Source: Elusimicrobiota bacterium (GTDB lineage Bacteria; Elusimicrobiota; Elusimicrobia; UBA1565; UBA9628). From it: DNA of 64,000 nucleotides. Under the pieces are notes generated by a model. It ran no database searches. It was given only the letters and a program-made list of their open reading frames with translations, and was not told the origin of the DNA. Below are positions 1 through 64,000 of this stretch, one piece after another; positions within the stretch are counted from its first letter, which is position 1; each line of letters opens with the position of its first letter. The stretch covers positions 12,162-76,161 of the forward strand of contig JACPOW010000051.1 in the NCBI GenBank assembly GCA_016191335.1, in the 5' to 3' direction. A program made the translations under genes and the position numbers.

Positions 1-483
1 ATGCTGTACCGCTCCGAGTTCGCGTCCGAGCGCCTCGACAAGCTCGTGCGTGAGGAGAGCCACCACGACATCGTGAAGTTCACCGACTTCAGCGTGGACG
101 CGATCCTGAAGGACCACGCGAGCGAGGAGATGGGGGCCGCGATGCGCCGGCACCTCGGGGCGCGCACGGTCCGCCGCATCACGAGCGGGCCGATCATCGC
201 GCTGTACCAGAAGGAGAAGTTCGAGGTGGACCTCGGCAGCGCCTTCCTCGAGCCCTCCCTCGACCGCGTCTCCGCCTTCTACATCGCCAAGCGCGGCCTG
301 CACGCGCTCTCGACGTTCTGCGAGTTCGAGAACGAGATCAAGGCCGAGGGCGGCTCGCTCGAGGACAAGCTCGAGCACCTCGACGAGATGCTCGACTTCA
401 ACAAGGCCGTCGAGAAGAAGTTCGACCTGCGGCGCGAGCCTCTCGACAAATACCACCGCTGCGCCTCGTTCTTCCTGAAATGA
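1..483 (+). CDS. hypothetical protein (may be 5'-truncated at window edge)
   Basis: 160-aa ORF with balanced charged composition, unlike the Arg/Gly/Pro-rich shadow ORFs here. Its TGA overlaps the next ATG (ATGA at 480-483). No family recognised. Confidence 0.5.
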   Translation: MLYRSEFASERLDKLVREESHHDIVKFTDFSVDAILKDHASEEMGAAMRRHLGARTVRRITSGPIIALYQKEKFEVDLGSAFLEPSLDRVSAFYIAKRGLHALSTFCEFENEIKAEGGSLEDKLEHLDEMLDFNKAVEKKFDLRREPLDKYHRCASFFLK

Positions 484-1088
484 CCCGGCGGCGCTTCCCG
501 GTCGCGCTGGCCCTCGGCGCCCTCGCGCTCGCCGGCCTGGCCGCCTCCTTCTACCTCGGGGTCGCCGGCGAGGACCGCTTCGACCCGATCGTCCGCCTGA
601 TGATGGTGAGCCTCCCGATCCCGCTCGCCGCGGGCCTGTTCATGGTCCTCGTCTCCCTCTACCTGGACGACGGCTTCCGCGAGCTCGTCGCGGAGCGGGC
701 CGCGGCCGCCCCGGGGCTGGGGCTGGCCGACGCGGGCAGGACCTTGCCCGCCGCGGTCGCAGCGGCCCGCGCCTTCAAGCGCGGCAACGCCCCCAGGACC
801 GGCCGTCCCTTGAGCGGGGCCTGGGAGGGCGGGGAGCTGTTCTTCGTCGAGCGCGCGTACTATCCGGACACCGATAACGACTACGCGCAGAGGCGCTACA
901 CCCTCGTGTTCGCCTTCCAGGTCCCGGAGACCGCGGCCGGAGTCGTGCCGCCGCCGCCCTGGAAGGTCCAGCCGGTCGACGGCTGGCTCGTGCTCTCGCG
1001 GTCCGACCCCCAGGCGGTGGAGACGGCCCGGCTCGGGGAGATCCTCGCCGAGGCGCGCGGGTTCGCCCGGGAGACCCTCCAGCCCTAG
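480..1088 (+). CDS. hypothetical membrane protein
   Basis: 202-aa ORF with two N-terminal hydrophobic helices (FPVALALGALALAGLAASFYL; MMVSLPIPLAAGLFMVLVSLYL). Start is coupled to the upstream stop. Confidence 0.55.
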   Translation: MTRRRFPVALALGALALAGLAASFYLGVAGEDRFDPIVRLMMVSLPIPLAAGLFMVLVSLYLDDGFRELVAERAAAAPGLGLADAGRTLPAAVAAARAFKRGNAPRTGRPLSGAWEGGELFFVERAYYPDTDNDYAQRRYTLVFAFQVPETAAGVVPPPPWKVQPVDGWLVLSRSDPQAVETARLGEILAEARGFARETLQP

Positions 1089-1092
1089 CGGG

Positions 1093-1515
1093 TCAGCGGA
1101 ACAGCTTCCGCGCGCTCGCCATCTCCATCGGGTGCATCTCCGTGTCGCCCGGCGCGCGCTTGCTCAGCCAGAGGGTCTTGTCCTTGGCGGCGAACAGCGC
1201 GGCGTACTGGGCCTCGTTCGGGTTGAAGATGACCTGGACCACGCCGAAGGTGCGGTTCACGGCGAGCACGACCACGTTCTGCATGATCGTCGCGGTCACC
1301 TCCTCCAGCCGGGCCTTGTCCTTCTCGCCCATCTCCGCCGAGAAGGTCACCAGAATGTCCACGCGGTCTCCGGGCTCGACGAAGAGCAGCTGGTGCGCCG
1401 GGAAGGGCAGGGCCACCGCGCGGTAGCCGGCCGGCAAGGCCGGGGCCTTGCCGTCGGCGGCGAGGGCGGGAGAGGCGGCGAGGACGAGGACGACGGCCAG
1501 CGAGCGGATGTTCAT
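1093..1515 (-). CDS. secreted hypothetical protein (SAF/CpaB-like N-terminal region possible)
   Basis: Signal peptide MNIRSLAVVLVLAASPALAADG. GGAGG lies 8 nt upstream of ATG 1515, so this start is preferred over GTG 1524. Confidence 0.6.
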   Translation of the reverse strand: MNIRSLAVVLVLAASPALAADGKAPALPAGYRAVALPFPAHQLLFVEPGDRVDILVTFSAEMGEKDKARLEEVTATIMQNVVVLAVNRTFGVVQVIFNPNEAQYAALFAAKDKTLWLSKRAPGDTEMHPMEMASARKLFR

Positions 1516-1576
1516 GAGGGGCACCTCCGTGCCTCCTCAGTCTAGCCGGATCCCGCGTCGCGGCCGTTACGGGAGG

Positions 1577-3712
1577 TTAAATTTTCGGTAAAGCCGCGGG
1601 CGCCTTGGTCCGGTCGGCCAGCGCGGTGTCGCGGTAGTCGGAGCGCGCGAGCGCCTCGAAGAAGGTCTGCGAGCGCACGAGCGCCGACCCGGGGCCGGGG
1701 CTGACGCGGGAGTAGGAGCCGTCGGGTTTGAGGGACCAGGCCTTCTGGTTGTCGGCCAGCCCCTTGCCCAGGATGGTGTCGCGGACGTAGCGCTTGAGCT
1801 GCAGGTCCTTGACCGGGAAGGCGACCTCGTAGCGGGAGTAGAAGTTGCGCGGCATCCAGTCCGCGCTCGACAGGTACATCTTGCGCGATCCTCCAGCCCT
1901 GAAATAATAAATGCGGCTGTGCTCGAGGAACCGGTCGACGACGCTCACGACGCGGATGTTCTCGGACATGCCCGCGATGCCGGGACGCAGGCAGCAGATG
2001 CCGCGCACGAGCAGCTCGATCCTGACCCCCGCGTTGGAGGCCTCGTACAGGGCCTCGACGATCTCGGGGTCCTGCAGGGAGTTCATCTTCGCGATGATGT
2101 GGCCCTTGCCGGTCTCCTTGGCGCACTTCGCCTCCTCGCGGATGAGGCGGATCATCTCGTCATGGAGGTTGACGGGCGCGACGAGCAGCTCCTTGAGGCC
2201 CTCGGGGCGGCGGCCCTTGGCCAGCGCCTCGAAGTATGAGAGAGCCTCGCGGCCGAGGCCGTCATCGGCCGTGAGGAGGCCCAGGTCGGTGTACTGGCGC
2301 GCGGTGACGGGATGGTAGTTGCCGGTGCCGAGATGGGTGTAGGTCCGCTCGACCCCGTCCTCCTCGCGCACGATCGAGGTCACCTTCGAGTGCACCTTGT
2401 AGCGCCCGAGGTGGGGGACGACCTTCACGCCGGCCTTGCGCAGGGCCTCGGCCCAGCGCAGGTTGTTCAGCTCGTCGAAGCGGGCCTTGATCTCGATGTA
2501 GGCGGTGACCTTCTTGCCCGCCGCCGCCGCGGCGATGAGCGCGGCCATGATCGGCGAGTCGAGGCTGGTGCGGTACAAGGTGTGATAGATGCGCTTGACG
2601 CCGGCGTCGAGCGCCGCGGCCTCGAGGAACTTCACCACGATGTCGAACGCGTCGTACGGGTGGTGGAGCAGGATGTCCTTGCGGCGGACGATCTCGAAGG
2701 CGGAGGAGGGCTTGCGGAACGGGGCCGGGACCTGCGGCTCGATCGGCGGATAGCGCAGGCCCGCCTTGGGCGTGTCGATGCGGGCGAGCGTGCGCATGTC
2801 GAGGGGGAGGTCGAAGCGGTACAGCGCCGACGAGTCGAGGCCGAGCGCGGTGGCCAGGAACAAGGCGCCCTCCGAGTAGGCGGGGGAGTCCACCTCGAGG
2901 CGGACGACCTTCGCGTGCACGCGGCGGTTGACGGCCTCGAGGATCTGGCCCTCGAGGTTCTCCTCGTCGTCCGGGCGCCAGCGGAGGTCGGCGTCGCGGA
3001 TGATCTTGAAGGGGAAGGTCTCGATGACCTCGCGGTCGGGGAACAGGTCCTCGGCGCGGTCGGCGATCCAGCGCTCGACGAGGGCGTAGCGCTTGACGCC
3101 GTCCTTCGTGGGCAGCGAGACCAGGCGCCCCTCGCGGTCCTCGATGGTGATGACGGCGTACTCGCGCGGGAAGCGCACGAACACGTGCAGGCGCGCGCTG
3201 GCGAGCGCGGGCGGCGGCTCGGGGTAGCGGCGCACCATGACCTTGAGCTTGGGCAGGCGCTCCTGGATCTCGGTGTCCGGCGCGCGCTCATCCAGGAAAT
3301 CGGCCAGGATCTCGACGCCCTCGCCGCGCAGGGCGTCGATGATGTCGCGCAGCACCTCGGCCTGGCGGGACTTCTGGCGCAGGGCGTGCTCGCGGATCTG
3401 GGCGAGGACCTGGCGGGCGGTCATGCCGTCGAGGAAGCGGTGGCCGGCGCTGCGGCGGGCGGTCTTGGCTATCTCGGCCACGCGGGTCATGAAGAACTCG
3501 TCGAGGTTCGAGCTGACGATGGTCGCGAAGCGCAGGCGCTCGAGGGCCGGCACGGTCGCGTCCGCCGCCTCGGACAGGACCCGGTCGTTGAAGGCGAGCC
3601 AGGACAGGTCGCGGTTGAAGAAGCGCTCCGCCGCCTTCAGGCCGACGGCCTGGGGCGCGGTCACGGCGGGAGCCGCGTCGACCTTGAGGGGGAGTATCTT
3701 GGAACGGGCCAT
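1577..3712 (-). CDS. ppk1: polyphosphate kinase 1
   Basis: 711 aa. N-terminal FFNRDLSWLAFNDRVLSEA and C-terminal VDRFLEHSRIYYF motifs plus length are typical of PPK1. Confidence 0.93.
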   Translation of the reverse strand: MARSKILPLKVDAAPAVTAPQAVGLKAAERFFNRDLSWLAFNDRVLSEAADATVPALERLRFATIVSSNLDEFFMTRVAEIAKTARRSAGHRFLDGMTARQVLAQIREHALRQKSRQAEVLRDIIDALRGEGVEILADFLDERAPDTEIQERLPKLKVMVRRYPEPPPALASARLHVFVRFPREYAVITIEDREGRLVSLPTKDGVKRYALVERWIADRAEDLFPDREVIETFPFKIIRDADLRWRPDDEENLEGQILEAVNRRVHAKVVRLEVDSPAYSEGALFLATALGLDSSALYRFDLPLDMRTLARIDTPKAGLRYPPIEPQVPAPFRKPSSAFEIVRRKDILLHHPYDAFDIVVKFLEAAALDAGVKRIYHTLYRTSLDSPIMAALIAAAAAGKKVTAYIEIKARFDELNNLRWAEALRKAGVKVVPHLGRYKVHSKVTSIVREEDGVERTYTHLGTGNYHPVTARQYTDLGLLTADDGLGREALSYFEALAKGRRPEGLKELLVAPVNLHDEMIRLIREEAKCAKETGKGHIIAKMNSLQDPEIVEALYEASNAGVRIELLVRGICCLRPGIAGMSENIRVVSVVDRFLEHSRIYYFRAGGSRKMYLSSADWMPRNFYSRYEVAFPVKDLQLKRYVRDTILGKGLADNQKAWSLKPDGSYSRVSPGPGSALVRSQTFFEALARSDYRDTALADRTKAPAALPKI

Positions 3713-3817
3713 AGAGGGGGCGTCCGGGCCATTTTAGCCTTTATCGGACGGACCGGGCCATCCGGCGCGCGACGAACGCGTCACATGTGAATGACGATTT
3801 TGTCGTACAATAGTACG

Positions 3818-5334
<1,517 letters not shown>

Positions 5335-5338
<4 letters not shown>

Positions 5339-6105
5339 GCGAACTTCGGCGCGCGGCGCTGACGGATGGCGGACACGCCTTCGGCGATGTCCGCGCCCTT
5401 GAAGGTCAGCGCCTGGCCCTTGGCCTCGTGCGCGAGGTAGGGGGACAGATCACCCGCGAGACGCGTCTCGGCTTTCAGGACGCGCAGGCTCTCGCCGGAC
5501 CCCGAAGCGACGCGCCCGGCGAGCTCGGCGCACACCGCGTCCAGCTCGGCGGGGAGCGCGGCCTCGGCGCAGGCGCCGCCCCAGGAGTGGAGGTCGCGCC
5601 CCGTGAAGAGGCGGCCCGTGAACAGGAGGTCCCGCGCGCGGGCGTCGCCTAAGGCGGCGCGCGCCAGGGGCCAGGCGGCCATGCCGGGGTTCAGGCCCAG
5701 GCGCACGAAGTTGAAGCCCAGCTTCGCGTCCGAGACGACGACGCGCAGGTCGCAGGCCAGCGCCAGGCAAAGCCCCGCGCCGACGGCGGTGCCGTGGATC
5801 TTGGCGATGGTGACCTGAGGGACCTCGCGGATCGACAGGAAGTCGCCGTAGAAGCGCTTCATGACCCCGGCCAGCGCGGCCTTCGGCCGTTTCATGTTCT
5901 TCTCGATGAAGGCCAGGTCGCCTCCCGCGGAGAAGGCGTGGCCCGCCGCCTCGAGGACGAGGACCTTCGACTTCTCGCGCGCGGCGCGCTTCACCGCCGC
6001 GGCGAACTCGCGGGCCATGGCCTCGGACATCGCGTTGAGCGCCTGCGGGCGCTCGAGGCGCAAAGTGGTGACGGATCTCTCGGTGCGCAGGCTGACGAGG
6101 CTCAT
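5335..6105 (-). CDS. enoyl-CoA hydratase/isomerase (crotonase) family protein
   Basis: 256 aa with AGHAFSAGGDL and GTAVGAGLCLALACD crotonase-fold motifs. TATAAT lies 6 nt upstream of the ATG. Confidence 0.85.
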
Positions 6106-6130
6106 ACGCCGATTATACTAGAATCGTCCC

Positions 6131-7186
6131 GTGGGCCTGAAAGAACTGGGCAAAGAGCTCGAGAAGCGGGGGAAGGCCGCGCTGCGCGCGACCTTCCTGC
6201 AGCTGCTGCCCAAGCCGCGCCCCCACGCGGGCCCGGTGGACCCGTCGAAGGTCCGGCGCGTGCTCGCCGTGCGGCATGACGCGCGGCTGGGGAACCTGCT
6301 CCTGCTGACCCCGGCGCTGCGCCTGATGAAGACGGCTTTTCCGGCGGCCCGCGTCGAGGTGCTGCTCGCCGACCGCTACGGCGACGCGCTGCGGCACAAC
6401 CCGTGCGTGGACGAAATCCTCACGGCGAAGGCCGTGCCCGGCCTGCGCCTGCGCGGCTACGACCTGGCCTTCGATTTCTCGCCTCAGCACGCGTTCTCGC
6501 TGTCGAGCGCGACCTGGACGCACCTTTCCGGGGCGAAGCGCCGGATCGGCTTCGACCGCGGCGACGCCCATCGATTCCTCGACGACCTGGTCCCGGTCCC
6601 GGCCCGCCCCGCCCATGAGACCGCCAACCTCGCGGCCTTGGTCCGCCACGCGGCTCCCGGCGCCGCTCTGCCGCCGGACGAGTCCCTGCGCACCGAGTAT
6701 CACTTCGGGCCGGGGGAGAAGGAGGCGGGCGCGAAGGCCTGGGCCTCCTGGGGGCTCGACAAGGACAGCGTCGCTTTGTTCCTCGGCGCCCGCGCCGAGA
6801 AGCGCCTGGACCCGTCCTGGTTCTTCGACCTGGGCGAGCGCCTGGTCCGCTCCGGACGCAAGGCCGTGCTGACGGGGGGGCCGGCGGAGCGAAAGCTCCT
6901 GGAAGGCCGGACCATCCCCGACGGCGTCGTCGTCGCCCCCGAGGTGCCGCTGCGGGAGTTCGCCGCGGCGATCGTCCACGCGCGCGCGGTGCTGACCGCC
7001 GACACGGGGCCGATGCACCTGGCGGTCGCGCTCGGCGTGCCCACGCTCCAGCTGTTCAGCCACACCGAGCCCTGGCGCTTCGGCTACGCGCTCCCCGAGC
7101 ACTCGCTGCTGGAGACACCCGGGCGCCACCCGACGCCGGACGAGGCCTGGTCCGCCCTGTCGGCCCTGCTCGCTAAAGCGGGCTGA
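6131..7186 (+). CDS. glycosyltransferase family 9 (LPS heptosyltransferase-like)
   Basis: RLGNLLLLTPALRLMK near the N-terminus and ADTGPMHLAVALGVPT near the C-terminus are typical GT9 motifs. Confidence 0.85.
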   Translation: MGLKELGKELEKRGKAALRATFLQLLPKPRPHAGPVDPSKVRRVLAVRHDARLGNLLLLTPALRLMKTAFPAARVEVLLADRYGDALRHNPCVDEILTAKAVPGLRLRGYDLAFDFSPQHAFSLSSATWTHLSGAKRRIGFDRGDAHRFLDDLVPVPARPAHETANLAALVRHAAPGAALPPDESLRTEYHFGPGEKEAGAKAWASWGLDKDSVALFLGARAEKRLDPSWFFDLGERLVRSGRKAVLTGGPAERKLLEGRTIPDGVVVAPEVPLREFAAAIVHARAVLTADTGPMHLAVALGVPTLQLFSHTEPWRFGYALPEHSLLETPGRHPTPDEAWSALSALLAKAG

Positions 7187-8156
7187 GGCGCTTGATGTGG
7201 TCGGCGAGCGCCGCGTGCGCCTCGTCCACCGTCGTCTCGCGGCACGACTCCCACTCGGCGCACACCGTCCCGCCGTGGCGCGCCCCGCGGGGGCGCCACA
7301 CCGCCTGCGTGTAGCCCGCGTAGAAGCCGAAGGTCGGCACGCCCAGGGCGGCGGCCAGGTGCGTCGTCCCGGTGATGTTGCAGACGAACAGGTTCATGCG
7401 CTTGAGCATGGCGCCGCTGACGCCCAGGCGCGCGGGAGGCAGGATCGGCACGGGGCGCTTGAGCTTGGCGACGATCGCGGCGACCTTGTCGTGCTCCCCG
7501 GGGCCGCCCATGAAGAACAGCTTCACGCGCGCGTCGTCGAGCAGCCGGTTGCCGAGCTCCGCGAACTTCTCCTCGGGCCAGCGGAAGGAGAAGCGGTCGA
7601 AGTTGCCGGGATGGATCACGACGCGGAAGGAGCCGCCGCCCGCGGGAGGCAGCTCCCCGAGCAGGCGGTCGGCCTCGTCGAGGTCGGCGATGGGCAGGCG
7701 CAGCTCCGGGTCCTGGTCGTACGGCGCGTCGAGCGTGGCGGCCAGGCGCCCGTAGCGGTCCCACATGTGCTCCCGCTCGGCGGGCGCCGGGAGGACCTCG
7801 TTGAAGGCCGAGCTGCGCCCGGGGCCCTTGTCGAAGGCGAGCCTGCGCGGCGCGCGCGCCGCTCGGGTGATCAAGGTGGAGGTCTTCGAGTGGGAGGAGT
7901 TGAGGTCGACGATCAGGTCGCACGGCTCGGCGAGGAGCTTCCAGAGGAACCGCAGGTTGCCGCCGACCTTCCCCGGCTTGCCGAGCACGAGCGACTCGTC
8001 GATGAACGGGATCAGCGGGAGGACCTGGGTCGAGCGCCAGCCGACGATCAGGCGGATGCGCGCCTTCGGGTAGCGGCGGCGGATCGCGCGGAGGAAGGAG
8101 GTCGCGACGATGACGTCGCCGACGCGTCCGATGTACAGCGCGGTGATCCTCTCCAC
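7173..8156 (-). CDS. glycosyltransferase family 9 (LPS heptosyltransferase-like)
   Basis: GRVGDVIVATSFLRAIRRRYP and NITGTTHLAAALGVPT motifs. GTG start is preceded by TATAAT + 6 nt. Confidence 0.85.
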   Translation of the reverse strand: MERITALYIGRVGDVIVATSFLRAIRRRYPKARIRLIVGWRSTQVLPLIPFIDESLVLGKPGKVGGNLRFLWKLLAEPCDLIVDLNSSHSKTSTLITRAARAPRRLAFDKGPGRSSAFNEVLPAPAEREHMWDRYGRLAATLDAPYDQDPELRLPIADLDEADRLLGELPPAGGGSFRVVIHPGNFDRFSFRWPEEKFAELGNRLLDDARVKLFFMGGPGEHDKVAAIVAKLKRPVPILPPARLGVSGAMLKRMNLFVCNITGTTHLAAALGVPTFGFYAGYTQAVWRPRGARHGGTVCAEWESCRETTVDEAHAALADHIKRLSPL

Positions 8157-8168
8157 GGGGGGATTATA

Positions 8169-10154
8169 TCACTCGTAGCGGAGCGCTTCGATCGGAGAGA
8201 GCAAAGACGCCTTGCGCGCCGGCCAGAAGCCGAACACGATCCCCGTACCGGCGGAGAAGAAGAAGGCGAGGAGGACCGACTGCGGCGTGACGACCGCGGC
8301 CCAGCCCGCGAAATAGGACATGCCGAAGGCGATCGACATGCCGAGCGCGATGCCGAGCAGGCCGCCGCACGTCGACATCGCCGCCGCCTCGACCAGGAAT
8401 TGGATGAGGACCGCGCGGCGCGTGGCGCCGATCGCCTTGCGCAGGCCGATCTCGCGCGTGCGCTCGCTCACGGAGACGAGCATGATGTTCATGATGCCGA
8501 TCCCGCCGACGACCAGCGAGATCGCCGCGACGATGCCGAGAAGGAGGGAGAATATCTTCGAGGTGCCGGTCAGCGCGGCCTGGATCTCCGCCATGTTGCG
8601 CAAGGTGAAGTCGTCCTCCTTGTAGTCGGGCAGGCGGTGGCGCTTGCGCATCAGGACCCGCACCGCCTCGATCACGCCCTCGGTCTGCTCCGGCCCGCTC
8701 GTCTCGATCGAGATGGTGCCGAGGAACTGGCGGCCGAGGACCTTCTTCATGGCGGTCTTGAGGGGGATCACGATCTTGTCGTCCTGGTCCTGGAAGCCGC
8801 TCGAGCCCTTGCGGGCCAGGACGCCGATGACCTTGAACTTGATGTGCTCGACGTTGATCGAGCGGCCCACGGGGTCCGCCTCGCCGAAGAGGTTCGTCAC
8901 GACGGTGGGGCCGAGGACGGCGACGCGGTCCATCCGCTCGTTCTCCTCGGCGGTGAAGAAGCGGCCGTAGTAGGCCTGGGCGCTGCGCATGTCGGCGTAG
9001 TCGGGCTCGGCGCCGGTCACGCTGGTGTTCGTGTTCTTGTCGCCGTAGACGGCCTGGACGTTGCCCTGGACCTCGCCGGCGACCCGGACGATGCCGGGAT
9101 GCGCCCGGCGGATCGCGGCGACGTCGTCCATCGCCAGGCGGCTGAAGGTTCCCATCGCGCCGCGGGCGCCGCCGCCCATGCGCGGGGACATGGGGAAGAG
9201 CATCACGAGGTTCGAGCCCAGGCTCGAGAGCTGGGTCTCCACGGACTTCTGGGCGCCCTTGCCGATGGCGAGCATCGCGATGACCGCGGTGACGCCGATG
9301 AGTATGCCGAGCATGGACAGGGCGCTGCGCAGCTTGTTCGCGCGGATCGCGCGCAGGGCGGAGCGGACGTGCTCGAGGAGCTCCTCGGCGGTCAGGGCCC
9401 GGGGGAGCGGGACGGCGGCGAGCGCCGGCGCGCCGCCGGCCTTGGCGCGGCCCTTGCCGGCGCCGCCTCGAGGCGCGGCGTTGCGCTCGTCGGAGACGAT
9501 GACGCCGTCCTTGATCTTGATGACGCGCTGGGCGTAGGCGGCGATGTCCGGCTCGTGCGTGACCATCAGGATGGTGATGCCCGAGTTGTTGAGGTCGCTG
9601 AGCTTGCGGAGGATCCCCTCGGCCTGCTCGGACGCGAGGTTCCCCGTGGGCTCGTCGGCGAAGATGATCTTCGGGCGGTTGACGAGGGCGCGGGCGATCG
9701 CCACGCGCTGCTGCTGTCCGCCGGAGAGCTGGTTCGGCGCGTGGTCCATGCGGTCGGAGAGGCCGACCTCGGCCAGGACCTCGGCGGAGCGCTTCTCCCG
9801 GCCGGCGTCGCCGGTGTAGAGCATCGGCAGGGCGACGTTGTCCTGGGCGCTCGTGCGGGCCAGCAGGTTGAACATCTGGAACACGAAGCCGATGGTGCGG
9901 GAGCGCAGGGCGGCGCCCTCGTCGTCCGAGAGCGCCGACACGTCCAGGCCCATCAGCTTGTAGGAGCCGGAGGTCGGACGGTCGAGCAGGCCGAGAATCT
10001 GGGTCAAGGTGGACTTGCCGGAGCCCGAGGGGCCCATGATGGCGACGAAGTCGCCCTCGTCCACCGTGAGGTCTATGCCTTTCAGGACGTCGAGGCGGCC
10101 GCCGCCCACGAAGTAGGTCTTCGTGACGCCGCGCAGCTCGATCAGCGGGGCCAT
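8169..10154 (-). CDS. macB: MacB-type ABC efflux transporter, fused ATPase/permease
   Basis: Walker A GPSGSGKST, signature LSGGQQQRVAIARAL and Walker B IIFADEPT, then a periplasmic domain and an FtsX-type 4-TM permease. 661 aa. Confidence 0.92.
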   Translation of the reverse strand: MAPLIELRGVTKTYFVGGGRLDVLKGIDLTVDEGDFVAIMGPSGSGKSTLTQILGLLDRPTSGSYKLMGLDVSALSDDEGAALRSRTIGFVFQMFNLLARTSAQDNVALPMLYTGDAGREKRSAEVLAEVGLSDRMDHAPNQLSGGQQQRVAIARALVNRPKIIFADEPTGNLASEQAEGILRKLSDLNNSGITILMVTHEPDIAAYAQRVIKIKDGVIVSDERNAAPRGGAGKGRAKAGGAPALAAVPLPRALTAEELLEHVRSALRAIRANKLRSALSMLGILIGVTAVIAMLAIGKGAQKSVETQLSSLGSNLVMLFPMSPRMGGGARGAMGTFSRLAMDDVAAIRRAHPGIVRVAGEVQGNVQAVYGDKNTNTSVTGAEPDYADMRSAQAYYGRFFTAEENERMDRVAVLGPTVVTNLFGEADPVGRSINVEHIKFKVIGVLARKGSSGFQDQDDKIVIPLKTAMKKVLGRQFLGTISIETSGPEQTEGVIEAVRVLMRKRHRLPDYKEDDFTLRNMAEIQAALTGTSKIFSLLLGIVAAISLVVGGIGIMNIMLVSVSERTREIGLRKAIGATRRAVLIQFLVEAAAMSTCGGLLGIALGMSIAFGMSYFAGWAAVVTPQSVLLAFFFSAGTGIVFGFWPARKASLLSPIEALRYE

Positions 10155-10166
10155 GAGGCGGGTCCC

Positions 10167-11231
10167 CTACCGCGGGCCGCCCGCCGCGGCGGGGGCGGAG
10201 CCCGTCCCCGGAGAGGCGGAGCCCGTCGCGGTCTTCCTCGGCTTGGGGGCCGCGCCCCGCTGGGCGCCGCCGCGGCCCATGCCGCGTCCCATGAACGACA
10301 GCGGGCTCGATTCGGGGGCGGTCTGGGCCTTGTACTTGCCCGCCGCGACCAGGACCTTGTCCCCGGCGGAGAGGCCGGACACGATCTCGACCTGCTCGTC
10401 GGTCTCGATCCCGGTCTTGACCTCCCGGGTCTCCGGCGCCGCGCCGGGCTCCGCTCCGGGGAGCTGGACCACGCGCTTGCCTCCCGGAGCGTCCTTGATC
10501 GCCGCGGCGGGGAGGAGCAGGGCGTCCTCCTTGCGCTTGACCAGGAAGCTCACGTTGGCGGTCATCTGAGAGCGGAAGAACGGGGGGACCTTGTCGGGAC
10601 GGACCTTCACGCCGTAGGTGATCACGTTCGAGACGTTCTTGCCCTCGTACAGCATGTCGAAGACCTTGCCGTCCACCGGCTGCTCCGGATAGGAGTCGAG
10701 GCGGATGCGGACCTTCTGCCCGAGCTTGATCTTGCCGATGTCGGACTCGTCGACCTGGGCGTTGACGATCAAGGTGTCCGCCACGGCGAAGAGCACCGTG
10801 CCGCCGTCCACCGCCTGCCCGACGACCACGTTGCGCAGGATGACGTCGCCGGGAAGGGAGGCGAACACCGCCGTCGGCTTGTAGGCGTCCTCCCACTTCT
10901 TGACCGCCTCGGGCCCTTGGGCGCGCGCCGCGTCGAGGATCGCGTTGCGGTCGGTCGAGCTGATCAACGCCACGACCTGGCCGTTCTTGACCTTGTCGCC
11001 CTCGTCGACGAGGAGCTTCTCCACGCGGCCGCCGACCGGGGGCTTGATCTCCACCCGGTTCTCGGGAGCCACCGAGCCCGTCGCGTCGATCGACTGCTCG
11101 ATCGGCCCGATAACGGCCTCGACCGGCTTCGCGCGGTCCGCCCGGGATTCCTTGCGGGACGCGGACTTGAATTTCCAAACGCCGCCGCCGACCGCGGCGG
11201 CGACGACGACGGCGATGATGGCGCGCTTCAT
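10167..11231 (-). CDS. efflux periplasmic adaptor (HlyD/MFP family, MacA-like)
   Basis: Signal-anchor MKRAIIAVVVAAAVGGGVW, then lipoyl/beta-barrel-type segments. Sits between the OMF and MacB. Start ATG 11231 is 1 nt after the upstream stop; the longer ORF (to 11360) overlaps the OMF gene. Confidence 0.85.
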   Translation of the reverse strand: MKRAIIAVVVAAAVGGGVWKFKSASRKESRADRAKPVEAVIGPIEQSIDATGSVAPENRVEIKPPVGGRVEKLLVDEGDKVKNGQVVALISSTDRNAILDAARAQGPEAVKKWEDAYKPTAVFASLPGDVILRNVVVGQAVDGGTVLFAVADTLIVNAQVDESDIGKIKLGQKVRIRLDSYPEQPVDGKVFDMLYEGKNVSNVITYGVKVRPDKVPPFFRSQMTANVSFLVKRKEDALLLPAAAIKDAPGGKRVVQLPGAEPGAAPETREVKTGIETDEQVEIVSGLSAGDKVLVAAGKYKAQTAPESSPLSFMGRGMGRGGAQRGAAPKPRKTATGSASPGTGSAPAAAGGPR

Positions 11232-11232
11232 G

Positions 11233-12540
11233 TCATTCTCCAAGCGCCCGTCCCAGGGCGCGGTGCCAAGCGGTCTCGGCGTCCATCGCGGAGCGTCTCG
11301 CCGAGAGGGCCTGCCTCTCCGCGGACACGCGCTCGGACACGATCCCTTCCCAGATCTCAAAGCTCATCAGCCCCGAGCCGTAGCGGATGTCGGCCTCGTC
11401 GTTGCGCTGGCGCGCGGCGGCGAGCAGGGCGTCCGAGACGAGGACCTGGTCCGAGGCGTCGGCGTAGTTGGACCAGGCCGTCTCGAGGTCGGACAGGGCG
11501 GCCTGCCGGGCGGCCGAGAGGTCCGACTGCGTCCGCTCGTAGCCGAGCCGCGAGGCCTTCGTGTTGAGGTAGGCCGCGGCGGGGCCGCCGCCGAACAGGG
11601 CGTAGCTCAGGCTCGCGCCGGCGCTCCAGGAGTTCGTCCGGTTGGGGAACTCGGTCGGGCCGCCGCGGCCGCGGCTGTAGCTGGCCGACAAGGTCGGCCA
11701 GAACACCGAGTTCGCCGAGTCGAGCGACGCCTTCGAGGAGCGCACCGTCGCCTCCGCGACGGCGACGTCCGTGCGCAGCGGGAGGAGGGCGCGGAAATCG
11801 TCCGGGCGCGCGGGCGGGGGAGCGGAGGCGAAGGCGCCGGTCGCGACGAAGGCCTCGAAGCCCTCGCGGCCGAGCTGGCGCGACATGTCGCGCTGGAAGG
11901 TGCGCACGTCGCGCTCCGCGACGACGATGGCGACGTCGGCCTGCAGCGCCTGGGCCTTCGCGCGGAGCATGTTGCCCTTCGACTCGCGGCCCGCGTCGTA
12001 GCGCAGGCCGACGAGCTCCGCGTCGTGCCGGCGGATGACGGCGATGCGGCGGGAGGTCTCGAGGGAGGCCTGGGCGAAGAGCAGGGCCGAGAAGGTCTGC
12101 CGCAGGGTCGCCCGCAGGCCGGCGGAGGCCGCGCGCAGCGACGCCTCGGCGGAGTTCAGCGCGGCGGACGCCGAGCGGATCGAGGCCGCCTGGGCCGCGC
12201 TGAACAAGGTGAGCCCGGCCGAGGCGCTCGCCGAGTAGGACGGCTTGCGCGAGGAGTTGGATTCCGAGACGGAGTTCGACAGGGTCAGCGACGGCAGGAA
12301 GCCGTTGAACGAGGAGTAGTACGAGGTCCGGCTGGCGTCGACGCTGAGGCGCGAGGAGGCCAAGGACGGGTTGGCCGCCGCGGCCGCGGCCACGCTGTCC
12401 TCCCAGGTCAGAACGGCTCCGTCGGCCGCGCGGGCGGCGGGCGCGAGCAGGAGCAGCGCCGCGAGCGCGGAGCTAGGCCCGGCCGCGAGCGGCCGGGCAC
12501 AGCTGCTTCGGAGGAAAACCATATAGCAGCTAGCGCGCAT
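11233..12540 (-). CDS. TolC-family outer membrane efflux protein
   Basis: 435 aa with a signal peptide ending APAARA and two OEP-type repeats rich in Ala/Ser/Leu coiled segments. Operon context with MFP-MacB. Confidence 0.85.
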   Translation of the reverse strand: MRASCYMVFLRSSCARPLAAGPSSALAALLLLAPAARAADGAVLTWEDSVAAAAAANPSLASSRLSVDASRTSYYSSFNGFLPSLTLSNSVSESNSSRKPSYSASASAGLTLFSAAQAASIRSASAALNSAEASLRAASAGLRATLRQTFSALLFAQASLETSRRIAVIRRHDAELVGLRYDAGRESKGNMLRAKAQALQADVAIVVAERDVRTFQRDMSRQLGREGFEAFVATGAFASAPPPARPDDFRALLPLRTDVAVAEATVRSSKASLDSANSVFWPTLSASYSRGRGGPTEFPNRTNSWSAGASLSYALFGGGPAAAYLNTKASRLGYERTQSDLSAARQAALSDLETAWSNYADASDQVLVSDALLAAARQRNDEADIRYGSGLMSFEIWEGIVSERVSAERQALSARRSAMDAETAWHRALGRALGE

Positions 12541-12913
12541 CGGGAGGGCCCGGCTCCATCGGAGGCTTCTGCCAGCGGGCGCGGAGCTCCTCCATCTTCT
12601 TCTTCTGCGCGTCGTCGAGGAACGGCGCCAGGTCGCGGTCGATCTCGGCGCGCAGGGCCGCCATGCGCGACTCCTCGTCCCGGCGGATGGCCTGGAAGGC
12701 GCCCTTCTTGGCCGCGAGGAGGGCGCGCAGCGCCTGGACCTGGTCGGGGCGGAGGTCCAGCTCGCGGCGGAGCATCTTCACCACGCGCTCCGGCCTCGGG
12801 CCCTGGCGCCGCATGCGATGGGCAGCCGCGCGCTCCAGGCGCGCGCCGAGCCACACGCCGGAGACCAGCCCGACGAGCACCGCGATCAGGAGGCCGCGCC
12901 AGTGACGGATCAA
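12530..12913 (-). CDS. periplasmic Spy/CpxP/ZraP-like (LTXXQ-type) protein
   Basis: TM/signal anchor GLLIAVLVGLVSGVWLG followed by helical LDLRPDQVQALRALL / LDDAQKKKMEELR repeats. TTG 12913 overlaps the anti-sigma stop (TTGA). The start is uncertain. Confidence 0.6.
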   Translation of the reverse strand: MIRHWRGLLIAVLVGLVSGVWLGARLERAAAHRMRRQGPRPERVVKMLRRELDLRPDQVQALRALLAAKKGAFQAIRRDEESRMAALRAEIDRDLAPFLDDAQKKKMEELRARWQKPPMEPGPPDAR

Positions 12914-13308
12914 GGCGCCACCTCGAAGGCGGAGCCGGCGTCCGCGGAGACCGCCGCGACGCCGAGCGGGGCGTCCTCGTCGGGGTCGGGCATCGCGATC
13001 GCGAACACCAGCCCGGCCAGGGCCAGGCCGAGCGCGGGGGCGAGCACCCGGGCGGCGAACCGCTCCCACGCCGAGACGGAGTCCGCCTCGACGCGGGCCA
13101 TGACGCGGGAGACGAAGGCCTCGGTCGAGCGCGGGTCGGGGCGGACGGGCGCCCGGAACAGCGCCGGGCCGAGGCGGCGCAGGCGCGCGGCCTCGGCGTC
13201 GCAGGCGGGGCAGGCGTCGAGATGGGCCGACACCGCCGCGCGCGCGGGCGCGTCCAGCTCGCCGTCGAGCCAGTCGCCGATCATCTCCCGGATCTTCTCG
13301 TGTGTCAT
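12910..13308 (-). CDS. anti-sigma factor (zf-HC2 type)
   Basis: N-terminal H-x3-C-x2-C motif (HLDACPACD) and one TM helix. Lies immediately downstream of the ECF sigma gene. GGGAGAGG SD. Confidence 0.8.
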   Translation of the reverse strand: MTHEKIREMIGDWLDGELDAPARAAVSAHLDACPACDAEAARLRRLGPALFRAPVRPDPRSTEAFVSRVMARVEADSVSAWERFAARVLAPALGLALAGLVFAIAMPDPDEDAPLGVAAVSADAGSAFEVAP

Positions 13309-13321
13309 GGCCTCTCCCTGA

Positions 13322-13894
13322 TTAGACGATATCCGCGCCCGGAAAGTGTCGCGCCATTCCGGCCAAGTCGGCCCGCGCGCGCCTGATCCTGGCCTTGACC
13401 GAATCGAGGGAACAGGACATGGACGCCGCGATCTCCTCGTAGGTCAGGCCCTCCAGCTCGCGCAGGGTCAGCGCGAGGCGCTGCTCCGGAGGCAGGCGCG
13501 AGAGCAGGCGTTCGACGGCGTCCTGGTCCTCGAGGGCCTTGGCGGGGGAAGCCTCGGACAGCGCGCGGCCCAGCGCCTCGGAATCGGCCTCGAGCAGGGC
13601 GTCGAGGGAGTCGGAGCGGCGGCGGCCCGCGGCGCGAAGGACGTCGAGGCAGTGGTTGACCGCGATGCGGTGCAGCCAGGTGGCGAAGGACGCCTCTCCC
13701 GAGAAACGGGGTAGCGCGCGGTGGGCCTTCAGGAACGCCTCCTGCGCGGCGTCCTCGGCCTCGCCGGGGCCGCCGAGCGTCGCCGCGCACAGCGCCCGCA
13801 CCCGCGGGGCGTGCCGGCGGACGAGCTCGGCGAACGCGTCGCCGTCGCCGGCCGCCGCGCTCCGGGCCAGCTCCGCGTCCCCGGTCTGCGTCAT
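13322..13894 (-). CDS. ECF (sigma-70 family group IV) RNA polymerase sigma factor
   Basis: 190 aa. Region 2 (WLHRIAVNHCLDVLR) and region 4 (LTLRELEGLTYEEIAASM) motifs. Confidence 0.9.
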   Translation of the reverse strand: MTQTGDAELARSAAAGDGDAFAELVRRHAPRVRALCAATLGGPGEAEDAAQEAFLKAHRALPRFSGEASFATWLHRIAVNHCLDVLRAAGRRRSDSLDALLEADSEALGRALSEASPAKALEDQDAVERLLSRLPPEQRLALTLRELEGLTYEEIAASMSCSLDSVKARIRRARADLAGMARHFPGADIV

Positions 13895-13901
13895 GCCGGG
13901 C

Positions 13902-16900
13902 TCAATGCCCCGCGTTCACGCGGTCGTCCTCGGCCCGCTCGGCCTGCCGCACCGCGCGGATCACCGCGGCGTGCGTCGCCTGCGCCTTGCCGCTCTCGAC
14001 GCGGACGAACAGGCTGTACGCGGCCGGGACGACGAACAAGGTCAGGAAGGTCGACACGCTGACGCCGCCGATCAGGGACAGCGCCATCGGGACGGTGGCC
14101 TCCGAGCCGGCGCCGTGCGCCAGCGCCGTGGGGACCGCGGCGGAGATCGTCGCGATCGAGGTCATCAGGATCGGACGCAGGCGCACCGGGCAGGCGTCGA
14201 GCAAGGCCGCCCGGGGCTCGAGTCCCTCCTCGCGGCGCTGGTTGGTGAAGTCCACGAGGAGGATGGAGTTTTTCTTGACTATGCCCATGAGGAGGAGCAG
14301 GCCGATCATGGAGTTGATGTTGAGGCTCTTGTCGAAGGCCCACAAGGTCAGGAAGGCGCCGGAGAGGCTGAACGGCAGCGCCAGCAGGACCGTGACCGGA
14401 TGGACGAAGCTGTTGAACTGCGCTCCGAGCACCATGTACGCGACGATGATGCCGAGGACCAGCGCGAACAGCAGGCTCTGGAACGACTCCTTGAAGGTCT
14501 TCGAGGAGCCGGAGAAGAACACGTGATAGCCCTCGGGCAAGGTCTCGTTGCCGAGCTTCTCGATGTCCGCGAGGATCTGGGCCTGGGACTTGCCCGGGAC
14601 GACGTTGGCGTAGATGCCGATGGCGCGCTCGCGGTCCTTGCGGGTGATCGCGAGCAGGGACGGCTTCGTCTCGAGGCGGACCACCTCGGAGAGGCGGATC
14701 ATCTCGCCGCGGTTGTTGCGCACGAAGAACTTGTTGATGTCCTCCGGCGCGAGGCGGTACTTCGCCTCGGTCCGCACCCGCACGTCGTAGCGGCGGCCGT
14801 TGTCGGTGAACAGGCCGGCGCGCACGCCGCCGATCATCGCGTTGATCGTCGTGCCGATGGACTGGATCGAGACCCCGCGGGCGTAGGCCTTCGCCCGGTC
14901 GGGGTAGATCCGGACCTCGGGCATGCCGCTCTTGTAGTCGGTGTCCACGTCGAGCAGCGAGCCGGTCTTCTCCAGTCGGCCCTTGAACTCGTTGGAGACC
15001 GCGATCAGCTTCTCCCAGTCGGGGCCGCGGATGGTGAACTCGATGGGGAAGCCGCGCGAGGCGGAGAAACCGCCCTGGGACAGGTCCATGATCAGCGCGC
15101 GCAAGGTGGGGATGGAGTTGAGGGCCTTGCGCGTGTCCTTCATCACGTCGCCCTGGGTGGTGGTCTTGCCGGCCGCGTTCAGGCCGCGCTTCGGGAGGTC
15201 CTTGAGCGTGACGAACAGCATGCCGGAGTTGACCTCGCCGCCCTGGAAGCCGCCGACCGCAGAGTAGTAGCCCTCGACCGCGGGGTTCTTCGTCATCCAT
15301 TCCTCGGCCTCCTTGATCTTCGCGTCGGTGTACTCGAACGAGGAGCCCACGGGCGTCTCCAGGCGGATGAGGAACATGCCCTGGTCCTGGGCGGGGACGA
15401 ACTCCTTGCGGATCTTCTTGACGCTGATCAGCGAGGCGGTGAAGAACAGGACGCCGAGACCGATGACGGTCCAGCGGTGGGCGAGGGTCCACTCGAGGCG
15501 GCGGCGGTAGGCCGACGCGCACCACGCGAAGGCGGCGTCGACCGCGCGGATCAGCGCGTTGCCGTGGCCCCCGACCTCGAGGAACTGCGAGCAGCGCATC
15601 GGGGCGAGCGTCAGCGCCTCGAGCAGCGAGAACGACACCGCCGCCGAGATCGTCACGCCGAACTGGAAGAAGAACTTGCCGATGATGCCCTTCATGAACA
15701 CGACGGGCATGAAGATCGCGAGCACGGCGATCGTCGCGGCCATGGCGGCGAAGGTGATCTCCCGGGCGCCGAACACGGCGCCGGTGAGCTTGTCCTGGCC
15801 GAGCTCGCGGTGGCGCACGATGTTCTCGAGCACCATGATGGCGTCGTCGACGATGATGCCGATCGACAAAGTGAGGCCGAGCAAGGTGAAGGAGTTCAGC
15901 GTGAACCCGAGGAAGTAGGTCACGATGAAGGTGCCGAGCACCGCGGTCGGGATCGCCAAGAGGACGTTTAAGGTAGAAGACCAGGAGCCGAGGAACAGCC
16001 AGCACACCAGCGACGTCAGCACCGCCGCGAGCAGCAGGTGGTGGGTGAGGTTGCGCACCGAGTCCTTGATGAACTTGGTCGAGTCGAAGCGCACGCCGAG
16101 GCGCATGCCCTTGGGCAAGGTCCCCTTCGTCTCCTCCATCTTCTTCTTGATCCGGGTGGCGATCTCGACGGCGTTGGCGCCGCGCTGCTTGCGGATGCCG
16201 AGGCCGACGGCGCGCCGGAGGCCGACGCGCGAGATGCGGCGCACGTCGGCGAGGCCGTCCTCGATGCGGGCTACTTCCTGGAGCGCGATCGGGATGTGGA
16301 TCGGCGTGCCGCCGCGCTGCGTTATCAGGAGCTTGCCGAACTCGTTCGGATCGGAGATCTCGCCCAGGGTGCGGACGTTGAACTCCTTCACGTCGGTCTC
16401 GATCTGGCCGGCCGGGACCTCGGCGTGCTCGCGGCGGATCGCGGCGAGGATGTCCTCGACGGTGATCTGCTGGGCGCGCATCTTGTCCGCGTCGAGCCAG
16501 ACGCGCAGGTTGCGCGGCACGAGCCCTCCGAGCAGGACCTCGCCGACGCCGGGCACGGTCTGGAAGCGGTTCTTGAGGTGGTCCTGCGCGTAGACCATCA
16601 GGTCCTTGACCGGCACGTCGCCGGACAGCGCCAGCCACATGATCGGGTTGTCCTCGGGGTTGACCTTGGTCACGATCGGCGGGTCCATGTCCTTGGGCAG
16701 GCGCTGCTGGGCCTGGGCGATCTTGGTCTGGACCTCCTGCAGGGCGACGTCGATGCCGCGGTCGAGCTCGAACTCGACGGTGATCGTCGCCTGGCCGAGC
16801 TTCGACGAGGAGGTGATCTCCTTGACGCCCTGGACCGAGGTGACCGCGTCCTCGATGATGTCGACGACCTCGGTCTCCATGATCTCGGGCGCGGCGCCTT

Positions 16901-17054
16901 CCCAGGCGACCGAGATGTTGACGATGGGGAAGTCCACGTCCGGCATCTGGGAGACGCCCATGCGGCCGTAGCCGATCCAGCCGAAGATCATCAGGCCGAA
17001 CATCAGCATCCAGGCGAAGACGGGGTTCTTGATCGAGAGATCGGACAGGGTCAC
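13902..17054 (-). CDS. RND (AcrB/HAE1-like) efflux permease
   Basis: About 1050 aa with the 12-TM RND architecture, beginning LSDLSIKNPVFAWMLMFGLMIFG. GTG 17054 overlaps the upstream stop (GTGA). The 1180-aa extension in the ORF track is not used. Confidence 0.92.
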   Translation of the reverse strand: MTLSDLSIKNPVFAWMLMFGLMIFGWIGYGRMGVSQMPDVDFPIVNISVAWEGAAPEIMETEVVDIIEDAVTSVQGVKEITSSSKLGQATITVEFELDRGIDVALQEVQTKIAQAQQRLPKDMDPPIVTKVNPEDNPIMWLALSGDVPVKDLMVYAQDHLKNRFQTVPGVGEVLLGGLVPRNLRVWLDADKMRAQQITVEDILAAIRREHAEVPAGQIETDVKEFNVRTLGEISDPNEFGKLLITQRGGTPIHIPIALQEVARIEDGLADVRRISRVGLRRAVGLGIRKQRGANAVEIATRIKKKMEETKGTLPKGMRLGVRFDSTKFIKDSVRNLTHHLLLAAVLTSLVCWLFLGSWSSTLNVLLAIPTAVLGTFIVTYFLGFTLNSFTLLGLTLSIGIIVDDAIMVLENIVRHRELGQDKLTGAVFGAREITFAAMAATIAVLAIFMPVVFMKGIIGKFFFQFGVTISAAVSFSLLEALTLAPMRCSQFLEVGGHGNALIRAVDAAFAWCASAYRRRLEWTLAHRWTVIGLGVLFFTASLISVKKIRKEFVPAQDQGMFLIRLETPVGSSFEYTDAKIKEAEEWMTKNPAVEGYYSAVGGFQGGEVNSGMLFVTLKDLPKRGLNAAGKTTTQGDVMKDTRKALNSIPTLRALIMDLSQGGFSASRGFPIEFTIRGPDWEKLIAVSNEFKGRLEKTGSLLDVDTDYKSGMPEVRIYPDRAKAYARGVSIQSIGTTINAMIGGVRAGLFTDNGRRYDVRVRTEAKYRLAPEDINKFFVRNNRGEMIRLSEVVRLETKPSLLAITRKDRERAIGIYANVVPGKSQAQILADIEKLGNETLPEGYHVFFSGSSKTFKESFQSLLFALVLGIIVAYMVLGAQFNSFVHPVTVLLALPFSLSGAFLTLWAFDKSLNINSMIGLLLLMGIVKKNSILLVDFTNQRREEGLEPRAALLDACPVRLRPILMTSIATISAAVPTALAHGAGSEATVPMALSLIGGVSVSTFLTLFVVPAAYSLFVRVESGKAQATHAAVIRAVRQAERAEDDRVNAGH

Positions 17055-18316
17055 AGGGAGCCTCCGGGGACGCCCGCGGCGACTTCGAGCTGCACGCGGG
17101 ACCAATAAGCGTCGATGCGCGCCGCGTTCTGCTGCAGGCGCGTCTGCTGGAGCGAGTTGAGGCTGCCGAGGACCTCGAGGTTGGTGACCTGGCCGAGACG
17201 GTAGTCGGAGCTCTGGGCCCTCGCGTTCTCCTCGGCGAGGCGCTCGGCCTTGTCGAGCGCGGCGGTGACGGCGACCGACGAGCGCAGCCGCTGGTGCGCG
17301 GAGCGAGCCTCGAGCTCGGCGAGCCGCACCCCTTCCGCCAAGGCCGCGCGCCGGGCCTTCAGGCGCGCCTCCTGCTGGCGGGTCTGGGAGCCGATCTCGC
17401 CGCCTCCGTACAGAGGGAGGGAGCCGGTGATCGTCGCGTCCCACTTCACATCCGAGGTGAAGCTGGGGGGACGCCGGAAGTAGTAGTTCGCGTCGAGGCT
17501 GATGACGGGCCAGCGCGCGCGGGAGGCGACCTTGACGTTGCGCTCCGCGGCGGAGGCCTCCTCGCGGCGGGCCTCGACGTCGGCGCGCACGCGCGCCTTC
17601 GCCAGGGCCGCGTCGAGCGCGGGGATCGCCGCCGCCTCGGCGGGGACCGGCGCGGGGGTCAGGCGCTGGTCCAGCCCGGTCAGGAACGCGAGCTTGAACT
17701 GCGCCACCTGCTCGGCCGCCCGGGAAGTCTCGAGCTGGGCCAGGTTCGCGGCGAGCTGGGACTCAGCCGCGAGCAGTTCGCTGGCGCGGGCGCGGCCGAC
17801 CTTGCGGAACTCCTTGAGGTCCGCCACCCGGTTCTGGGTGATGGAGACCAACGCTTCCCGGATCCGGATGTCGTCCTGCGCGCCGAGCAGGTCGAGGTAG
17901 GCGCGGGCGACGTCGCCGTACAGCAGCTGGCGCGCGCGCTCGAGGGAGAGCTCCGCGGCCCGGCCGAGGTCCTTCGACGCCCGGTACGCGAGGAACTCGC
18001 GCATCCCGGTGAACAGCGGCTGACGGAGGTTCATCCAGCCCTGCTCGCGGCGGCGCTGGAGGAACAGGCCCGACGCGCCGGGGGGGACGTCCTGGAGCGT
18101 CTGGAAGCCCATCACGGCGAGACGCGGGAGGACGCGGGAGAATATCTCGTCGGCCTTGGCCAAGGTCTCCTCGTAGGTCGCGCCGGAGATCGCGATCTCC
18201 TCGCTGCGCGCGAGCGCGAGCTTGTAGGCCTCGGGCAGGGCGATGGGCCGGTCGGCCTGCGCCGCCACGGAGAGGGGGAGGAGGAGGAACGCCGTCAGAA
18301 GAAGGGACTTGCTCAT
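17051..18316 (-). CDS. TolC-family outer membrane efflux protein
   Basis: Signal peptide MSKSLLLTAFLLLPLSVAAQA and OEP repeats. ATG 18316 overlaps the TetR stop (ATGA). Confidence 0.85.
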   Translation of the reverse strand: MSKSLLLTAFLLLPLSVAAQADRPIALPEAYKLALARSEEIAISGATYEETLAKADEIFSRVLPRLAVMGFQTLQDVPPGASGLFLQRRREQGWMNLRQPLFTGMREFLAYRASKDLGRAAELSLERARQLLYGDVARAYLDLLGAQDDIRIREALVSITQNRVADLKEFRKVGRARASELLAAESQLAANLAQLETSRAAEQVAQFKLAFLTGLDQRLTPAPVPAEAAAIPALDAALAKARVRADVEARREEASAAERNVKVASRARWPVISLDANYYFRRPPSFTSDVKWDATITGSLPLYGGGEIGSQTRQQEARLKARRAALAEGVRLAELEARSAHQRLRSSVAVTAALDKAERLAEENARAQSSDYRLGQVTNLEVLGSLNSLQQTRLQQNAARIDAYWSRVQLEVAAGVPGGSL

Positions 18317-18921
18317 ACCATGACTCCGCTGCCGCCGAGGAAGAACGAGACGACGCTCTCCGCCTCCCGTTCGAGCGGCCGGTCGTGGCCCTCGATGACC
18401 TTGCGCATGGTCAAGGTGCGGCACAGGCTGAAGAAGGCCCCGATCGCGAAGCCCATGTCGGGGACCGACTTTCCGCCGTCCTTGGAGGCCTGCGCGATGA
18501 TGGCGCCCATCCGCGCGTGGTTGAGCCGGAACTTCTCCAGGAGCTTGCCGCAGGACTTGTCGCCGCAGCCGGGGAAGCGGCCGGTGCCCGCCTGCGCCAT
18601 GAAGTCGCGGCTGTGGTCGAAGTGGTTGAGCACGACCTTCGCCGTCGCGACGAGCAGCTCCCGGCCGGCGAGGCCGGTCTTGGGGAGGGACTCGAGCTCG
18701 AGCCCGAGGCCGTCCACGATGTCCGCGAACACGGCGGAGAACAGCGCCTCCTTGTCCTTGAAGTGGAGGAACAAGGTGCCCTTGGCCACGCCGGCCTCGT
18801 GCGCGATGTCGTCGAGCACGATGTCCTGGAAGCCGCGCTTGACGAGCATGCGGCGGGCGGCGGCGAGGATCAGGCGCTTCTTCGAATCGGGGTCGCGGGC
18901 GACGGTCTTGACGGTGGCCAT
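18313..18921 (-). CDS. TetR/AcrR family transcriptional regulator
   Basis: N-terminal HTH (KKRLILAAARRMLVKRGFQDIVLDDIAHEAGVAKGTLFLHFKDKEALF). AAGGA SD. Confidence 0.92.
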   Translation of the reverse strand: MATVKTVARDPDSKKRLILAAARRMLVKRGFQDIVLDDIAHEAGVAKGTLFLHFKDKEALFSAVFADIVDGLGLELESLPKTGLAGRELLVATAKVVLNHFDHSRDFMAQAGTGRFPGCGDKSCGKLLEKFRLNHARMGAIIAQASKDGGKSVPDMGFAIGAFFSLCRTLTMRKVIEGHDRPLEREAESVVSFFLGGSGVMV

Positions 18922-18934
18922 GGGATGTTCCTTT

Positions 18935-18958
18935 TATGACTGACTGGTTAGTCATTAA
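18935..18958. promoter_or_regulatory. candidate TetR operator (nested inverted repeats)
   Basis: tATGACTGACTggttAGTCATtaa contains ATGAC...GTCAT and TGACT-N4-AGTCA inverted repeats. They lie in the 93-bp divergent region between the TetR and DUF481-like genes. Confidence 0.4.
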
Positions 18959-19014
18959 TCTTACCACAAAGTCCCGCTGGACGCAAGCCGGTCGGGTTTC
19001 GCTATAATCCCGCC

Positions 19015-19734
19015 ATGACCAAACCCCTCGCCGCCGCCCTCCTCCTCGCCGCCCTCGCCCTGTCCGCCTCGCACGCCGCCGCCAAGGACTGGAATGACTC
19101 CGCCGAGCTGTCCGTCATCAGCGCCAACGGCAACACGAAGACGCAGACGATCTCCGGCCGGAACGTGTTCACCTACGACTTCAGCGACAAGACGAAGCTC
19201 GAGGTCGACGCCGGCGGCAACGGCGCGCGCACCGAGGGCAAGGTCGTGGCGGAGCAGTACTTCGCCTCCGAGAAGGTCTCCCACAAGATCAGCGACCTCA
19301 ATTACCTCTTCGAGCGCTACCGCTGGGACCGGGACGTGTTCGCGGGCTTCAAGCACCGGCACAACTTCTCCGCCGGCGTCGGCCGCGAGCTGTGGAGGAC
19401 GGACAAGGATCTCCTGATCGGCGAGGCCGCGCCGGGCTACGTCAACCAGGAGCGCATCGGCGACAACACCCGGAGCTTCGCGTCGGCGCGCTTCTACGGG
19501 AAGTACACCCGGCAGTTCAGCGAGACCTCGAAGTTCAGCCAGGACGCGGAGTACACCCAGAGCCTCCAGAACTCCGACGACTCCTGGATCAACACCGAGA
19601 CGGCGCTGATCGCGGCGATCAACGCCACGTTCTCGGTGAAGAACTCCTTCCTGTGGAAGCACATCAGCCGCCCGTCGCCGAACAAGCGCAAGGACGACAC
19701 GGTCGTCTCCGTCTCGCTGATCGCGAGCTTCTAG
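19015..19734 (+). CDS. DUF481-like outer-membrane beta-barrel protein
   Basis: Signal peptide, then WNDSAELSVISANGNTKTQT...YLFERYRWDRDVFAGF pattern typical of the DUF481/YdiY family. Ends in an aromatic residue (F). Confidence 0.75.
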   Translation: MTKPLAAALLLAALALSASHAAAKDWNDSAELSVISANGNTKTQTISGRNVFTYDFSDKTKLEVDAGGNGARTEGKVVAEQYFASEKVSHKISDLNYLFERYRWDRDVFAGFKHRHNFSAGVGRELWRTDKDLLIGEAAPGYVNQERIGDNTRSFASARFYGKYTRQFSETSKFSQDAEYTQSLQNSDDSWINTETALIAAINATFSVKNSFLWKHISRPSPNKRKDDTVVSVSLIASF

Positions 19735-19735
19735 C

Positions 19736-20095
19736 TCAGCGCCCGGCTTTCAGCAGGGCGAGCGCGACGAGCGCCGGCAGGGCCTGGACGAGCCAGATGC
19801 TCCGGCTCGCGGTCGCGCCGCCGACGAGCCCCGCGACGACCGCGCAGGCGAGGAAGAAGGTCTTCAGCGCGGGAGCCGCCTCCGGCGCCGCGGCCAACCC
19901 CCAGACCAGCCCCGCCGCCAGGAAGGCGTTGTAGACGCCCTGGTTGGCGGCGAACACCGCGTTCGCCTCCGCGGCCTGAGGGGTCAGCCCGAAGACCCTG
20001 AGGCCGAGCGGCGTCCGGAACAGGAAGGATTCGAGCACGAAGAACGCGGCGTGCTCGAGCGCGACGAAGCCGACGAGGGCCGAGGAGAGCGTCAT
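19736..20095 (-). CDS. DUF1304-like small membrane protein
   Basis: 119 aa with 4 hydrophobic helices. N-terminus LVGFVALEHAAFFVLESFLF resembles DUF1304. ATGA-coupled to the upstream gene. Confidence 0.65.
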   Translation of the reverse strand: MTLSSALVGFVALEHAAFFVLESFLFRTPLGLRVFGLTPQAAEANAVFAANQGVYNAFLAAGLVWGLAAAPEAAPALKTFFLACAVVAGLVGGATASRSIWLVQALPALVALALLKAGR

Positions 20096-20316
20096 TCCGG
20101 GAGCTTGCCGGCTTCCTGGGCCTTCTTGTTCGCGGCGTCGGCCTTCGCCTTGGCTTCCTGCGCGCGCTTCACGTCAGCCTGGAGCGTGGCGACGTACTTC
20201 TCCACCTTGTTCTTGTCCATCGGAGCCTCCGCCGCCGGCTCGGCGGCGGGCGGCGGCGGCTCGGCCTTGCGGCAGGCCGCGGCGGCGAGGAGCAGGACGC
20301 AGAGCGCGGCCTTCAT
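20092..20316 (-). CDS. small lipoprotein
   Basis: Lipobox LLAAAAC after a signal peptide, then a Lys/Ala/Glu-rich helix. ATGA-coupled to the lpxD stop. Confidence 0.65.
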   Translation of the reverse strand: MKAALCVLLLAAAACRKAEPPPPAAEPAAEAPMDKNKVEKYVATLQADVKRAQEAKAKADAANKKAQEAGKLPE

Positions 20317-21350
20317 GACGCCTTCTCGAGGAGCTTGCTCTCGAGCTCCCTCACCTTGGCCACGAGCTCGGGAAGCTTGGCGAGCGAGGCGTTGATGCGG
20401 TGCATCTCCTTGGCCGGGCGCGCGGGAGTCCCGAACAGGATGTCCTTGGGCGCGGTGTCCTGCGCCACGGCGGAGGCGCCCATCACGATGGTGCCGGCCG
20501 CCAGGCGCAGGTGGTCCTTGACGATCACGTTGCCCGACAGCATGACCCCGTCCTCGAGGACGACGGAGCCGCCGATGGCGGTGTTGCCCACGATGTAGAT
20601 GAAGCGGCCGACGCGGCAGTTGTGGCCGATGTGCACCTGGTCGTCGGTCTTGGTGTGGACGCCGACCGTCGTGCTCTCGATCGTCGCGCGGTCGATGGTG
20701 TTCGACGCGCCGATCTCCACGTCGTCGGCGATGATCACGTTGCCGATGTGGGGGATCTTGTGCCGCTCGCCGGGCCGGTCGTAGAAGCCGAAGCCGTCGG
20801 CCCCGATCGAGGTCGCGCTGTGCACGAGGCAGCGCTTGCCGATCACGCAGTCGTAGCCGATGACGGTGTTCGAGCGGATGACCGAGTCCTCGCCGATCCG
20901 CGCGCGGGTCTCGATCACGGCGCCGGGCCAGATCACGGCGCGAGCCCCGACCTCGGCGCCGTCCATCACGACGGCGCCGGGCAGCACGGAGGCCGTCGGG
21001 TCGATCTTGGCGCCCGGATGCACGAGCGGCTCCTTCGACACGCCGGGCGCGAACTTCGGCTTGCGGTCGAAATGGCCGAGGAGCTTGATGAAGGCGAGGC
21101 GGGCGTCGCCCGTGACGGCCACGGCCCGCGGGAACTGAGGGGCCAGCTCGGCCGTGGTCAGTATGATGCCATTATTGGAAGCGAGGGGGTGACGCTTCAG
21201 CACCGACTTCGATTCGATGAAGTAGACGAAGCCGTCCTCGAGAGCCTGCTCGGGGGACAGCCGTTCGATGTCGCGCAGGCCTTTGACCTCGGCCCGGGGA
21301 TCGCCCTTGACCTCTCCGCCCAGCAGGCGGGCCAGCTCTTCGATCGTGAT
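20313..21350 (-). CDS. lpxD: UDP-3-O-acylglucosamine N-acyltransferase
   Basis: Left-handed beta-helix hexapeptide repeats plus a C-terminal helix. The LpxD-type N-terminal domain (TITIEELARLLGGEVKGD...) continues in frame upstream of the tracked GTG 21203. There is no ATG/GTG/TTG there, but GGAGG is at 21359-21355. The 5' end is provisional (ATC 21350). Confidence 0.85.
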   Translation of the reverse strand: MTIEELARLLGGEVKGDPRAEVKGLRDIERLSPEQALEDGFVYFIESKSVLKRHPLASNNGIILTTAELAPQFPRAVAVTGDARLAFIKLLGHFDRKPKFAPGVSKEPLVHPGAKIDPTASVLPGAVVMDGAEVGARAVIWPGAVIETRARIGEDSVIRSNTVIGYDCVIGKRCLVHSATSIGADGFGFYDRPGERHKIPHIGNVIIADDVEIGASNTIDRATIESTTVGVHTKTDDQVHIGHNCRVGRFIYIVGNTAIGGSVVLEDGVMLSGNVIVKDHLRLAAGTIVMGASAVAQDTAPKDILFGTPARPAKEMHRINASLAKLPELVAKVRELESKLLEKAS

Positions 21351-21408
21351 AGTGCCTCCGTGCGAGCCGGCGCGAGCTAATTTGCGCTTATTTTTTAAGG
21401 GGAAAATG

Positions 21409-21486
21409 TGGGGTGACCGAGGGGACTTGAACCCCCGACCTCAGCGTTCACAGCGCTGCGCTCTAACCAGCTGAGCTACGGCCACC
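21409..21486 (-). tRNA. tRNA-His (anticodon GTG)
   Basis: Hand-folded 78-nt cloverleaf: G-1, acceptor GTGGCCG/CGGTCAC, anticodon loop CTGTGAA, T-arm GGGGG-TTCAAGT-CCCCT, discriminator C and encoded CCA. TATAAT at 21503-21498 upstream. Confidence 0.93.
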
Positions 21487-21601
21487 ACCTGCCGGGGATT
21501 ATAACACTTTTCCGGCCGAACCCCACCTAGGCCCTTGGGCCCAGAAGGTCCCAGGCCCCACGCCCCATGTCGGGTCTTCGACCCCCCGCTATACTTTAGG
21601 C

Positions 21602-22843
21602 ATGAAGAGAAACCTGACGAAGACTGGCTGGACCGTCCTCACCATCGCGCTGGCCGCTCTTCTGTTCACCCCTCCGGCGGGCGCGAAAACCACCAAGAAG
21701 GCGGCCAAGTCCAAGGCCAACCCCGAGGCCCAGCGCCTGATGTCGGCCGGCCTCGCGAACCTGGAAGCCGGAGAGACCTCCGCCGCGATCTCGACCTTCA
21801 ACAAGGCCGTGCGCAAGGAAGGCTCGGTGTCCACCTACTTCCTGCTGGGCTGGGCCCACTACCAGCGCGGCTTCAAGCTCGGCTCGACCGAGTCAGCGGA
21901 CCGCGACGACGCCCAGTCCGCGATCGACGCCTACGCGATGGCCCTGAGCCTCGATTCGTCGCTGAAGGAGCTGCCCGACGCCTCCCGCCTGTACTTCTCG
22001 ATGGCCCTGTGCTACGAGGCCGTGCAGTCCTACGACAAGGCGCTCGACGCGTACAAGATGGCGTTCCGCGCCGCGCCGAACAAGGCCCTGATCCCGATGA
22101 ACGCCGCCCGCCTGCGCCTGAAGATGGGCGACACCGCCAAGGCCGTCTCCAACATCGACCTGGCGATGGCCAAGGCGATGAAGAACGGCCAGGCCAAGAC
22201 GCTGCGCGACGCCGTCCGCCGCGACCCCGCCTTCGCCCCGCTGATCGCCAACGGCGCCTCCCGCAAGGCCCTCGGCATCGGCTCTTCGGAAGACGGCGAA
22301 GCCGTCGCCGACCTCGGCATCCGCGGCGAGGAGATGCGCGACGCCGTCCGCGACACCGCCCCGAAGCCCGTCGCCCCGGCCCAGGACGCCGAGGTCCTCG
22401 AGAAGATCGCCCAGGGCAACGTCGAGTTCAAGTTCCGCCGCTACCTGTCCGCGGTCTCCTCCTACAACGAGGCCCTGTCCCTCGACCAGGAGCGCCTGAC
22501 CTTGGGCGCGCCGCAGACCGCGCAGATCTACGAGAAGATCGGGACGGCCTGCAACAAGCTCGGTCAGTCGGAAGTGGCCATCCGCTCCCTCCAGAAGGCC
22601 CTTCAGCAGAACCCGATGAACCCGTCGGCGCACTACCAGATCGCCACGGCCTACGCGATGTCCGGCAAGACCGCCGTCGCGCTGCGCGCCCTGGACGAGT
22701 CCTTCAAGGCCTGCGCCGGCCCCAACGACCTGCGCCGCTTCGTGATGCAGGCCAAGACCGACACCGAGCTCGAGGCGGTGCGCGACCTCCCGGCCTTCCG
22801 CTCCACCGTCGCCAAGTACTCCGACCGCGTCGCCCTGCGCTAA
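21602..22843 (+). CDS. TPR-repeat protein, secreted
   Basis: Signal peptide (TVLTIALAALLFTPPAGA) followed by multiple 34-aa TPR-like units (A..Y..AL..P pattern). Confidence 0.8.
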   Translation: MKRNLTKTGWTVLTIALAALLFTPPAGAKTTKKAAKSKANPEAQRLMSAGLANLEAGETSAAISTFNKAVRKEGSVSTYFLLGWAHYQRGFKLGSTESADRDDAQSAIDAYAMALSLDSSLKELPDASRLYFSMALCYEAVQSYDKALDAYKMAFRAAPNKALIPMNAARLRLKMGDTAKAVSNIDLAMAKAMKNGQAKTLRDAVRRDPAFAPLIANGASRKALGIGSSEDGEAVADLGIRGEEMRDAVRDTAPKPVAPAQDAEVLEKIAQGNVEFKFRRYLSAVSSYNEALSLDQERLTLGAPQTAQIYEKIGTACNKLGQSEVAIRSLQKALQQNPMNPSAHYQIATAYAMSGKTAVALRALDESFKACAGPNDLRRFVMQAKTDTELEAVRDLPAFRSTVAKYSDRVALR

Positions 22844-22860
22844 GATACTAAGGAGGGGGC

Positions 22861-23727
22861 ATGACCCTCGCTTGCCTTCTGTTGCTGGCGGTGACCCCGG
22901 CCCCGGCCGGAGAGCTGGACTACGCGCCCGCGTCCGCGATCGTCGAGAAGGCGCGCGGGGCGTGGTTCCGCAAGGTCGTCTCGCCCGAAGGCGCCGCCTT
23001 CGAGGGCCTCGAGGCCTGGGGCGTCCTGCCCAAGCCCTCCTTCGACCCCGCGCGCGAGCACAGCGCCACCCCCGGCGAGGACGCCTACAAGAGCGGCCCC
23101 CTCGACCGTCCCGACGTCTACCTCGGCCTCCACGCCGACGGCGCCGAGGTGGACGCGGGCCTGATCTGGGACCGCGTCTACGACCGCGACGGCCGCGACA
23201 CGGGGGAGTTCGCCTACCGCGTGTACTGGCGCACGAGCAAGGGCGGCTGGAGCAACCCCGCGCCCGGCGCTGCCGACGACCTCTACCTCCGCCCCGGCGA
23301 GCGCTTCGCCCTGACCTTGCGAGCCCTTCCCGACGGCTCCGCCCGGCTCTCGGTGCGCCGCGCCGGGGCCGACGCCGCCTCCGCCGGCTACCAGTTCCCG
23401 GTCCCCGGCCTGCTCGCCGCGAACGGCTCCCTCAAACCCCTTTCCTTTAAGAGAGTCCATTCCCTCGACCAGTTCCGCCTCGAGGGGGGGCGCCGCCGCG
23501 GCAACGAGGGCCGCCCCGCTTTGCCCACGCGCACCGCGCTCGAGGGCGGCCGCTGGGAAGGCGCGCACCTCCTCAGGTCCGACGGCTCCCGCGCCGCCAT
23601 GGCGGGGGGGCTGGCGACCGTCGCCCGGGGCGTCGACGCCGCGGGCCGCTACGGCGCGGTGTTCCCCGGAGCCGGCGTGGGCAAGGGCGGCGCGGAAGAG
23701 ATGCGAATCCTGCCTCCTCGCTCTTAA
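22861..23727 (+). CDS. secreted hypothetical protein
   Basis: 288 aa with signal peptide MTLACLLLLAVTPAPAGE and AAGGAGGG SD. No family recognised. Confidence 0.6.
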   Translation: MTLACLLLLAVTPAPAGELDYAPASAIVEKARGAWFRKVVSPEGAAFEGLEAWGVLPKPSFDPAREHSATPGEDAYKSGPLDRPDVYLGLHADGAEVDAGLIWDRVYDRDGRDTGEFAYRVYWRTSKGGWSNPAPGAADDLYLRPGERFALTLRALPDGSARLSVRRAGADAASAGYQFPVPGLLAANGSLKPLSFKRVHSLDQFRLEGGRRRGNEGRPALPTRTALEGGRWEGAHLLRSDGSRAAMAGGLATVARGVDAAGRYGAVFPGAGVGKGGAEEMRILPPRS

Positions 23728-23743
23728 GTTGCTATAATGACCC

Positions 23744-24451
23744 GTGGCTTATTCGAAGCGAGACGCGCCCAATTGCGATTGGTGCCCCTATAAGAAGAAC
23801 TGCTTTTACGAGCTCCTCGGCACGAAGGAGTCGAAGAAGGCCTGGCGCGAGATCCGTCTCGCGCACCCGCACAAGCGCGGCGAGGTGATCTTCCACGAAG
23901 GCTCGATGCCCCAGGGCGTCTACGTCGTCTGCACCGGCAAGGTGAAGATCTACAAGTCGAGCCGCACCGGCCAGCAGCTCACCACGCGCGTCGAGTCCCC
24001 CGGGGACCTGCTGGGCCACGTGACCTTGCTCGCCGACGAGGGCGCCTACACCAGCACCGGCGAGGCCCTCGAGCCCAGCATCGTCTCGATGATCGACAAG
24101 AACACCTTCTACAACTTCCTCTCCAAATACCCGCCCGCCGCGCACGCGCTGATGAAGGAGCTCGCCAAGGACGTCCGCCGCGGCGAGAACAAGGCGCGCG
24201 ACATCGCCTTCAAGCCCGCCCGCGGCCGCCTGGCCGACACCCTGATCCGCATGATGGTCGTCAAGAAGCCTTTCCCGGTCGTCGCCGGCATCAAGCGCCG
24301 CGACCTCGCCGAGATGGCGGGCCTCACCATCGAGACCACGGTGCGCCTGCTCAAGGACTTCGAGGAGCGCGACGTGCTGCGCAAGAAGGAGAAGGACCTC
24401 CTGATCCTCTCCGAGGAGCGCCTCCGCGCCCTGTCGGGCTCCGTGTCCTAA
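23744..24451 (+). CDS. Crp/Fnr family transcriptional regulator, FNR-like N-terminal Cys cluster
   Basis: cNMP-binding-like beta-roll and a C-terminal HTH (RRDLAEMAGLTIETTVRLLKDF). The N-terminus has C11-x2-C14-x5-C20. GTG start lies 5 nt after TATAAT (23733-23738). Confidence 0.88.
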   Translation: MAYSKRDAPNCDWCPYKKNCFYELLGTKESKKAWREIRLAHPHKRGEVIFHEGSMPQGVYVVCTGKVKIYKSSRTGQQLTTRVESPGDLLGHVTLLADEGAYTSTGEALEPSIVSMIDKNTFYNFLSKYPPAAHALMKELAKDVRRGENKARDIAFKPARGRLADTLIRMMVVKKPFPVVAGIKRRDLAEMAGLTIETTVRLLKDFEERDVLRKKEKDLLILSEERLRALSGSVS

Positions 24452-24510
24452 GGCTCACATCTCCTCTGGGCCCGCGGCCCACCCGGTCTAGGACCTTTGA
24501 CCTAGATCAA

Positions 24511-24524
24511 TTGATAAACATCAA
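24511..24524 (+). promoter_or_regulatory. perfect FNR-type box TTGAT-AAAC-ATCAA upstream of peptide gene A
   Basis: Exact match to TTGAT-N4-ATCAA. Its centre is 52.5 bp upstream of the first base of the -10-like hexamer TATACT (24570-24575), which is 6 nt from ATG 24582. Confidence 0.65.
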
Positions 24525-24581
24525 GCTTCGGGGTTGTCCAATCTCATCGGAGATTACAATCATGCGCGTTATACTGTATGC

Positions 24582-24824
24582 ATGATCAACCTCATCCTGA
24601 CGCTCTCGCTCTCGACCTTCAACCCCGCTCCGGCGACCCAGACGGCCCAGTTCCGGCCCTGCGTGTGGCCCAACGTCTGCAAGACCGCTCCCGCTCCGGT
24701 GAGCGTCGCCCAGTTCCGGCCCTGCGTGTGGCCCAACGTCTGCAAGACGCAGACCGCCCCGGTGATCGAAGTCGCCCAGTTCACCACCTGCGTGTACCCG
24801 CGCAAGTGCGGCAAGAAGGCCTGA
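24582..24824 (+). CDS. small Cys/Trp/Pro-repeat peptide A (80 aa, three C-V-[WY]-P-x-x-C modules)
   Basis: MINLILTLSLSTFNPAPATQT-AQFRPCVWPNVCKT-APAPVSV-AQFRPCVWPNVCKT-QTAPVIEV-AQFTTCVYPRKCGKKA. It has two paralogues downstream and its own terminator. Synonymous differences between paralogues preserve the module. Confidence 0.7.
   Translation: MINLILTLSLSTFNPAPATQTAQFRPCVWPNVCKTAPAPVSVAQFRPCVWPNVCKTQTAPVIEVAQFTTCVYPRKCGKKA
24645..24748 (+). repeat. exact 41-nt direct repeat (24645-24685 and 24708-24748), period 63 nt, inside peptide gene A
   Basis: gcccagttccggccctgcgtgtggcccaacgtctgcaagac occurs twice, encoding AQFRPCVWPNVCK. Confidence 0.95.
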
Positions 24825-24856
24825 GACTTTAAAGCCGACCTCGAACCGGCGCCGTC

Positions 24857-24891
24857 AGAAGACCCCGACCCCTCGGGGTCTTCTTCTTTTT
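24857..24891 (+). terminator. rho-independent terminator of peptide gene A
   Basis: 12-bp stem agaagaccccga/tcggggtcttct with loop CCCC, followed by a T-rich tail (tcttttt). Confidence 0.8.
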
Positions 24892-24938
24892 ATGACGCCT
24901 CTTGAACGCGGCGTGTCGGACCGGTCACGGTTACATTA

Positions 24939-24952
24939 ATGACGAGCATCAA
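24939..24952 (+). promoter_or_regulatory. FNR-like half-conserved box aTGAC-GAGC-ATCAA upstream of peptide gene B
   Basis: Right half is perfect and the left half matches 3/5. Same 52.5-bp centre-to-hexamer distance, here to TACACT (24998-25003), which is 6 nt from ATG 25010. Confidence 0.5.
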
Positions 24953-25009
24953 ACGCGGGCATTGACCGTCCTCCTAGGGGGTTTTCCGGGGGCGGGGTAC
25001 ACTGTCTCC

Positions 25010-25201
25010 ATGATCAACCTCATTTTGACGCTCTCGCTGTTCAACGCCCAGCCCGCGCCGAAGACGGCCCAGTTCCGTCCCTGCGTGTGGCCCAATACGT
25101 GCAAGACCGCGCCGGCCCCCGTGATCGCCCAGTTCACGACCTGCGTCTGGCCCAAGACCTGCGGAAAGAAGAAGGCCGCCCCCAGCCTCATCGCCCTGTA
25201 A
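25010..25201 (+). CDS. small Cys/Trp/Pro-repeat peptide B (63 aa, two modules)
   Basis: MINLILTLSLFNAQPAPKT-AQFRPCVWPNTCKT-APAPVI-AQFTTCVWPKTCGKKKAAPSLIAL. Paralogue of A. Confidence 0.7.
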   Translation: MINLILTLSLFNAQPAPKTAQFRPCVWPNTCKTAPAPVIAQFTTCVWPKTCGKKKAAPSLIAL

Positions 25202-25227
25202 GCCGACCTCGAACCGGCGCGACGCAC

Positions 25228-25263
25228 GGGAGCCTCCGACCCCTCGGAGGCTCCCTCTCTTTT
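25228..25263 (+). terminator. rho-independent terminator of peptide gene B
   Basis: 12-bp stem gggagcctccga/tcggaggctccc with loop CCCC, then tctctttt. Confidence 0.8.
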
Positions 25264-25279
25264 GATTGAGCGCGATCAA

Positions 25280-25293
25280 GTGACGCAGATCAA
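25280..25293 (+). promoter_or_regulatory. FNR-like box gTGAC-GCAG-ATCAA upstream of peptide gene C
   Basis: Same 52.5-bp centre-to-hexamer distance, here to TATCCT (25339-25344). A TTGAT-N8-ATCAA element lies just upstream (25262-25279). Confidence 0.45.
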
Positions 25294-25372
25294 GTTCCAA
25301 AATTGACACGGGTCCTCGGCGGTTCCGCGGGGAAGCGATATCCTGTCATCAACGATTTAGGAGGACACGAAC

Positions 25373-25645
25373 ATGATGACCTTGATTCTCGCGACGTTCC
25401 TGACGGCGACCCCGGCCCCCGTGACGACGGCTCAGTTCCGCCCGTGCGTGTGGCCCAACACCTGCACGGTCGCTCCCGCGACCTCGACCGCGCCCGCCCC
25501 CGTCGTGACCCCGGCGGTCGCCCAGTTCCAGCCCTGCGTGTGGCCCAAGACCTGCACGGTCGCTCCCGCGACCTCGAGCGTCCCGGCGCCCGTGATCGCG
25601 TCCGGCCCGGTGTCGACCTGCGTCTGGCCCAACAAGTGCGGCTGA
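25373..25645 (+). CDS. small Cys/Trp/Pro-repeat peptide C (90 aa, three modules)
   Basis: MMTLILATFLTATPAPVTT-AQFRPCVWPNTCTV-...-AQFQPCVWPKTCTV-...-VSTCVWPNKCG. AGGAGG SD (25359-25364) lies 8 nt upstream. Confidence 0.75.
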   Translation: MMTLILATFLTATPAPVTTAQFRPCVWPNTCTVAPATSTAPAPVVTPAVAQFQPCVWPKTCTVAPATSSVPAPVIASGPVSTCVWPNKCG

Positions 25646-25667
25646 GCTGAGCGCCCGAACGAAGAAG

Positions 25668-25697
25668 AAGCCCCGTCCTCTCGGACGGGGCTTTTCA
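25668..25697. terminator. hairpin terminator between convergent peptide gene C and upp
   Basis: 11-bp stem aagccccgtcc/ggacggggctt with loop tctc, a T-rich 3' flank on the + strand and an A/G-rich 5' flank. Confidence 0.7.
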
Positions 25698-25721
25698 TTT
25701 CCCGGTGCGCCGTTGGCGCGG

Positions 25722-26345
25722 TCAGGTGTTGAAGAGTCGGTCGCCGGCGTCGCCGAGGCCCGGGACGATGTAGCCCTTCGCGTTGAGGACGGAGTCCACC
25801 ACCGCGGTGTACACCGGGACGTCGGGGTGGTCCTTGTGGATGCGGGCCACGCCGCGGCGGGAGGAGAGCAAGGTCAGCAAAGCGATGCCCTTCGCGCCGT
25901 GGGCCTTCAAAATACGGATGGACTCGGAGGCGGAGCCGCCGGTGGCGAGCATCGGGTCGCACAGGACGACGAAGTGCTCGGCGAGCTTCTTGGGGAGCCG
26001 GACGTAGTACTGGACGGGCTCGAGCGTCTTCTCGTCGCGGTACAGGCCGATGTGGCCGATCGAGGCCTTGGGGGCCAGCTCCAGCAGGCCCGGGGTCATG
26101 CCGAGGCCCGCGCGCAGGACGGCGACGAAGGTCAGGGGCTGGTCGAGGACCAGGGCCGGCGCGGTCTGCAGCGGCGTGCGGACCGTCGTCTTGCGCGTGC
26201 GCACGCCCTTGAGGACCTCGCAGCCGATGAGCATGGCCACCTCGGCCATCAGGCGGCGGAAGTCCTCCGGCTTCGTGTTCTTGTCGCGCAGGCGCGCGAG
26301 CTTGTCCGAGACGAGGGGATGATCGCTGACGAATAGCTTGGGCAT
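25722..26345 (-). CDS. upp: uracil phosphoribosyltransferase
   Basis: 207 aa. MPKLFVSDHPLV..., PRPP loop VLCDPMLATGGS and C-terminal YIVPGLGDAGDRLFNT. Confidence 0.93.
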   Translation of the reverse strand: MPKLFVSDHPLVSDKLARLRDKNTKPEDFRRLMAEVAMLIGCEVLKGVRTRKTTVRTPLQTAPALVLDQPLTFVAVLRAGLGMTPGLLELAPKASIGHIGLYRDEKTLEPVQYYVRLPKKLAEHFVVLCDPMLATGGSASESIRILKAHGAKGIALLTLLSSRRGVARIHKDHPDVPVYTAVVDSVLNAKGYIVPGLGDAGDRLFNT

Positions 26346-26356
26346 GGCGGCTCCGT

Positions 26357-27664
26357 TTACCGGATTATCTCGAGGACGACGGACTTGGCGCGGACGGCCT
26401 TGGGGGAGATCTGGAGGGCTTCGCGGTACTCTCGCTCGCCCAGGTCGAGCTTGTCCTTGTCGGCGGCGTGGAGGACGGCGAGCGTCTCGCCCTTCGCCAC
26501 GCGGTCGCCGACCTTCTTGCGCAGCTCCAGGCCGGCGCCGTAGTCGAGCTCCTGCTCCTTGAAGGCGCGGCCCGCGCCGAGCAGGACCGCCGCGTGGCCG
26601 ACCTTGCGCGCGTCGAGCGCGGACACGAAGCCGGCCTTGGCGGCGAGGACCGGGCGGGAGAGCTTCGCCTTCGGCAGAAGGGAGAGGTCGTCGATCACGC
26701 CGACGTTGCCGCCCTGGGCCTTCACGCAATCGCGGAACAGGCGATAGCCGGAGCCATCCGCGATCTTCGAGCGCATGAGCGCGGCGCCCGCCTCGGGCGT
26801 CTTGGAGAGGCCCGCGAGCTTGAGCATCCAGCCGCCGAGGGCGAGCAGGCACTCGAGATAATCGGCGGCGGTCTCGTCGCCGCGGAGGATCTCCACGGCC
26901 TGGCGGACCTCGAGGGCGTTGCCGACGAAGCGGCCGAGCGGCTGCTCCATGGCGGTGAGCACGGCGACGGTGGGCATGCCGAGGCCTTTGGAGGTCTTGA
27001 CCAGAGCCTTGGCGAGAGACCGGGCCGAGGCCTTGTCTGAAAAAATCGCGCCGGAGCCGACCTTCACGTCGAGCACCAGCGCGTCGAGCTCCTCGGCCGC
27101 CTTCTTGGAGAGGATGCTCGCCACGATGAGCGGCCGCGCGGGGACGGTGGCCGTCGCGTCGCGCAGGGCGTACAAAGTGCGGTCGGCGGGGGCGAGCGTG
27201 CCGGTCTGGCCGAACAGGCTGAAGCCGTGCTTGGCCACTTGGGCGCGGATCTCGGGGAGGTCGAGGCGGACGCGGAAGCCCTCGATCGACTCGAGCTTGT
27301 CGAGGGTCCCGCCGGTGTGGCCGAGGCCGCGGCCCGACATCATCGGGACCGCGAGGCCGCAGGCCGCCGCGAGGGGGGCGAGCGCCAGGGACACGCCGTC
27401 GCCGACGCCGCCGGTGGAGTGCTTGTCGGCCCGAGGGCGACCGTCGTCGGCGAGGCCGAGGGCCTCGCCGGATTCGGCCATCGCGCGGGTCAACGCCACC
27501 ATCTCCTTCTCGTCCATGCCCCGGCACAGCACGGCCATGAGCCAGGCGGACAGCTGATAATCCGGGACGAGGCCCTTGGCCGCGCCGCGGGCGACGAAGG
27601 CGAGCTCTCCGGGCGTGTGCCTCCCACCGTCGCGCTTCTTGGCGATGATGTCGAGGAACAGCAT
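26357..27664 (-). CDS. thymidine/pyrimidine-nucleoside phosphorylase
   Basis: 435 aa. DIIAKKRDG..., DKHSTGGVGD and the overall glycosyl-transferase family 3 layout. Confidence 0.9.
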   Translation of the reverse strand: MLFLDIIAKKRDGGRHTPGELAFVARGAAKGLVPDYQLSAWLMAVLCRGMDEKEMVALTRAMAESGEALGLADDGRPRADKHSTGGVGDGVSLALAPLAAACGLAVPMMSGRGLGHTGGTLDKLESIEGFRVRLDLPEIRAQVAKHGFSLFGQTGTLAPADRTLYALRDATATVPARPLIVASILSKKAAEELDALVLDVKVGSGAIFSDKASARSLAKALVKTSKGLGMPTVAVLTAMEQPLGRFVGNALEVRQAVEILRGDETAADYLECLLALGGWMLKLAGLSKTPEAGAALMRSKIADGSGYRLFRDCVKAQGGNVGVIDDLSLLPKAKLSRPVLAAKAGFVSALDARKVGHAAVLLGAGRAFKEQELDYGAGLELRKKVGDRVAKGETLAVLHAADKDKLDLGEREYREALQISPKAVRAKSVVLEIIR

Positions 27665-27668
27665 GGCG

Positions 27669-28499
27669 CTACACGACCTTGATCAGGTCGGACAGGACGC
27701 CGCGCAGGGCGTCGGACACGCGGGCGCCGAGGGCCAGCACGTCGCCGTGGTTCTGGATCGCGCCGGGAAGGCCCGCCGCCATGTTCGAGGTCCACACGAG
27801 CGCGGAGGTCGTCAGGCCCATCTGCCGGGCGGGGACGACCTCGGGCACGACGGACATGCCGACGACGTCGCCGCCCATCGAGCGGAACGCCTTGATCTCG
27901 GCCGGCGTCTCATAGGACGGGCCGCCGACGGCGACGTACACGCCCTCGTGCACGGCGACCTTGCGCTTGCGGCAGGCGGTCAGGATCACCTGGTTGAGCC
28001 TGGCGTCGTAGGCCTGGGTCATGTCCGGGAACATCGTCCCGAACTCCTCCTCATGGAACGCCCGGAGAGGGTTCCGGCCCATCAGGTTGATGTGGTCGGT
28101 GATGACGGTGAAGTGGCCGGGCTTGACCTTCTCGCGCATCGAGCCGACGGCCGCGGTCACGATCAAGGTCTTGAGGCCGAGGTACTCGAGGGCGCGGATG
28201 GGCAGCGCGATGCCCTCCATCGCGTGGCCCTCGTAATAATGGAAGCGGCCCTGCATGACGACGACCGAGCGGCCGGCGGAGCGGCCGAGGATGAGCTTGC
28301 CCTCGTGGCCGGGGACCGTGGTGCGGGGGAAGCCCGGGATCTCGCGGTAGGGGATGGTCAGGGTCTTCTCGAGCGGGGGGACGGCCTTGGCCAGGCCGGA
28401 GCCGAGGACGAAGCCGATGTCGGGGGTGAAGCCCGGGGCCCGCTTCTTGATGAACGCCGCCGCCTTGCGGATCGCGCCGATGTAAAGATTGATCTTCAT
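27669..28499 (-). CDS. purine nucleoside phosphorylase (trimeric PNP/MTAP family)
   Basis: 276 aa. GFVLGSGL, GHEGKLILG, MQGRFHYYEGH and VGMSVVPEV motifs. TAAAAT + 6 nt before the ATG. Confidence 0.9.
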   Translation of the reverse strand: MKINLYIGAIRKAAAFIKKRAPGFTPDIGFVLGSGLAKAVPPLEKTLTIPYREIPGFPRTTVPGHEGKLILGRSAGRSVVVMQGRFHYYEGHAMEGIALPIRALEYLGLKTLIVTAAVGSMREKVKPGHFTVITDHINLMGRNPLRAFHEEEFGTMFPDMTQAYDARLNQVILTACRKRKVAVHEGVYVAVGGPSYETPAEIKAFRSMGGDVVGMSVVPEVVPARQMGLTTSALVWTSNMAAGLPGAIQNHGDVLALGARVSDALRGVLSDLIKVV

Positions 28500-28550
28500 G
28501 CCGGGATTTTACCACATAGACGGCGCGCGCGGTTTTTGTAGAATCAATCC

Positions 28551-29387
28551 ATGCCCACCTCGACCGCCGCCCCGACGGACCTGAAGTCCCTGACGAAGCA
28601 CCTTCGCCACGACATCATCCGCATGATCGAGGCGGCCGGCAACGGCCACCCCGGCGGCTCCCTGTCCATCATCGACATCCTGGCCGTGCTGTACTGGAAG
28701 TTCCTCAAGCACGACCCGAAGCAGCCCGCCTGGGAAGGCCGCGACCGCTTCATCCTCTCGAAGGGCCACGCCTGCCCCGCGTTGTACGCGGTCATGGCGC
28801 ACCGCGGCTACTTCCCGACGGCCGACCTGCTCAACCTGCGCAAGCTCGGCAGCCCGCTGCAGGGCCATCCCGACCGCCTGCGCATGCCCGGCATCGAGTT
28901 CTCCACCGGCTCGCTCGGCCAGGGCCTCTCCGTCGGCGTCGGCATGGCGCTCGCCGCCAAGGCCGACAAGAAGGACTGTAAGACGGTCGTCGTCCTCGGC
29001 GACGGCGAGATGCAGGAGGGCCAGTGCTGGGAGGCCTTCATGTCCGCGCCCAAGTTCAAGCTCGACAACCTCATCGCGATCGTGGACCACAACAACGGCC
29101 AGATCGACGGGCCGGTGACCGAGGTCATGAACATCGAGCCCCTGACCGACAAGCTCAAGACCTTCAACTGGGAGGTCCAGGCCGTGGACGGCCACGACCT
29201 CGACGCGGTGGAGAAGGCGCTCGCCAAGGCCTGGGCCGCCAAGGACGGCCGCCCGCAGGCCATCGTCGCCAAGACCGTCAAGGGCAAGGGCGTCTCGTTC
29301 ATGGAGCACAACATCGCCTGGCACGGGAACGCCCCGAAGAAGGAAGACGCCGACAAGGCTTGCATGGAGATCAAGAATGGCCGCTAA
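28551..29387 (+). CDS. transketolase, N-terminal (TPP-binding) subunit
   Basis: GHPGGSLS, SKGHACPALYA and GDGEMQEGQCWEA motifs. 278 aa split form. Confidence 0.9.
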   Translation: MPTSTAAPTDLKSLTKHLRHDIIRMIEAAGNGHPGGSLSIIDILAVLYWKFLKHDPKQPAWEGRDRFILSKGHACPALYAVMAHRGYFPTADLLNLRKLGSPLQGHPDRLRMPGIEFSTGSLGQGLSVGVGMALAAKADKKDCKTVVVLGDGEMQEGQCWEAFMSAPKFKLDNLIAIVDHNNGQIDGPVTEVMNIEPLTDKLKTFNWEVQAVDGHDLDAVEKALAKAWAAKDGRPQAIVAKTVKGKGVSFMEHNIAWHGNAPKKEDADKACMEIKNGR

Positions 29388-30321
29388 AGCGACGCGCGAA
29401 TCCTTCGGCGAGACCATCCTCGAGCTCGCCGCGACCAACGAGAACCTCGTCGTCCTGGACGCCGACCTCTCCAAGTCCACGATGACCCAGCCCTTCATGA
29501 AGAAGTACCCGGCCCGGCACTTCGAGATGGGCATCGCCGAGCAGAACATGATCGGCGTCGCCGCGGGCCTCGCGCTGTCCGGCAAGATCCCGGTCCTGAC
29601 CTCGTTCGCCTGCTTCCTGATCGGCCGCGTGGAGTCCATCCGCGTCAGCGCCGCGTACAACCAGACCAACATGAAGCTCGTCGGCACTCACGCCGGCATC
29701 GGCATCGGCGAGGACGGCACCTCCCAGATGGGCCTCGAGGACGTGGCCGCGATGCGCGCGCTCCCGGGCATGACCGTGCTCCAGCCGGCGGACCACGCGG
29801 AGACCCAGCAGGCCGTGCGCTGGATGATCGAGCACAAAGGCCCCGTCTACATCCGCCTGACGCGCCAAAAGATGCCCGACGTCCACGGCCCGGACTACAA
29901 GTGGCAGCCCAACAAGATCGACGTGGTGTACGAGCCGGCGAAGAAACCGGCGAAGTACCAGGCCACCATCATCGCCTCGGGCGGCCCCGTGCCGCACGCA
30001 GTCGAGGCGGCCAAGCTCCTCGAGGCCAAGGGCTTCGCGGTGCGCGTCGCCAACGCCTCCACGCTCCTGCCTTTCGACGGCGACACCGTCGCCAGGATCG
30101 CGAAGGACTCCCAGCGCATCGTCGCGGTCGAGGACCACAACGTCCACGGCGGCCTCGGCTCCGCGGTGTGCGAGGCGATCGCCGAGCGCGGCATCTCGTG
30201 CCCCGTCGTGCGCATCGGCCTGCGCTCCTTCGGAGAATCGGCCACGCCCGAGGAGCTGTACGAGAAGTACGGCCTGACGGCGCCGAGCATCGCCGAGGCC
30301 TGCCTCAAGAACCCCGCGTGA
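29377..30321 (+). CDS. transketolase, C-terminal (pyrimidine-binding) subunit
   Basis: FEMGIAEQNMIGVAAGLA and GEDGTSQMGLEDVAAMRALPGM motifs. Overlaps the N-terminal subunit gene by 11 nt. Confidence 0.9.
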   Translation: MAAKATRESFGETILELAATNENLVVLDADLSKSTMTQPFMKKYPARHFEMGIAEQNMIGVAAGLALSGKIPVLTSFACFLIGRVESIRVSAAYNQTNMKLVGTHAGIGIGEDGTSQMGLEDVAAMRALPGMTVLQPADHAETQQAVRWMIEHKGPVYIRLTRQKMPDVHGPDYKWQPNKIDVVYEPAKKPAKYQATIIASGGPVPHAVEAAKLLEAKGFAVRVANASTLLPFDGDTVARIAKDSQRIVAVEDHNVHGGLGSAVCEAIAERGISCPVVRIGLRSFGESATPEELYEKYGLTAPSIAEACLKNPA

Positions 30322-30929
30322 GGCTCGCGGCGGGGATGACGGCGCTGGCCGCGTGCGCGGCTCTCGCCGCGGCTCCGCCGCCGCCGCTCGCCTCGCGCCC
30401 GCCCGAGAAGGGCTGCGCGTGGAGGCTGCTCTCGTCGCCCGCGCTGGGCCTCGAGGTCCCGGTGCAGCGCTGCGACTTCGGCTTCCGCGTCATCGACTTC
30501 GGCGCGGGAAAGACCTCCCTCTACCAGTCGATGACGGACACGGGCAAGAAGGAGGACGTCTTCCCGGTCGTCTCGATGTTCGAGAAGAAGGCGGACGAGG
30601 GCCCCGACGAGGCGATCCGACGCGTCGCCTTCAAGAAGCTCTCCCGCTATCAGCGCAAGCACTGCTCCGTCGTCGCCAAGCACGTCCCGCACCTGGGCCT
30701 GAGCAAGTCCGCCTTCACCATCTCGCCCGACGAGGAGTACGCCGCGAAGGCCGCGGCGAAGGCCGGCACCGACGTCCCGCCGCCGCCGTGCGGCGACCTC
30801 GGCGAATCCGCGGACTCCTTGACCTACTTCGAGTTCCACGCGCTCGAGAACCCGCGCCGCTTCGCCTTCGTGTGGGCGGGGCAGGACACGCCGCTGTTCG
30901 ACGAGACCCGCCTCAAGTTCCTCCCATGA
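30318..30929 (+). CDS. secreted hypothetical protein
   Basis: GTG 30318 overlaps the tkt stop (GTGA). Signal-like (M)RLAAGMTALAACAALAAA. ATG 30336 is the alternative start. Confidence 0.55.
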   Translation: MRLAAGMTALAACAALAAAPPPPLASRPPEKGCAWRLLSSPALGLEVPVQRCDFGFRVIDFGAGKTSLYQSMTDTGKKEDVFPVVSMFEKKADEGPDEAIRRVAFKKLSRYQRKHCSVVAKHVPHLGLSKSAFTISPDEEYAAKAAAKAGTDVPPPPCGDLGESADSLTYFEFHALENPRRFAFVWAGQDTPLFDETRLKFLP

Positions 30930-31939
30930 AGGGGCGAAAGTCGGTGAGACTGCTCTTCGTGGCCTTTCTCGCGGCCGCAGCCGTCGCCGGTCTTCGCGCG
31001 TGGGACACCTATAGACTGGCGCGCCTGCCGCTGCCCAGCCGTCCGGAGCCAGCGACCCCCGCGGAGAAGCGGCTCGCGGCGGACGTCCGCGCGCTGGCGG
31101 GGGAGATCGGACCCCGCAGCTACGCCCACCCCGAGGGATTGGCCAGGGCGGAAGCACACGTAAAACGCGCGTTCACCGCGGCCGGATACCGGGTCGAGGA
31201 GCAGCCCTACACTGTGCGACCACCGGGAATCTCCGCCCACGCCCCGATGAGGAATTTCATCGCCGTTCTGCCCGCCGCTTCGTCCGATGCACCAGTCCTC
31301 GTGGTCGGAGCGCATTACGACACCGCGCTCGACACCCCCGGAGCAGATGACAACGCTTCGGGAGTGGCGGCCCTGCTCGAGCTCGCGCGCCGGTTCAAAG
31401 GGAAGACCGGCGCGCTCGAGATCCGCTTCGTCGCGTACGGCACCGAGGAGCCGCCTTTCTTCGGCTCCAAGCAGATGGGGAGCGCTTTTCACGCCGCCTC
31501 GCTCAAGGCGGAAGGACGCCGGGTCAAGGGGATGATCAGCCTCGAGATGCTCGGCTACTACGACGACGCCAAAGGCTCGCAGAAATATCCGCCGCTCCTG
31601 TCGCTGTTCTATCCGGACCGGGCGAATTTCATCGGCGCGGTGTCCAATCTCGGTTCCCGGGATTTCCTCAAGGGCTTTGCCAAGTCGTTCAAGCCGACTA
31701 ACAATCTGTTAGTAGTCGCCGCGAGCCTGCCCGGCTGGATCACCGAGATCGGCCTCTCCGATCACAAATGCTATTGGGACGAAGGATTTCCGGGACTCAT
31801 CCTCACGGACACCTCTTTCTTGCGCTACACACACTACCACATGGCCACCGATACGCCCGAGAAGCTCGATTATGCGCGGATGGCGGACGTGGTCAATGGC
31901 CTAGAAGCCTCCCTCACCTCCATGCTGGAGGGACATTGA
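30926..31939 (+). CDS. M28-family metallopeptidase
   Basis: VVGAHYDT...GADDNASGVAALLELARRF and EEPPFFGS motifs. ATGA-coupled start, N-terminal membrane anchor. Confidence 0.8.
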   Translation: MKGRKSVRLLFVAFLAAAAVAGLRAWDTYRLARLPLPSRPEPATPAEKRLAADVRALAGEIGPRSYAHPEGLARAEAHVKRAFTAAGYRVEEQPYTVRPPGISAHAPMRNFIAVLPAASSDAPVLVVGAHYDTALDTPGADDNASGVAALLELARRFKGKTGALEIRFVAYGTEEPPFFGSKQMGSAFHAASLKAEGRRVKGMISLEMLGYYDDAKGSQKYPPLLSLFYPDRANFIGAVSNLGSRDFLKGFAKSFKPTNNLLVVAASLPGWITEIGLSDHKCYWDEGFPGLILTDTSFLRYTHYHMATDTPEKLDYARMADVVNGLEASLTSMLEGH

Positions 31940-31940
31940 A

Positions 31941-32312
31941 GTGTTGAACGCGCGCGATCGCACGGTGCTCGACGCGCTCCTGCCTCCGGGCGGCCCCGAG
32001 GGGCTTCCGGGCGCGTTCGAGGCGGGCTTCGAGGAGTTCGAGAAGGGCTTCGCCTCGGACGCGCCGTTCCCGATGCGCTTCGGCTGGCGCGCGGCGCTGT
32101 TCGCCGCGTGCTGGGTCTCGCCGCTCCTCATCGGCCGCCTGCCGCCCCTGACCCGGCTGGCTCCCCCGGAGCGCGAGGACGCGCTGTGCGCGATGGGCAA
32201 GAGCCGCGTCTATCTGATCCGCCAGGTCTCCCTTCTCCTGAAGGCCGTGACGAGCTTCGGCTATGGGGGCACGAAGGCCGTGCGCCGCGTCGTGGGCTAC
32301 GATGCGCGTTGA
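31941..32312 (+). CDS. small hypothetical protein preceding the GMC oxidoreductase (possible accessory subunit)
   Basis: 123-aa ORF with a GTG start 2 nt after the upstream stop. Overlaps the GMC gene start by 11 nt. Confidence 0.5.
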   Translation: MLNARDRTVLDALLPPGGPEGLPGAFEAGFEEFEKGFASDAPFPMRFGWRAALFAACWVSPLLIGRLPPLTRLAPPEREDALCAMGKSRVYLIRQVSLLLKAVTSFGYGGTKAVRRVVGYDAR

Positions 32313-33789
32313 CGGCGCGGCGCTCGCCGCCTTCGACGAGGTATTCGATTACGTCGTCGTCGGCTCCGGCGCCGCCGGCGCCACCGCCGCGCGCTCTCTC
32401 GCCTCGACCGGCCGCTCGGTGTGCATCCTCGAGGAAGGCCCCGCGATGGACCCGAAGGCGTTCGGCGACGACGCCTGGGGCGCGTTCAAGACGATGTTCC
32501 GCGGCATGAACGGCCAGGTCGCGCGGGGCAGGGCCTTCATCCCCGTCATCCAGGGGCGGACGCTCGGCGGCAGCACGGTGATCAACTCCGCGATCGCCTG
32601 GCGCGTGCCCGACGACGTGCTGGCCGAATGGGAGACGCTCGGCCTCGGCGACGCCCTTCCGCCCAAGGAGCTCCACCGGTATTGGGACGAGATCGAGAAG
32701 GACCTCGACGCCGCGCCCACGCCCGAGGAGGCGTGGGGGGGCTTCAACACGCTCATGCGCGACGGCGCGAGGAAGCTCGGCGTTTCGGCCGCGCCGACGC
32801 GGCGCTACGCCTCGGGCTGCAAGGCCACGGGGCAGTGCCTCACCGGCTGCCCGAGCGGGGCCAAGCGCAGCATGCTGACGACCTACCTCCCGCAGGCCGA
32901 GGCGAAGGGCGCCGTGATCGTCACCGGCGCCGAGGCCCGGCGCGTGCTCGTCAAGGACGGCCGCGCGGTCGGCGTCGAAGGGCTCCTCTCCGCTCCCGGA
33001 CGGCCCGCGTTCCGGGCCATGGCCCGGCGCGCCGTCGTCGTCGCCGCCTCGGCGATCCAGTCCCCGCTGCTGCTCGAGCGCAGCGGCGTGCGCTCCGCCC
33101 ATCTCGGCGAGCACTTCATGGCGCATCCCGGCACGCCGCTCACCGGCCTCTTCGACGCGCCCGCGGACCTGTGGCGCGGCGCCACCCAGGGCTTCGACTC
33201 CGTCCATCACCGCCGCGACTGGCGCGTCAAGGTGGAGACCATCGGCCTGCCGCCGGAGATCGTCTTCGCGCGCCTGCCCGGTGCCGGGCGGCGCTGGAAG
33301 GAGAAGATGGCGCTGGCCCGGCGCACCGCGATCTTCGCCGTGCAGACGCGGGCCTGGGCCGAGGGCTCGGTGCGCGAGGGCCCATTCGGCGCCGACATCC
33401 GCTACGACCTGACGCGCCGCGACATGATGCAGATCCGCCGCGGCCTGCGCTTCTCCGCCGAGCTCCTGTTCGCCGCCGGCGCGCGCGAGGTATGGCCGGG
33501 CATCTACGGGCTGCCGGAGTCCCTCAAGCCCGGGGAAGAGCGGCTGCTCGACGCCGGCCCCGACGACCCGCGCTGCTACTCCTGGATCCTCTCTCACCTG
33601 TTCGGCACCGCGCGCATGGCCGCGCGCCCCGGCGCCGGCGTGGTGGGGGCCGATTTCGCCGTCCACGGCGTCCCGAACCTCGTCGTCGCGGACTCCTCCG
33701 TGTTCCCGACCAACCTCGGGGTCAACCCCCAGCACGCGATCATGGCCGTCGCGCGCCTGTGCGCCGAGCGCCTGGCGGAGAGGGCCTGA
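32302..33789 (+). CDS. GMC-family FAD-dependent oxidoreductase
   Basis: N-terminal Rossmann DYVVVGSGAAGATAARSLA...ILEEG, GRTLGGSTVINSA and C-terminal GTARM...VVADSSVFPT motifs. Confidence 0.85.
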   Translation: MRVDGAALAAFDEVFDYVVVGSGAAGATAARSLASTGRSVCILEEGPAMDPKAFGDDAWGAFKTMFRGMNGQVARGRAFIPVIQGRTLGGSTVINSAIAWRVPDDVLAEWETLGLGDALPPKELHRYWDEIEKDLDAAPTPEEAWGGFNTLMRDGARKLGVSAAPTRRYASGCKATGQCLTGCPSGAKRSMLTTYLPQAEAKGAVIVTGAEARRVLVKDGRAVGVEGLLSAPGRPAFRAMARRAVVVAASAIQSPLLLERSGVRSAHLGEHFMAHPGTPLTGLFDAPADLWRGATQGFDSVHHRRDWRVKVETIGLPPEIVFARLPGAGRRWKEKMALARRTAIFAVQTRAWAEGSVREGPFGADIRYDLTRRDMMQIRRGLRFSAELLFAAGAREVWPGIYGLPESLKPGEERLLDAGPDDPRCYSWILSHLFGTARMAARPGAGVVGADFAVHGVPNLVVADSSVFPTNLGVNPQHAIMAVARLCAERLAERA

Positions 33790-34304
33790 TGGAGCACCGG
33801 CCTTTGTTCGCGCGCATGAAGGACATGAGCGGTTCCGAGCTCGGCGCCTTGATGGCCGCCGGCCGCGCGCCCGAGCCCGAGAGCCTCGCCGGCTGGGAGT
33901 TCCGCGGCTGGAACCACCCGCCCTTGCTGGCCTTGCTCGGCATACGCAAGTTCGTGAAGGGTTTCTTCCTGGCGGACGGCCTGGAAGGCTACAACCGCCC
34001 GCCGCGCCAGGACGGCTTCGACGCCGAGTGGACCGGCGCGGGGACGCCGTTCGGGTTCTACCGCGTGGTCCCGCCGGCGGCGCCCGACCTGCGCCTCCCG
34101 AACTCCCTTCTTCTCGACTATGGCGCGAGCCCGCGCAACGCGTTCTGGAAACCTGAGCGTGTCCTGCGCGACTACCTCGTCCAGCCCGATCCGAACGAGC
34201 CCGATGTATTCCTGGGGCTCGCGACCTTGGCCCTCGGCCCGGCGCGCCCCGCCACGAACTATTTCCTGCTCGAGCGTCTGGGCAAAGGCGAATGGCGCCC
34301 CTGA
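33789..34304 (+). CDS. hypothetical protein
   Basis: 171 aa, ATGA-coupled to the GMC gene stop, normal composition. No family recognised. Confidence 0.5.
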   Translation: MEHRPLFARMKDMSGSELGALMAAGRAPEPESLAGWEFRGWNHPPLLALLGIRKFVKGFFLADGLEGYNRPPRQDGFDAEWTGAGTPFGFYRVVPPAAPDLRLPNSLLLDYGASPRNAFWKPERVLRDYLVQPDPNEPDVFLGLATLALGPARPATNYFLLERLGKGEWRP

Positions 34305-35296
34305 TCCTGCTGCTCGCCGCGTCGCTCGTGGGGGCGGCCGAGACGCCGGCCAAGGTCATCAAGGCCGTGACCTTCAACGCCGCGGGCATACCCCTCGTGC
34401 ATCCGCGTCTCGCCGCGCGGCTCCAGGGCTGCGGGAAGGCGATCGCCGTCGGCGGCTTCGACCTCGCGGGCCTCCAGGAGCTGTGGCGCGACAAGGACAG
34501 CGCCGCCCTCGCCGCGGCCTCCGGCCTGCCCCACGCCGCCCGCTTCCATCGCCGCCTCGCCTTCCGCACCGGCCTGACCATCCTCTCGCGCTGGCCGATC
34601 GTCCGGACCGAGGAGCGCGCCTTCACCGTCGTGCGGCCGTCCCTGCGCCACCTCGCCCAGGGGGAGCTCGTCGCGGGCAAGGGATATTTGTTCGCGCGCG
34701 TCGGCTCGCCGTGGGGGGAGCTCGACGTCTACGCCGCCCACACCTTGGCCGATTACCCCGAAACCCGATACCATCTGCTCCGCCTGACCGAGCTGTTCGA
34801 GCTCGCCGAGGGCGTCCTCGAGCTGTCGGCGGGCCGCCCGTTCGTGATCCTGGGAGACCTCAACTCGGGGCACGGCGACCGCGAGTACGACCTGTTCCTC
34901 GACCTTCTCGGCCTGAGCGACCCGTGCGCCCCCGCGGGGGTCGAGGCCTGCGGCGACCCGCGGCGCCCGAAGCGCATCGACCACGCCCTCGTCCCGGGCC
35001 GCCTCGCGGCGAGCGCGGCGCGCGTCTTCGACGATTCATTATCGGACCACTACGGGTTCGCCGTCGAGCTGCCGCGGGCCCTGATGTCCCTGCGCGCCCA
35101 GCCCGACCCGAAGCGCCGGGCGGCCGCCCTGCGCGCCGTCGAGGACGAGACGAGCGAGGCGATCGAGCGCTTGGAGGCCGAGGGACGGCGCGCGTCCTGG
35201 GTCCCGCTTTACGGCACGTTCGTGTCGGCGCGCTACGCGCGCCAGGCGGCCAGGCTCAGGGCGATCCGCGAGCGCGCCGCGTCCGCGCGGCGCTAG
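34292..35296 (+). CDS. endonuclease/exonuclease/phosphatase (EEP) family protein, secreted
   Basis: Signal peptide, then TFNAAG, GLQELW, ILGDLNS and SDHYGF motifs typical of the EEP/sphingomyelinase-like fold. Confidence 0.75.
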   Translation: MAPLILLLAASLVGAAETPAKVIKAVTFNAAGIPLVHPRLAARLQGCGKAIAVGGFDLAGLQELWRDKDSAALAAASGLPHAARFHRRLAFRTGLTILSRWPIVRTEERAFTVVRPSLRHLAQGELVAGKGYLFARVGSPWGELDVYAAHTLADYPETRYHLLRLTELFELAEGVLELSAGRPFVILGDLNSGHGDREYDLFLDLLGLSDPCAPAGVEACGDPRRPKRIDHALVPGRLAASAARVFDDSLSDHYGFAVELPRALMSLRAQPDPKRRAAALRAVEDETSEAIERLEAEGRRASWVPLYGTFVSARYARQAARLRAIRERAASARR

Positions 35297-36441
35297 ACCG
35301 CGTCGACGACGCGGGAGTCGGCCATCAGGTCGTGCCAGCCGCGGCGCTGCGGCTCGAACAACGCCCAGAGATAGCCGAGGCCGCCCGCGTAGCCGGACAG
35401 AAGGGACACCGCCGCGCGCATGGCCCGCTGCTTGCCGTCGAGCGGGCCGCCGTCGAGCGCGACCACCTTGAGCTTCAAGAGCCGCTTGCCCGGCGTCGTC
35501 CCGAGCTTCTTCAGGAACACGACGGTGTAGACGAACCAGACCAAGGAGAAGCCCCAGCCGGCGAGCCAAGGCCGGTCGTCGGCGGCGTCCTTCGTCACCT
35601 TCAGGCCGTTCTTCCGGTCGAAGTGGACGACCGCGGATTCGCCGTTGACCTTGACGCCCGTGGCGTCGATCGAGACGCCGGTCGTCTTCGGCGCTTCGCG
35701 GAGACGGATGTTCAAGCCCTGGCCGGAGACCACACTGAGCAGCAGCAAGCAGAAAACGCCGTCGAGCAGCAGGGCCGCGAAGCGTTTCAAGGTGGAGGGG
35801 ACGCCCGCGTTCACGAGAGAGGCTTTCGCGCCCCCGGGCTGGAAGGCGGGGGCCGCCGCCCTCGGCGGGATCAGCCCGAAGAAACGGGACTTCACGGCCT
35901 CGGCCGAGGCGCCGACGGGCTCCTCGCGGCGGACCTTGTAGACGCGGATCTTCTCGGGGATGCCCTTGAGCTGCATGAGGCCGATCTCGCTCGAGGGGAC
36001 CTCGGATTTGTTCATCGCGAGGTAGACGGCCTCGGTGAAGTACACCTGCCCGGCCTCGGCGATGCCCTCGATGCGGGCGGTGATGTTGACCGCCTCGCCG
36101 AAGACGTCGTTCTCCATGAGGTTGACCTCGCCGGAGTTGATGGCGATGCGGATCTCGAGGCGGTCGGCGGCGGAGCGGCCCTCGTTGAGCTTGGCCAGGG
36201 CCTCCTGCACGGAGACGCCGGCGAGCACCGCGTTCGTGGGGCTCTCGAAGGTCATCAGGAAGGCGTCGCCGATGGTCTTGACCAGATGGCCGCCGCGCGC
36301 CTCGAGGAGGGGGAGGACGACGGCGCGGTGCTCGTCGAGCATCGTCGAGATCTCCGCGCGCGACTTCGAGGAGGTCTTGTCCGTGAACCCCTTGATGTCG
36401 GTCAGGAGGATGGTCAGGTGGCGCGTCGTCGGTTCGGCCAT
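35293..36441 (-). CDS. class III adenylate/guanylate cyclase fused to an RDD membrane domain
   Basis: LTILLTDIKGFT...KTIGDAFLMTF...INSGEV cyclase motifs, then a C-terminal multi-TM region ending GWHDLMADSRVV (RDD-like). Confidence 0.8.
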   Translation of the reverse strand: MAEPTTRHLTILLTDIKGFTDKTSSKSRAEISTMLDEHRAVVLPLLEARGGHLVKTIGDAFLMTFESPTNAVLAGVSVQEALAKLNEGRSAADRLEIRIAINSGEVNLMENDVFGEAVNITARIEGIAEAGQVYFTEAVYLAMNKSEVPSSEIGLMQLKGIPEKIRVYKVRREEPVGASAEAVKSRFFGLIPPRAAAPAFQPGGAKASLVNAGVPSTLKRFAALLLDGVFCLLLLSVVSGQGLNIRLREAPKTTGVSIDATGVKVNGESAVVHFDRKNGLKVTKDAADDRPWLAGWGFSLVWFVYTVVFLKKLGTTPGKRLLKLKVVALDGGPLDGKQRAMRAAVSLLSGYAGGLGYLWALFEPQRRGWHDLMADSRVVDAV

Positions 36442-36453
36442 GGCGCTATGATA

Positions 36454-38049
36454 TCACAGGCTCGAGCGGTAGGATTTCCCTAATGCGGCGAGCACCGCCT
36501 CGGCCGAGCGGACGCCCCGGTCCATCGCCTCCTCGAAGATCGAGAACCCGGACAGGTCGGAGTGGGCGAAATGGATGGGGCCGATGGGCTTGAGCGCGGC
36601 CTGGCGCTCGGCGCCCCAGATGAAGCCCGGCTTGGGCAGGATCATGCCGTGTCCCCAGACCCAGCCGTCGAACCGGCTCACGCGCTCGCGCAGGCGCGGA
36701 TGCGCGCGCTCCAGGTCGCGCAGGCACTCCTCGCGCCACTCCGCCAGGCTCCGCTTGTACGCGGCGGCGCGCTGGCCCTCGGGGTCGCCGGTCAGCGCGC
36801 GATAATAGGTCCACACCGCGCGCCGGCGGTTCTGCGAGAAGCTCTGGTGCGTCGCGTCGACGTAGCCGAGGCCCTCCCCGCTGTGGATCATGTTGTCCCA
36901 GGCGGGGGCGGCGCCGAGGCCGGACGGGGGGTTCTCGACGGTCAGGTTGGCGACGAACCACGGCGCGTAGGCGAAGCCCGAGGGCTTCGGGTCCTCGCGC
37001 AGGGGCTTGACGATGCGGCGCGCCGCGAAGCGGGGGGCGCAGACGATGGCGCGCTTGGCGAGAAGACGGCGCGTGGCGCCCGTGGCCGCGTCGTGATAGT
37101 CGACCCGGACGCCGTCCCCGTCCGGGGCCACGTCGAAGGCCAGCGCCCCGGTCCGCACGCGGGGGCCGAGCGCCTCCGCGAGCCTGCGCACGAGGAAGCC
37201 GTTGCCCTCGGGCCAGACCAGGTACTCGTCGTCCTCGCCCTCGCCGCGCGCGGCGTAGTACTGCAGGCCGGCCCAGGCCGAGACCTCGGCCAGCCCGCCG
37301 CCGAAGTCGTCGCGGCAGGCGTACTCGACGTACCAGCGCAGGGCGGGGGAGCGGAAGCCCTTCTCGTCGAGCCACGCCGCCATCGTGACGCGGTCGAGCG
37401 CGAGCAGCTCGGGGTCGCGCGAGCTGAGCTCCATCGGGATCGCGAAGGCGGGGCGGCCGTCCCGGCCGACGCGGCGGCGCAGCGCCGCGATCTCGGCGTG
37501 GAAGCGGTCGCGCTCCGCCAGGTCCGCGGCCGAGGCGCCGAGCCGGGGATACAGGCCCTCCTGCCACCGCCCGTGGATGTACAGGCGCTCCTCGGGGGCG
37601 TGGCACAGGACCGCCTCGTCGTACACGGGTTTGCCGCCCTTGTCGCCGACGATCACCTTCAGCTCGCGCAGCAGCTCGCGCACGGCGCGCGCGCGCGGGC
37701 CGGGGACCGGGAGGTAATGGGCGCCCCACGGGTACGGGCTCACCTCGTTCTCGCCCCAGGCCGCGTTGCCGCCGGCGCGGGCCTCGAGGTCGAGCAGCAC
37801 GAACCTTCCCTCCCCGGAGCGCAGGAGCTTCCAGCCCGCCGTCAGCCCCGCGACGCCGCCGCCGACGATCACGACGGGCACGCGCTCGGTCGAGGTCGGG
37901 GCCGGGAAGCCGCCGGCGCGCAGCTTATGTCCCAGGGCGTGATTCGGGCCCAGCAGCTCGCCCGGTATCCCGCGCTCCGTCCGGCAAGCCCCGAACGCCG
38001 CCGCCGCCAGCGCCCCGCCGATGAACTCCCGGCGGGTGAGGCCGGTCAT
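36454..38049 (-). CDS. FAD/NAD(P)-binding amine-oxidase-like oxidoreductase with Tat signal
   Basis: MTGLTRREFIGGALAAAAFGAC twin-arginine leader and dinucleotide fold VVIVGGGVAGLTAGWKL. ATGA-coupled to the SpeE-like gene. Confidence 0.75.
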   Translation of the reverse strand: MTGLTRREFIGGALAAAAFGACRTERGIPGELLGPNHALGHKLRAGGFPAPTSTERVPVVIVGGGVAGLTAGWKLLRSGEGRFVLLDLEARAGGNAAWGENEVSPYPWGAHYLPVPGPRARAVRELLRELKVIVGDKGGKPVYDEAVLCHAPEERLYIHGRWQEGLYPRLGASAADLAERDRFHAEIAALRRRVGRDGRPAFAIPMELSSRDPELLALDRVTMAAWLDEKGFRSPALRWYVEYACRDDFGGGLAEVSAWAGLQYYAARGEGEDDEYLVWPEGNGFLVRRLAEALGPRVRTGALAFDVAPDGDGVRVDYHDAATGATRRLLAKRAIVCAPRFAARRIVKPLREDPKPSGFAYAPWFVANLTVENPPSGLGAAPAWDNMIHSGEGLGYVDATHQSFSQNRRRAVWTYYRALTGDPEGQRAAAYKRSLAEWREECLRDLERAHPRLRERVSRFDGWVWGHGMILPKPGFIWGAERQAALKPIGPIHFAHSDLSGFSIFEEAMDRGVRSAEAVLAALGKSYRSSL

Positions 38050-39548
38050 CCGCCGTGGGTGATGCGGGCCCATTCGCGCTCGTAGTGCTGGACGAGGACC
38101 TGGGTGTCGAGGCGGTTGGGCTCGGCGGGGACGCGGGACATGTCGCCGGGGAAGTCGAACATGCCGCGCGCGATGTCGGGCGTGAGGTAGCGCAGGCCCG
38201 CGGGGAACTTCGACGGGACGCGGTACGGAGAAGTGGCCCCGATGACGAAGCCCCACTCGCCGAACGAGGGCACGTAGGCGTGGTAGGGGCTCGTCTTGAA
38301 CCCCGCGGCCTCCATCGTCGTCACCACGGTCCAATAGGTCTGCCGCGCGAACAGCGGCGAGGTGGACTGCACCGTGACGATCGCGCCGGGGGCCAGGCGC
38401 CGGCTCAGCAGGCGGTAGAAGGCGGTGGTGTACAGCTTGCCGACGGCGTAGTTCGAGGGGTCGGGGAAATCGACGATGACGACGTCGAAGCGGCGGTCGT
38501 TCTTCTCGAGCCAGCGGTAGGCGTCGGCGTTGACCACGGTCATGCGCGGGTCGGAGAGGGAGTGTCCGTTGAGGGCGGAGAGCGACCGGTGCGTGGTGAA
38601 GAGGTGGGTCATCACCGGGTCGAGGTCGACCAAGGTCACCGCGCCCACGCGCTTATCGCGCAGGACCTCGCGCGCGGCGAGGCCGTCGCCGCCGCCGAGG
38701 ATCAGGACGCTGCGGGGATCGGCGTGCGCGGAGAGGGCCGGATGCACGAGAGCCTCGTGATAGCGGTACTCGTCCATCGTGCTGAACTGAAGGTTGCCGT
38801 TGAGGAACAGGCGCCAGTCGTCCTTCCAGCGCGTGAGCACGATCTTCTGATAGGGGGAGGACTTGCTGAAGATGACCTCGTCGGCGTACATGTCGCCCTC
38901 GGCGCGGGAGGCGATCTCCCCGGAGAACACGAGGCCGAGGCACAGCGCCGCGGCGGACCCCGCGCACAGCGCGCGCAGGCCGGCGCGCTCCGGGATCGCG
39001 TCGCGCAGCAGGTGCAAGGTGGCGGCTGCGACGCCGACGTTGAGCAGGCCGAACAGCAGGGCCGTGTTGAGCAGGCCGAGCTTCGGCACCAGCAGGAGGG
39101 GGAACAGCACGGAGGCGAACAGCGCGCCGATGTAGTCCATCGTCAGGACCTGGGAGACGAGGTCCTTGAAGTCCAGGCGGTCCTTTAAAATACGCATCAT
39201 CAGCGGGATCTCGAGCCCGACCAAGGTCCCGACGACGAAGACGACGAGGTACAGCAGGACCCGGAAGCTCGCCGCGTGCGCGAAGGCCAGGAACAGGAAG
39301 GTCGAGGAGAAGCCGCCGACGAGCCCGACCAGGAGCTCGACCTGGACGAAGCGCGCGGCCAGCCCCTTGCCGACGAACCGCGACAGCCACGAGCCCACGC
39401 CCATCGCGAACAGGTACGCCCCGATGACGGTCGAGAACTGCAGGACCGTGTCGCCGAGCAGGTAGCTGGCGAGCGCGCCGGCCACGAGCTCGTAGATGAG
39501 CCCGCAGGTGGCGACCAGGAAGACCGAGGCGTACAGCGCGATGTTCAC
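38046..39548 (-). CDS. polyamine aminopropyltransferase (spermidine synthase-like) with N-terminal multi-TM domain
   Basis: About 200 aa of TM helices, then SPYQKI, VLILGGGDGLAAREVLR, VTLVDLDP and VVIVDFPDPSN motifs of the SpeE fold. Confidence 0.82.
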   Translation of the reverse strand: MNIALYASVFLVATCGLIYELVAGALASYLLGDTVLQFSTVIGAYLFAMGVGSWLSRFVGKGLAARFVQVELLVGLVGGFSSTFLFLAFAHAASFRVLLYLVVFVVGTLVGLEIPLMMRILKDRLDFKDLVSQVLTMDYIGALFASVLFPLLLVPKLGLLNTALLFGLLNVGVAAATLHLLRDAIPERAGLRALCAGSAAALCLGLVFSGEIASRAEGDMYADEVIFSKSSPYQKIVLTRWKDDWRLFLNGNLQFSTMDEYRYHEALVHPALSAHADPRSVLILGGGDGLAAREVLRDKRVGAVTLVDLDPVMTHLFTTHRSLSALNGHSLSDPRMTVVNADAYRWLEKNDRRFDVVIVDFPDPSNYAVGKLYTTAFYRLLSRRLAPGAIVTVQSTSPLFARQTYWTVVTTMEAAGFKTSPYHAYVPSFGEWGFVIGATSPYRVPSKFPAGLRYLTPDIARGMFDFPGDMSRVPAEPNRLDTQVLVQHYEREWARITHGG

Positions 39549-39552
39549 GGCG

Positions 39553-39774
39553 TCAGCCGATCATGGAGGCGGCGATGATGATGCCCATCGCGACCGAGAG
39601 CCCGGCCATCACGGTGGCCAGCGCCCGGTTCTGCTTGACCACGATCTCCTGCCAGAGGTCGTAGGGCGTGAGCTTGTCGAAGATCACGAACCAGGCGAAG
39701 AAGACCGCCGCGCCCAGACCGGAATAGATCACCGCCGCGACGAGGTGCTGCACGTCGAGTATGTTCTTCATCAC
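39553..39774 (-). CDS. DUF350-like small membrane protein
   Basis: 73 aa with two or three TM helices. Size and position next to the SpeE-like gene match the DUF350 pattern. Confidence 0.65.
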   Translation of the reverse strand: MMKNILDVQHLVAAVIYSGLGAAVFFAWFVIFDKLTPYDLWQEIVVKQNRALATVMAGLSVAMGIIIAASMIG

Positions 39775-39953
39775 TTTCCTCCGGAGTATCGATGATAGCT
39801 GGAATAATGCGACCGGTATGAGCCGGGATTGTCACGGACGGATTTCGGCACGCCGGCGACGCGCTCGACGGGGGTGATCCACCAGCCCGTCCACAGCGCC
39901 CACGAGGCCGCGGCGGCGACGAACAGCGCGTACCAGCGGTACCAGCGGCTCAT
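39771..39953 (-). CDS. small Trp/Tyr-rich membrane protein
   Basis: 60 aa (MSRWYRWYALFVAAAASWALWTGWW...). ATGA-coupled at its start, and its stop shares a base with the next start. Confidence 0.5.
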   Translation of the reverse strand: MSRWYRWYALFVAAAASWALWTGWWITPVERVAGVPKSVRDNPGSYRSHYSSYHRYSGGK

Positions 39954-41344
39954 TCGTCGTCCTCCTCGTCGTCCGAGGACGTGCGGGGATGGTCGCTTTC
40001 CATCCAGCGCGTGTTCTCGAACGAGTCGTGGCGCATGCCCGCCCACACCGCGGGGAGCAGCAGAAGCGCGAGCGCGATGAGCGGGAGGCGCTTGAGCGGC
40101 ACGTCCCGCCTCACGATGACGCGGAAGCTCAGCTGCGGCGCGTCCGTCTCCGGCTCGACGCGCAGGTAATAGCGCCCCGCGGGGACGCTCGGAACGAAGA
40201 AGGTCTCGTAGCGTCCGCCCTCGCTCCAGGACTCGCCGTCGTCCACGCCGTGGTAATAGGACAGGTCCCGGCCGAAGTCGAAGGCCTGGTCGGTGTCGGC
40301 GTCGATCAAGGCCATGCTCACGTACGCCCAATGCTGGTCGAGGTTCGTGTCCACCGTGACCTCGAGGTTCGAGGTGCGGCCCTTGACCTCGAACACCTCG
40401 CCGACGCGGGAGCGCTCGAGGTCGGCGGCCGTGACCTCGAAGCCGCCCTCGTACACCTTGGCCTTGGACGCGGTCGCCTCGACGAAGACGAAGACGCCGA
40501 CGCACAGCGCCGCGGCGACGCCGAAGCTCCGCCAGACCGACGGCAGCTCCCCGGCCCACGGGTTGGGCTGGGCGGGGGCGACGCCTATCTTGGCCGGGGG
40601 CGCGCCGGGCATGGCGAAGGCGGCCCAGACCTCCTCGGGCTCCATGTACTCGCCCGCGGTCCAGACCGACTCCGTCGCGGTGACCTCCTGCGACAGCAGG
40701 TACGGAGGGCAGATGAAATCGCGGGAGCGCGCGGCGTCGCCGACCTTGGCGACCCACGGGAACTCGCCGAGCACCGCGGTGGTCACCGGGATGCTGGACT
40801 GGAAGTGCCGGTAAAGGCGGCCGTCGAGCTCGACGGTGGGGGCGCGTTCCGCGTCGCGGTTCTGCGCGCCCTCCATCTCCGGCGGCACCGGAGCCTTGCC
40901 TTCCTTGACCTTGACCGCGGGCAGGGGAGGGACCGGGACGGCCGCCGGCGCGGCGGCCGGAGCGGCGCCCAGCGGAGCGGCGGGGGCCGCCGGCGCCGCT
41001 GGCCGCGACGGCTCGTCGCCTTTCTTGCCCGCGATGTTCTCGACGCCGGAGAGCTTGCGTAGGATCATGATCTCGCCCGCGTCGAACCACAGCGCGGAGC
41101 AGGTGGCGCACCGGTCCACCTCGATCTGGCCTTCGTAGGCGTTGGCGGTCTCCATCGGGCGGCGGCAGCGCGGGCAGTCGAAGCGGGCGGGCCTCGGGCC
41201 GATCAGCCGCAGCGGCACGGCGATGTCGTCCGCCTCGTACAGCACGCCCGAGCAGCCCGTGCAGGTGCGCACGACGATGCCGGAGGAGATCTCGACCGCC
41301 TCGAGCGGAGCCTGGCACTTCGGGCACTTCATGCTCTCAGCCAC
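39950..41344 (-). CDS. zinc-ribbon / DUF4178-like / C-terminal TM protein
   Basis: Two CxxC...CxxC ribbons (CPKC...CTGC; CPRC...CATC), a Pro/Ala linker, a DUF4178-like beta-rich core, a TM helix and an acidic tail. Confidence 0.65.
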   Translation of the reverse strand: MAESMKCPKCQAPLEAVEISSGIVVRTCTGCSGVLYEADDIAVPLRLIGPRPARFDCPRCRRPMETANAYEGQIEVDRCATCSALWFDAGEIMILRKLSGVENIAGKKGDEPSRPAAPAAPAAPLGAAPAAAPAAVPVPPLPAVKVKEGKAPVPPEMEGAQNRDAERAPTVELDGRLYRHFQSSIPVTTAVLGEFPWVAKVGDAARSRDFICPPYLLSQEVTATESVWTAGEYMEPEEVWAAFAMPGAPPAKIGVAPAQPNPWAGELPSVWRSFGVAAALCVGVFVFVEATASKAKVYEGGFEVTAADLERSRVGEVFEVKGRTSNLEVTVDTNLDQHWAYVSMALIDADTDQAFDFGRDLSYYHGVDDGESWSEGGRYETFFVPSVPAGRYYLRVEPETDAPQLSFRVIVRRDVPLKRLPLIALALLLLPAVWAGMRHDSFENTRWMESDHPRTSSDDEEDDE

Positions 41345-41726
41345 CGGGGGTTTCCTTCGGCTTGGTCTCGACGGTCTTGAGCAGGAGCCAGTGCCCGTTC
41401 GACTCGGTCATCCAGCGGAAGCCCTTGTACGGGTTCCAGAGCAGGTACTCGTCCCAGGAGTAGATCACGCCCGAGTAGCGCACGGCCCGGCGCTGGAAGC
41501 CGATGACCTCGAGCTGGTCGCCGCGCACGGTGCCGCGCGTGCCGATGGGGATCTTCGGCGTGACCCCGAGCTTGGAGCGGTACTTCGCCAGCACCTGATG
41601 GCGGGGGTCCTTCGCGTCGAGCACCGCGCCGCAATGCGGGCAGGCGAGGCTCTCGCTGACGCCCTCCGCGCGCAAGGTGAGCGGGCCGCCGCAGGCGGGG
41701 CAGTCGAAGCGGGAGCTCACGACCAC
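41337..41726 (-). CDS. DUF4178-like protein with N-terminal zinc ribbon
   Basis: CPAC...CPHC ribbon, then GT(V)RGDQLEVIGFQRR...WDEYLLW pattern. GTG 41726 or GTG 41720 (GTGA overlap). Confidence 0.65.
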   Translation of the reverse strand: MVVSSRFDCPACGGPLTLRAEGVSESLACPHCGAVLDAKDPRHQVLAKYRSKLGVTPKIPIGTRGTVRGDQLEVIGFQRRAVRYSGVIYSWDEYLLWNPYKGFRWMTESNGHWLLLKTVETKPKETPGG

Positions 41727-42343
41727 CCCTCGATGAGCTTGAGGCCGGTGAAGGAGAGCGCTTCGAACGCCTGGTATTCACCCGCGAACACCGACGGCGG
41801 GTCGTCCGAGTAATCGAGCGTGGCGAAAGCCCCGTCCTCGCCGATCAGGTCGGCGGAGGGCGCGGTCTCGCCGAGCGGCGGCTTGAAGGGGAGCTCGCCC
41901 TGGGCCGCGAGGTACTTGGCCTCGATGACCTCGCGGACCTGATAGGCCTTGCCCTGGATCTCGACCCGCGAGTCCACCTTGAGGTCGGCGAGCGCGGGGA
42001 CGGCGGCGTCCGCCTTGAAGCTCACCGCGTAGGTCCCCTGCGCCTCGCCGAGCCAGCCCTGGCGGCCGTCGTCGAACATCAGGCACCACTCGTTCCAGAA
42101 GCCGCGGGGCGTCCGCAGCTGCATCCGGCCGACGACCTCGAAGGACGCGCCGCGATAGCTCCCGCGGGAGCCGACCAGGACCGGGGACCCGTCGGGCTGG
42201 AGCTGGGCCGACTCACCGAGCGTCTCGAGGTCGAGGTCCTTGCGCTGGACGAGGCTGCGGCAGAACGGGCACACCGCCAGGAGGCTGATCGAGGCGCGGA
42301 ACGGGACCATCGCGCCGCAGGCGGGGCACTTGCGCTCGATCAT
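41717..42343 (-). CDS. DUF4178-like protein with N-terminal zinc ribbon
   Basis: CPAC...CPFC ribbon, then GSYRGASFEVVGRMQL...WNEWCLMFDDG pattern. ATGA-coupled start. Confidence 0.65.
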   Translation of the reverse strand: MIERKCPACGAMVPFRASISLLAVCPFCRSLVQRKDLDLETLGESAQLQPDGSPVLVGSRGSYRGASFEVVGRMQLRTPRGFWNEWCLMFDDGRQGWLGEAQGTYAVSFKADAAVPALADLKVDSRVEIQGKAYQVREVIEAKYLAAQGELPFKPPLGETAPSADLIGEDGAFATLDYSDDPPSVFAGEYQAFEALSFTGLKLIEGWS

Positions 42344-43443
42344 CGGGTTACAGGCATTATCGCGCTTGGAGGTGCCTCGGTCAAGCCGAGAATCCTCTCC
42401 CGGAGCCCGGGATTCGTCCCGTCGAAACGCCACAGCCAGGCGTCGAGCAGGTAGTGCGTCGCCTGCGGCAGGGCGAGCAAAGGGATGAGCAGGGCCGCCA
42501 GCGCGCCCGCCGGCGCCCAGTCCGCCGCCGCGCCGAAGTACACCTCCGCGTGCTCCTTCCAGACGAGGACGTCCCAGACGCCCTCCTCGGCGTAGCCGAT
42601 GACCAGGAGCAGGCCGACGAACAGGAACAGATACGCCGGCTTGTGCCAGGTCTCGCGCCAGCTCCCGTCCTTCCACGAACGGTTCCCGTACAGCCAGACC
42701 AGGGCATAATAAGGAATCCCGTGCGAGACGATGTTCGTCACCGTGAAGGCGAAGTCGGAGTTCGTCGCGACGATGCCGACATACCACGCGACCGCGGTGG
42801 ACGCGATCACGGCGACCTTGCCGGGATGGACCTCGAGGCCCAGCTTGCGCCGCGCGAGCTGGCGGCCGAAGAACGCGCCGAGGACGGCGGCGTAAAGCCA
42901 GCCGGCCCACGGGCCGGCCAGCTTGTTCAGATTCACGAAGTCGCCCTGCACGAACCACCAGAACTTCCGCGCGGGATCGGCGTGCCAGTACACGAGGGGA
43001 TAGAGCATGGTCGCGTAGATCGCCGCCGCCTCCAGGCGCGCTTCCCAAAGCTCCTTGCGCCCCTCGAGGTGAGAGTACGCGCGCATGAAGCCGTACTGCT
43101 GGCGCACGAAGTGATAGACGGCGAGATAGGCGAGCGCGCGCCAGAAGGTCAGCGCGGAGATCCGGTACAGCAAGGCCCCGCCGAGCCAGCAGGCCAGCGG
43201 CAGGAACACGTACAGCGCGCGGCGGCGGGGGAACTCCACCGGGTCGAGATAGGTCCGGTACAAGGTCGCGTACACGTGCCCCACGTCGATGAAGACGACG
43301 AACACGAGCCAGCCCCAGGCGGGGGTCTCGGCCGCGCGCAGCGCGGGGATCAGGAGCACGGCGAGCGCGGCGAGCAGGGGCGGCCCCGCGAACCAGCCGA
43401 GGTCGAAGGCGGGGGAGTGCAGCCACTTCCGCGCTTGGATCAC
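42340..43443 (-). CDS. integral membrane protein of unknown function
   Basis: Polytopic, about 9 hydrophobic helices, with conserved-looking YHFVRQQYGF. GTG 43443 is preferred because TATAAT (43455-43450) lies 6 nt upstream. The tracked ATG 43518 would overlap the divergent gene. Confidence 0.6.
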   Translation of the reverse strand: MIQARKWLHSPAFDLGWFAGPPLLAALAVLLIPALRAAETPAWGWLVFVVFIDVGHVYATLYRTYLDPVEFPRRRALYVFLPLACWLGGALLYRISALTFWRALAYLAVYHFVRQQYGFMRAYSHLEGRKELWEARLEAAAIYATMLYPLVYWHADPARKFWWFVQGDFVNLNKLAGPWAGWLYAAVLGAFFGRQLARRKLGLEVHPGKVAVIASTAVAWYVGIVATNSDFAFTVTNIVSHGIPYYALVWLYGNRSWKDGSWRETWHKPAYLFLFVGLLLVIGYAEEGVWDVLVWKEHAEVYFGAAADWAPAGALAALLIPLLALPQATHYLLDAWLWRFDGTNPGLRERILGLTEAPPSAIMPVTR

Positions 43444-43468
43444 GAGGCCATTATATGAGTATTGCGCG

Positions 43469-44920
43469 ATGGGCGGGCGCAGGCTATCCTTCGAGGGCAT
43501 GGCCTGGCGCGAGCACATCGAGCCCGACTGGTTCCACGAGGCGCCGTTCTACCTCGCGGCGCTCATCGCCCACGGCGCCTTGCTGACCGTCAACCCCGTC
43601 ATCGAGTGGGGCGGGCTGAAGGCGCCGGAGAAGGCCGTCCCGATCGAATTCGTCGCCGACATCCCGCTCCCGCCCATCGTCCAGCCGGTGACCGCGCCGG
43701 AGCTCCACCCCGGCGGCGACGGCTCCAACCTCCCGCCGAAGCACGGGCCGGGGGAGTTCGAGCGCGAGAAGGTCAAGCGCGGCGCCGTCGACCCGCCGCC
43801 CAAGCCCAAGCCGGTGAAGAAGCCCGCGGCGGTCAAGTCCAAGGTGAACAAGCCCGGCACCACCGTGCACAAGGCGAAGGCCGCGCCCAAGCCCCGCCCG
43901 CTGGCCCGGCCCAAGGTGGACGCCCAGGCCGTGAAGTTCGCGCGCGAGGCGCAGGCGGAGTCCAAGCGCCTGCGCGCGGAGCGCGACCGCGCCGCGCGCG
44001 CCGTCGAGGCGGAGAAGGCGGCCGCGGCGAAGGCCGCCGCCGTCGAGCTCGCTAACGAGAAGAAGCGCATCGCCGCCGAGAAGGCGGCGGAGGCCAAGGC
44101 CGAGCGCGACCGCTTCGCCGCCCAGCAGGCGGCCGAGCGCGAGCGCCGCGCCGCGATCGCCCGCGCCGAGGCCGAGCGCCGCGCCGAGGCCGCCCGCCAG
44201 GCCGCCGAGGCCCGCGCCGCCGCGCTCGCCGAGCAGAAGCGCCTAGCCGCCGAAGCGAAAGCGGCCAAGGCCGCCAAGCGCGCCGCGCTGACCTCGGCCC
44301 TGGCCACGATGGCCGACCCCGACGAGGCCCTCGAGGCCGCGCCGGCCCCGTCTCCCAGCGGACGCGGCTCGGCCCGCAAGGGACGCCCCGCAGCGGGCGG
44401 CCCTGTCGCGGGCAAGGGCGGCGACGGCGGCGCCTTCGGCGAGTCCGACTCCGGCGAGGGCGGGGGCAAGGGCGGCGGCGAGGCGGAGCTGGCCGGCGCG
44501 CGCAAGGCCGGCGCGGCCGCGGCCCTGGCCGAGTCCACCGACCCCGGCGACGAGGCCGGCAGCGGCGGCTTCGACCTAATCGACTCCAAGGCGCGCGGCG
44601 GCGGCATCGGGCCCGAGGGCGGCGGCGTGTCCTTCTCGGTGGACGGCCCCGTCGGCGACCGCCGCATCCTCACCCGCGTCGCGCCCACGAGCCCCGACTG
44701 GGTCGCCACCCGCAACCTCGACCTGACCGTCACCGTCCGCTTCCAGGTCCTGCCCGACGGCTCGGTGAAGCCCGGCGCCGTGATCTCGAAGACCTCCGGC
44801 TTCCCCGACATCGACACCCGCGCCCTCAAAGCCCTCGCCCGTTGGCGCTTCCAGCCCGTCGGCGCCAAATCCGGCGCCGCCGAGGTCTGGGGCCGCGTCA
44901 CCTTCCGCTTCACCTCGTGA
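43469..44920 (+). CDS. TonB-family protein with TolA-like Ala/Glu/Lys/Arg-rich central helix
   Basis: N-terminal TM anchor, Pro-rich segment, a long AEKAAAAKAAA...-type helix, a Gly-rich linker and a C-terminal TonB_C-like domain (VRFQVLPDGSV...ALKALARWRFQP). ATG 43499 is the alternative start. Confidence 0.75.
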   Translation: MGGRRLSFEGMAWREHIEPDWFHEAPFYLAALIAHGALLTVNPVIEWGGLKAPEKAVPIEFVADIPLPPIVQPVTAPELHPGGDGSNLPPKHGPGEFEREKVKRGAVDPPPKPKPVKKPAAVKSKVNKPGTTVHKAKAAPKPRPLARPKVDAQAVKFAREAQAESKRLRAERDRAARAVEAEKAAAAKAAAVELANEKKRIAAEKAAEAKAERDRFAAQQAAERERRAAIARAEAERRAEAARQAAEARAAALAEQKRLAAEAKAAKAAKRAALTSALATMADPDEALEAAPAPSPSGRGSARKGRPAAGGPVAGKGGDGGAFGESDSGEGGGKGGGEAELAGARKAGAAAALAESTDPGDEAGSGGFDLIDSKARGGGIGPEGGGVSFSVDGPVGDRRILTRVAPTSPDWVATRNLDLTVTVRFQVLPDGSVKPGAVISKTSGFPDIDTRALKALARWRFQPVGAKSGAAEVWGRVTFRFTS

Positions 44921-44921
44921 T

Positions 44922-44996
44922 GGTGCCAGGCCTACCGGTATTTGCATAGGTGCCAGGCCTACCGATGTTTGCGCAAACATCGGTAGGCCTGGCACC
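44922..44996. repeat. 48-bp perfect palindrome (44949-44996) plus a third 16-nt arm copy (44922-44937)
   Basis: ggtgccaggcctaccgatgtttgc|gcaaacatcggtaggcctggcacc. The arm ggtgccaggcctaccg also occurs directly 27 nt upstream. Starts 2 nt after the TonB-like stop. Confidence 0.9.
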
Positions 44997-45088
44997 GACC
45001 CCTACCCGAAGGGCCCATGATTCAAGTCAACATACGGGTTTGACCTCACTCCTCGTTGGGGTATTCCGGTCCGGGCTATCATGTCGGC

Positions 45089-45643
45089 ATGCACTTTAAA
45101 ACTCTCGCGCTCGTCCTCGGACTCTCCGCCTCGGCCCAGGCCCAGGTCATCTACAAGCTCCCGACCACGCTCGGCAACATCGCCCCGATCTCTTTGCCCA
45201 GCCGCCCGGTCGTCCCCATGATCCTGCCCTCCGTCGACGCGGTCATCGCGATCCCGACCATCAAGCCGGCGATCACCCCCGTCGTCGTGACCATCATCAC
45301 CCCGGCCTCCCTGCCGGTGTACCCCGCGCCCGCGATCGGCCCGGCGCGCCTGCCCGGCGTGCCCTCGCCCCTGCCCCTGCCGACGCCGGCCGCGCTCGCC
45401 TCCGCCCGCCGCCCCGCGCCTAGCGCCATCGAGGAGCCCTTCATCCTCAACTGGAAGCTGCTCGACGACAAGGGCGGCGACGAGGCCGCCTCCGCCCTGG
45501 TGCCCGTCAACCCTGGCCCCCAGCCCCTGTCTCCCGCCGGCGCGGCCGACCAGCTCCTGAGCGAGATCAAGCCCGGCCAGCTGTTCGACGGCCGCAAGAC
45601 GTCCCAGCGCGAGCTCGAGCTTCCTTTCAACCGGTACTTCTGA
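45089..45643 (+). CDS. secreted Pro/Ile/Val-rich hypothetical protein
   Basis: Signal peptide MHFKTLALVLGLSASAQAQ. TATCAT + 6 nt before the ATG. Low-complexity P-x-x-P-rich middle region. Confidence 0.6.
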   Translation: MHFKTLALVLGLSASAQAQVIYKLPTTLGNIAPISLPSRPVVPMILPSVDAVIAIPTIKPAITPVVVTIITPASLPVYPAPAIGPARLPGVPSPLPLPTPAALASARRPAPSAIEEPFILNWKLLDDKGGDEAASALVPVNPGPQPLSPAGAADQLLSEIKPGQLFDGRKTSQRELELPFNRYF

Positions 45644-45666
45644 GCGAGCTTCCCTACCCGTAAGCC

Positions 45667-45694
45667 ATCGCCCGCCTCGTAACAGGCGGGCGAT
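45667..45694 (+). terminator. hairpin terminator
   Basis: 10-bp stem atcgcccgcc/ggcgggcgat with an 8-nt loop, followed by tgactttta. Confidence 0.55.
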
Positions 45695-45722
45695 TGACTT
45701 TTACAGGGGGGGCCCCTACACT
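45694..45722 (+). promoter_or_regulatory. sigma-70-type promoter TTGACT-N17-TACACT, predicted leaderless
   Basis: -35 TTGACT (45694-45699), 17-nt spacer, -10 TACACT (45717-45722). ATG 45730 lies 7 nt downstream and there is no SD. Confidence 0.6.
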
Positions 45723-45729
45723 TCACGAC

Positions 45730-48114
45730 ATGAGGCGCTCCGCGAGCGTCGTCTTCGCCTTTTGCCTGGCCGCCACCGCGGCGCGGGCCGCTTCTCCTAA
45801 ATACAAGCCGACCGAGGACGCGCCCTCGCGCGACGGCTGGAACTCGATGAACATGGAGGCCCAGGCCGTCATGGGCGAGCTCCAGCTCCAGGGCGGCGAC
45901 GTGCGCGGGGCGCAGCAGACCTTCCAGAAGTCGCTCGACCTCGGCACCAAGGTCCGCGGCCCGAAGGGAGAGATCGCCGCGCAAAGCCATTACCGAAGCG
46001 CCGAGATCTCGTTGTCCAAGGGCGAGTACGGCGAGGCGCGGCGCAACCTCGAGATCCTGATCCAGCGCTACCCCGACACCGAGTGGGCGCAGAAGGGCCG
46101 CAACCTGCTGACCGCGCTCCCGGACAACAGCTCCGCGGCCGCCGCGGAAGCCGACGAACCCTATGTCCCGGCCATGGCCTCCTCCTCGGCCGAGGAGGCG
46201 CTGGGGCGGCTGCGCGCCGCCATCGACGAGGGCCGGACCGAGGCCGCCCTCGCCGAGGCCTACGACTTCCACCGCCGCTATCCCTCGCGCGCCGAGAACG
46301 CCGAGGTAAACCTCGCCGCGGGCGCGCTCCACCTGCGCCGCGGCGAGGCCGCGCGCGCCGTGCGCTTCCTCAAGCCGCTGGCGGAGGGGGGCGACCGCGC
46401 GCTGAAGTACAAGGCCATCCACCTCATCGGCGCGGCGCTCGCCTCGCTCGGCCTCGACGAGGCGACGCTCAAGATGGTCCCCGAGGCCGACGCGGCCGCC
46501 GTCGCCGACCGCTGGCTGGCGCTGGCCCAGGTCTGGCGCGCCGCCGCCGAGGACCGCATGGGCCGCAAGGACGACGCGGCCGAGCATTACCGCGCGGTGT
46601 CCGCCTCGGGGCAGGATTCTCCGGTCAAGGCGTACGCGCTGGCCGCCATCGCCGCGGACTGGGACCGCAAGGGCCGGACCGACCGCGCGCGCGACGCGCT
46701 CGGGCGAGCGGGCGAGGCGGCCGCGAAGTGGGGCCTCGTCGAGCTGCGCGAATCGACGGCCCTCTCCGAGGCGAACCTGCTCCTGCGCGCCAAGAAGCTC
46801 GACGCCGCGCAGAAGGCGTATCAGAACTTCACCGGCAGCTTCCCCGACAGCCCCCTGCGCGCCCAAGCGCTGTACCAGCGCGGCCTATGCCTCAAGAAGC
46901 TCGAGCGCCCCGAGGAGGCCGCCGAGGTGTTCGAGGACCTCGCCACGCGCCATCCCGCCTCGGCCTACGCCGCCGACGCCCATCTTCAGCTCGGACAGCT
47001 GTACACCGAGCTCGGCAAGTCCGAGAAAGCGCTCGGCCACTACAAGCTCATGGGCCGCACCTCCGAGGCGCAGGACGCCGACCGCGAGGCGCTCCTGCTC
47101 ATGGCGCAGGTGCACTACAACAAGAAGCGCTGGGGGGAGGCGATCCCCCTGTATAAAAAATATCTGGAGGGAGCCGCTCCGGGCCCCAAGACGAAAGAAG
47201 TCGAGGGCCTGCTCTTGGTCGCCACATGGCAGAACAATAAAGAAGACCCGGATCTTCCGGGGCTCGTGGCGAAATATCCGAACCATCAATTAGCCGCGCA
47301 GATCCGGTGGGATCTCGCCGCGAAGGCGTATAAAAAAGAAGATTGGGACAACGCCGAGCAGCTTTTCCGAAAACACATCGAAGACAACCCTCACGCCGCC
47401 AACATCGGCGAGGCGCGCTTCTACCGCGCCGAGTCCCTGCGCCAGCTCCATCGCATCGAGGACGCCGCGGGCGCTTACCGCAAGTTCCTGGCCGTGCACC
47501 CTAAGCACCCGCGCGCGCAGGACGCGGCGATGGCTTTGGGCGCCATGCTCTACGAGGAGGGCGACGCCTCGGGCGCGGCCGCCGCCTACGCCAAGGTCGG
47601 CGGCACGGGAGCCGAGGCCGCCGACGCCGCCTACAACCGCGCGCTGGCGCTGGCCAAGGCCGGCAAGGAGCGCGACACCGAGAAGGCCTGGGTCGGGTTC
47701 ACGACGAAATTCCCCAAGCACGAGAAGGCGTCATGGGCCTGGGCGCAGATCGCGAAACTGCGCGAGGACCGCGACGACCTGTCCGGCGCCGCCGACGCCT
47801 ACGCCCGCGCCACGGGGACCAACGAGCGCATGAAGGCGCTGTACGCCCTCGGCCGGCTTCAGGAGCGGCGCAAGAAGGTCAAAGAAGCCAAGAACGCCTA
47901 CGAGCGCCTGCGCGCGCTCTCGCCCAAGGACGACGCCGCGCGACTGTCAGGGCTCCTTCGTTTAGGGCTGATGCTCGAGCTCGAGGACAAGCCCCAAGCC
48001 GCCGCGCCGCTCTACGCCGAGGTCATCAAGCGCGCCGAGCGCGGCTCCCAGACCTTCGAGACCGCCCGCAAGCGCCTCCAGTCCCTCTCCAGCGACAAGT
48101 CCCTGATCAAGTAG
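45730..48114 (+). CDS. large TPR-repeat protein, secreted
   Basis: Signal peptide MRRSASVVFAFCLAATAARA, then many TPR-like units (YbgF/CpoB-like repeats) over about 790 aa. Confidence 0.8.
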   Translation: MRRSASVVFAFCLAATAARAASPKYKPTEDAPSRDGWNSMNMEAQAVMGELQLQGGDVRGAQQTFQKSLDLGTKVRGPKGEIAAQSHYRSAEISLSKGEYGEARRNLEILIQRYPDTEWAQKGRNLLTALPDNSSAAAAEADEPYVPAMASSSAEEALGRLRAAIDEGRTEAALAEAYDFHRRYPSRAENAEVNLAAGALHLRRGEAARAVRFLKPLAEGGDRALKYKAIHLIGAALASLGLDEATLKMVPEADAAAVADRWLALAQVWRAAAEDRMGRKDDAAEHYRAVSASGQDSPVKAYALAAIAADWDRKGRTDRARDALGRAGEAAAKWGLVELRESTALSEANLLLRAKKLDAAQKAYQNFTGSFPDSPLRAQALYQRGLCLKKLERPEEAAEVFEDLATRHPASAYAADAHLQLGQLYTELGKSEKALGHYKLMGRTSEAQDADREALLLMAQVHYNKKRWGEAIPLYKKYLEGAAPGPKTKEVEGLLLVATWQNNKEDPDLPGLVAKYPNHQLAAQIRWDLAAKAYKKEDWDNAEQLFRKHIEDNPHAANIGEARFYRAESLRQLHRIEDAAGAYRKFLAVHPKHPRAQDAAMALGAMLYEEGDASGAAAAYAKVGGTGAEAADAAYNRALALAKAGKERDTEKAWVGFTTKFPKHEKASWAWAQIAKLREDRDDLSGAADAYARATGTNERMKALYALGRLQERRKKVKEAKNAYERLRALSPKDDAARLSGLLRLGLMLELEDKPQAAAPLYAEVIKRAERGSQTFETARKRLQSLSSDKSLIK

Positions 48115-48164
48115 ATGGGGTCGGCGGTCTTGACGGGGTACCAGCTATAGCTTACTCTTAGAGG

Positions 48165-50810
48165 ATGCGGGCCCTTCGCGTCTTCTTGGCGCTTCTTCTC
48201 GCGGCCGGACCAGCTCAAGCGCAGCCCGTGGTCGATCTCCTCACCCGCTATGCCGTTCCTGCCGATGAAATCGCCGCCTCCGCGCCTGAGGGCGAAGCGC
48301 CCCAAGGCTCCGGGAAGAAATTGGCTGAACTGGAGGCCGATCTCGCGATCGTGAGCGAAGGCCTCGAAGCGTTCGCCCATCCGGACGACGCCGCCAAGGC
48401 CCTCCTCGCCGCCAAGCCACGCCTTCCCGCCGGCACCGCCCCGTTCTTTCGTGATCGGGCCACGGCCCTCGATTCGCTGTATCGCACCTTGGCGGTCGTG
48501 GACTACACGTGGGCGCTTCGCTTTCCGAACCCTCCTTGCTCGCCGGCCGAGAAGCGAGGAGAACTGCTCCGCTCGGATGACGGGTTGTTCGTGGATCGAG
48601 TCTCGGGGCAAACCTCCGCGTGGATGACCGCCCTTCTCGGGCCGATCGCCAAAGGCAAGGATCTCGAGGCCGCCCTCGACCGTGCATCGGCCTCGGCGAC
48701 GCCGAGCCAAGCCGAGTACGCCCGCCTGCGCGCCCGGCAGAACCTGATCACCAAGGCCCTCGGGGCAAAGGACGCCGTAGGCGAAGCGAGGGCCCGGCTT
48801 TACTGCAAGCGCGCGGAGACCCGCGTGAGGCTGGCCGCCGCCAACCGGGCTTCAGAACAAGTGCTCGCGGCGCGAGCCTCGGAAGCGAAGGCATCCCGGC
48901 ACGGAGTGGTCATCGTCGCAGGGAAAACACCCGAGGGTCTGGAAGCGCGCGGGGCCGGCGTCGTCGTCGATACGAAGTCGGGTGTTCGCGTCCTCACCGA
49001 CCGCCGTCTAGTAGGCGGGGATGTCGTGGCGCTTGTCGATGGAAGGGCCGCTCTGGTGCCGTTGACCGTCGAGCGCGAGGATGTGCCTTCGGGACTCCTT
49101 CTTCTGCGGCCGGAGGGGGATGTCGGAGAAGCGTTGACTTTGGCCGAGGCGGCGCCCGGAAAGGACGATCTCGTGTTCGCTTTCGCGCATTCCGAGCGTC
49201 TGGGAGCGTGGACGCGAACGCAGGGGCTCGTGACGAGCGCTGATTCGAATCAATTTCAGACCGACGCGGTCGCCGATGCCTCCATGACCGGAGGCGCCGT
49301 TCTCGATGAAGAAGGCCGTTTGGTCGGGCTGCTCGTTCTTCGGCGGGACGAAGCCGGCGAATGGCCCGTGGCTATTCCATCCCCGGCGCTCAAATATTGG
49401 ATCGCGGGGGGAGGGGGTCCCGCCGCGGAGCCTGCGGTCCTTCTGGACGCGGGCACGACCAAGATCCTGACAGCCTCGCGCCCCCTGCTCGACAGCCTCT
49501 CCGTGGGCAAAGGCGCCATCACCGCCGCTCGCGCCGCGGATATCTATACTCCGACGCCATGGGGCACCGTGCGGGGCGTCTGCAAGGCCAACTGTGAGGA
49601 CTCGGCACCTTCGACCTCGTATTCCGGAGGCAGCGACGGGAGTCGCGCGCTCGGAGAGGCGTTGGGGAAGCTCGCGGCGGTCGGCCTCCAGGCGCTGATT
49701 TTCAAAGGCATTCCTGCGTTGTTCCGCGGGATCGGGTCGATGTTCAAATCCAAACCTCGCTCCTCCTCGCCCAAGGACGCGCCGGCTGCATCCGTCGAGA
49801 AGAAGCCCGAACCTCCCAAACCGAAGCCGGAGCTGCTCGTCACGCTTTCGCCCGCGAGCGTCCTTCCCGGGAAGGAAGTCGTTTTCATATTGACGGTCAA
49901 AGGTAAGCCGGCGGAGACCAAGATATCGGGCCTGCGCGTCGATTTCACCGTCACGAACGACATGGAAACGAGCACCGGCACGGCGGTCACGGATGAAACG
50001 GGGACCGCCATTCTGCGGATAACTCCGTCACCCTCCGCGCGCAGCTTCGTCGATCTTCAGCGGGAAAGCGACCGGCATCCGGTGCTGATCAACACCGGCC
50101 GTGAGACGAACACGGAACAGATCTGCAAGATCGTCCTGCCGGGGTCGCTTTTGATCGGCATGCTCACCGCCGCCGCAGTGCTGGCTCCGACGCCTGAGGG
50201 CCTGGTGATAGTCTACGCCGGCGGACCCGAGTGTCTCACCGCGGCCTCGGGGCTCATAGCGGGAGCGGGGGCCTACTGCACGGTCCAATTCGGAAAGGAG
50301 GCCCTAGCCCAATCCCGCCAGCCGGTAACGCCGAGCTATTCTCGGCCCGCGAAGGTTCCGTCGTCCGTCAAGAAGGCGGAAAACGCCATCGACGCAGCAC
50401 GGAGTCATGCAGAGGCTGCTGATGAGGATTTGGAAGCAGCGGACATTGAACACAGCAATCATCCGGACCCATCAGGGGCCGGGGCACAGTCATCACCCGG
50501 CGATCCAAACAAACCGCCAATCGACCCCGAAGACGAGGAAAAGCCCAAGACGACACGACATGGCAGCGAACGCATTGCAGATGGGAATCCGACGCGTGGG
50601 GGAACACTAAATCAATCGGAAATCGGGGCCGCGAAGTCAGGGAAACAAATGACGCAACCGGATGGGTCCAAGGTTTTTATCCACGAAGTTGAGCCTGGCA
50701 AATACAATGTAGTTGTGGAAGGAGAGCGTGGGCTGATTACGAGTTTTCGTCATTTACGCTTAAAATCAATTCTCAGATTGACCAAGAATTATGGGTGGAA
50801 GGAGTTATGA
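48165..50810 (+). CDS. secreted multidomain polymorphic-toxin-like protein (degenerate trypsin-like domain, Ig-like domain, DUF4258-like C-terminal toxin module)
   Basis: Signal peptide. Trypsin_2-like core with His->Arg (LTDRRLV) and Ser->Thr (SMTGG). Ig-like segment (VTLSPASVLPGKEVVFILTV...). C-terminal about 87 aa (from 50547) has a RHGSERI...RGG...KVFIHEV...YNVVVEGERGLITSF pattern. AT-richer 3' end. Confidence 0.6.
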   Translation: MRALRVFLALLLAAGPAQAQPVVDLLTRYAVPADEIAASAPEGEAPQGSGKKLAELEADLAIVSEGLEAFAHPDDAAKALLAAKPRLPAGTAPFFRDRATALDSLYRTLAVVDYTWALRFPNPPCSPAEKRGELLRSDDGLFVDRVSGQTSAWMTALLGPIAKGKDLEAALDRASASATPSQAEYARLRARQNLITKALGAKDAVGEARARLYCKRAETRVRLAAANRASEQVLAARASEAKASRHGVVIVAGKTPEGLEARGAGVVVDTKSGVRVLTDRRLVGGDVVALVDGRAALVPLTVEREDVPSGLLLLRPEGDVGEALTLAEAAPGKDDLVFAFAHSERLGAWTRTQGLVTSADSNQFQTDAVADASMTGGAVLDEEGRLVGLLVLRRDEAGEWPVAIPSPALKYWIAGGGGPAAEPAVLLDAGTTKILTASRPLLDSLSVGKGAITAARAADIYTPTPWGTVRGVCKANCEDSAPSTSYSGGSDGSRALGEALGKLAAVGLQALIFKGIPALFRGIGSMFKSKPRSSSPKDAPAASVEKKPEPPKPKPELLVTLSPASVLPGKEVVFILTVKGKPAETKISGLRVDFTVTNDMETSTGTAVTDETGTAILRITPSPSARSFVDLQRESDRHPVLINTGRETNTEQICKIVLPGSLLIGMLTAAAVLAPTPEGLVIVYAGGPECLTAASGLIAGAGAYCTVQFGKEALAQSRQPVTPSYSRPAKVPSSVKKAENAIDAARSHAEAADEDLEAADIEHSNHPDPSGAGAQSSPGDPNKPPIDPEDEEKPKTTRHGSERIADGNPTRGGTLNQSEIGAAKSGKQMTQPDGSKVFIHEVEPGKYNVVVEGERGLITSFRHLRLKSILRLTKNYGWKEL

Positions 50811-50812
50811 GA

Positions 50813-51016
50813 ATGAGTGGACTTCAGCAATATCAGTGCTGTTTTTGCGGAAAAACAATCGAGCCTGACGCGAGAAATCCCGGCGAACTCGCATATACGC
50901 CGGCGAGCACCAAGGACAAATTCAGAAACACACAAGCTCTGTACTGCCATGCCGAATGCTTAAAAACTCATCTTCATGCTTCGGTAAAATTGTACGTCCT
51001 TGATCTTGACGAGTGA
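50813..51016 (+). CDS. small Cys-rich (CxxC...CxxxC) protein, immunity candidate
   Basis: 67 aa. GGAAGGAG lies 8 nt upstream of ATG 50813, and the gene begins right after the toxin stop. QCCFCGK...YCHAEC. Confidence 0.55.
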   Translation: MSGLQQYQCCFCGKTIEPDARNPGELAYTPASTKDKFRNTQALYCHAECLKTHLHASVKLYVLDLDE

Positions 51017-51522
51017 GTGGCATGTTGGCAAATTACCGCCTTCCCATTCTAATGAGCACGCTTGAATTAACATTTCGCCTCGCGACATCGGACAAAGAAA
51101 GGTCCACGTCTATAGACCTGTCGACCATCGGCGAGACACCCTTGCGCTATGACTTGTTTCTGGGCGATATCACCTTCAAGGTCGGGAACTGTGATTTCAG
51201 CACGAATTGGGGCTGGGTTCCCATCATCGATTTCATGGCTTGCATGAAATCAGTAATCGTCGGCTTGTTGAACGATCAGCGATTAGCGCATTTCGAATTC
51301 ACTGAATCCGATGCCAAGATCACTTTCAGAAATTCCGGCTCGATGATTCGCATCGCCAGCACTTACGCGGATGGAAGTTGCGAAGTGCCTCTAGAGGAAT
51401 TCATACGGACAGTCAATTCTGAATCACACCGACTGCGGAATGAACTGCTTGCCAAGCATCCCGGACTACTGGCCAATCCCGCATTCAACGAATTGCTTGC
51501 CTCTACTGCTGCGCCAAAATAG
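51013..51522 (+). CDS. hypothetical protein, immunity candidate
   Basis: 169 aa, GTGA-coupled start (ATG 51022 is the alternative), AT-rich codon usage. No family recognised. Confidence 0.5.
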   Translation: MSGMLANYRLPILMSTLELTFRLATSDKERSTSIDLSTIGETPLRYDLFLGDITFKVGNCDFSTNWGWVPIIDFMACMKSVIVGLLNDQRLAHFEFTESDAKITFRNSGSMIRIASTYADGSCEVPLEEFIRTVNSESHRLRNELLAKHPGLLANPAFNELLASTAAPK

Positions 51523-51586
51523 CTCCTCAGAATTTATTCAAAAATCCCGCAAACTCCTCGACCCTCAAACAGCCGGGGATTCCATA

Positions 51587-51877
51587 ATGGCCACGAACAG
51601 CAAAGAGATTTACTGTCCCGTTTGCGGGTACTCACTCGGCTTTCTCCCGTGGGGGGGGGATCTTCCATCGGACGAAATCTGCCCGTGCTGCGGAATTCAT
51701 TTCGGATATCACGATTTCGCCGCTGGGAAGGCAGAGGATCGTCCCCAAAAATACAAAGAATTGAGGACGCGGTGGATCGCACAGGGGATGAACTGGCACA
51801 GCCGTTCAGAACCGATACCCGAGAACTGGGACCCCAAAAACCAATTAGAAAAAGCAGATCAGCAACACCGACCGTGA
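51587..51877 (+). CDS. Cys-rich CPCC-motif small protein
   Basis: 96 aa with YCPVCGY...EICPCCGIHFGYHD, resembling the Cys_rich_CPCC family (recalled from memory, not searched). Confidence 0.55.
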   Translation: MATNSKEIYCPVCGYSLGFLPWGGDLPSDEICPCCGIHFGYHDFAAGKAEDRPQKYKELRTRWIAQGMNWHSRSEPIPENWDPKNQLEKADQQHRP

Positions 51878-51966
51878 GTTGAGCGCGACAAGCGGACCTA
51901 CGAACCAGCTCGAGGAGTGATGAGAATGAGTGGGCTTCAACACGGCACCTCCCCCGGAGCACCTCG

Positions 51967-52260
51967 ATGAGCCTTAACAACGGGAAAATCGTGCTTGACG
52001 ACGACGATCTTAAGTTAATTTTTTCGCTTTTCTGCAGTTCCACGAAACATGAGAGAGCGCAGACAGCCAACCCAGCTAGCGTTCATCACTTTTCCAAAGT
52101 CGAACTTTCAGGAGAATACAGCCTGACGCAAGAACGCCGGGAATTCGCCGTTGATGCATGGCGCGCAGTGCTTCAATTTCTTCGAAACAAGGGTGTTGTT
52201 CTTCGTATCGGCACACACCAAACGGACCTGGAGTTTATCGAAGAGTCATTCCTCGATTAA
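51967..52260 (+). CDS. hypothetical protein, orphan immunity candidate
   Basis: 97-aa ORF in the AT-richer segment, following a truncated copy of the 50813-gene 5' end. Confidence 0.4.
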   Translation: MSLNNGKIVLDDDDLKLIFSLFCSSTKHERAQTANPASVHHFSKVELSGEYSLTQERREFAVDAWRAVLQFLRNKGVVLRIGTHQTDLEFIEESFLD

Positions 52261-52280
52261 CGGAAGGCCTGCCCCCAATC

Positions 52281-52706
52281 TCACAGGGTGTAGTCGACGC
52301 CTTTCTGGAGCTTGATCTCGATGGTGCCGTCGATGTCGTCGCCGGTGACCTTGAGGGCGCCGAGGCTCTCGGCCTTGGCGCGGGCGGAGTGTAGCTTGGA
52401 CGAGGCGTCGGACAAGGTGTTCTGGGCCTCGTTCATGAGACCGCCGTTCCGGGAGAGGATGGCGAAGAGGCCGGCGGTGCCGGCGATGGTGCGGGCGGAG
52501 CGGTAGGAGCGGCGCGCGTCCCAGTAGGCCTCGACGGCGCGGGCCTTGTCGGTGAGCGGCTTGAAATTCGAGCTGTCGCAGGGGCAGGTCGGCTTCACCT
52601 TCTCGACGGGCGCCGGCTGCGGCGCGGCGTTTACCTGGGCGCGGAGGGGGAGAGCGGAGGCCACGGTCAGGAACGCGACGGCGAGGGCGATGGTCTTCAT
52701 GGCCAC
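52281..52706 (-). CDS. secreted hypothetical protein
   Basis: Signal peptide (M)AMKTIALAVAFLTVASALPLRAQ. GGAGG lies 8 nt upstream of GTG 52706. Confidence 0.6.
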   Translation of the reverse strand: MAMKTIALAVAFLTVASALPLRAQVNAAPQPAPVEKVKPTCPCDSSNFKPLTDKARAVEAYWDARRSYRSARTIAGTAGLFAILSRNGGLMNEAQNTLSDASSKLHSARAKAESLGALKVTGDDIDGTIEIKLQKGVDYTL

Positions 52707-52828
52707 AGGATAGCCCTCCGGGGGGCTCCCGTCGGGGGCCGTCAGGCCTACCCGAGGGCACGCGTAAGGCCTATTCCTTAACAGGCCCGGCCTTGTCAGG
52801 CCAGCGCCCCTCCGCTATACTTGCGACC

Positions 52829-53461
52829 ATGAGCGGAATGACCTTTATCGAGATGCTGAAGATCAGCATCGCCATGCCGATCTTGCTGGTGCTGTCTTTG
52901 GCGATCTTCGCGCAGGCCCTGGAGCGGATGTACTCCTACTGGTTCGCCCAGAAGATGCCCACCGCGATGTGGGAGCGAGTGCGCGACCGCCTCGAGGCGG
53001 GGGACAAGGCGGGCGCCATCGCCATCGCCCGCCGCGACACCTCCTTGATGGGCGAGGCCATCACGCGCCTGATCGGCCTGGAGACCTCGAACACCGAGAA
53101 GCTCGTCGAGGCGTTCCAGCTGTACCGCCAGCGCCTGAGCCTGGGGCTCAACCGCCGCGTCGGCCTGTTCGGCACGGCGAGCTTCATCTCGCCGCTGATC
53201 GGGCTGATGGGCACCGTGCTCGGCATCATGCGCGCCTTCCACGACCTGTCCGCCGCGGGCGCGGGCGGCCCCGCCGTCGTCGCGGCCGGCATCTCCGAGG
53301 CGCTCGTCGCCACGGCCTTCGGCATCGGCCTGGCCGTCGTCGCGGCCCTGTTCTACAACTACTTCACGCTCACGGCGCGCCACCGCCTGAACACCGCCGA
53401 CCTGTGGGTCCTGGAGATGGCGCAGCTGCTGGAGGACCATGGCGGGAAGCCCGTTTCATAA
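52829..53461 (+). CDS. MotA/TolQ/ExbB proton-channel family protein
   Basis: Three TM helices and a conserved SPLIGLMGTVLGIMRAF segment. TATACT + 7 nt before the ATG. Confidence 0.88.
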   Translation: MSGMTFIEMLKISIAMPILLVLSLAIFAQALERMYSYWFAQKMPTAMWERVRDRLEAGDKAGAIAIARRDTSLMGEAITRLIGLETSNTEKLVEAFQLYRQRLSLGLNRRVGLFGTASFISPLIGLMGTVLGIMRAFHDLSAAGAGGPAVVAAGISEALVATAFGIGLAVVAALFYNYFTLTARHRLNTADLWVLEMAQLLEDHGGKPVS

Positions 53462-53894
53462 GGACGACGAGGCGGCGGCGATCTCCGACGTGAACGTCGT
53501 GCCCCTGGCCGACGTCTCGCTCGTGCTCCTGATCATCCTGCTCGTGCTCTCGCCGATGGCCGCCCAGTCCATGCTCAAGGTGCAGGCCGCCGCCGCGAAG
53601 GCCGAGGCCGCCCTGCCCACCCAGGTCGAGTTGCTGACGATGCGCGAGCCCGAGGCCGTCCTCGTGCTGGGCGTGAGCGCGCTCGGCTTCGTCATGGACG
53701 GCCGCCTCATGGCCACCGGCTCCGAGCTCACCGAGTTCCTCAAGCTCAAGCTCTCCGTGCGCACCGACCGCAAGGTGTTCGTCTCGCCCGAGCTCGAGGT
53801 CGCGCACGGCCAGGTCATCGCCGCCCTCGAGGCGGTGCAGGCCGCGGGGGGCACGGTCGCCCTCGTGCAGATCGCCGACCCGGAGGCGCGCTGA
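53439..53894 (+). CDS. ExbD/TolR biopolymer transport protein
   Basis: ISDVNVVPLADVSLVLLIILLV N-terminal signature and a periplasmic domain. Confidence 0.85.
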   Translation: MAGSPFHKDDEAAAISDVNVVPLADVSLVLLIILLVLSPMAAQSMLKVQAAAAKAEAALPTQVELLTMREPEAVLVLGVSALGFVMDGRLMATGSELTEFLKLKLSVRTDRKVFVSPELEVAHGQVIAALEAVQAAGGTVALVQIADPEAR

Positions 53895-54322
53895 TGGCCA
53901 AGTACGCGCTGCTGCGGATGCGGGCCAACACCCCGGAGCCCGAGCCCGTGACCGAGGTGAACATCATCCCGGTCATCGACATCTCCCTCGTGCTCCTCGT
54001 CATCCTGTTCGTCACCGCTCCCTTGCTGGCCTACCCGACCTTGCCCGTCGCCTTGCCGCCCGCGTCGGCCTTGCCCAACCAGGAGCTCACCATCGCCTTG
54101 ACCTACGCGCTCGACGGCCAGCTCTCCGTCCGCGCCGCCGCCTCGACCTGGGACACCGTCGCCATGGACCTGCGCCGCGAGGTGGACAAGAAGAACGGCT
54201 CCATCGTCCTGATCCGCGCCGACAAGTCCGTGCCCTACCGGACCATCCAGCGCCTGATCGGCGTGGCCAAGTCCGCGGGCGCGGCGCAGATCGCGCTCGC
54301 GACGGAGCCGGTGAAGAAATGA
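53894..54322 (+). CDS. ExbD/TolR biopolymer transport protein (second copy)
   Basis: VTEVNIIPVIDISLVLLVILFVTAPL...VLIRADKSVPYRTIQRLI. Confidence 0.85.
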   Translation: MAKYALLRMRANTPEPEPVTEVNIIPVIDISLVLLVILFVTAPLLAYPTLPVALPPASALPNQELTIALTYALDGQLSVRAAASTWDTVAMDLRREVDKKNGSIVLIRADKSVPYRTIQRLIGVAKSAGAAQIALATEPVKK

Positions 54323-55188
54323 GCGCCTCGCTCCTCCTGGCCCTCGCCCTCTCCGCCTGGGCCGCCCCGTCCAAGTCCGAGCTCTCTCAGGACATGACCA
54401 TCAAGGCCCGCGCCGCCGGGGGCGCCGGCGTCCAGGTGGCGCCGCCCACCGCGTCGAAGCCCGTCATCGACGAGGTCCTGCGCTCGCTCTCGCTCGGGCG
54501 CGGCGCCAAGGCCCCCGCGGCCGAGCGCATCCGCACCGGCGGCGACGTCGCCCGCTTCCAGCGCCCGTTCCCGGAGCCGCCCTTCCTCGCGCTGTCGCCC
54601 GCGAACATCGTCGCCGTCTACGACGAGTGGAGCTTCGAGGTGCTCGACAACGAAGGGGACATCGTCTGGAAGTCGGACGGCGTGGGCATGCTCAACGAGA
54701 AGGTGGACTGGGACGGGGGCGGGCCCGACGGGCGGCTGGCCGTCGTCGCCGGACGCTCGTACCATTACCGGTTCACGGGACGGCGCGCCGGCCGCGCGTT
54801 CGTCGTGGAGAGCGACCCGGTGCCGCTCAAGTCGTTCACGCACCGCGAGTACGCGGGCGAGACGCGCCTCGAGGCCGACCTCGCGCTCATCTTCGAGGAC
54901 GGCAAGGCCGAGTTCACGAAGGACGCCGGGACCTGGATCGACGCGTTCGCCAGCCGCCTGCGCCTGGGCGAGCCGCGCGCCGACGGGAACTACAAGCTGG
55001 AGCTGGCCGCCAAGGAGGTCCGCGCCAAGCTGACCCAGGCGCGCGCCAAGGCGCTGGGCCGCCGCCTGGCGAAGTCCCTGCTCGTGGCGCCCGAGCGCGT
55101 CGTCGTCGGCCTCATGCCCGCGATGCGCGGCGAGGCAGTCTCCGCCTTCCTGCCGCCCTCGAAGGGCCCGGCGCTGCGCGTCGAGTAG
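54319..55188 (+). CDS. secreted hypothetical protein (FlgD-Ig-like segment possible)
   Basis: Signal peptide MSASLLLALALSAWAAP. WSFEVLDNEGDIVWK...VDWDGGGPDG...YHYRF pattern. ATGA-coupled to exbD2. Confidence 0.55.
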   Translation: MSASLLLALALSAWAAPSKSELSQDMTIKARAAGGAGVQVAPPTASKPVIDEVLRSLSLGRGAKAPAAERIRTGGDVARFQRPFPEPPFLALSPANIVAVYDEWSFEVLDNEGDIVWKSDGVGMLNEKVDWDGGGPDGRLAVVAGRSYHYRFTGRRAGRAFVVESDPVPLKSFTHREYAGETRLEADLALIFEDGKAEFTKDAGTWIDAFASRLRLGEPRADGNYKLELAAKEVRAKLTQARAKALGRRLAKSLLVAPERVVVGLMPAMRGEAVSAFLPPSKGPALRVE

Positions 55189-56436
55189 CTACTGCCGCGC
55201 GCCGTAAGGCGTGGGCGAGTTCCAGGGCGCGAACACCGGCAGCAGGAGCATCGCCGGTATGCCCGCCGCGATGGTGAGGAGGAAGAAGTTGGGCCAGCCC
55301 GTCGCCTCGGCGATCTTGCCGGCGGGAGCCACGAGCACGTCGCGGCTGAAGGCCATCAGGCTCGTCATGAGCGCGTACTGCGTGGCCGAGAAGCGCGGGC
55401 TGCACAGGCTCATGAAGAAGGCGCCGAAGCCGGCGACGACGAGCCCGGCGCAGAAGTTCTCCACGATGATGACGGCCACCATGACGGTGTAACGCGGGTC
55501 GAGCGAGAGGATGTAGTAGCCGATGTTGCTGGCGAGCTGGAGCACGCCGAACACCCACAGGCAGCGGTTGATGCCGAGGCGGTTGATGAGCCCGCCGCCG
55601 CACAGCGCGCCGACGATGGTCGCCAGGAGGCCGACGCCGCCCTGGATGGCGCCCACGTCGGTCTGGGAGAAGCCCGACTTGAGGAGGAAGGGCGTGGCCA
55701 TGTTGCCGGCCATGGAGTCGGCGAGGCGGTACAAAGTGATGAAGACGAGGATGACGACGGCGCGCCACTTGGAGCGGGCGAAGAAGTCTCGGAAGGGCTC
55801 GACGATCGCGTCGGTCATCGTCTCCGGGACGCGGTCGATGGGCGGCGGCTCCGGCGACCACACCGTGGCGGCCACGCCGAGGAGCATCAGCCCCGCCATC
55901 ACGAGGTACACCGAGTTCCAGGTCATGCGGTCGGCGAGGATGAGGGCGGCCGAGCCGGTGATGAGCAAAGCCGCGCGGTAGCCGACGACATAGACGGCGG
56001 TACCGGCGCCCGCTTCCAAGGGCTCCAGCACGTCCACTCGATACGCGTCGATGGCGATGTCCTGGGTGGCGCTCAGGAAGGCGACGCCGAGCGCGGTGAA
56101 GGCGAAGGCCAGGACCGCGGTGCGCGGGTTGCCGAAGGCCAGGGCCGCGATGGCGAGGGCGAGCAAGGCCTGGGTGATGGCCATCCAGCCGCGGCGGCGG
56201 CCGAGGAAGGGGGGGCAGTAGCGGTCGATGAACGGGGCCCACAGGAACTTCGTCGAATAGGGAAGGCCGACGAGGCTGAACAGGCCGATGGTGGTGAGGT
56301 CCACCTTCTCGGCGGTCATCCACGCCTGCATCGTCCGGCTGGTGAGGAATAAGGGAAGCCCGCCCGCGAAGCCGAGCAGGCCGATGGCGGCCATCTTGCG
56401 CTGGGTGAAGACCCGAAGTCCTTCGGTTTGGCTCAT
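55189..56436 (-). CDS. ampG: AmpG-family MFS muropeptide permease
   Basis: GLLGFAGGLPLFLTSRTMQAWM...LPYSTKFLWAPFIDRY N-terminal signature, about 12 TM. TATACT + 6 nt before the ATG. Confidence 0.85.
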   Translation of the reverse strand: MSQTEGLRVFTQRKMAAIGLLGFAGGLPLFLTSRTMQAWMTAEKVDLTTIGLFSLVGLPYSTKFLWAPFIDRYCPPFLGRRRGWMAITQALLALAIAALAFGNPRTAVLAFAFTALGVAFLSATQDIAIDAYRVDVLEPLEAGAGTAVYVVGYRAALLITGSAALILADRMTWNSVYLVMAGLMLLGVAATVWSPEPPPIDRVPETMTDAIVEPFRDFFARSKWRAVVILVFITLYRLADSMAGNMATPFLLKSGFSQTDVGAIQGGVGLLATIVGALCGGGLINRLGINRCLWVFGVLQLASNIGYYILSLDPRYTVMVAVIIVENFCAGLVVAGFGAFFMSLCSPRFSATQYALMTSLMAFSRDVLVAPAGKIAEATGWPNFFLLTIAAGIPAMLLLPVFAPWNSPTPYGARQ

Positions 56437-56477
56437 GCCCGCAGTATATAACTTGAATTTGGTAAAATCAGAGAATA

Positions 56478-57941
56478 ATGTCCTTGAAAAGCTCGTCTCA
56501 CCCGATCACCCTCATCCCCGGCGACGGCATCGGACCAGAAGTCGTCGCCGCCGTCCAGGCCGTCCTCGCCGCCGCCGAAGTCGGCATCACCTGGGAGGTC
56601 CGCCACGCGGGCGCCCGCGTCTTCAAGAACGGCGTCGCCTCCGGCGTCCTGCCCGACACCGTCGAGTCCATCCGCCGCACCCGCTGCGCGCTCAAAGGCC
56701 CGCTCGAGACGCCGGTCGGCTTCGGCGAGAAGAGCGCCAACGTGACTTTGCGTAAGTTCTTCGAGACCTACGGCAACATCCGGCCGGTGCGCGAGCTGCC
56801 CGGCATCCGCACGCCCTACTCGGGACGCGGCATCGATTTCGTGGTGGTCAGAGAAAACGTCGAGGACTTGTACGCCGGCATCGAGTACATGCAGACGCCC
56901 GGCGTGGCGCAGGGATTGAAGATCATCACTCGGAAAGGATCGGAAAAGATTTGTCGTCTGGCATTCGAGCTGGCGCGAGCGGAACACCGCAAGAAAGTCA
57001 CGTGCGCCACAAAGGCAAATATTTTGAAGTTCACGGAAGGGCTGTTCAAGCGTGTGTTCGAGGACGTCTCAAAAGACTATCCAGAAATACATGCAGAGCA
57101 TCAGATCGTCGACAACTGCGCCCACCAGCTCGTGATGCGCCCCGAGCAGTTCGACGTGCTCGTGATGACGAACATGAACGGCGACATCCTATCCGACCTC
57201 GCCTCGGCCCTGATCGGCGGCCTCGGCTTCGCCCCGTCGGCGAATCTGGGGGATGGAGCTTCTATTTTCGAAGCGGTCCACGGCTCCGCGCCGCAGATCG
57301 CGGGCAAGGACATGGCCAACCCGACGGCGATCCTGCACAGCTCGGTGCTGATGCTGCGCCACCTCGGCGAGATGAAGGCCGCCGACACGGTGGAGAACGC
57401 CTTGCTCGTGACGCTCGAAGAGGGCAAGGTCCTCACCGCCGACATGGCGGGCGGGGGGAAGGAACCCTCGGGGACGAAGGCCTTCACCGCCGAGGTGATC
57501 AAGAACCTCGGCTCCGCGCCCAAGTCCTTCCCGCGCCGCGAGTACCAGAAGATCAAGATGCCCAAGGTCACCCGCGACGCGGTCATGGTCACGGCCAAGG
57601 ACACGCGGCCGATGGGCGTCGACATCTTCGTGGCCACCGCCATCGACCCGGCCGTGCTCGGCCCCTCGATCGAGAAGGTCCTCACGGGCCTGCCCGTGCG
57701 CCTGGCGCAGATCTCCAGCCGCGGCACCAAGGTGTATCCCAACACCCACGACATCGAGTCGGACCCCGTGGACTGCGCGCGCCTGCGCTTCAAGGTCTCC
57801 ACGCACGGCGAGACCTTGGACGACAAGGACATCGCCGAGTTGCTCCTGCGCGTCGGCTCCCAGGTGCTCTGGGTGCACGTCGAAAAGCTGTTCAAGTACG
57901 ACGACCAGCCCGGCTTCACCAAGGACCAGGGCGAGGATTAA
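56478..57941 (+). CDS. isocitrate/isopropylmalate dehydrogenase family (NAD-IDH-like) with C-terminal extension
   Basis: LIPGDGIGPEV, VVVRENVEDLYAGIE and NMNGDILSD...GG(L)GFAPSANLG motifs. About 135 extra C-terminal residues. Confidence 0.85.
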   Translation: MSLKSSSHPITLIPGDGIGPEVVAAVQAVLAAAEVGITWEVRHAGARVFKNGVASGVLPDTVESIRRTRCALKGPLETPVGFGEKSANVTLRKFFETYGNIRPVRELPGIRTPYSGRGIDFVVVRENVEDLYAGIEYMQTPGVAQGLKIITRKGSEKICRLAFELARAEHRKKVTCATKANILKFTEGLFKRVFEDVSKDYPEIHAEHQIVDNCAHQLVMRPEQFDVLVMTNMNGDILSDLASALIGGLGFAPSANLGDGASIFEAVHGSAPQIAGKDMANPTAILHSSVLMLRHLGEMKAADTVENALLVTLEEGKVLTADMAGGGKEPSGTKAFTAEVIKNLGSAPKSFPRREYQKIKMPKVTRDAVMVTAKDTRPMGVDIFVATAIDPAVLGPSIEKVLTGLPVRLAQISSRGTKVYPNTHDIESDPVDCARLRFKVSTHGETLDDKDIAELLLRVGSQVLWVHVEKLFKYDDQPGFTKDQGED

Positions 57942-58029
57942 ATAGCTCTGTATTTCATGTAGTTTTTTTGACCGTCCCGTGACGCTCGGGACGGGGGGAT
58001 CTTGGCCAATCCGTTGCGTAAGTAAGGCC

Positions 58030-59757
58030 GTGACTACCAAATCCCCGAAGCGCGCGTCCACGCCGGTCCCGTCTCACGCGAACGGATTCGTTGCCAGCCG
58101 CTCCGCGAAAGCCGACACCTCCCACCACCCGGGCCGCACCGGGATCGATCTCCTGCACGACCCCCTGTACAACAAGGGGACGGCGTTCACCTACAAGGAG
58201 CGCCAGAAGCTCGGCCTGCTCGGCCTGCTCCCGCCCCGCGTCTCCACCTTGAAGGCCCAGGCGACGCGCGTCATCGCCAACGTGCGCAAGCGCGTCACCG
58301 ACCTCGAGAAGTACGTGGACATGCTCTCCCTGCTCGACCGCAACGAGACCCTCTACTACCGCGTCGTCACCGACAACATCGAGGAGATCATGCCGCTGAT
58401 CTACACCCCGACCGTCGGCAAGGGCTGCCAGCTGTACGCCCACCTCTTCCGCCGCTCGCGCGGCCTGTTCATCACCAAGTACGAGAAGGGCCACATCAAG
58501 GAGGTCCTCCAGAACTGGCCCCGCAAGGACGTGCGCGTCATCGTCGTCACCGACGGCCAGCGCATCCTGGGCCTCGGCGACCTCGGCGCCAGCGGCATGG
58601 GCATCCCGGTCGGCAAGCTCGCGCTGTACACGGCCTGCGGCGGCATCCCGCCCGGCCAGACTTTGCCCATCACGCTCGACGTGGGCACGAACAACCCGGC
58701 CTTGCTCGAGGATCCGCTGTACCTCGGCCTGCCCGAGAAGCGCATCGAGGGCAAGGAGTACGACGACTTGGTCCAGGAGTTCGTCGAGGCCGTGCAGGAG
58801 GTCTTCCCGAAGGCCCTTCTTCAGTTCGAGGACTTCGCCAACCACAACGCGTTCCGCCTGCTCGAGAAATATCGCGACGAGATCTGCACCTTCAACGACG
58901 ACATCCAGGGCACCGCGTCGGTCACCCTCGCCGGCCTCTACTCGGCGGGCCGCATCACGAAGCGCAAGCTCACCGACGAGGTCATCCTGTTCCACGGCGC
59001 CGGAGAGGCGGCCATCGGCATCGGCGACCTCGTCGTCGGCGCGATGATGGCCGAAGGCCTGACCAAGGAGCAGGCGAAGGCCCGCTGCTGGTTCATGGAC
59101 TCCAAGTCGCTCGTCGACGCCAGCCGCACCGACCTGCAGCACCACAAGCTGCCCTACGCCCACAAGCATAACCACGGGCCGGTGCCGAACCTGCTCGCCG
59201 CCGTCAAGGCGATCAAGCCCACCGCGCTCATCGGCGTCTCGGGCATGGCCCAGCAGTTCACGAAGGAGATCATCGAGGAGATGGCGCGGCTCAACAAGCG
59301 CCCGCTGATCTTCGCGCTGTCGAACCCGACCTCCAACGCGGAGTGCTCCGCCGAGCAGGCCTACAGCCTGTCCGACGGCCGGGCGATCTTCTGCAGCGGC
59401 AGTCCGTTCCCGACCTACGTCTACAAGGGCCAGACCTTCGTCCCCGGCCAGGGCAACAACGCCTACATCTTCCCCGGCGTCGGCCTGGGAGTGGTGGCGG
59501 TCGGCTCCAAGCGCGTCACCGACGAGATGTTCGCCGAGGCCGCGCGGGCGCTGGCGCTGCTCGTCACCGAGGAGGACCTGAAGCAGGGCGCGCTGTTCCC
59601 GCCGCTGACCAAGATCCGCGAGATCTCGGCCCGCATCGCCGAGGCCGTCGCCGAGGTGTGCTACAAGCGCAAGCTCGCCACGGTGCCGCGCCCGAAAGAC
59701 CTGCGCAAGACCATCCTCGACATGCAGTATCAGCCCGAATACAAGGAATACGTCTAA
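58030..59757 (+). CDS. NAD(P)-dependent malic enzyme (large, oxaloacetate-decarboxylating type)
   Basis: LLHDPLYNKGTAFTYKERQKLGLLGLLPP, PLIYTPTVG, VVTDGQRILGLGDLG and FNDDIQGTA motifs. The start is uncertain (GTG 58030 versus GTG 57979). Confidence 0.88.
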   Translation: MTTKSPKRASTPVPSHANGFVASRSAKADTSHHPGRTGIDLLHDPLYNKGTAFTYKERQKLGLLGLLPPRVSTLKAQATRVIANVRKRVTDLEKYVDMLSLLDRNETLYYRVVTDNIEEIMPLIYTPTVGKGCQLYAHLFRRSRGLFITKYEKGHIKEVLQNWPRKDVRVIVVTDGQRILGLGDLGASGMGIPVGKLALYTACGGIPPGQTLPITLDVGTNNPALLEDPLYLGLPEKRIEGKEYDDLVQEFVEAVQEVFPKALLQFEDFANHNAFRLLEKYRDEICTFNDDIQGTASVTLAGLYSAGRITKRKLTDEVILFHGAGEAAIGIGDLVVGAMMAEGLTKEQAKARCWFMDSKSLVDASRTDLQHHKLPYAHKHNHGPVPNLLAAVKAIKPTALIGVSGMAQQFTKEIIEEMARLNKRPLIFALSNPTSNAECSAEQAYSLSDGRAIFCSGSPFPTYVYKGQTFVPGQGNNAYIFPGVGLGVVAVGSKRVTDEMFAEAARALALLVTEEDLKQGALFPPLTKIREISARIAEAVAEVCYKRKLATVPRPKDLRKTILDMQYQPEYKEYV

Positions 59758-59770
59758 AATGGAGAACAAC

Positions 59771-61162
59771 ATGAGCTCTGTCGGCACCCCTCAACGACCC
59801 CTGTGCGTCGCGATCATCGGAGCCGGACCCTCCGGCTTCTACGCGGCGGAAGCGCTGCTCAAGGCCCCGGGCCTGACCGTCCGGATCGACCTCTATGACC
59901 GCCTGCCCACCCCGTTCGGGCTGGTGCGCGGAGGCGTGGCCCCGGACCATCAGAAGATCAAGTCCGTGACCGCGGTGTACGAGAAGGTCGCCATGGACCC
60001 GCGCCTGCGCTTCTTCGGCGGGGTGCGCCTGGGCACCGACATCAAGATCGAGGACCTGCGCGCGCGCTACGACCAGATCGTCTACGCGGTCGGCTGCGAG
60101 AGCGACCGGAAGATGGGCATCCCGGGCGAGGACCTGGGCGGCTCCTTCTCGGCGACGGAGTTCGTGGGCTGGTACAACGGCCACCCGGACCACCGGCACC
60201 GGACCTTCGACCTGTCCTGCGAGAACGTCGCGGTCGTCGGCATCGGCAACGTCGCGATGGACGTGACCCGCCTGCTGGCCTGCGATCCCGAGCGGCTCGC
60301 CAAGACCGACATCGCGGACTACGCCCTGGAGGCCCTGCGCAAGAGCAAGGTCAAGACCGTGTGGCTGCTCGGCCGCCGCGGGCCCGCGGAAGCCGCCTAC
60401 TCGCCCGTCGAGATCGAGGAGTTCGGCAAGCTCGAGGGCTGCGACCTCGTCCTCAAGCCCGAGGAGACCGTCGTGACCGAGGTCTCGCACCTCGACACCG
60501 CCGACGCCAACGACAAGAAGAAGGTCGCCTACGTCCAGGAGCACGCGAAGAAGGGCGAGGGCACCCAGTCCCGCAAGATCCGCCTGCGCTTCTGCGTCTC
60601 TCCCGTCGAGCTGATCGGCGAGGGCGGCAAGCTCAAGTCCGTGAAGCTCGAGAAGAACAAGCTCGTCGACGACGGCAAGGGCGGCGCGAAGTGCGTCGGG
60701 ATCAAGGAGTACGAGACGATCCCCGCCGGCCTGGTCCTGCGCTCCGTCGGCTACCGCGGCATCCCGATCCCCGGGGTCGCGTTCGACGAGAAGTCGGGCC
60801 ACATCCCGCACGCGGACGGCCGCGTCGTCGTCGCGGGCGCCCACCTGCCGGGCGAGTACGTCGTGGGCTGGGCCAAGCGGGGCCCGTCGGGCCTCATCGG
60901 GACCAACCGCGCGGACTCGGTGCTGACCGTGCAGTCGATGCTCGCGGACCTGAAGGACGGCAAGCTGCCCTCCGGGCCCATCGACGTCGCGCCGGAATCG
61001 GCGACGAAGCTCCTGTCGTCGCGCGGGGTCTCGGTGGTCAACTACCAGCAGTGGAAGAAGATCGACGAGCTGGAGCGCAGCCGCGGCGCCAAGCAGGGCA
61101 AGATCCGGGAGAAGTTCACCAAGATCGAGGACATGGTCGCCGCTCTCAGCGTCGCCGCGTAA
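59771..61162 (+). CDS. FprA/adrenodoxin-reductase-like NADPH:ferredoxin reductase
   Basis: VAIIGAGPSGFYAAEAL, LPTPFGLVRGGVAPDH and VAVVGIGNVAMDV motifs. GGAG lies 6 nt upstream of ATG 59771. Confidence 0.82.
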   Translation: MSSVGTPQRPLCVAIIGAGPSGFYAAEALLKAPGLTVRIDLYDRLPTPFGLVRGGVAPDHQKIKSVTAVYEKVAMDPRLRFFGGVRLGTDIKIEDLRARYDQIVYAVGCESDRKMGIPGEDLGGSFSATEFVGWYNGHPDHRHRTFDLSCENVAVVGIGNVAMDVTRLLACDPERLAKTDIADYALEALRKSKVKTVWLLGRRGPAEAAYSPVEIEEFGKLEGCDLVLKPEETVVTEVSHLDTADANDKKKVAYVQEHAKKGEGTQSRKIRLRFCVSPVELIGEGGKLKSVKLEKNKLVDDGKGGAKCVGIKEYETIPAGLVLRSVGYRGIPIPGVAFDEKSGHIPHADGRVVVAGAHLPGEYVVGWAKRGPSGLIGTNRADSVLTVQSMLADLKDGKLPSGPIDVAPESATKLLSSRGVSVVNYQQWKKIDELERSRGAKQGKIREKFTKIEDMVAALSVAA

Positions 61163-61176
61163 GCGTAGAACGCAAA

Positions 61177-61218
61177 GAAGGGCAACGGCATCGGCGTGCC
61201 GTTGCCCTTCTTCTTTTT
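61177..61218. terminator. rho-independent terminator between convergent genes
   Basis: 14-bp stem gaagggcaacggca/tgccgttgcccttc with a 6-nt loop, followed by ttcttttt. Confidence 0.85.
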
Positions 61219-61222
61219 GTCC

Positions 61223-63814
61223 TTAAGGCTCGGCGCGGACGCGGTCCACGAGCTCGCGGACGCCGGCGTAGTTCGCCTCGGCGTCGGGGCCGGACGCGTC
61301 GGTCTCGAGGACCTTCACGGTCTTGCGGAAGTGCTCGAGGACGGGGGCGGTCTCCTCGCGGTAGATCTCCATGCGGCGCGCGAACACCTCTGGGCTGTCG
61401 TCCATGCGGCCGCGGGCGGCGATGCGGCGCTGGAGCTCGGAGACGGGCGTCTTGAGGTTGACCAGAGCGTCTATCGTGTTGCCTTCCTTCATCCAGGACT
61501 CGATGACGCCGATCTCCTCGGGCCGGCGGGGGAAGCCGTCGAGGACGAAGCCGCTGGCCTGAACGTCGGGGCGGGAGAGGCGTTCTAAAACGACGCCGCG
61601 CACCAGCGCCGAGTCCACCAGCTCGCCCTTGGACATCTCGGCCGCGAGCGCCGGGTCGGCGGCGGCCTTGGCGCGGAGCAGCTCGCCGACGGAGATGTGG
61701 ATCATCCCGTAGTCGCGGGCCATCCTCTTCCCGTAGGTGGTCTTGCCCGAGCCGGGGGGACCCGTGATGAGGATGCGCATCGGCCGGGAGTTCTGGTCGG
61801 CGAGCAGAGAAGAGCGGATGCCCTCGAGGAAGCGGGCGGTCAGCGCCGGGTTCTCGCCGTTGGCGGCCCACTCGGCGGCCAGGACGTCGCCGTAGGTGTC
61901 GGCGAGCTTCCCGATCTCCTCGGAGCCGATCAGGTTCACGACGAAGTCGGCGCGGCGCTTGAGGGGGAGGATGAACTCCTTCTCGTCCTGCAGGATGACG
62001 GGCCAGCGCTTCAGATTGGTCTCGGCCGAGATGCCCCGCTCCAGGCGGTCCCGGCGCAGGCGGCGGGCCAGGCGGATGACGGCGGGGGCGTCGAGGTACA
62101 CGTTAAGGGTCTTCGCGCCCTCGGCCGCCTTGATGAGCTTGTCGTGCGAGGCGTAGATCGAGTCCACGATCAGGACCTCGTCGGCGCCGAGCGTCAGGTA
62201 CTCGCCGCTGTCGAAGCGCGTGGTCTGCGTGGCCATGTCGTTGAGCGGCAGCTCGACCTTGCCGCCGGCGAGCAAGGTCCGGATGTCGTCGGCCACGCGG
62301 TCGAGATACAAGGATTCCGGCCGGTCGAAGTCGGGCTGGCCGTCGGGGCCGACGGGCACCTCCGCCTTGGGCTTGAAGTAGCGGTCCACGGGGAAGACCT
62401 TGATGCGCTCGCCGAGCGTGGTCTTCAGGCCCTCGGCCAGAGTGGACTTGCCGGCGGCGGTCGGGGCCTCCAGGAACACGACGCTGCGGCCGGGGAGGCT
62501 GCGGGCGGCCTCGAGGGCCTTCGCCATGGCCTTGCCGCCGTCGGTGGCGGCGTGGCGGGAGAGGCGGGCGGTCAGCAGGGGGGCGATCAGGGCCTTCGCC
62601 TTGGCCTTGAGGGCGGCGTCGGCCGTCGCGGGGGCGGCGGCCTTGCCGGGCATCAGGCGGTCGACGAGGCGGACCAGCGGGCCGATCAAAGAGTTGGTGG
62701 CCTTCGGCGCGTAGATCTGGGAGAGGACGATGGTCGCGGTGAGGATGCCGATGGCGGCATTGACGGCCCAGCGGATGTCGCCGCCCATCACGGCCGCGTA
62801 GAGGTGCAGGAGGCTGCCCGCCACGACGAGGGCGGGGTACGCCGGGGCGATGCCCTGGGGCGCGCGGCCCTCCTTCTCGAAGATCTTGAAGTTCTGGCGG
62901 ATCTGGGGCCAGTTCAGCACCCACAGCAGGCCCATCGCCGCGGTGAAGGAGGCGGTCAGCCAGGCCGACAGCGGCATGAAGATCGCGCCCGCGATCAGGG
63001 GCAGGGGCGCCAGCACCGCCAAGGCGGTCAGCGCGGTGGCCTTGAGCTCCTTGCGGTCGCGCTTGTGCCAGTTGATCTGGCCGACGACGACGCCGCTCTC
63101 GACGACGCCGGCGACGTTGGCGAGGTTCCACCAGAGGCTCGCGCCGGAGCCGATGGACACGACGGACAGCAAGGTGGCGGCGGCGAACCAGATCAGGGGG
63201 CTCGCGATGGCCAGGTCCTTGACGCTGTCCTTGCCGCCCTTGAAGTTCTTCCAGATCTGGGGGAGGCCGATGACGCTCAGCGCGATGCTGCCCGCCGCGG
63301 CGACGACGCCCACGTTCGCGGCGAGGATCGGGCCGATGGCGGCCAGCGCGCCGACGCCCGCGAAGGCCGCGGCGCGGACGAGCGGGCGGTGCCAGAAGGG
63401 CTTGGCCGGGGCGGGAGCGGGGGTCTTCGCCGCGGGCGTCTCGACGGGGAGAGGCGCGTCGTTCTTCGCGGCGGCGACGGGAGCGAACCGGAACAACGAG
63501 CGGCGCGAGGCAGCGGCGGGGGCCCGGACGGGGTCCGCCAAGGTGCCCTTGGAGCCCTCGATCAAGGCCTCGGGATACAGGGCGGCGAAGGACTCGGCGC
63601 CGGCGCGGCTCGAGTCCTCGACGGGGGCGTCGCGGCGGACGGTCGCCATCGCGCCGTCCTTGGAGGCGGCGCTCAGGGCGGCGGCCTGGAGGGCGGGGGC
63701 GGCGGCGACGGGCCGGGCGAGAGCGGCGGCCGCGGCGCGGGCGGGCGCGGGGAGCGCGCCCCGGAGGGCCGGGGCGGCCATCACGGCCGAAGGCGTCAGC
63801 GCGGCCGGGCTCAT
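61223..63814 (-). CDS. fusion protein: Ala/Pro-rich N-terminus, PQ-loop-like 7-TM domain, uridine-kinase/PRK-like P-loop domain, adenylate-kinase domain
   Basis: Two PQ motifs (GLPQIWKNFKGG; NWPQIRQNFKIF) in a multi-TM region. P-loop EAPTAAGKSTLAEGL...VFPVDRYF (about 61781-62485). C-terminal Adk-like MRILITGPPGSGKTT...VLDGFPRR (61223-61780). All are in one frame with no stop. The frame stays open upstream to the window edge (64000), so the 5' end is unresolved. Confidence 0.65.
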   Translation of the reverse strand: MSPAALTPSAVMAAPALRGALPAPARAAAAALARPVAAAPALQAAALSAASKDGAMATVRRDAPVEDSSRAGAESFAALYPEALIEGSKGTLADPVRAPAAASRRSLFRFAPVAAAKNDAPLPVETPAAKTPAPAPAKPFWHRPLVRAAAFAGVGALAAIGPILAANVGVVAAAGSIALSVIGLPQIWKNFKGGKDSVKDLAIASPLIWFAAATLLSVVSIGSGASLWWNLANVAGVVESGVVVGQINWHKRDRKELKATALTALAVLAPLPLIAGAIFMPLSAWLTASFTAAMGLLWVLNWPQIRQNFKIFEKEGRAPQGIAPAYPALVVAGSLLHLYAAVMGGDIRWAVNAAIGILTATIVLSQIYAPKATNSLIGPLVRLVDRLMPGKAAAPATADAALKAKAKALIAPLLTARLSRHAATDGGKAMAKALEAARSLPGRSVVFLEAPTAAGKSTLAEGLKTTLGERIKVFPVDRYFKPKAEVPVGPDGQPDFDRPESLYLDRVADDIRTLLAGGKVELPLNDMATQTTRFDSGEYLTLGADEVLIVDSIYASHDKLIKAAEGAKTLNVYLDAPAVIRLARRLRRDRLERGISAETNLKRWPVILQDEKEFILPLKRRADFVVNLIGSEEIGKLADTYGDVLAAEWAANGENPALTARFLEGIRSSLLADQNSRPMRILITGPPGSGKTTYGKRMARDYGMIHISVGELLRAKAAADPALAAEMSKGELVDSALVRGVVLERLSRPDVQASGFVLDGFPRRPEEIGVIESWMKEGNTIDALVNLKTPVSELQRRIAARGRMDDSPEVFARRMEIYREETAPVLEHFRKTVKVLETDASGPDAEANYAGVRELVDRVRAEP

Positions 63815-64000
63815 GACGGCGGAAGGGGATAGGGCCGGGACGGGCGAGAGGCCGGCGACGAAGGAGGCGCTGAGCGAGGCCCGCGGGAGCGCCTGGACCT
63901 GGCCGACCGGGGAGAAGGCGCCGACGGCGGAGGCGGGGACGACGGGGACCCCGCCGGTGTGGACCTGGACGGAGGCGGAGTTGACGACCTGGGCGACGGC

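Follow-up and report, generated by a model that had tools for sequence, protein, structure and literature searches.

The peptides encoded by three short tandem genes of an Elusimicrobiota bacterium, named here pepA, pepB and pepC, belong, as judged by sequence comparison, to a new, undescribed family that is confined to Elusimicrobiota wherever the organism is named, and the family is apparently the dedicated regulon of an FNR-type regulator encoded directly upstream. The genes lie within a 64,000-nt stretch of DNA that is called the window below. In the reading that we favour, to which we give somewhat less than an even chance, the products are exported peptides with Cys loops arranged as beads on a string, and the neighbouring regulator that controls them is an FNR-type Fe-S redox sensor.

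The three ORFs had been described in the first-pass annotation as lying head-to-tail and encoding 80, 63 and 90 aa; they are present on the plus strand in just this form, as separate genes with two to three copies each of the AQF-x-P-C-V-W-P-N-x-C module (Table 1), and all eight modules listed there are found in the sequence. At the N-terminus each product has about 10 hydrophobic residues and then a PAP(A) stretch, with no Lys or Arg. In pepA the final module, CVYPRKCGKKA, is cationic.

Table 1. Features of the peptide region and of the linked upstream genes; positions are counted from the first nucleotide of the window. Promoter elements, terminators and distances from the transcription start are predicted.
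Feature	Position	Strand	Description
TPR-repeat protein	21602-22843	+	413 aa; Pfam TPR families; canonical Sec signal peptide (MKRNLTKTGWTVLTIALAALLFTPPAGA|K)
288-aa protein	22861-23727	+	short uncharged signal-like N-terminus (MTLACLLLLAVTPAPA|GE)
Crp/Fnr-family regulator, FNR type	23744-24451	+	235 aa; Pfam cNMP_binding and HTH_Crp_2
pepA operator array	24497-24547	+	TTGACCTAGATCAA 24497-24510, TTGATAAACATCAA 24511-24524, degenerate TTGTCCAATCTCAT 24534-24547; box centres -78.5, -64.5, -41.5
pepA -10-like hexamer	24570-24575	+	TATACT; ends 6 nt before ATG; no Shine-Dalgarno
pepA	24582-24824 (with stop)	+	80 aa; leader MINLILTLSLSTFNPAPATQT, three modules (two AQFRPCVWPNVCK, one AQFTTCVYPRKCGKKA)
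pepA intrinsic terminator	24857-24884	+	G+C-rich hairpin, then T-run; preceded by conserved 3' UTR stretch GCCGACCTCGAACCGGCG
pepB control region	24939-25003	+	ATGACGAGCATCAA 24939-24952 (-64.5), TTGACCGTCCTCCT 24962-24975 (-41.5); -10 TACACT 24998-25003, ends 6 nt ahead of ATG
pepB	25010-25201 (with stop)	+	63 aa; leader as in pepA, two modules, basic/hydrophobic tail GKKKAAPSLIAL
pepB intrinsic terminator	25228-25255	+	G+C-rich hairpin, then T-run
pepC boxes	25266-25316	+	TTGAGCGCGATCAA 25266-25279 (-78.5), GTGACGCAGATCAA 25280-25293 (-64.5), TTGACACGGGTCCT 25303-25316 (-41.5)
pepC -10	25339-25344	+	TATCCT; then 22-nt leader with Shine-Dalgarno AGGAGG 25359-25364
pepC	25373-25645 (with stop)	+	90 aa; leader MMTLILATFLTATPAPVTT, three modules, longer Pro/Ala/Thr linkers; C-terminus ...CVWPNKCG
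Hairpin between convergent pepC (+) and upp (-)	25668-25693	.	G+C-rich with T-run; terminator-like on both strands

The proposal that these genes are translated and under selection, made originally from synonymous differences between the paralogues (Arg cgg/cgt/cgc, Pro ccc/ccg, Asn aac/aat), which are visible in the sequence, is supported by the homologues described below and by the pN/pS ratio, which, as a whole-gene estimate, is 0.52 in the proposed frame, versus 0.78-1.47 in the five other frames used as controls. The GC3 of the annotated frame is 0.90. At the unconstrained Val position of the module Val is encoded in 183 of 189 modules by four different codons. That the ORFs are untranslated and their conserved repeats function at the RNA or DNA level is scarcely credible: short ORFs with little experimental precedent, two of three genes lacking a Shine-Dalgarno sequence and DNA repeats within pepA that are identical across about 40 nt could be cited in its favour, but purifying selection is seen in the proposed frame only, synonymous codons vary where residues are fixed, the protein sequence of the family is preserved in genomes with a G+C content of 48-72%, and canonical Shine-Dalgarno sequences and signal peptides are present in other members. 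Rfam 15 scans of the peptide region and of the whole window gave only a tRNA, with no match for the peptide genes. Overlapping ORFs in other frames or on the other strand (e.g., 24569-24814, minus) lack the selection signature and are read as by-products of the 69% G+C content. A role of the ORFs as attenuator-type leader peptides was ruled out, since every ORF has its own terminator and no structural gene follows, and so was a functional tie to the upp-deoA-PNP nucleoside genes, which are convergent to the pep genes and missing at secondary loci.

The ORFs are no chance occurrence: a database search with the peptides returned 161 homologues with E-values down to 3e-46, and an exhaustive profile search among 1.84 billion representatives yielded at least 225 clusters (50% identity, E <= 1e-3). 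The members listed are 50-155 aa long, all are from Elusimicrobiota wherever the organism is named, and every one of them is annotated as "hypothetical" or was not called as a gene at all. The module had been called unrecognised, and it stays so: no family of Pfam or NCBIfam matches the three products at E <= 1, the family profile, searched against PDB sequences, retrieved a chance match only (E 1.5), and queries of the searchable literature with the motif strings and with small proteins of Elusimicrobia, RiPPs or FNR retrieved no description of the family.

Each of the three genes is confirmed as a transcription unit of its own, with its own promoter region and terminator, the transcript ends being predicted; the control region and hairpin noted earlier for each gene are all in place. 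The peptide region contains nine terminator-like sites against 1.0 expected, and family-wide a hairpin with a T-run is found within 100 nt past the stop codon in 66 of 74 genes, which is counted as support for monocistronic units. A generic scan for the sigma-70 consensus gave no promoter in the peptide region, and the -10-like element and the boxes were found through comparison of orthologues; the predicted transcription start is placed 7 nt after a conserved TAnAnT element. For pepA the position of the hexamer, 6 nt before the ATG, together with the lack of a Shine-Dalgarno sequence, leads to the prediction of a leaderless mRNA starting at 24582. The same arrangement recurs in the family: 17 genes, none of them required to have a Shine-Dalgarno sequence, were called with a -10 ending 6 nt before the ATG, and 5 further genes share the TATACTGT arrangement, with the hexamer called 2 nt late. 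In other family genes the same -10 element is followed by a leader of 20-56 nt with GGAGG, and leaderless transcripts are predicted for about half of the genes whose promoter could be called. The architecture of the pepA operator recurs at orthologous and paralogous genes, with box centres consistently at -41.5, -64.5 and -78.5, a geometry that rests on the predicted starts.

The regulator encoded upstream of pepA has GLTIETTVRLL as its recognition helix and four Cys residues, three in an N-terminal C-x2-C-x5-C motif and one at C63; neither these Cys nor the helix varies among 32 orthologues (49-94% identity). Its gene is located directly upstream of peptide genes in 32 of 59 genome loci, some of them in genomes of 48-50% G+C. 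The operator palindrome, TTGAY-N4-RTCAA, is present in 113 copies in 1.2 Mb of related DNA. For 112 of these the gene that follows directly is a peptide gene of the family, and the one remaining copy lies 100 nt from a contig end. In the genome loci (856 kb) each of the 61 palindromes has a peptide gene starting no more than 260 nt downstream, and the zone so defined makes up 2.4% of the sequence; in the independent metagenome loci (379 kb) 51 of 52 are upstream of peptide genes. Secondary loci far from the regulator bear the same operator arrays. Within the window, three of the four FNR-like boxes of the 64 kb fall in the 1.2-kb peptide region (0.2 expected), with a perfect TTGAT-N4-ATCAA box at 24511-24524 and near-perfect boxes before pepA and pepC. 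The occurrence of the sites only before small peptide genes in all DNA examined indicates a dedicated rather than a global regulator. Neither the regulator nor the operator arrays, which precede every family gene, had been noticed in the first-pass annotation.

The likeness to FNR concerns both the protein and its sites. The regulator shares the Crp/Fnr fold and aligns over its full length with the FNR structure of Aliivibrio fischeri (5cvr; see also 5e44); in an alignment with the authentic E. coli fnr product its C11, C14 and C20 correspond to C20, C23 and C29, and the Glu and Arg of the recognition helix are retained. The operator matches the FNR consensus TTGAT-N4-ATCAA, and its promoter-proximal site is predicted at -41.5, as in class II promoters. 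The best NCBIfam match is Fnr (E 2.4e-17), but it is under the family cut-off and identity with E. coli FNR is only 27%; a PDB search with the N-terminus alone did not reach the FNR entries. In place of C122, the fourth cluster ligand of E. coli FNR, the regulator has Ser, a difference that leaves Fe-S binding putative; the invariant C63 may substitute for it. The sites also differ from those of FNR in forming abutting arrays of two to four boxes, present only before small peptide genes in the DNA examined. By analogy with FNR, the regulator probably senses O2, NO or the redox state through an Fe-S-type cluster of its N-terminal Cys residues.

The window peptides appear to be exported, as suggested by their relatives with a textbook Sec signal. 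In about 13 family members a canonical Sec signal peptide containing Lys or Arg, often ending in AxA|QF, stands in place of the short uncharged leader, whose common form, MI[NE]LIL..., has no positively charged n-region in 246 of 251 leaders. The lack of charge and a conservation beyond that of a generic signal peptide imply that the leader may be recognised by something else. The N-terminus was rejected as a transmembrane anchor or a lipoprotein signal, since its hydrophobic part spans just 10 residues or so and no lipobox is present. Copies of the family carried by phages, which are included among these 13 or so members, have one or two modules and a canonical Sec signal peptide, and one phage contig encodes just a signal peptide and QFQPCVWPNICAQ, a 13-residue module. 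The evidence for export, the restriction to Elusimicrobiota and the phage-borne copies had all escaped the first-pass annotation.

Two further proteins are encoded in a conserved block with the regulator. The first gene of this block specifies a TPR-repeat protein; it is found upstream of the regulator gene in 28 of 59 loci, and 24 of 27 orthologues have a Sec-like N-terminus, which predicts a periplasmic location. It may bind or handle the peptides in the periplasm. The 288-aa protein, without a match in Pfam or NCBIfam, is an optional component: 9 loci encode it and others lack it. The N-termini of its orthologues are uncharged and end in AxA.

This linkage bears on the idea that the pep products are precursors of secreted signalling peptides, released by cleavage at A|QF as several disulfide-cyclised peptides of 13-19 residues, perhaps with an N-terminal pyroglutamate, and sensed by the periplasmic TPR protein. 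The precursors of the yeast alpha-factor and the phage arbitrium peptide AimP are analogous in layout. The TPR is a peptide-binding fold, the signal-peptidase site of members with a canonical signal is A|QF, AQF also precedes every internal module, and the phage form is a signal peptide with one 13-residue module. We nevertheless regard this idea as quite improbable: pheromones normally diverge by lineage, while the module hardly varies among genomes whose G+C content spans 48-72%, the internal junctions often have Glu or Gln at -3, an unfavourable residue there for signal peptidase I, and neither a processing protease nor a signal-transduction partner of the TPR protein was identified. Even less probable is an antimicrobial, phage-exclusion or envelope-acting role, in which the loops would hit competitors or the cell's own envelope, e.g., by blocking a receptor. 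The peptides are small, apparently exported, Cys-looped and Trp-containing, with a cationic last module in pepA, and in phage contigs their genes sit at moron-like positions; however, no immunity or dedicated export genes were found, and conservation throughout the phylum under control of a redox-type sensor is unlike the fast diversification of bacteriocins.

The roles first proposed, namely a multi-core RiPP precursor, disulfide-closed C-x5-C loops and a redox or metal-binding peptide, all stay candidates. Judged across the whole family, the evidence speaks for the Cys pair as the core of the module. Both Cys are invariant in the family alignments, and the C-x5-C spacing, occasionally replaced by C-x4-C, is kept even in loops with unrelated interiors. 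The W/Y/F-P-N/K/R/H form is present in most modules; the aromatic residue is replaced by Leu, Met, Ala, Thr or Asn in a minority of them, and the position after Pro is limited to Asn, His, Lys or Arg, with the turn-formers Asp, Ser and Gly not seen there. AlphaFold2, run with a 52-sequence alignment, gave a pLDDT of 49.5 with an N-terminal helix and no globular fold, and the peptide is thus predicted to be a flexible string.

Repeated modules of this kind are also reminiscent of multi-core RiPP precursors, whose maturase would be encoded elsewhere in the genome and whose modules would be cross-linked and maybe then cut apart. Prochlorosin precursors are scattered in the genome apart from their maturase. 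The candidate cross-links are a three-residue cyclophane on W-P-[N/K/R/H], similar to that of WprA/WprB, or a thioether from Asn to Cys or another thioether of Cys; radical-SAM enzymes making Asn-Cys thioethers, NxxcB and QmpB, exist. The conserved core-like repeats, the constant AQF-x-P flank and the conserved N-terminal leader fit such precursors, the aromatic-Pro-[N/K/R/H] sequence has the form of the omega1-X2-X3 motif, a likeness of form that does not by itself imply a cross-link, and turn propensity alone does not explain the limits on the residue after Pro. A parallel is provided by the triceptide-type RiPPs of the WprA/WprB/WprC system, in which WprB joins Trp-C5 to Arg-Cgamma at three repeated WPR motifs (PMC11851443, PMC12957482). 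Both groups have short precursors with about three aromatic-Pro-basic/amide repeats (WPR in Wpr; WPN, WPK, WPR and YPR here) and linkers of roughly similar length. In contrast to the Wpr precursors, the modules of the pep family always have a Cys pair flanking the motif, some members have Sec signal peptides, and the two groups share no detectable sequence homology.

The Wpr precursors adjoin a radical-SAM enzyme and a chaperone, whereas neither is near the pep family in any locus. No gene for a radical-SAM enzyme, MNIO, YcaO, lanthipeptide synthetase, RRE or C39-ABC protein was found within about 10 kb on either side in the window; the earlier statement that no maturase, protease or exporter is adjacent holds, as regards a maturase, for some 10 kb each way and also for related loci, and no dedicated protease or peptide exporter is next to the pep genes. 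A survey of neighbourhoods likewise detected no gene of these maturation types within about 10 kb of the family genes in about 90 loci with readable flanks (59 from genomes, about 30 from longer metagenome contigs), representing more than eight unrelated contexts, with some neighbour clusters judged from their sequences only; the phage contig has none either. In addition, leader-dependent recognition cannot be universal, since a generic Sec signal replaces the leader in about 13 members, the variable aromatic position weakens the idea of a three-residue cyclophane, and the modules are conserved throughout the phylum while natural-product cores usually vary. On balance a RiPP origin seems rather unlikely.

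The reading of the pep genes as a redox-controlled regulon of exported Cys-loop peptides can be drawn as the following scheme, of which we infer everything beyond the DNA level. The regulator would sense O2, NO or redox in the manner of FNR and, judging by the sites, would bind the arrays of abutting TTGAY-N4-RTCAA boxes, with the promoter-proximal one near -41.5. From each pep gene a short monocistronic RNA, predicted to end at the gene's own intrinsic terminator, would be transcribed, leaderless for pepA and pepB and with a Shine-Dalgarno leader for pepC. The short hydrophobic N-terminus would serve as an export signal bringing the body of the peptide to the periplasm or the cell exterior, a step suggested by those members that have, instead of the leader, a textbook Sec signal whose cleavage site would fall precisely at A|QF. 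Outside the cytoplasm the product would be a flexible Pro/Ala-rich string with two to six seven-residue loops, C-V-W-P-N-x-C, each presumably closed by its two Cys, which would form a disulfide bond or together bind one soft metal ion, so that a dedicated maturase would be unnecessary. The role of the peptides is the least certain step: they may act as an extracytoplasmic thiol/disulfide buffer, as a buffer of soft metals such as Cu(I), or as ligand-binding peptides, deployed once the sensor reports anoxia or redox stress and possibly handled by the conserved periplasmic TPR protein. Against this scheme, P-C-V-W-P-N is conserved well beyond what is usual for simple disulfide loops and only Asn, His, Lys or Arg follows the Pro, a hint that an enzyme or a specific partner may recognise the module.

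Similarly small Cys peptides with an export signal and a proposed periplasmic role in handling soft metals or stress are the bufferins and other Sec-exported peptides modified by MNIO enzymes. Compared by description, the pep genes differ from them in the lack of an adjacent MNIO (DUF692) or partner gene, none being found among the annotated neighbours, in the motif and in the control of Crp/Fnr type. Disulfide-closed C-x5-C heptapeptide loops are also known, as single loops, from eukaryotic toxins and defence peptides, the contryphans and the 'Rana box' of amphibians. The likeness is one of form only, a seven-residue Cys-Cys ring with Trp and Pro, or C-x4-K-C in the case of C-V-Y-P-R-K-C, as the pep modules are unrelated in sequence and form tandem arrays.

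A more elaborate version, which we hold to be possible but doubtful, describes an extracytoplasmic system found only in Elusimicrobiota, in which an Fe-S redox or oxygen sensor would have Sec-exported tandem peptides as its sole targets. Modules of 13-19 residues with C-V-W-P-N-x-C would perhaps be freed at A|QF, the resulting cyclic mini-peptides would act as a metal or redox buffer or as a signal handled by the TPR protein, and single modules would have been captured by phages.

Almost all Elusimicrobiota are uncultured, and what is known of them comes mostly from the annotation of larger genes. The sensor, its operator and the presumably exported peptides form a small, delimited and apparently self-contained unit, conserved across the lineages sampled, and offer an unusually clear example of a Crp/Fnr regulator with recognisable sites solely at small-peptide genes. 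The minimal module, being only 13 residues long, is open to direct synthesis. If the peptides are modified, they would constitute a new class of RiPPs with scattered precursors; if they are not, they would represent a novel kind of periplasmic peptide with Cys loops, linked to anoxia or redox stress.

Three open reading frames, pepA, pepB and pepC, lie head-to-tail on the plus strand, as the first-pass annotation had proposed for the region 24452-25700, and each is followed by a strong hairpin and a T-run, in line with the terminator then ascribed to every gene. Terminator-like sites number 9 in the peptide region versus 1.0 expected from shuffled sequences, and 66 of 74 genes of the family formed by these genes and their homologues have a terminator of their own. 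The products begin with a short hydrophobic N-terminus devoid of Lys and Arg, continue with a PAP-type stretch and carry two to three copies of the module A-Q-F-x-[PT]-C-V-[WY]-P-[NKR]-x-C, joined by Pro/Ala/Thr/Val linkers. It is also worth mentioning that A- and B-type genes, in the window and at orthologous loci, have the conserved stretch GCCGACCTCGAACCGGCG in common in their 3' UTRs, and that the centre of their terminator hairpin, CCGACCCCTCGG, is kept in many orthologues, a conservation that exceeds the need of a terminator alone.

Positions of the peptide genes and of other features discussed in the text
Feature	Contig	Position	Strand	Product
tRNA-His gene	window	21409-21485	-	
TPR protein gene	window	21602-22843	+	413 aa
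Gene of the 288-aa protein	window	22861-23727	+	288 aa
Crp/Fnr-family regulator gene	window	23744-24451	+	235 aa
Perfect FNR box	window	24511-24524		
pepA	window	24582-24824	+	80 aa
3' UTR, A-type	window	24828-24893		
pepB	window	25010-25201	+	63 aa
3' UTR, B-type	window	25202-25262		
pepC	window	25373-25645	+	90 aa
Gene of a secreted protein	window	48165-50810		881 aa
FNR-like box, one mismatch	window	49240-49253		
Low-G+C stretch	window	50000-52300		
Frameshifted family gene (P0118)	L004	10001-10261		
pepA of a near-identical strain	L008	2968-3147		59 aa
Two-module phage-like member	L127	1722-1901		
Single-module phage member	L131	3262-3375		

The synonymous differences quoted among the three genes are seen in the sequence, and the view that the genes are translated and under selection is borne out at the sequence level by homologues, frame-specific pN/pS and synonymous codon variety. 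The 161 database homologues of pepA, with E-values down to 3e-46, are all unnamed or "hypothetical", and every one with a named source belongs to a MAG of Elusimicrobia or Elusimicrobiota. When 1.84 billion representatives were searched exhaustively with a profile, 225 clusters came out at E <= 1e-3, with lengths of 50-155 aa in all of the best 150. Contig scans located 58 loci in genomes and 62 in metagenomes, from sources of 48% to 72% G+C; the named organisms are all Elusimicrobiota, except for one unclassified "bacterium" and one doubtful Endomicrobium label. GC3 in the annotated frame is 0.90 family-wide, and pN/pS, taken over whole genes of 16 orthologues, is 0.52 for this frame versus 0.78-1.47 for the other five. 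Where the amino acid is fixed, several codons are in use, four of them for the module Val (183 of 189 modules). The idea that these are untranslated repeats can practically be dismissed. ORFs overlapping the genes in other frames and on the opposite strand were rejected as real genes, the signature of selection being absent, and are read as by-products of the 69% G+C content. The family was indeed unrecognised: the three peptides fall into no curated family, and the searchable literature makes no mention of them. One family gene, on a 3.1-Mb contig (P0118), is frameshifted after the second module, which points to a pseudogene or to faulty assembly.

What the analysis chiefly adds to the first-pass annotation is putative regulation by the gene immediately upstream of pepA, assigned to the Crp/Fnr family by domain searches. 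Its product aligns over the full length with the Aliivibrio FNR structure, and C11, C14 and C20 align with the [4Fe-4S] ligands C20, C23 and C29 of the authentic E. coli fnr product; the fourth ligand of FNR, C122, is replaced by Ser. The recognition helix keeps E and R of the E--SR motif of FNR, and 32 orthologues, at 49-94% identity, all retain the helix GLTIETTVRLLKDFE and the four cysteines of the protein (C11, C14, C20 and C63). An FNR-like mode of action is suggested, with incomplete membership, as the score lies below the family cut-off and the fourth ligand differs.

By sequence match, a perfect FNR box, TTGATaaacATCAA, precedes pepA. Boxes with one mismatch or none number four in the 64-kb window, and three of them fall inside the 1.2-kb peptide region, versus 0.2 expected there; the fourth, CTGATTCGAATCAA, lies inside the ORF of the 881-aa protein and is probably a chance match. 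Comparison of orthologues reveals a fixed layout of two to four abutting 14-bp boxes, a degenerate box TTGAC-N4-CTCAT and, 22 nt past its end, a -10-like element TAnAnT. With the transcription start predicted 7 nt after this element, the box centres stand at -41.5, -64.5 and -78.5, the first being where class II FNR/CRP sites classically lie. All 61 TTGAY-N4-RTCAA palindromes in 856 kb of genome loci lie at most 260 nt upstream of a family peptide gene, a zone making up 2.4% of that sequence. In 379 kb of independent metagenome loci 47 of 52 precede detected peptide genes, four more are 77-145 nt upstream of tblastn matches missed by the regular expression, and the last is 100 nt from a contig end, just past a peptide gene. 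Since the palindromes, with this one exception, stand in front of peptide genes, including those of secondary loci, which have the same box arrays at a distance from any regulator gene, the regulator looks dedicated to the peptide family. In 17 of 39 genes with a callable promoter, including pepA, the -10 element ends 6 nt before the ATG, with no Shine-Dalgarno sequence required; pepB is arranged likewise, and so, once a call of the hexamer 2 nt too late is allowed for, are five further genes with TATACTGT. Leaderless mRNAs are therefore predicted for about half of the callable genes, while most of the remaining ones, including pepC, have a 20-56-nt leader with GGAGG.

The peptides contain two to six modules, or a single one in one phage copy. 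The alignments show as invariant both Cys, the Pro (or Thr instead) that precedes the first of them, the Trp and the next Pro, which is followed by N or, less often, by H, K or R; in a minority of modules the aromatic position is occupied by L, M, A, T or N. The deepest constant of the module appears to be the Cys pair with its spacing, given a C-x4-C form (PC[VI]WPKC), C-x5-C loops with unrelated interiors (PCGAGHYC, PCPDGRVC, DCVKTRTC) and a second module type, D-[YF]-E-I-C-x-[WY]-P-[RK]-K-C. Contryphans and the Rana box resemble the peptides in form only. Modules are gained, lost and homogenised, as those within a peptide resemble one another more closely than they do the modules of orthologues, and pepA of a near-identical strain has two modules versus three in the window, a strain-level indel that recombination between the identical ~40-nt repeats of pepA could explain. 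In the AlphaFold2 model residues 3-12 form an N-terminal helix and nothing else is confidently structured (mean pLDDT 49.5), which fits a flexible string of small loops. Many members with a MIEL-type leader (e.g., L036, L045, L059, P0127, P0184) end in an acidic-then-hydrophobic tail (...EEKI, ...EERI, ...ETELI, ...ESRLI), lacking in the three window peptides, which could be a motif for recognition, e.g., by the TPR protein linked to the peptide genes.

The short leader M-[ILMF]-[NETQSD]-[LIF]-[IL]-[LM] is found in 276 of 321 unique family sequences, 25 of them with an upstream-extended ORF call; 246 of the 251 with the leader at the called N-terminus have no Lys or Arg in the first 12 residues. 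In about 13 of the 321 a textbook Sec signal peptide takes its place, as in MNKITLALALAFLAAPASA before QFQTC, MKRIIIAVTLSILSTPSFA before QIKPC and MKIILAILGLALVAGFFVRPAGA before QFRPC, the AxA site standing exactly before QF of the first module. Precursors of tandem signalling peptides, cut between A and QF at each such junction, are an improbable alternative. One contig, with genes for a portal protein and both terminase subunits, is bona fide phage DNA; its moron-like family gene has boxes of its own and encodes MKILTLILTVTILAILLFGIPARA followed by QFQPCVWPNICAQ. This single-module phage member (L131, IMG/VR UViG 3300009285_003361; also L128 and L129) has a canonical Sec signal peptide and TTGAC-N4-GTCAA boxes upstream, and is located between a transposase and the small terminase gene. 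On a second phage-like contig the family member has two modules and a canonical signal peptide; a near-consensus box, TTGTCcgtcATCAA, stands 36 nt upstream of a TATACT element, and the gene adjoins a phage-type endonuclease VII gene and acidic low-complexity ORFs. An antimicrobial or phage-exclusion role for the peptides is considered very improbable. Of 27 orthologues of the linked TPR protein, 24 begin with a canonical signal peptide, and the N-terminus of the 288-aa neighbour, like those of the peptides, is free of charges and ends in AxA. From these features we infer that the peptides probably act outside the cytoplasm and that a single module would be a functional unit.

The primary locus comprises the TPR protein, optionally the 288-aa protein, the regulator, one to three peptide genes, optionally a metallophosphoesterase, and convergent upp-deoA-PNP; this order is found in 32 of 59 genome loci, including low-G+C genomes. 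About 22 secondary loci occupy at least seven recurrent contexts of housekeeping-type genes, judged from their sequences to be radA-, ddl-, ftsH-, argS-, hemL-, OPT transporter-, cold-shock protein- and Nudix-like, and these contexts recur in the new metagenome loci. The reported absence of an adjacent maturase, protease or exporter holds for about 10 kb on either side in the window and for related loci: primary, secondary and metagenome loci alike contain no radical-SAM, MNIO, YcaO, lanthipeptide synthetase, RRE, C39-peptidase ABC exporter or dedicated protease gene. Close to the peptide genes the window encodes an RND pump and the membrane-fusion protein that belongs to it, an ECF sigma factor, a TetR regulator and an M28 peptidase; none of these keeps its linkage to the family in other genomes. 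The main rival reading is that of multi-core RiPP precursors with a remotely encoded maturase. In its favour, W-P-[NKRH] has the pattern of a three-residue cyclophane motif, repeats of WPR are cross-linked by WprB (PMC11851443, PMC12957482), radical-SAM Asn-Cys thioether chemistry exists, and recognition by an enzyme or a partner accounts more readily for the extreme module conservation and the N/H/K/R limit after Pro. However, no maturase occurs in any context examined, phages included, and the peptides fail the co-localisation test that defines known RiPP classes; the leader is replaceable by generic signal peptides, and the aromatic residue is missing from some modules. We consider RiPP precursors unlikely, though a serious candidate.

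Several other features of these contigs can be noted. The 288-aa protein matches no family, has a short, signal-like N-terminus and is encoded between the TPR and regulator genes in some genomes only. The sole tRNA gene of the window lies just upstream of the TPR gene. On the contig of P0016, a relative of the window, nosZ-nosD-nosF-nosY-nosL (nitrous-oxide reductase) lies a few kb upstream of the TPR-regulator-peptide block, which, in one genome only, may be a coincidence. The low-G+C stretch (0.54 vs. about 0.69 elsewhere) takes in the C-terminal ~120 aa of the 881-aa secreted protein, with Trypsin_2 as its sole domain, and four to five small ORFs without Pfam matches; it looks like the tip of a polymorphic toxin together with an immunity-like cassette, or some other acquired island.

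The best-supported reading as a whole, held tentatively, combines an FNR-type sensor with an exported string of Cys loops formed without a dedicated maturase. The sensor would drive monocistronic, partly leaderless transcripts; the peptides would leave the cytoplasm and may be handled by the periplasmic TPR protein, and each of their Cys pairs, joined by a disulfide or through a soft metal, would form a loop of seven residues along a flexible, Pro-rich chain. As to the role, the weakest step, we lean towards an extracytoplasmic thiol/disulfide buffer, a soft-metal buffer or ligand binding, tied to anoxia or redox stress. We rate the peptides as putatively exported Cys-loop repeats, possibly RiPP-like, under a Crp/Fnr regulator: a real, previously unannotated, phylum-specific feature with an unusually clean regulatory signature.

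Follow-up and report, generated by a model that had tools for sequence, protein, structure and literature searches.

The Elusimicrobiota form of a widespread bacterial cassette in which a spermidine-synthase-like enzyme of the membrane is paired with an exported amine oxidase

Clusters of AdoMetDC, a membrane-fused SpdSyn-like protein and DUF350 were reportedly described in 2019 by Li, Kurihara, Kim, Liang and Michael. Their study is said to have centred on MFS-type fusions and to have proposed a non-polyamine acceptor, and related membrane fusions reportedly made no spermidine. The Rv2597-Rv2601 neighbourhood of Mycobacterium tuberculosis encodes DUF4178, DUF2617, DUF4247, DUF350 and SpeE proteins; no functional data on it were found in the literature searched. 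In the sections of Ravi et al. 2024 (mSystems, PMC11237479) drawn on here, DUF4178/DUF350/7TM-SpeE operons are reported, as are PspA-free variants with Band-7, AdoMetDC and a polyamine oxidase, and the DUF4247 and DUF2617 proteins of the Rv2597-Rv2601 variant are listed. The same sections contain a Bacillus subtilis ydjFGHL-type operon encoding PspA, a Band-7 protein with a zinc ribbon and the two-zinc-ribbon membrane protein YdjG (PMC11237479). The part of the supplement used here gives a Shewanella oneidensis SO_3765-type operon with a Ctha_1186 lipoprotein, YjfL/DUF350, a 7TM-spermine synthase, CesT/Tir, PspA, DUF4178 and RHH (PMC11237479). The association of these genes is thus already in print (Ravi et al. 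2024, PMC11237479, with reference to Li et al. 2019), and the DUF350/DUF4178/SpeE neighbourhoods of other phyla, to which a sequence-only reading of our locus had pointed, are indeed among those reported in these sections.

The locus lies in a 64,000-nucleotide stretch of an Elusimicrobiota genome (the window, whose numbering is used throughout). Its eight genes, g1 to g8, form a real, tightly packed operon on the minus strand, and all eight ORFs are real, with a coding-type GC3 of 0.83-0.96 in the called frames. Neighbouring genes overlap by 4 nt (g1/g2 at 42340-42343, g4/g5 at 39950-39953, g5/g6 at 39771-39774, g7/g8 at 38046-38049), by 8 nt (g3/g4 at 41337-41344) or by 10 nt (g2/g3 at 41717-41726); only g6 and g7 are separated, by 4 nt. 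With the alternative in-frame GTG of g3 at 41720, which matches the alignment starts of relatives, g2/g3 also becomes a 4-nt GTGA overlap. Since the close spacing is conserved in relatives as well (median gaps in Elusimicrobiota loci of -4, -4, -8, -4, -4 and +8.5 nt), it is not a matter of chance. The junctions are spanned by contigs of three independent metagenomes, with no insertion or deletion in any of them. No RNA runs holding the locus were found. A perfect TATAAT hexamer, read from the sequence at 43450..43455 (minus strand) 6 nt upstream of the GTG start of g1, is a possible promoter of a near-leaderless transcript. By consensus scan, a second promoter-like element, TTGACC-17-GATAAT with 10/12 matches, was located on the minus strand at 42356..42384, within the end of g1 and just upstream of g2; two sites of this kind occur in the region versus 0.3 expected.

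A relative of g4 occurs in 508 species genomes. In essentially all of the best 80 loci examined from these, g2-g8 are colinear on one strand, in Elusimicrobiota, Acidobacteriota, Gemmatimonadota, Planctomycetota, Binatota and a few Pseudomonadota MAGs. The shared order is a Zn-ribbon DUF4178 protein, a second one that also has a membrane part, the 60-aa protein, DUF350, a 7TM-SpeE protein and a Tat flavin amine oxidase. The window carries the Elusimicrobiota form of this widespread cassette. In relatives outside Elusimicrobiota, Band_7_1 with a zinc ribbon and AdoMetDC stand at the head of the operon: directly upstream, AdoMetDC is present in 54/54 of these loci and Band-7 in 49/54, versus 1/17 for each in Elusimicrobiota. 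Specific to the clade are the loss of both genes from the operon, the split between g3 and g4 with two added zf-TFIIB ribbons, g1, and a cyclase-RDD gene downstream.

The g2 gene (41717..42343, minus strand) encodes a soluble protein of 208 aa with a Zn ribbon and a complete DUF4178 domain (PF13785, 53.6 bits, E 3.5e-14; cut-off 25). It was found in every locus long enough to show it, and its alignment contains an invariant CxxC...CxxC and the motifs WNEW, GELPF and terminal EGW. The g3 product (41337..41726, minus strand; 129 aa, or 127 aa from GTG 41720) has a Zn ribbon but matches only the N-terminal half of PF13785 (26.5 bits, profile positions 2-59). The complementary C-terminal half (profile positions 68-136; 19.4 bits, below the cut-off) is found in the 464-aa product of g4 (39950..41344, minus strand). 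There it follows two zf-TFIIB ribbons (PF13453, 56.9 bits, two stretches) and a Pro/Ala linker and is itself followed by a TM segment, an acidic, beta-rich extracytoplasmic domain of ~120 aa, a further TM segment and an acidic tail. The hydrophobic segments comprise residues 274-292 and 415-433, and this architecture is common to more than 100 protein clusters. Besides the two half-profile matches and the indel-free junctions in three metagenomes, the alignment places g3 at the N-terminal end of orthologues that are not split, in which there is one whole DUF4178 domain (81 bits). Moreover, g3 is a separate ORF in 13/13 Elusimicrobiota loci, while a single ORF with g4 occurs in 55/57 other loci. 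Hence g3 and g4 are one ancestral gene that was split mid-domain and to which two zinc ribbons were added, g4 being its second piece; the g7 tree is consistent with a single origin of the split (support 90).

Between the DUF4178 and enzyme genes lie two small membrane proteins. The product of g5 (39771..39953, minus strand) is a single-TM protein of 60 aa, which is a 'hypothetical protein' without Pfam assignment in public records. In 78 loci, from several phyla, its gene is found at this place in the operon. Its VPKSVRDNPGxYR motif is invariant (78/78) and its C-terminal residue is always Lys (78/78), mostly as Gly-Gly-Lys (67/78) and mostly 13 residues after the motif (70/78). A rule based on the 15-residue flanks places the tail outside in 61/79 cases; taken over its full length, the tail carries a net charge of +3.8. 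The g6 gene (39553..39774, minus strand) encodes a two-TM DUF350 protein of the YjfL family (73 aa; PF03994, 54.4 bits), with two hydrophobic segments and a conserved position.

In g7 (38046..39548, minus strand; 500 aa) a seven-TM domain is fused to a polyamine aminopropyltransferase (SpeE) domain. The protein matches Spermine_synth with 123.7 bits and reaches an equivalog-level score for membrane polyamine aminopropyltransferase (NF002956, 678.7 bits versus a cut-off of 472); it also passes NF037959 (43.4 bits, cut-off 40). Among PDB entries it matches thermospermine synthase (6bq2) and Thermus SpeE (1uir) with E about 1e-33. The motifs YHE, GGGDG and DxxDP are retained, the TM region carries invariant polar residues, and the AF2 model (pLDDT 87.6) shows seven TM helices followed by a SpeE fold. 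By the positive-inside rule the SpeE domain would lie outside; decarboxylated AdoMet is not known from that side of the membrane. Elsewhere in the genome, on another contig, a class-2 AdoMetDC adjoins a canonical SpeE, and a search of the genome with PF02675 gave no match. Because of this ordinary speD-speE pair, sequence does not separate ordinary polyamine synthesis from a special role of g7.

The last of the eight genes, g8 (36454..38049, minus strand), encodes a Tat-exported, lipobox-bearing protein of 531 aa. Its sequence matches only the FAD-binding N-terminus and fails the Pfam Amino_oxidase model in a profile search, so that the assignment rests on the predicted fold. The AF2 model (pLDDT 87.7, pTM 0.88) has the putrescine-oxidase/MAO fold, its top Foldseek matches being putrescine oxidase (2yg6, E 5.6e-25), a putrescine-bound bacterial MAO (9h5p), MAO-A/B and the spermidine dehydrogenase SpdH. 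The twin-arginine motif is present in 48/49 orthologues and the lipobox in those from Elusimicrobiota.

Both flanks of the cassette are clade-specific. Directly upstream of g2, g1 (42340..43443, minus strand) encodes a polytopic His/Tyr-rich membrane protein of 367 aa from an unannotated family, without Pfam or NCBIfam match and with only unnamed clusters in the ESM Atlas. Its more than 3342 homologues are all named 'hypothetical' and lack Pfam matches; their lengths of ~355-367 aa are consistent with the GTG start at 43443. As 13 Elusimicrobiota loci have g1 at this position and no locus of another phylum does, it is the Elusimicrobiota-specific head gene of the operon. On the same strand, 12 nt downstream of g8, g9 (35293..36441, minus strand; 382 aa) encodes a class III nucleotide cyclase (Guanylate_cyc, 68 bits) with an RDD membrane domain (88 bits). 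It is found at this position in 5 close Elusimicrobiota loci and is absent elsewhere; convergent plus-strand genes lie after it. It is probably a clade-specific ninth gene.

The sequence-only reading had described an eight-gene minus-strand operon with a membrane-fused SpeE-like enzyme, a DUF350 protein and a Tat-exported amine-oxidase-like protein. The ORFs, overlaps and conserved spacing, the Spermine_synth, NF002956 and PF03994 scores, the twin-arginine motif and predicted fold of g8, and the colinearity of g2-g8 in relatives all agree with it. Its three DUF4178-like genes stand as far as the domain assignments are concerned; the third paralogue, however, is half of a split gene, leaving two domains in all. 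It erred in counting a flavin oxidase of the periplasm and three zinc-ribbon paralogues as additions of this version, because the Tat-motif oxidase and two Zn-ribbon DUF4178 proteins belong to the core in every phylum examined.

Its proposal of a polyamine-modifying or sensing complex is a reasonable hypothesis. We infer that the cassette performs aminopropyl transfer at the membrane and periplasmic amine oxidation, and with moderate confidence we regard the locus as the Elusimicrobiota form of a conserved envelope operon, in which g7 transfers the aminopropyl group, g8 oxidises in the periplasm and the clade has remodelled the remainder. The core of all phyla comprises the soluble and the membrane-anchored Zn-ribbon DUF4178 proteins, the Lys-ended ~60-aa protein, DUF350, 7TM-SpeE and the Tat oxidase. 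Presumably, g7 takes decarboxylated AdoMet, which here would have to come from the class-2 enzyme, the only AdoMetDC of the genome, and hands its aminopropyl group on to an amine that the conserved 7TM domain holds or lets through. The oxidase would be exported folded with FAD, lipid-anchored in this clade, and may act either directly on what g7 makes or on a turnover form of it. DUF350, g5 and the pair of DUF4178 proteins could be non-catalytic partners in the membrane, as scaffold or regulator, with g5 perhaps the acceptor; the roles of these proteins and of g1 are guesses from position. Remodelling in this clade split the membrane DUF4178 gene and added two ribbons to it, and the g3 and g4 products would have to reassemble; it also removed the Band-7 and AdoMetDC head genes, set g1 in front and, in the closest relatives, placed g9 behind.

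It is rather unlikely that the cassette instead makes and trims ordinary free polyamines, with g7 supplying spermidine or a longer or branched polyamine to the envelope, g8 back-converting or degrading the excess and the other proteins regulating. All aminopropyltransferase motifs of g7, its proximity to thermospermine synthase and the broad-specificity Thermus SpeE, the putrescine- and spermidine-related folds nearest to g8 and the in-operon AdoMetDC of other phyla would fit; but with a canonical speD-speE pair in the genome, there is no need for another membrane system, of seven partners, to make the same product. In addition, Ravi et al. 2024 (PMC11237479), in the sections used, refer to Li et al. 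2019 when they raise the aminopropylation of non-polyamine substrates. The acceptor could also be g5 itself, g7 aminopropylating the invariant C-terminal Lys or another tail amine and g8 removing or oxidising the group as the eraser of a writer/eraser pair. We give this a fairly small chance. In favour, g5 is the sole small partner kept in every phylum and always Lys-ended, its translation is coupled to that of the DUF4178 gene before it and of the DUF350 gene after it, and by the flank rule its tail lies on the side predicted for the SpeE domain and g8. By whole-tail charge, however, the tail would be cytoplasmic, so that enzyme and tail may be on opposite sides; a conserved terminal Lys could equally serve binding or anchoring, and to our knowledge protein aminopropylation by a SpeE-type enzyme is without precedent.

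For a cassette that mainly senses the envelope state or external amines we see a slim chance. The outside domain of g4 and the oxidase would sense, the Zn-ribbon/DUF4178 parts would transmit inward and, in this clade, the cyclase-RDD protein would give a cyclic-nucleotide output. The layout of g4 is sensor-like, with its ribbons in the cytoplasm, a pair of TM segments and, outside, an acidic domain that has invariant residues; six genomes have the cyclase gene 12 nt further on, and related operons are linked to the membrane-stress proteins PspA and Band-7 in the sections used of PMC11237479. Yet the cyclase is limited to a small subclade, the core has no DNA-binding or kinase output, and two intact enzymes with conserved catalytic motifs, together with the in-operon AdoMetDC elsewhere, point to chemistry rather than sensing only. 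Chance neighbours or mis-called ORFs have a negligible probability: long spurious ORFs are numerous in high-GC DNA, but GC3 is coding-type, 7/8 products are backed by family, fold or cross-phylum homologues, and the order and spacing conserved in the best 80 loci refute this explanation.

Among known systems, the locus resembles the clusters of Li et al., in which a membrane-fused SpeE-like enzyme is reportedly likewise linked to DUF350 and AdoMetDC; g7, however, is of the 7TM PRK03612 type, not of the MFS type on which their study is said to have centred. As in Rv2597-Rv2601, DUF4178, DUF350 and a membrane SpeE occur together, but DUF2617 and DUF4247 are absent here by profile search, and the amine oxidase and 60-aa gene present here are not reported there. 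The g8 model shares the two-domain flavin amine-oxidase fold of PuO (2yg3/2yg6), 9h5p and SpdH (7d9f) with TM-scores of 0.65-0.77, at only 14-23% identity and with a Tat signal and lipobox of its own. With the ydjFGHL-type operon, as far as the sections used describe it, there is likeness in layout only, namely the recurrence of SPFH proteins alongside membrane proteins with cytoplasmic zinc ribbons; that operon lacks polyamine enzymes, DUF4178 and DUF350. The PspA-free variant of Ravi et al. (PMC11237479) shares DUF350, polyamine-type enzymes, an amine oxidase and the lack of PspA with our locus, which lacks the in-operon Band-7 and AdoMetDC. In the sections used, Band-7 of that variant has 2TM and SHOCT, with no C-terminal zinc ribbon described, whereas the Band_7_1 in relatives of our locus carries a zinc ribbon, and in the same text neither the 60-aa gene nor the Tat signal nor a split of the DUF4178 gene is mentioned. 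With the SO_3765-type operon, as given in the part of the supplement used, the locus shares the 7TM-SpeE fusion, DUF350 and DUF4178; PspA, CesT/Tir, the Ctha_1186 lipoprotein and RHH are lacking here, and their place is taken by the small Lys-ended protein, the Tat amine oxidase and a further DUF4178 protein that is anchored in the membrane.

The eight minus-strand genes at 36454-43443 (g1 to g8) are a form, remodelled in this clade, of an operon that is widespread and published but unexplained. They encode a polytopic membrane protein (g1), a zinc-ribbon DUF4178 protein (g2), the two parts of a split zinc-ribbon DUF4178 gene (g3 and g4), a 60-aa protein (g5), a DUF350 protein (g6), a 7TM-SpeE protein (g7) and a flavin amine-oxidase-like protein with a twin-arginine (Tat) leader (g8). 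All eight ORFs have a coding-type third-position GC content of 0.83-0.96. From g1 to g8 the successive junctions are overlaps of 4, 10, 8, 4 and 4 nt, a gap of 4 nt and an overlap of 4 nt. On re-reading of the sequence, these junctions agreed exactly with those listed in the sequence-only reading, and its observation of eight genes is confirmed by ORFs, coding GC3 and junctions. An alternative in-frame GTG start of g3 at 41720, which agrees with the start of the relatives' alignments, would give a GTGA overlap. The start of g1, GTG at 43443, agrees with homologue lengths of ~355-367 aa.

A further gene on the same strand, g9 (35293-36441, minus), lies 12 nt past g8 and encodes a class III cyclase with an RDD membrane domain. 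Its ATG is immediately preceded by TATCAT, and convergent genes are found beyond it. At the other end a TonB_C gene (43469-44920, plus) is divergent from g1. Since its start is only ~25 nt from the g1 start, both promoters must overlap coding sequence or each other's leader. A perfect TATAAT (43450-43455, minus) is located 6 nt before the GTG of g1, and a promoter-like TTGACC-17-GATAAT (42356-42384, minus) lies within the end of g1, just ahead of g2. Both promoter-like sites are hints of very short leaders and of a separate g2-g8 transcript. No RNA run was listed as containing the locus.

Relatives were identified by a scan with A1, an alignment of g4 relatives, of 185,579 genomes, each representing one species. 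This yielded 508 loci with a g4 relative, the best 80 of which were fetched, and their neighbourhoods were analysed by tblastn of the nine products g1-g9. Most of these best 80 are from Acidobacteriota and 21 from Elusimicrobiota (one labelled only 'bacterium'); the others originate from Gemmatimonadota, one Planctomycetota, one Binatota and a few Pseudomonadota-labelled MAGs. In essentially every adequately long locus of the best 80, g2, g3/g4, g5, g6, g7 and g8 retain one order and strand, with short or overlapping gaps. Among the same loci, g1 was detected only in 13 from Elusimicrobiota and g9 only in the five closest (L033, L035, L036, L038 and L039). Outside Elusimicrobiota the genes at the head of the operon encode a class-1 AdoMetDC and a Band_7_1 protein carrying a C-terminal zinc ribbon; of the 54 non-Elusimicrobiota loci that extend far enough upstream, all 54 contain AdoMetDC and 49 contain Band-7. 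Among 17 Elusimicrobiota loci each of the two occurs in one, and both are missing from the window's operon. The remodelling comprises the split DUF4178 gene with added ribbons, the new head gene g1, the loss of Band-7 and AdoMetDC, and the addition of the cyclase-RDD gene. Neither g1 nor g5 could be assigned to a family by Pfam/NCBIfam search, and an ESM Atlas search with g1 returned unnamed clusters only. Within the phylum the cassette is patchy, since only two of 201 sampled genomes, the window's own and that of a congener, had full-length g4.

The deeper-branching Elusimicrobiota locus L042 (6782-9624) contains g1, an opposite-strand gene combining Band_7_1 with a double zinc ribbon, and then g2; a weak AdoMetDC-like match is located upstream of g1. 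This locus may represent a transitional stage from one operon form to the other. At the end of contig C3 (C3:1-2639, locus L110), the window's own genome (G000) also encodes a Band_7_1 protein that has a zinc ribbon at its C-terminus and 35% identity to the cassette-linked one of L042. Its gene adjoins that of a protein of 459 aa in which Tim44-like, zinc-ribbon and TerB/DUF533-like parts are combined. In two long-contig Elusimicrobiota assemblies (L038 and L049) the cassette genes appear in several frames by tblastn, which looks like assembly indel errors rather than pseudogenes.

The DUF4178, DUF350 and SpeE-like assignments of the sequence-only reading all hold in HMM searches. Membership of DUF350/YjfL was defined by a PF03994 match above the gathering score of 26 bits, and g6 reaches 54.4 bits (profile positions 3-66 of 133) as a two-TM half-size form. 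A second DUF350 protein of G000, with 235 aa and two DUF350 matches, is encoded on contig C66 (C66:29613-30068; L014 1444-2148). It was rejected as a cassette member, because its gene adjoins an unrelated Fe-S flavoprotein gene (Fer4_20/Pyr_redox_2). For DUF4178, defined by a PF13785 match above the gathering score of 25 bits, g2 contains a complete domain (53.6 bits). The match of g3 (26.5 bits) covers profile positions 2-59 only; that of g4 (19.4 bits, positions 68-136) is, taken alone, under the cut-off, and g4 additionally contains two zf-TFIIB ribbons (56.9 bits). An unsplit orthologue (L051:9563-10891) has one whole DUF4178 domain (81 bits, positions 2-134). Hence, the three paralogous DUF4178 proteins proposed from sequence alone are in fact two domains, one of which is split between g3 and g4.

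Alignment A1 shows that beyond the close clade each g4 homologue is a single protein of ~430 aa. Its N-terminus, a zinc ribbon and the N-terminal half of DUF4178, closely resembles g3; then come the C-terminal half of DUF4178, a beta-rich domain between two TM segments, and an acidic tail. A single ORF spans the g3-like and g4-like parts in 55 of 57 non-Elusimicrobiota loci, and all 13 Elusimicrobiota loci have two ORFs, with two additional zinc ribbons and a Pro/Ala linker at the N-terminus of g4. A frameshift or misassembly as the origin of the split was rejected: besides its presence in 13/13 loci, the split form is retained in >100 protein clusters with 40-88% identity, and in three independent metagenomes, from groundwater, a marine-labelled sample and wastewater, contigs span the g3/g4 junction without insertion or deletion. 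In a FastTree of g7, the root of which is not known, a branch with support 90 has the 13 split-type rows on one side, next to a Planctomycetota row. This is consistent with a single split event. With ~25-30% identity in tblastn, g2 and the g3+g4 ancestor are distant paralogues. Profile searches of the PDB with A4, an alignment of g2-type zinc-ribbon DUF4178 proteins, and with A1 (g4) gave matches to zinc ribbons only. Since the zinc ribbons and the DUF4178 half of g4 precede the first TM segment, the acidic domain of 122 aa between the two TM segments should be extracytoplasmic; an ESM Atlas search with this domain gave nothing usable. The Elusimicrobiota form is a clear-cut natural example of a gene divided mid-domain, and since it is retained in so many protein clusters, the two pieces are predicted to reassemble.

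Membership of NF002956/PRK03612 was taken as a whole-length score over the curated equivalog cut-off of 472 bits. With 678.7 bits, g7 exceeds this value (its residues 3-495 align to profile positions 20-520), and it matches Spermine_synth with 123.7 bits. Comparison with thermospermine synthase (6bq2) and Thermus SpeE (1uir) gave E ~1e-33, and the YHE, GGGDG and DxxDP motifs are intact in g7 and invariant in 23 orthologues. Equally invariant in these 23 are the polar in-TM residues Y19, E20, D33, E113, D138, Y139 and N170. The AF2 model of g7 (pLDDT 87.6) consists of a SpeE fold preceded by seven TM helices. Foldseek with this model retrieved SpeE structures (E 1.8e-17) for the SpeE half only, and no matches for the 7TM domain. 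The mean number of K+R is 3.0, 3.7 and 2.8 in loops 2-3, 4-5 and 6-7 versus 0, 0.7 and 0.8 in loops 1-2, 3-4 and 5-6. With seven TM helices, the positive-inside rule would thus place the SpeE domain on the outer side of the membrane. Such a location is unexpected for an AdoMet-derived donor. Related membrane-fused SpdSyn-like proteins reportedly do not make spermidine.

No PF02675 AdoMetDC was found in G000, which is 93.9% complete. A lack of dcAdoMet supply was nevertheless rejected, because the only AdoMetDC of this genome, a eukaryote-type class-2 enzyme (PF01536, 219 bits), is encoded on contig C26 (C26:37631-39412; L109 7629-9412) and makes the donor available. It directly precedes a canonical SpeE (NF002010, 354.7 bits), and g7 is consequently a predicted second aminopropyltransferase.

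The assignment of g8 as amine-oxidase-like is supported by its predicted fold but not by Pfam. At E up to 0.01, Amino_oxidase (PF01593) was not matched, and the only matches, NAD_binding_8 (38.2 bits) and FAD_binding_2, are N-terminal. Sequence matches in the PDB to LAAO and MAO reach E ~1e-4 at best. The AF2 model (pLDDT 87.7, pTM 0.88) is predicted to have the two-domain FAD amine-oxidase fold: at least the top 30 Foldseek matches are PuO, MAO-A/B, a bacterial MAO with bound putrescine, and SpdH (E ~1e-22 to 5.6e-25). A Tat-exported lipoprotein was defined by a twin-arginine motif ahead of a hydrophobic stretch, together with a lipobox Cys. The N-terminus contains TRREFI and AFGAC, i.e. a twin-arginine motif and a lipobox, and g8 is a predicted Tat-exported lipoprotein. 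The lipobox is present in 10 of 49 orthologues, mostly from Elusimicrobiota. The twin-arginine motif occurs in 48 of 49, and together with the fold this argues for an exported amine-oxidase-fold flavoprotein as a conserved core part of the cassette, and not the local addition that it had been taken for.

The small protein g5, in public records a hypothetical protein without Pfam family, occupies one cassette position in 78 loci, where its length is 56-65 aa. A single hydrophobic segment is present, and 78/78 contain the motif VP[KR][ST][VI]R[DN]NPG[AS]YR, with exactly 13 residues after it in 70/78. The C-terminal residue is Lys in 78/78, preceded by Gly (GK) in 76/78 and by two (GGK) in 67/78. 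The two topology rules applied to g5 conflict: the 15-residue flank rule favours tail-out (61/79), whereas the net charge of the whole tail, +3.8, disagrees.

Most likely, g7 performs membrane-bound aminopropyl transfer and g8 periplasmic amine oxidation, with the DUF4178 proteins, DUF350 and g5 as non-catalytic partners. We infer the acceptor, the membrane side and the role of every non-enzyme part. In a more specific version, which we regard as improbable, the aminopropyltransferase domain would be outside and supplied with dcAdoMet via the 7TM domain, the acceptor would be a non-polyamine (the C-terminal Lys of g5 or a lipid head group), and the Tat oxidase would remove or mature the group. 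If true, this outer-face aminopropylation would be a new reversible envelope modification. The interpretation given by the sequence-only reading was right in its family assignments but not in treating three paralogues and the oxidase as additions. What bacterial membrane-fused SpeE-like enzymes produce is a question posed by Li et al. 2019 and restated by Ravi et al. 2024. Any answer must explain a compact cross-phylum partner set of an exported amine oxidase, two zinc-ribbon DUF4178 proteins, DUF350 and a Lys-ended 60-aa protein. For this question the locus and its relatives also provide direct tests: the mass of the small protein, the membrane side and the substrate of the oxidase.

The operon type is already known from the comparative genomics literature; searches on DUF4178, DUF350 and Rv2597-Rv2601 found no functional study. 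The mycobacterial Rv2597-Rv2601 type differs by its DUF2617 and DUF4247, which are unmatched in all eight products in Pfam. In the E. coli yjfIJKLMC type a glutathionylspermidine-synthetase-like ATP-grasp ligase and a PspA homologue accompany DUF350, and neither domain is present in the window's operon. The operons described by Ravi et al. 2024 (PMC11237479) include Shewanella SO_3765 with CesT/Tir-PspA, a 7TM-spermine-synthase fusion, YjfL/DUF350, a Ctha_1186 lipoprotein and DUF4178. They also include PspA-free variants with DUF4247/DUF2617 (Mycobacterium tuberculosis accessions) or with a Band-7 protein, AdoMetDC and a polyamine oxidase; polyamine monitoring or aminopropylation of other substrates is proposed there, citing Li et al. 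2019. Like the PspA-associated group, g1-g8 encode 7TM-SpeE, DUF350 and DUF4178 together. However, the CesT/Tir-PspA dyad is absent, since PspA_IM30 and CesT are unmatched by the eight products, and the weak PspA matches of G000 are on other contigs. From the PspA-free Band-7/AdoMetDC/polyamine-oxidase variant, Band-7 and AdoMetDC are missing in the window's operon and in 16 of 17 Elusimicrobiota loci, whereas its oxidase gene is matched here by g8.
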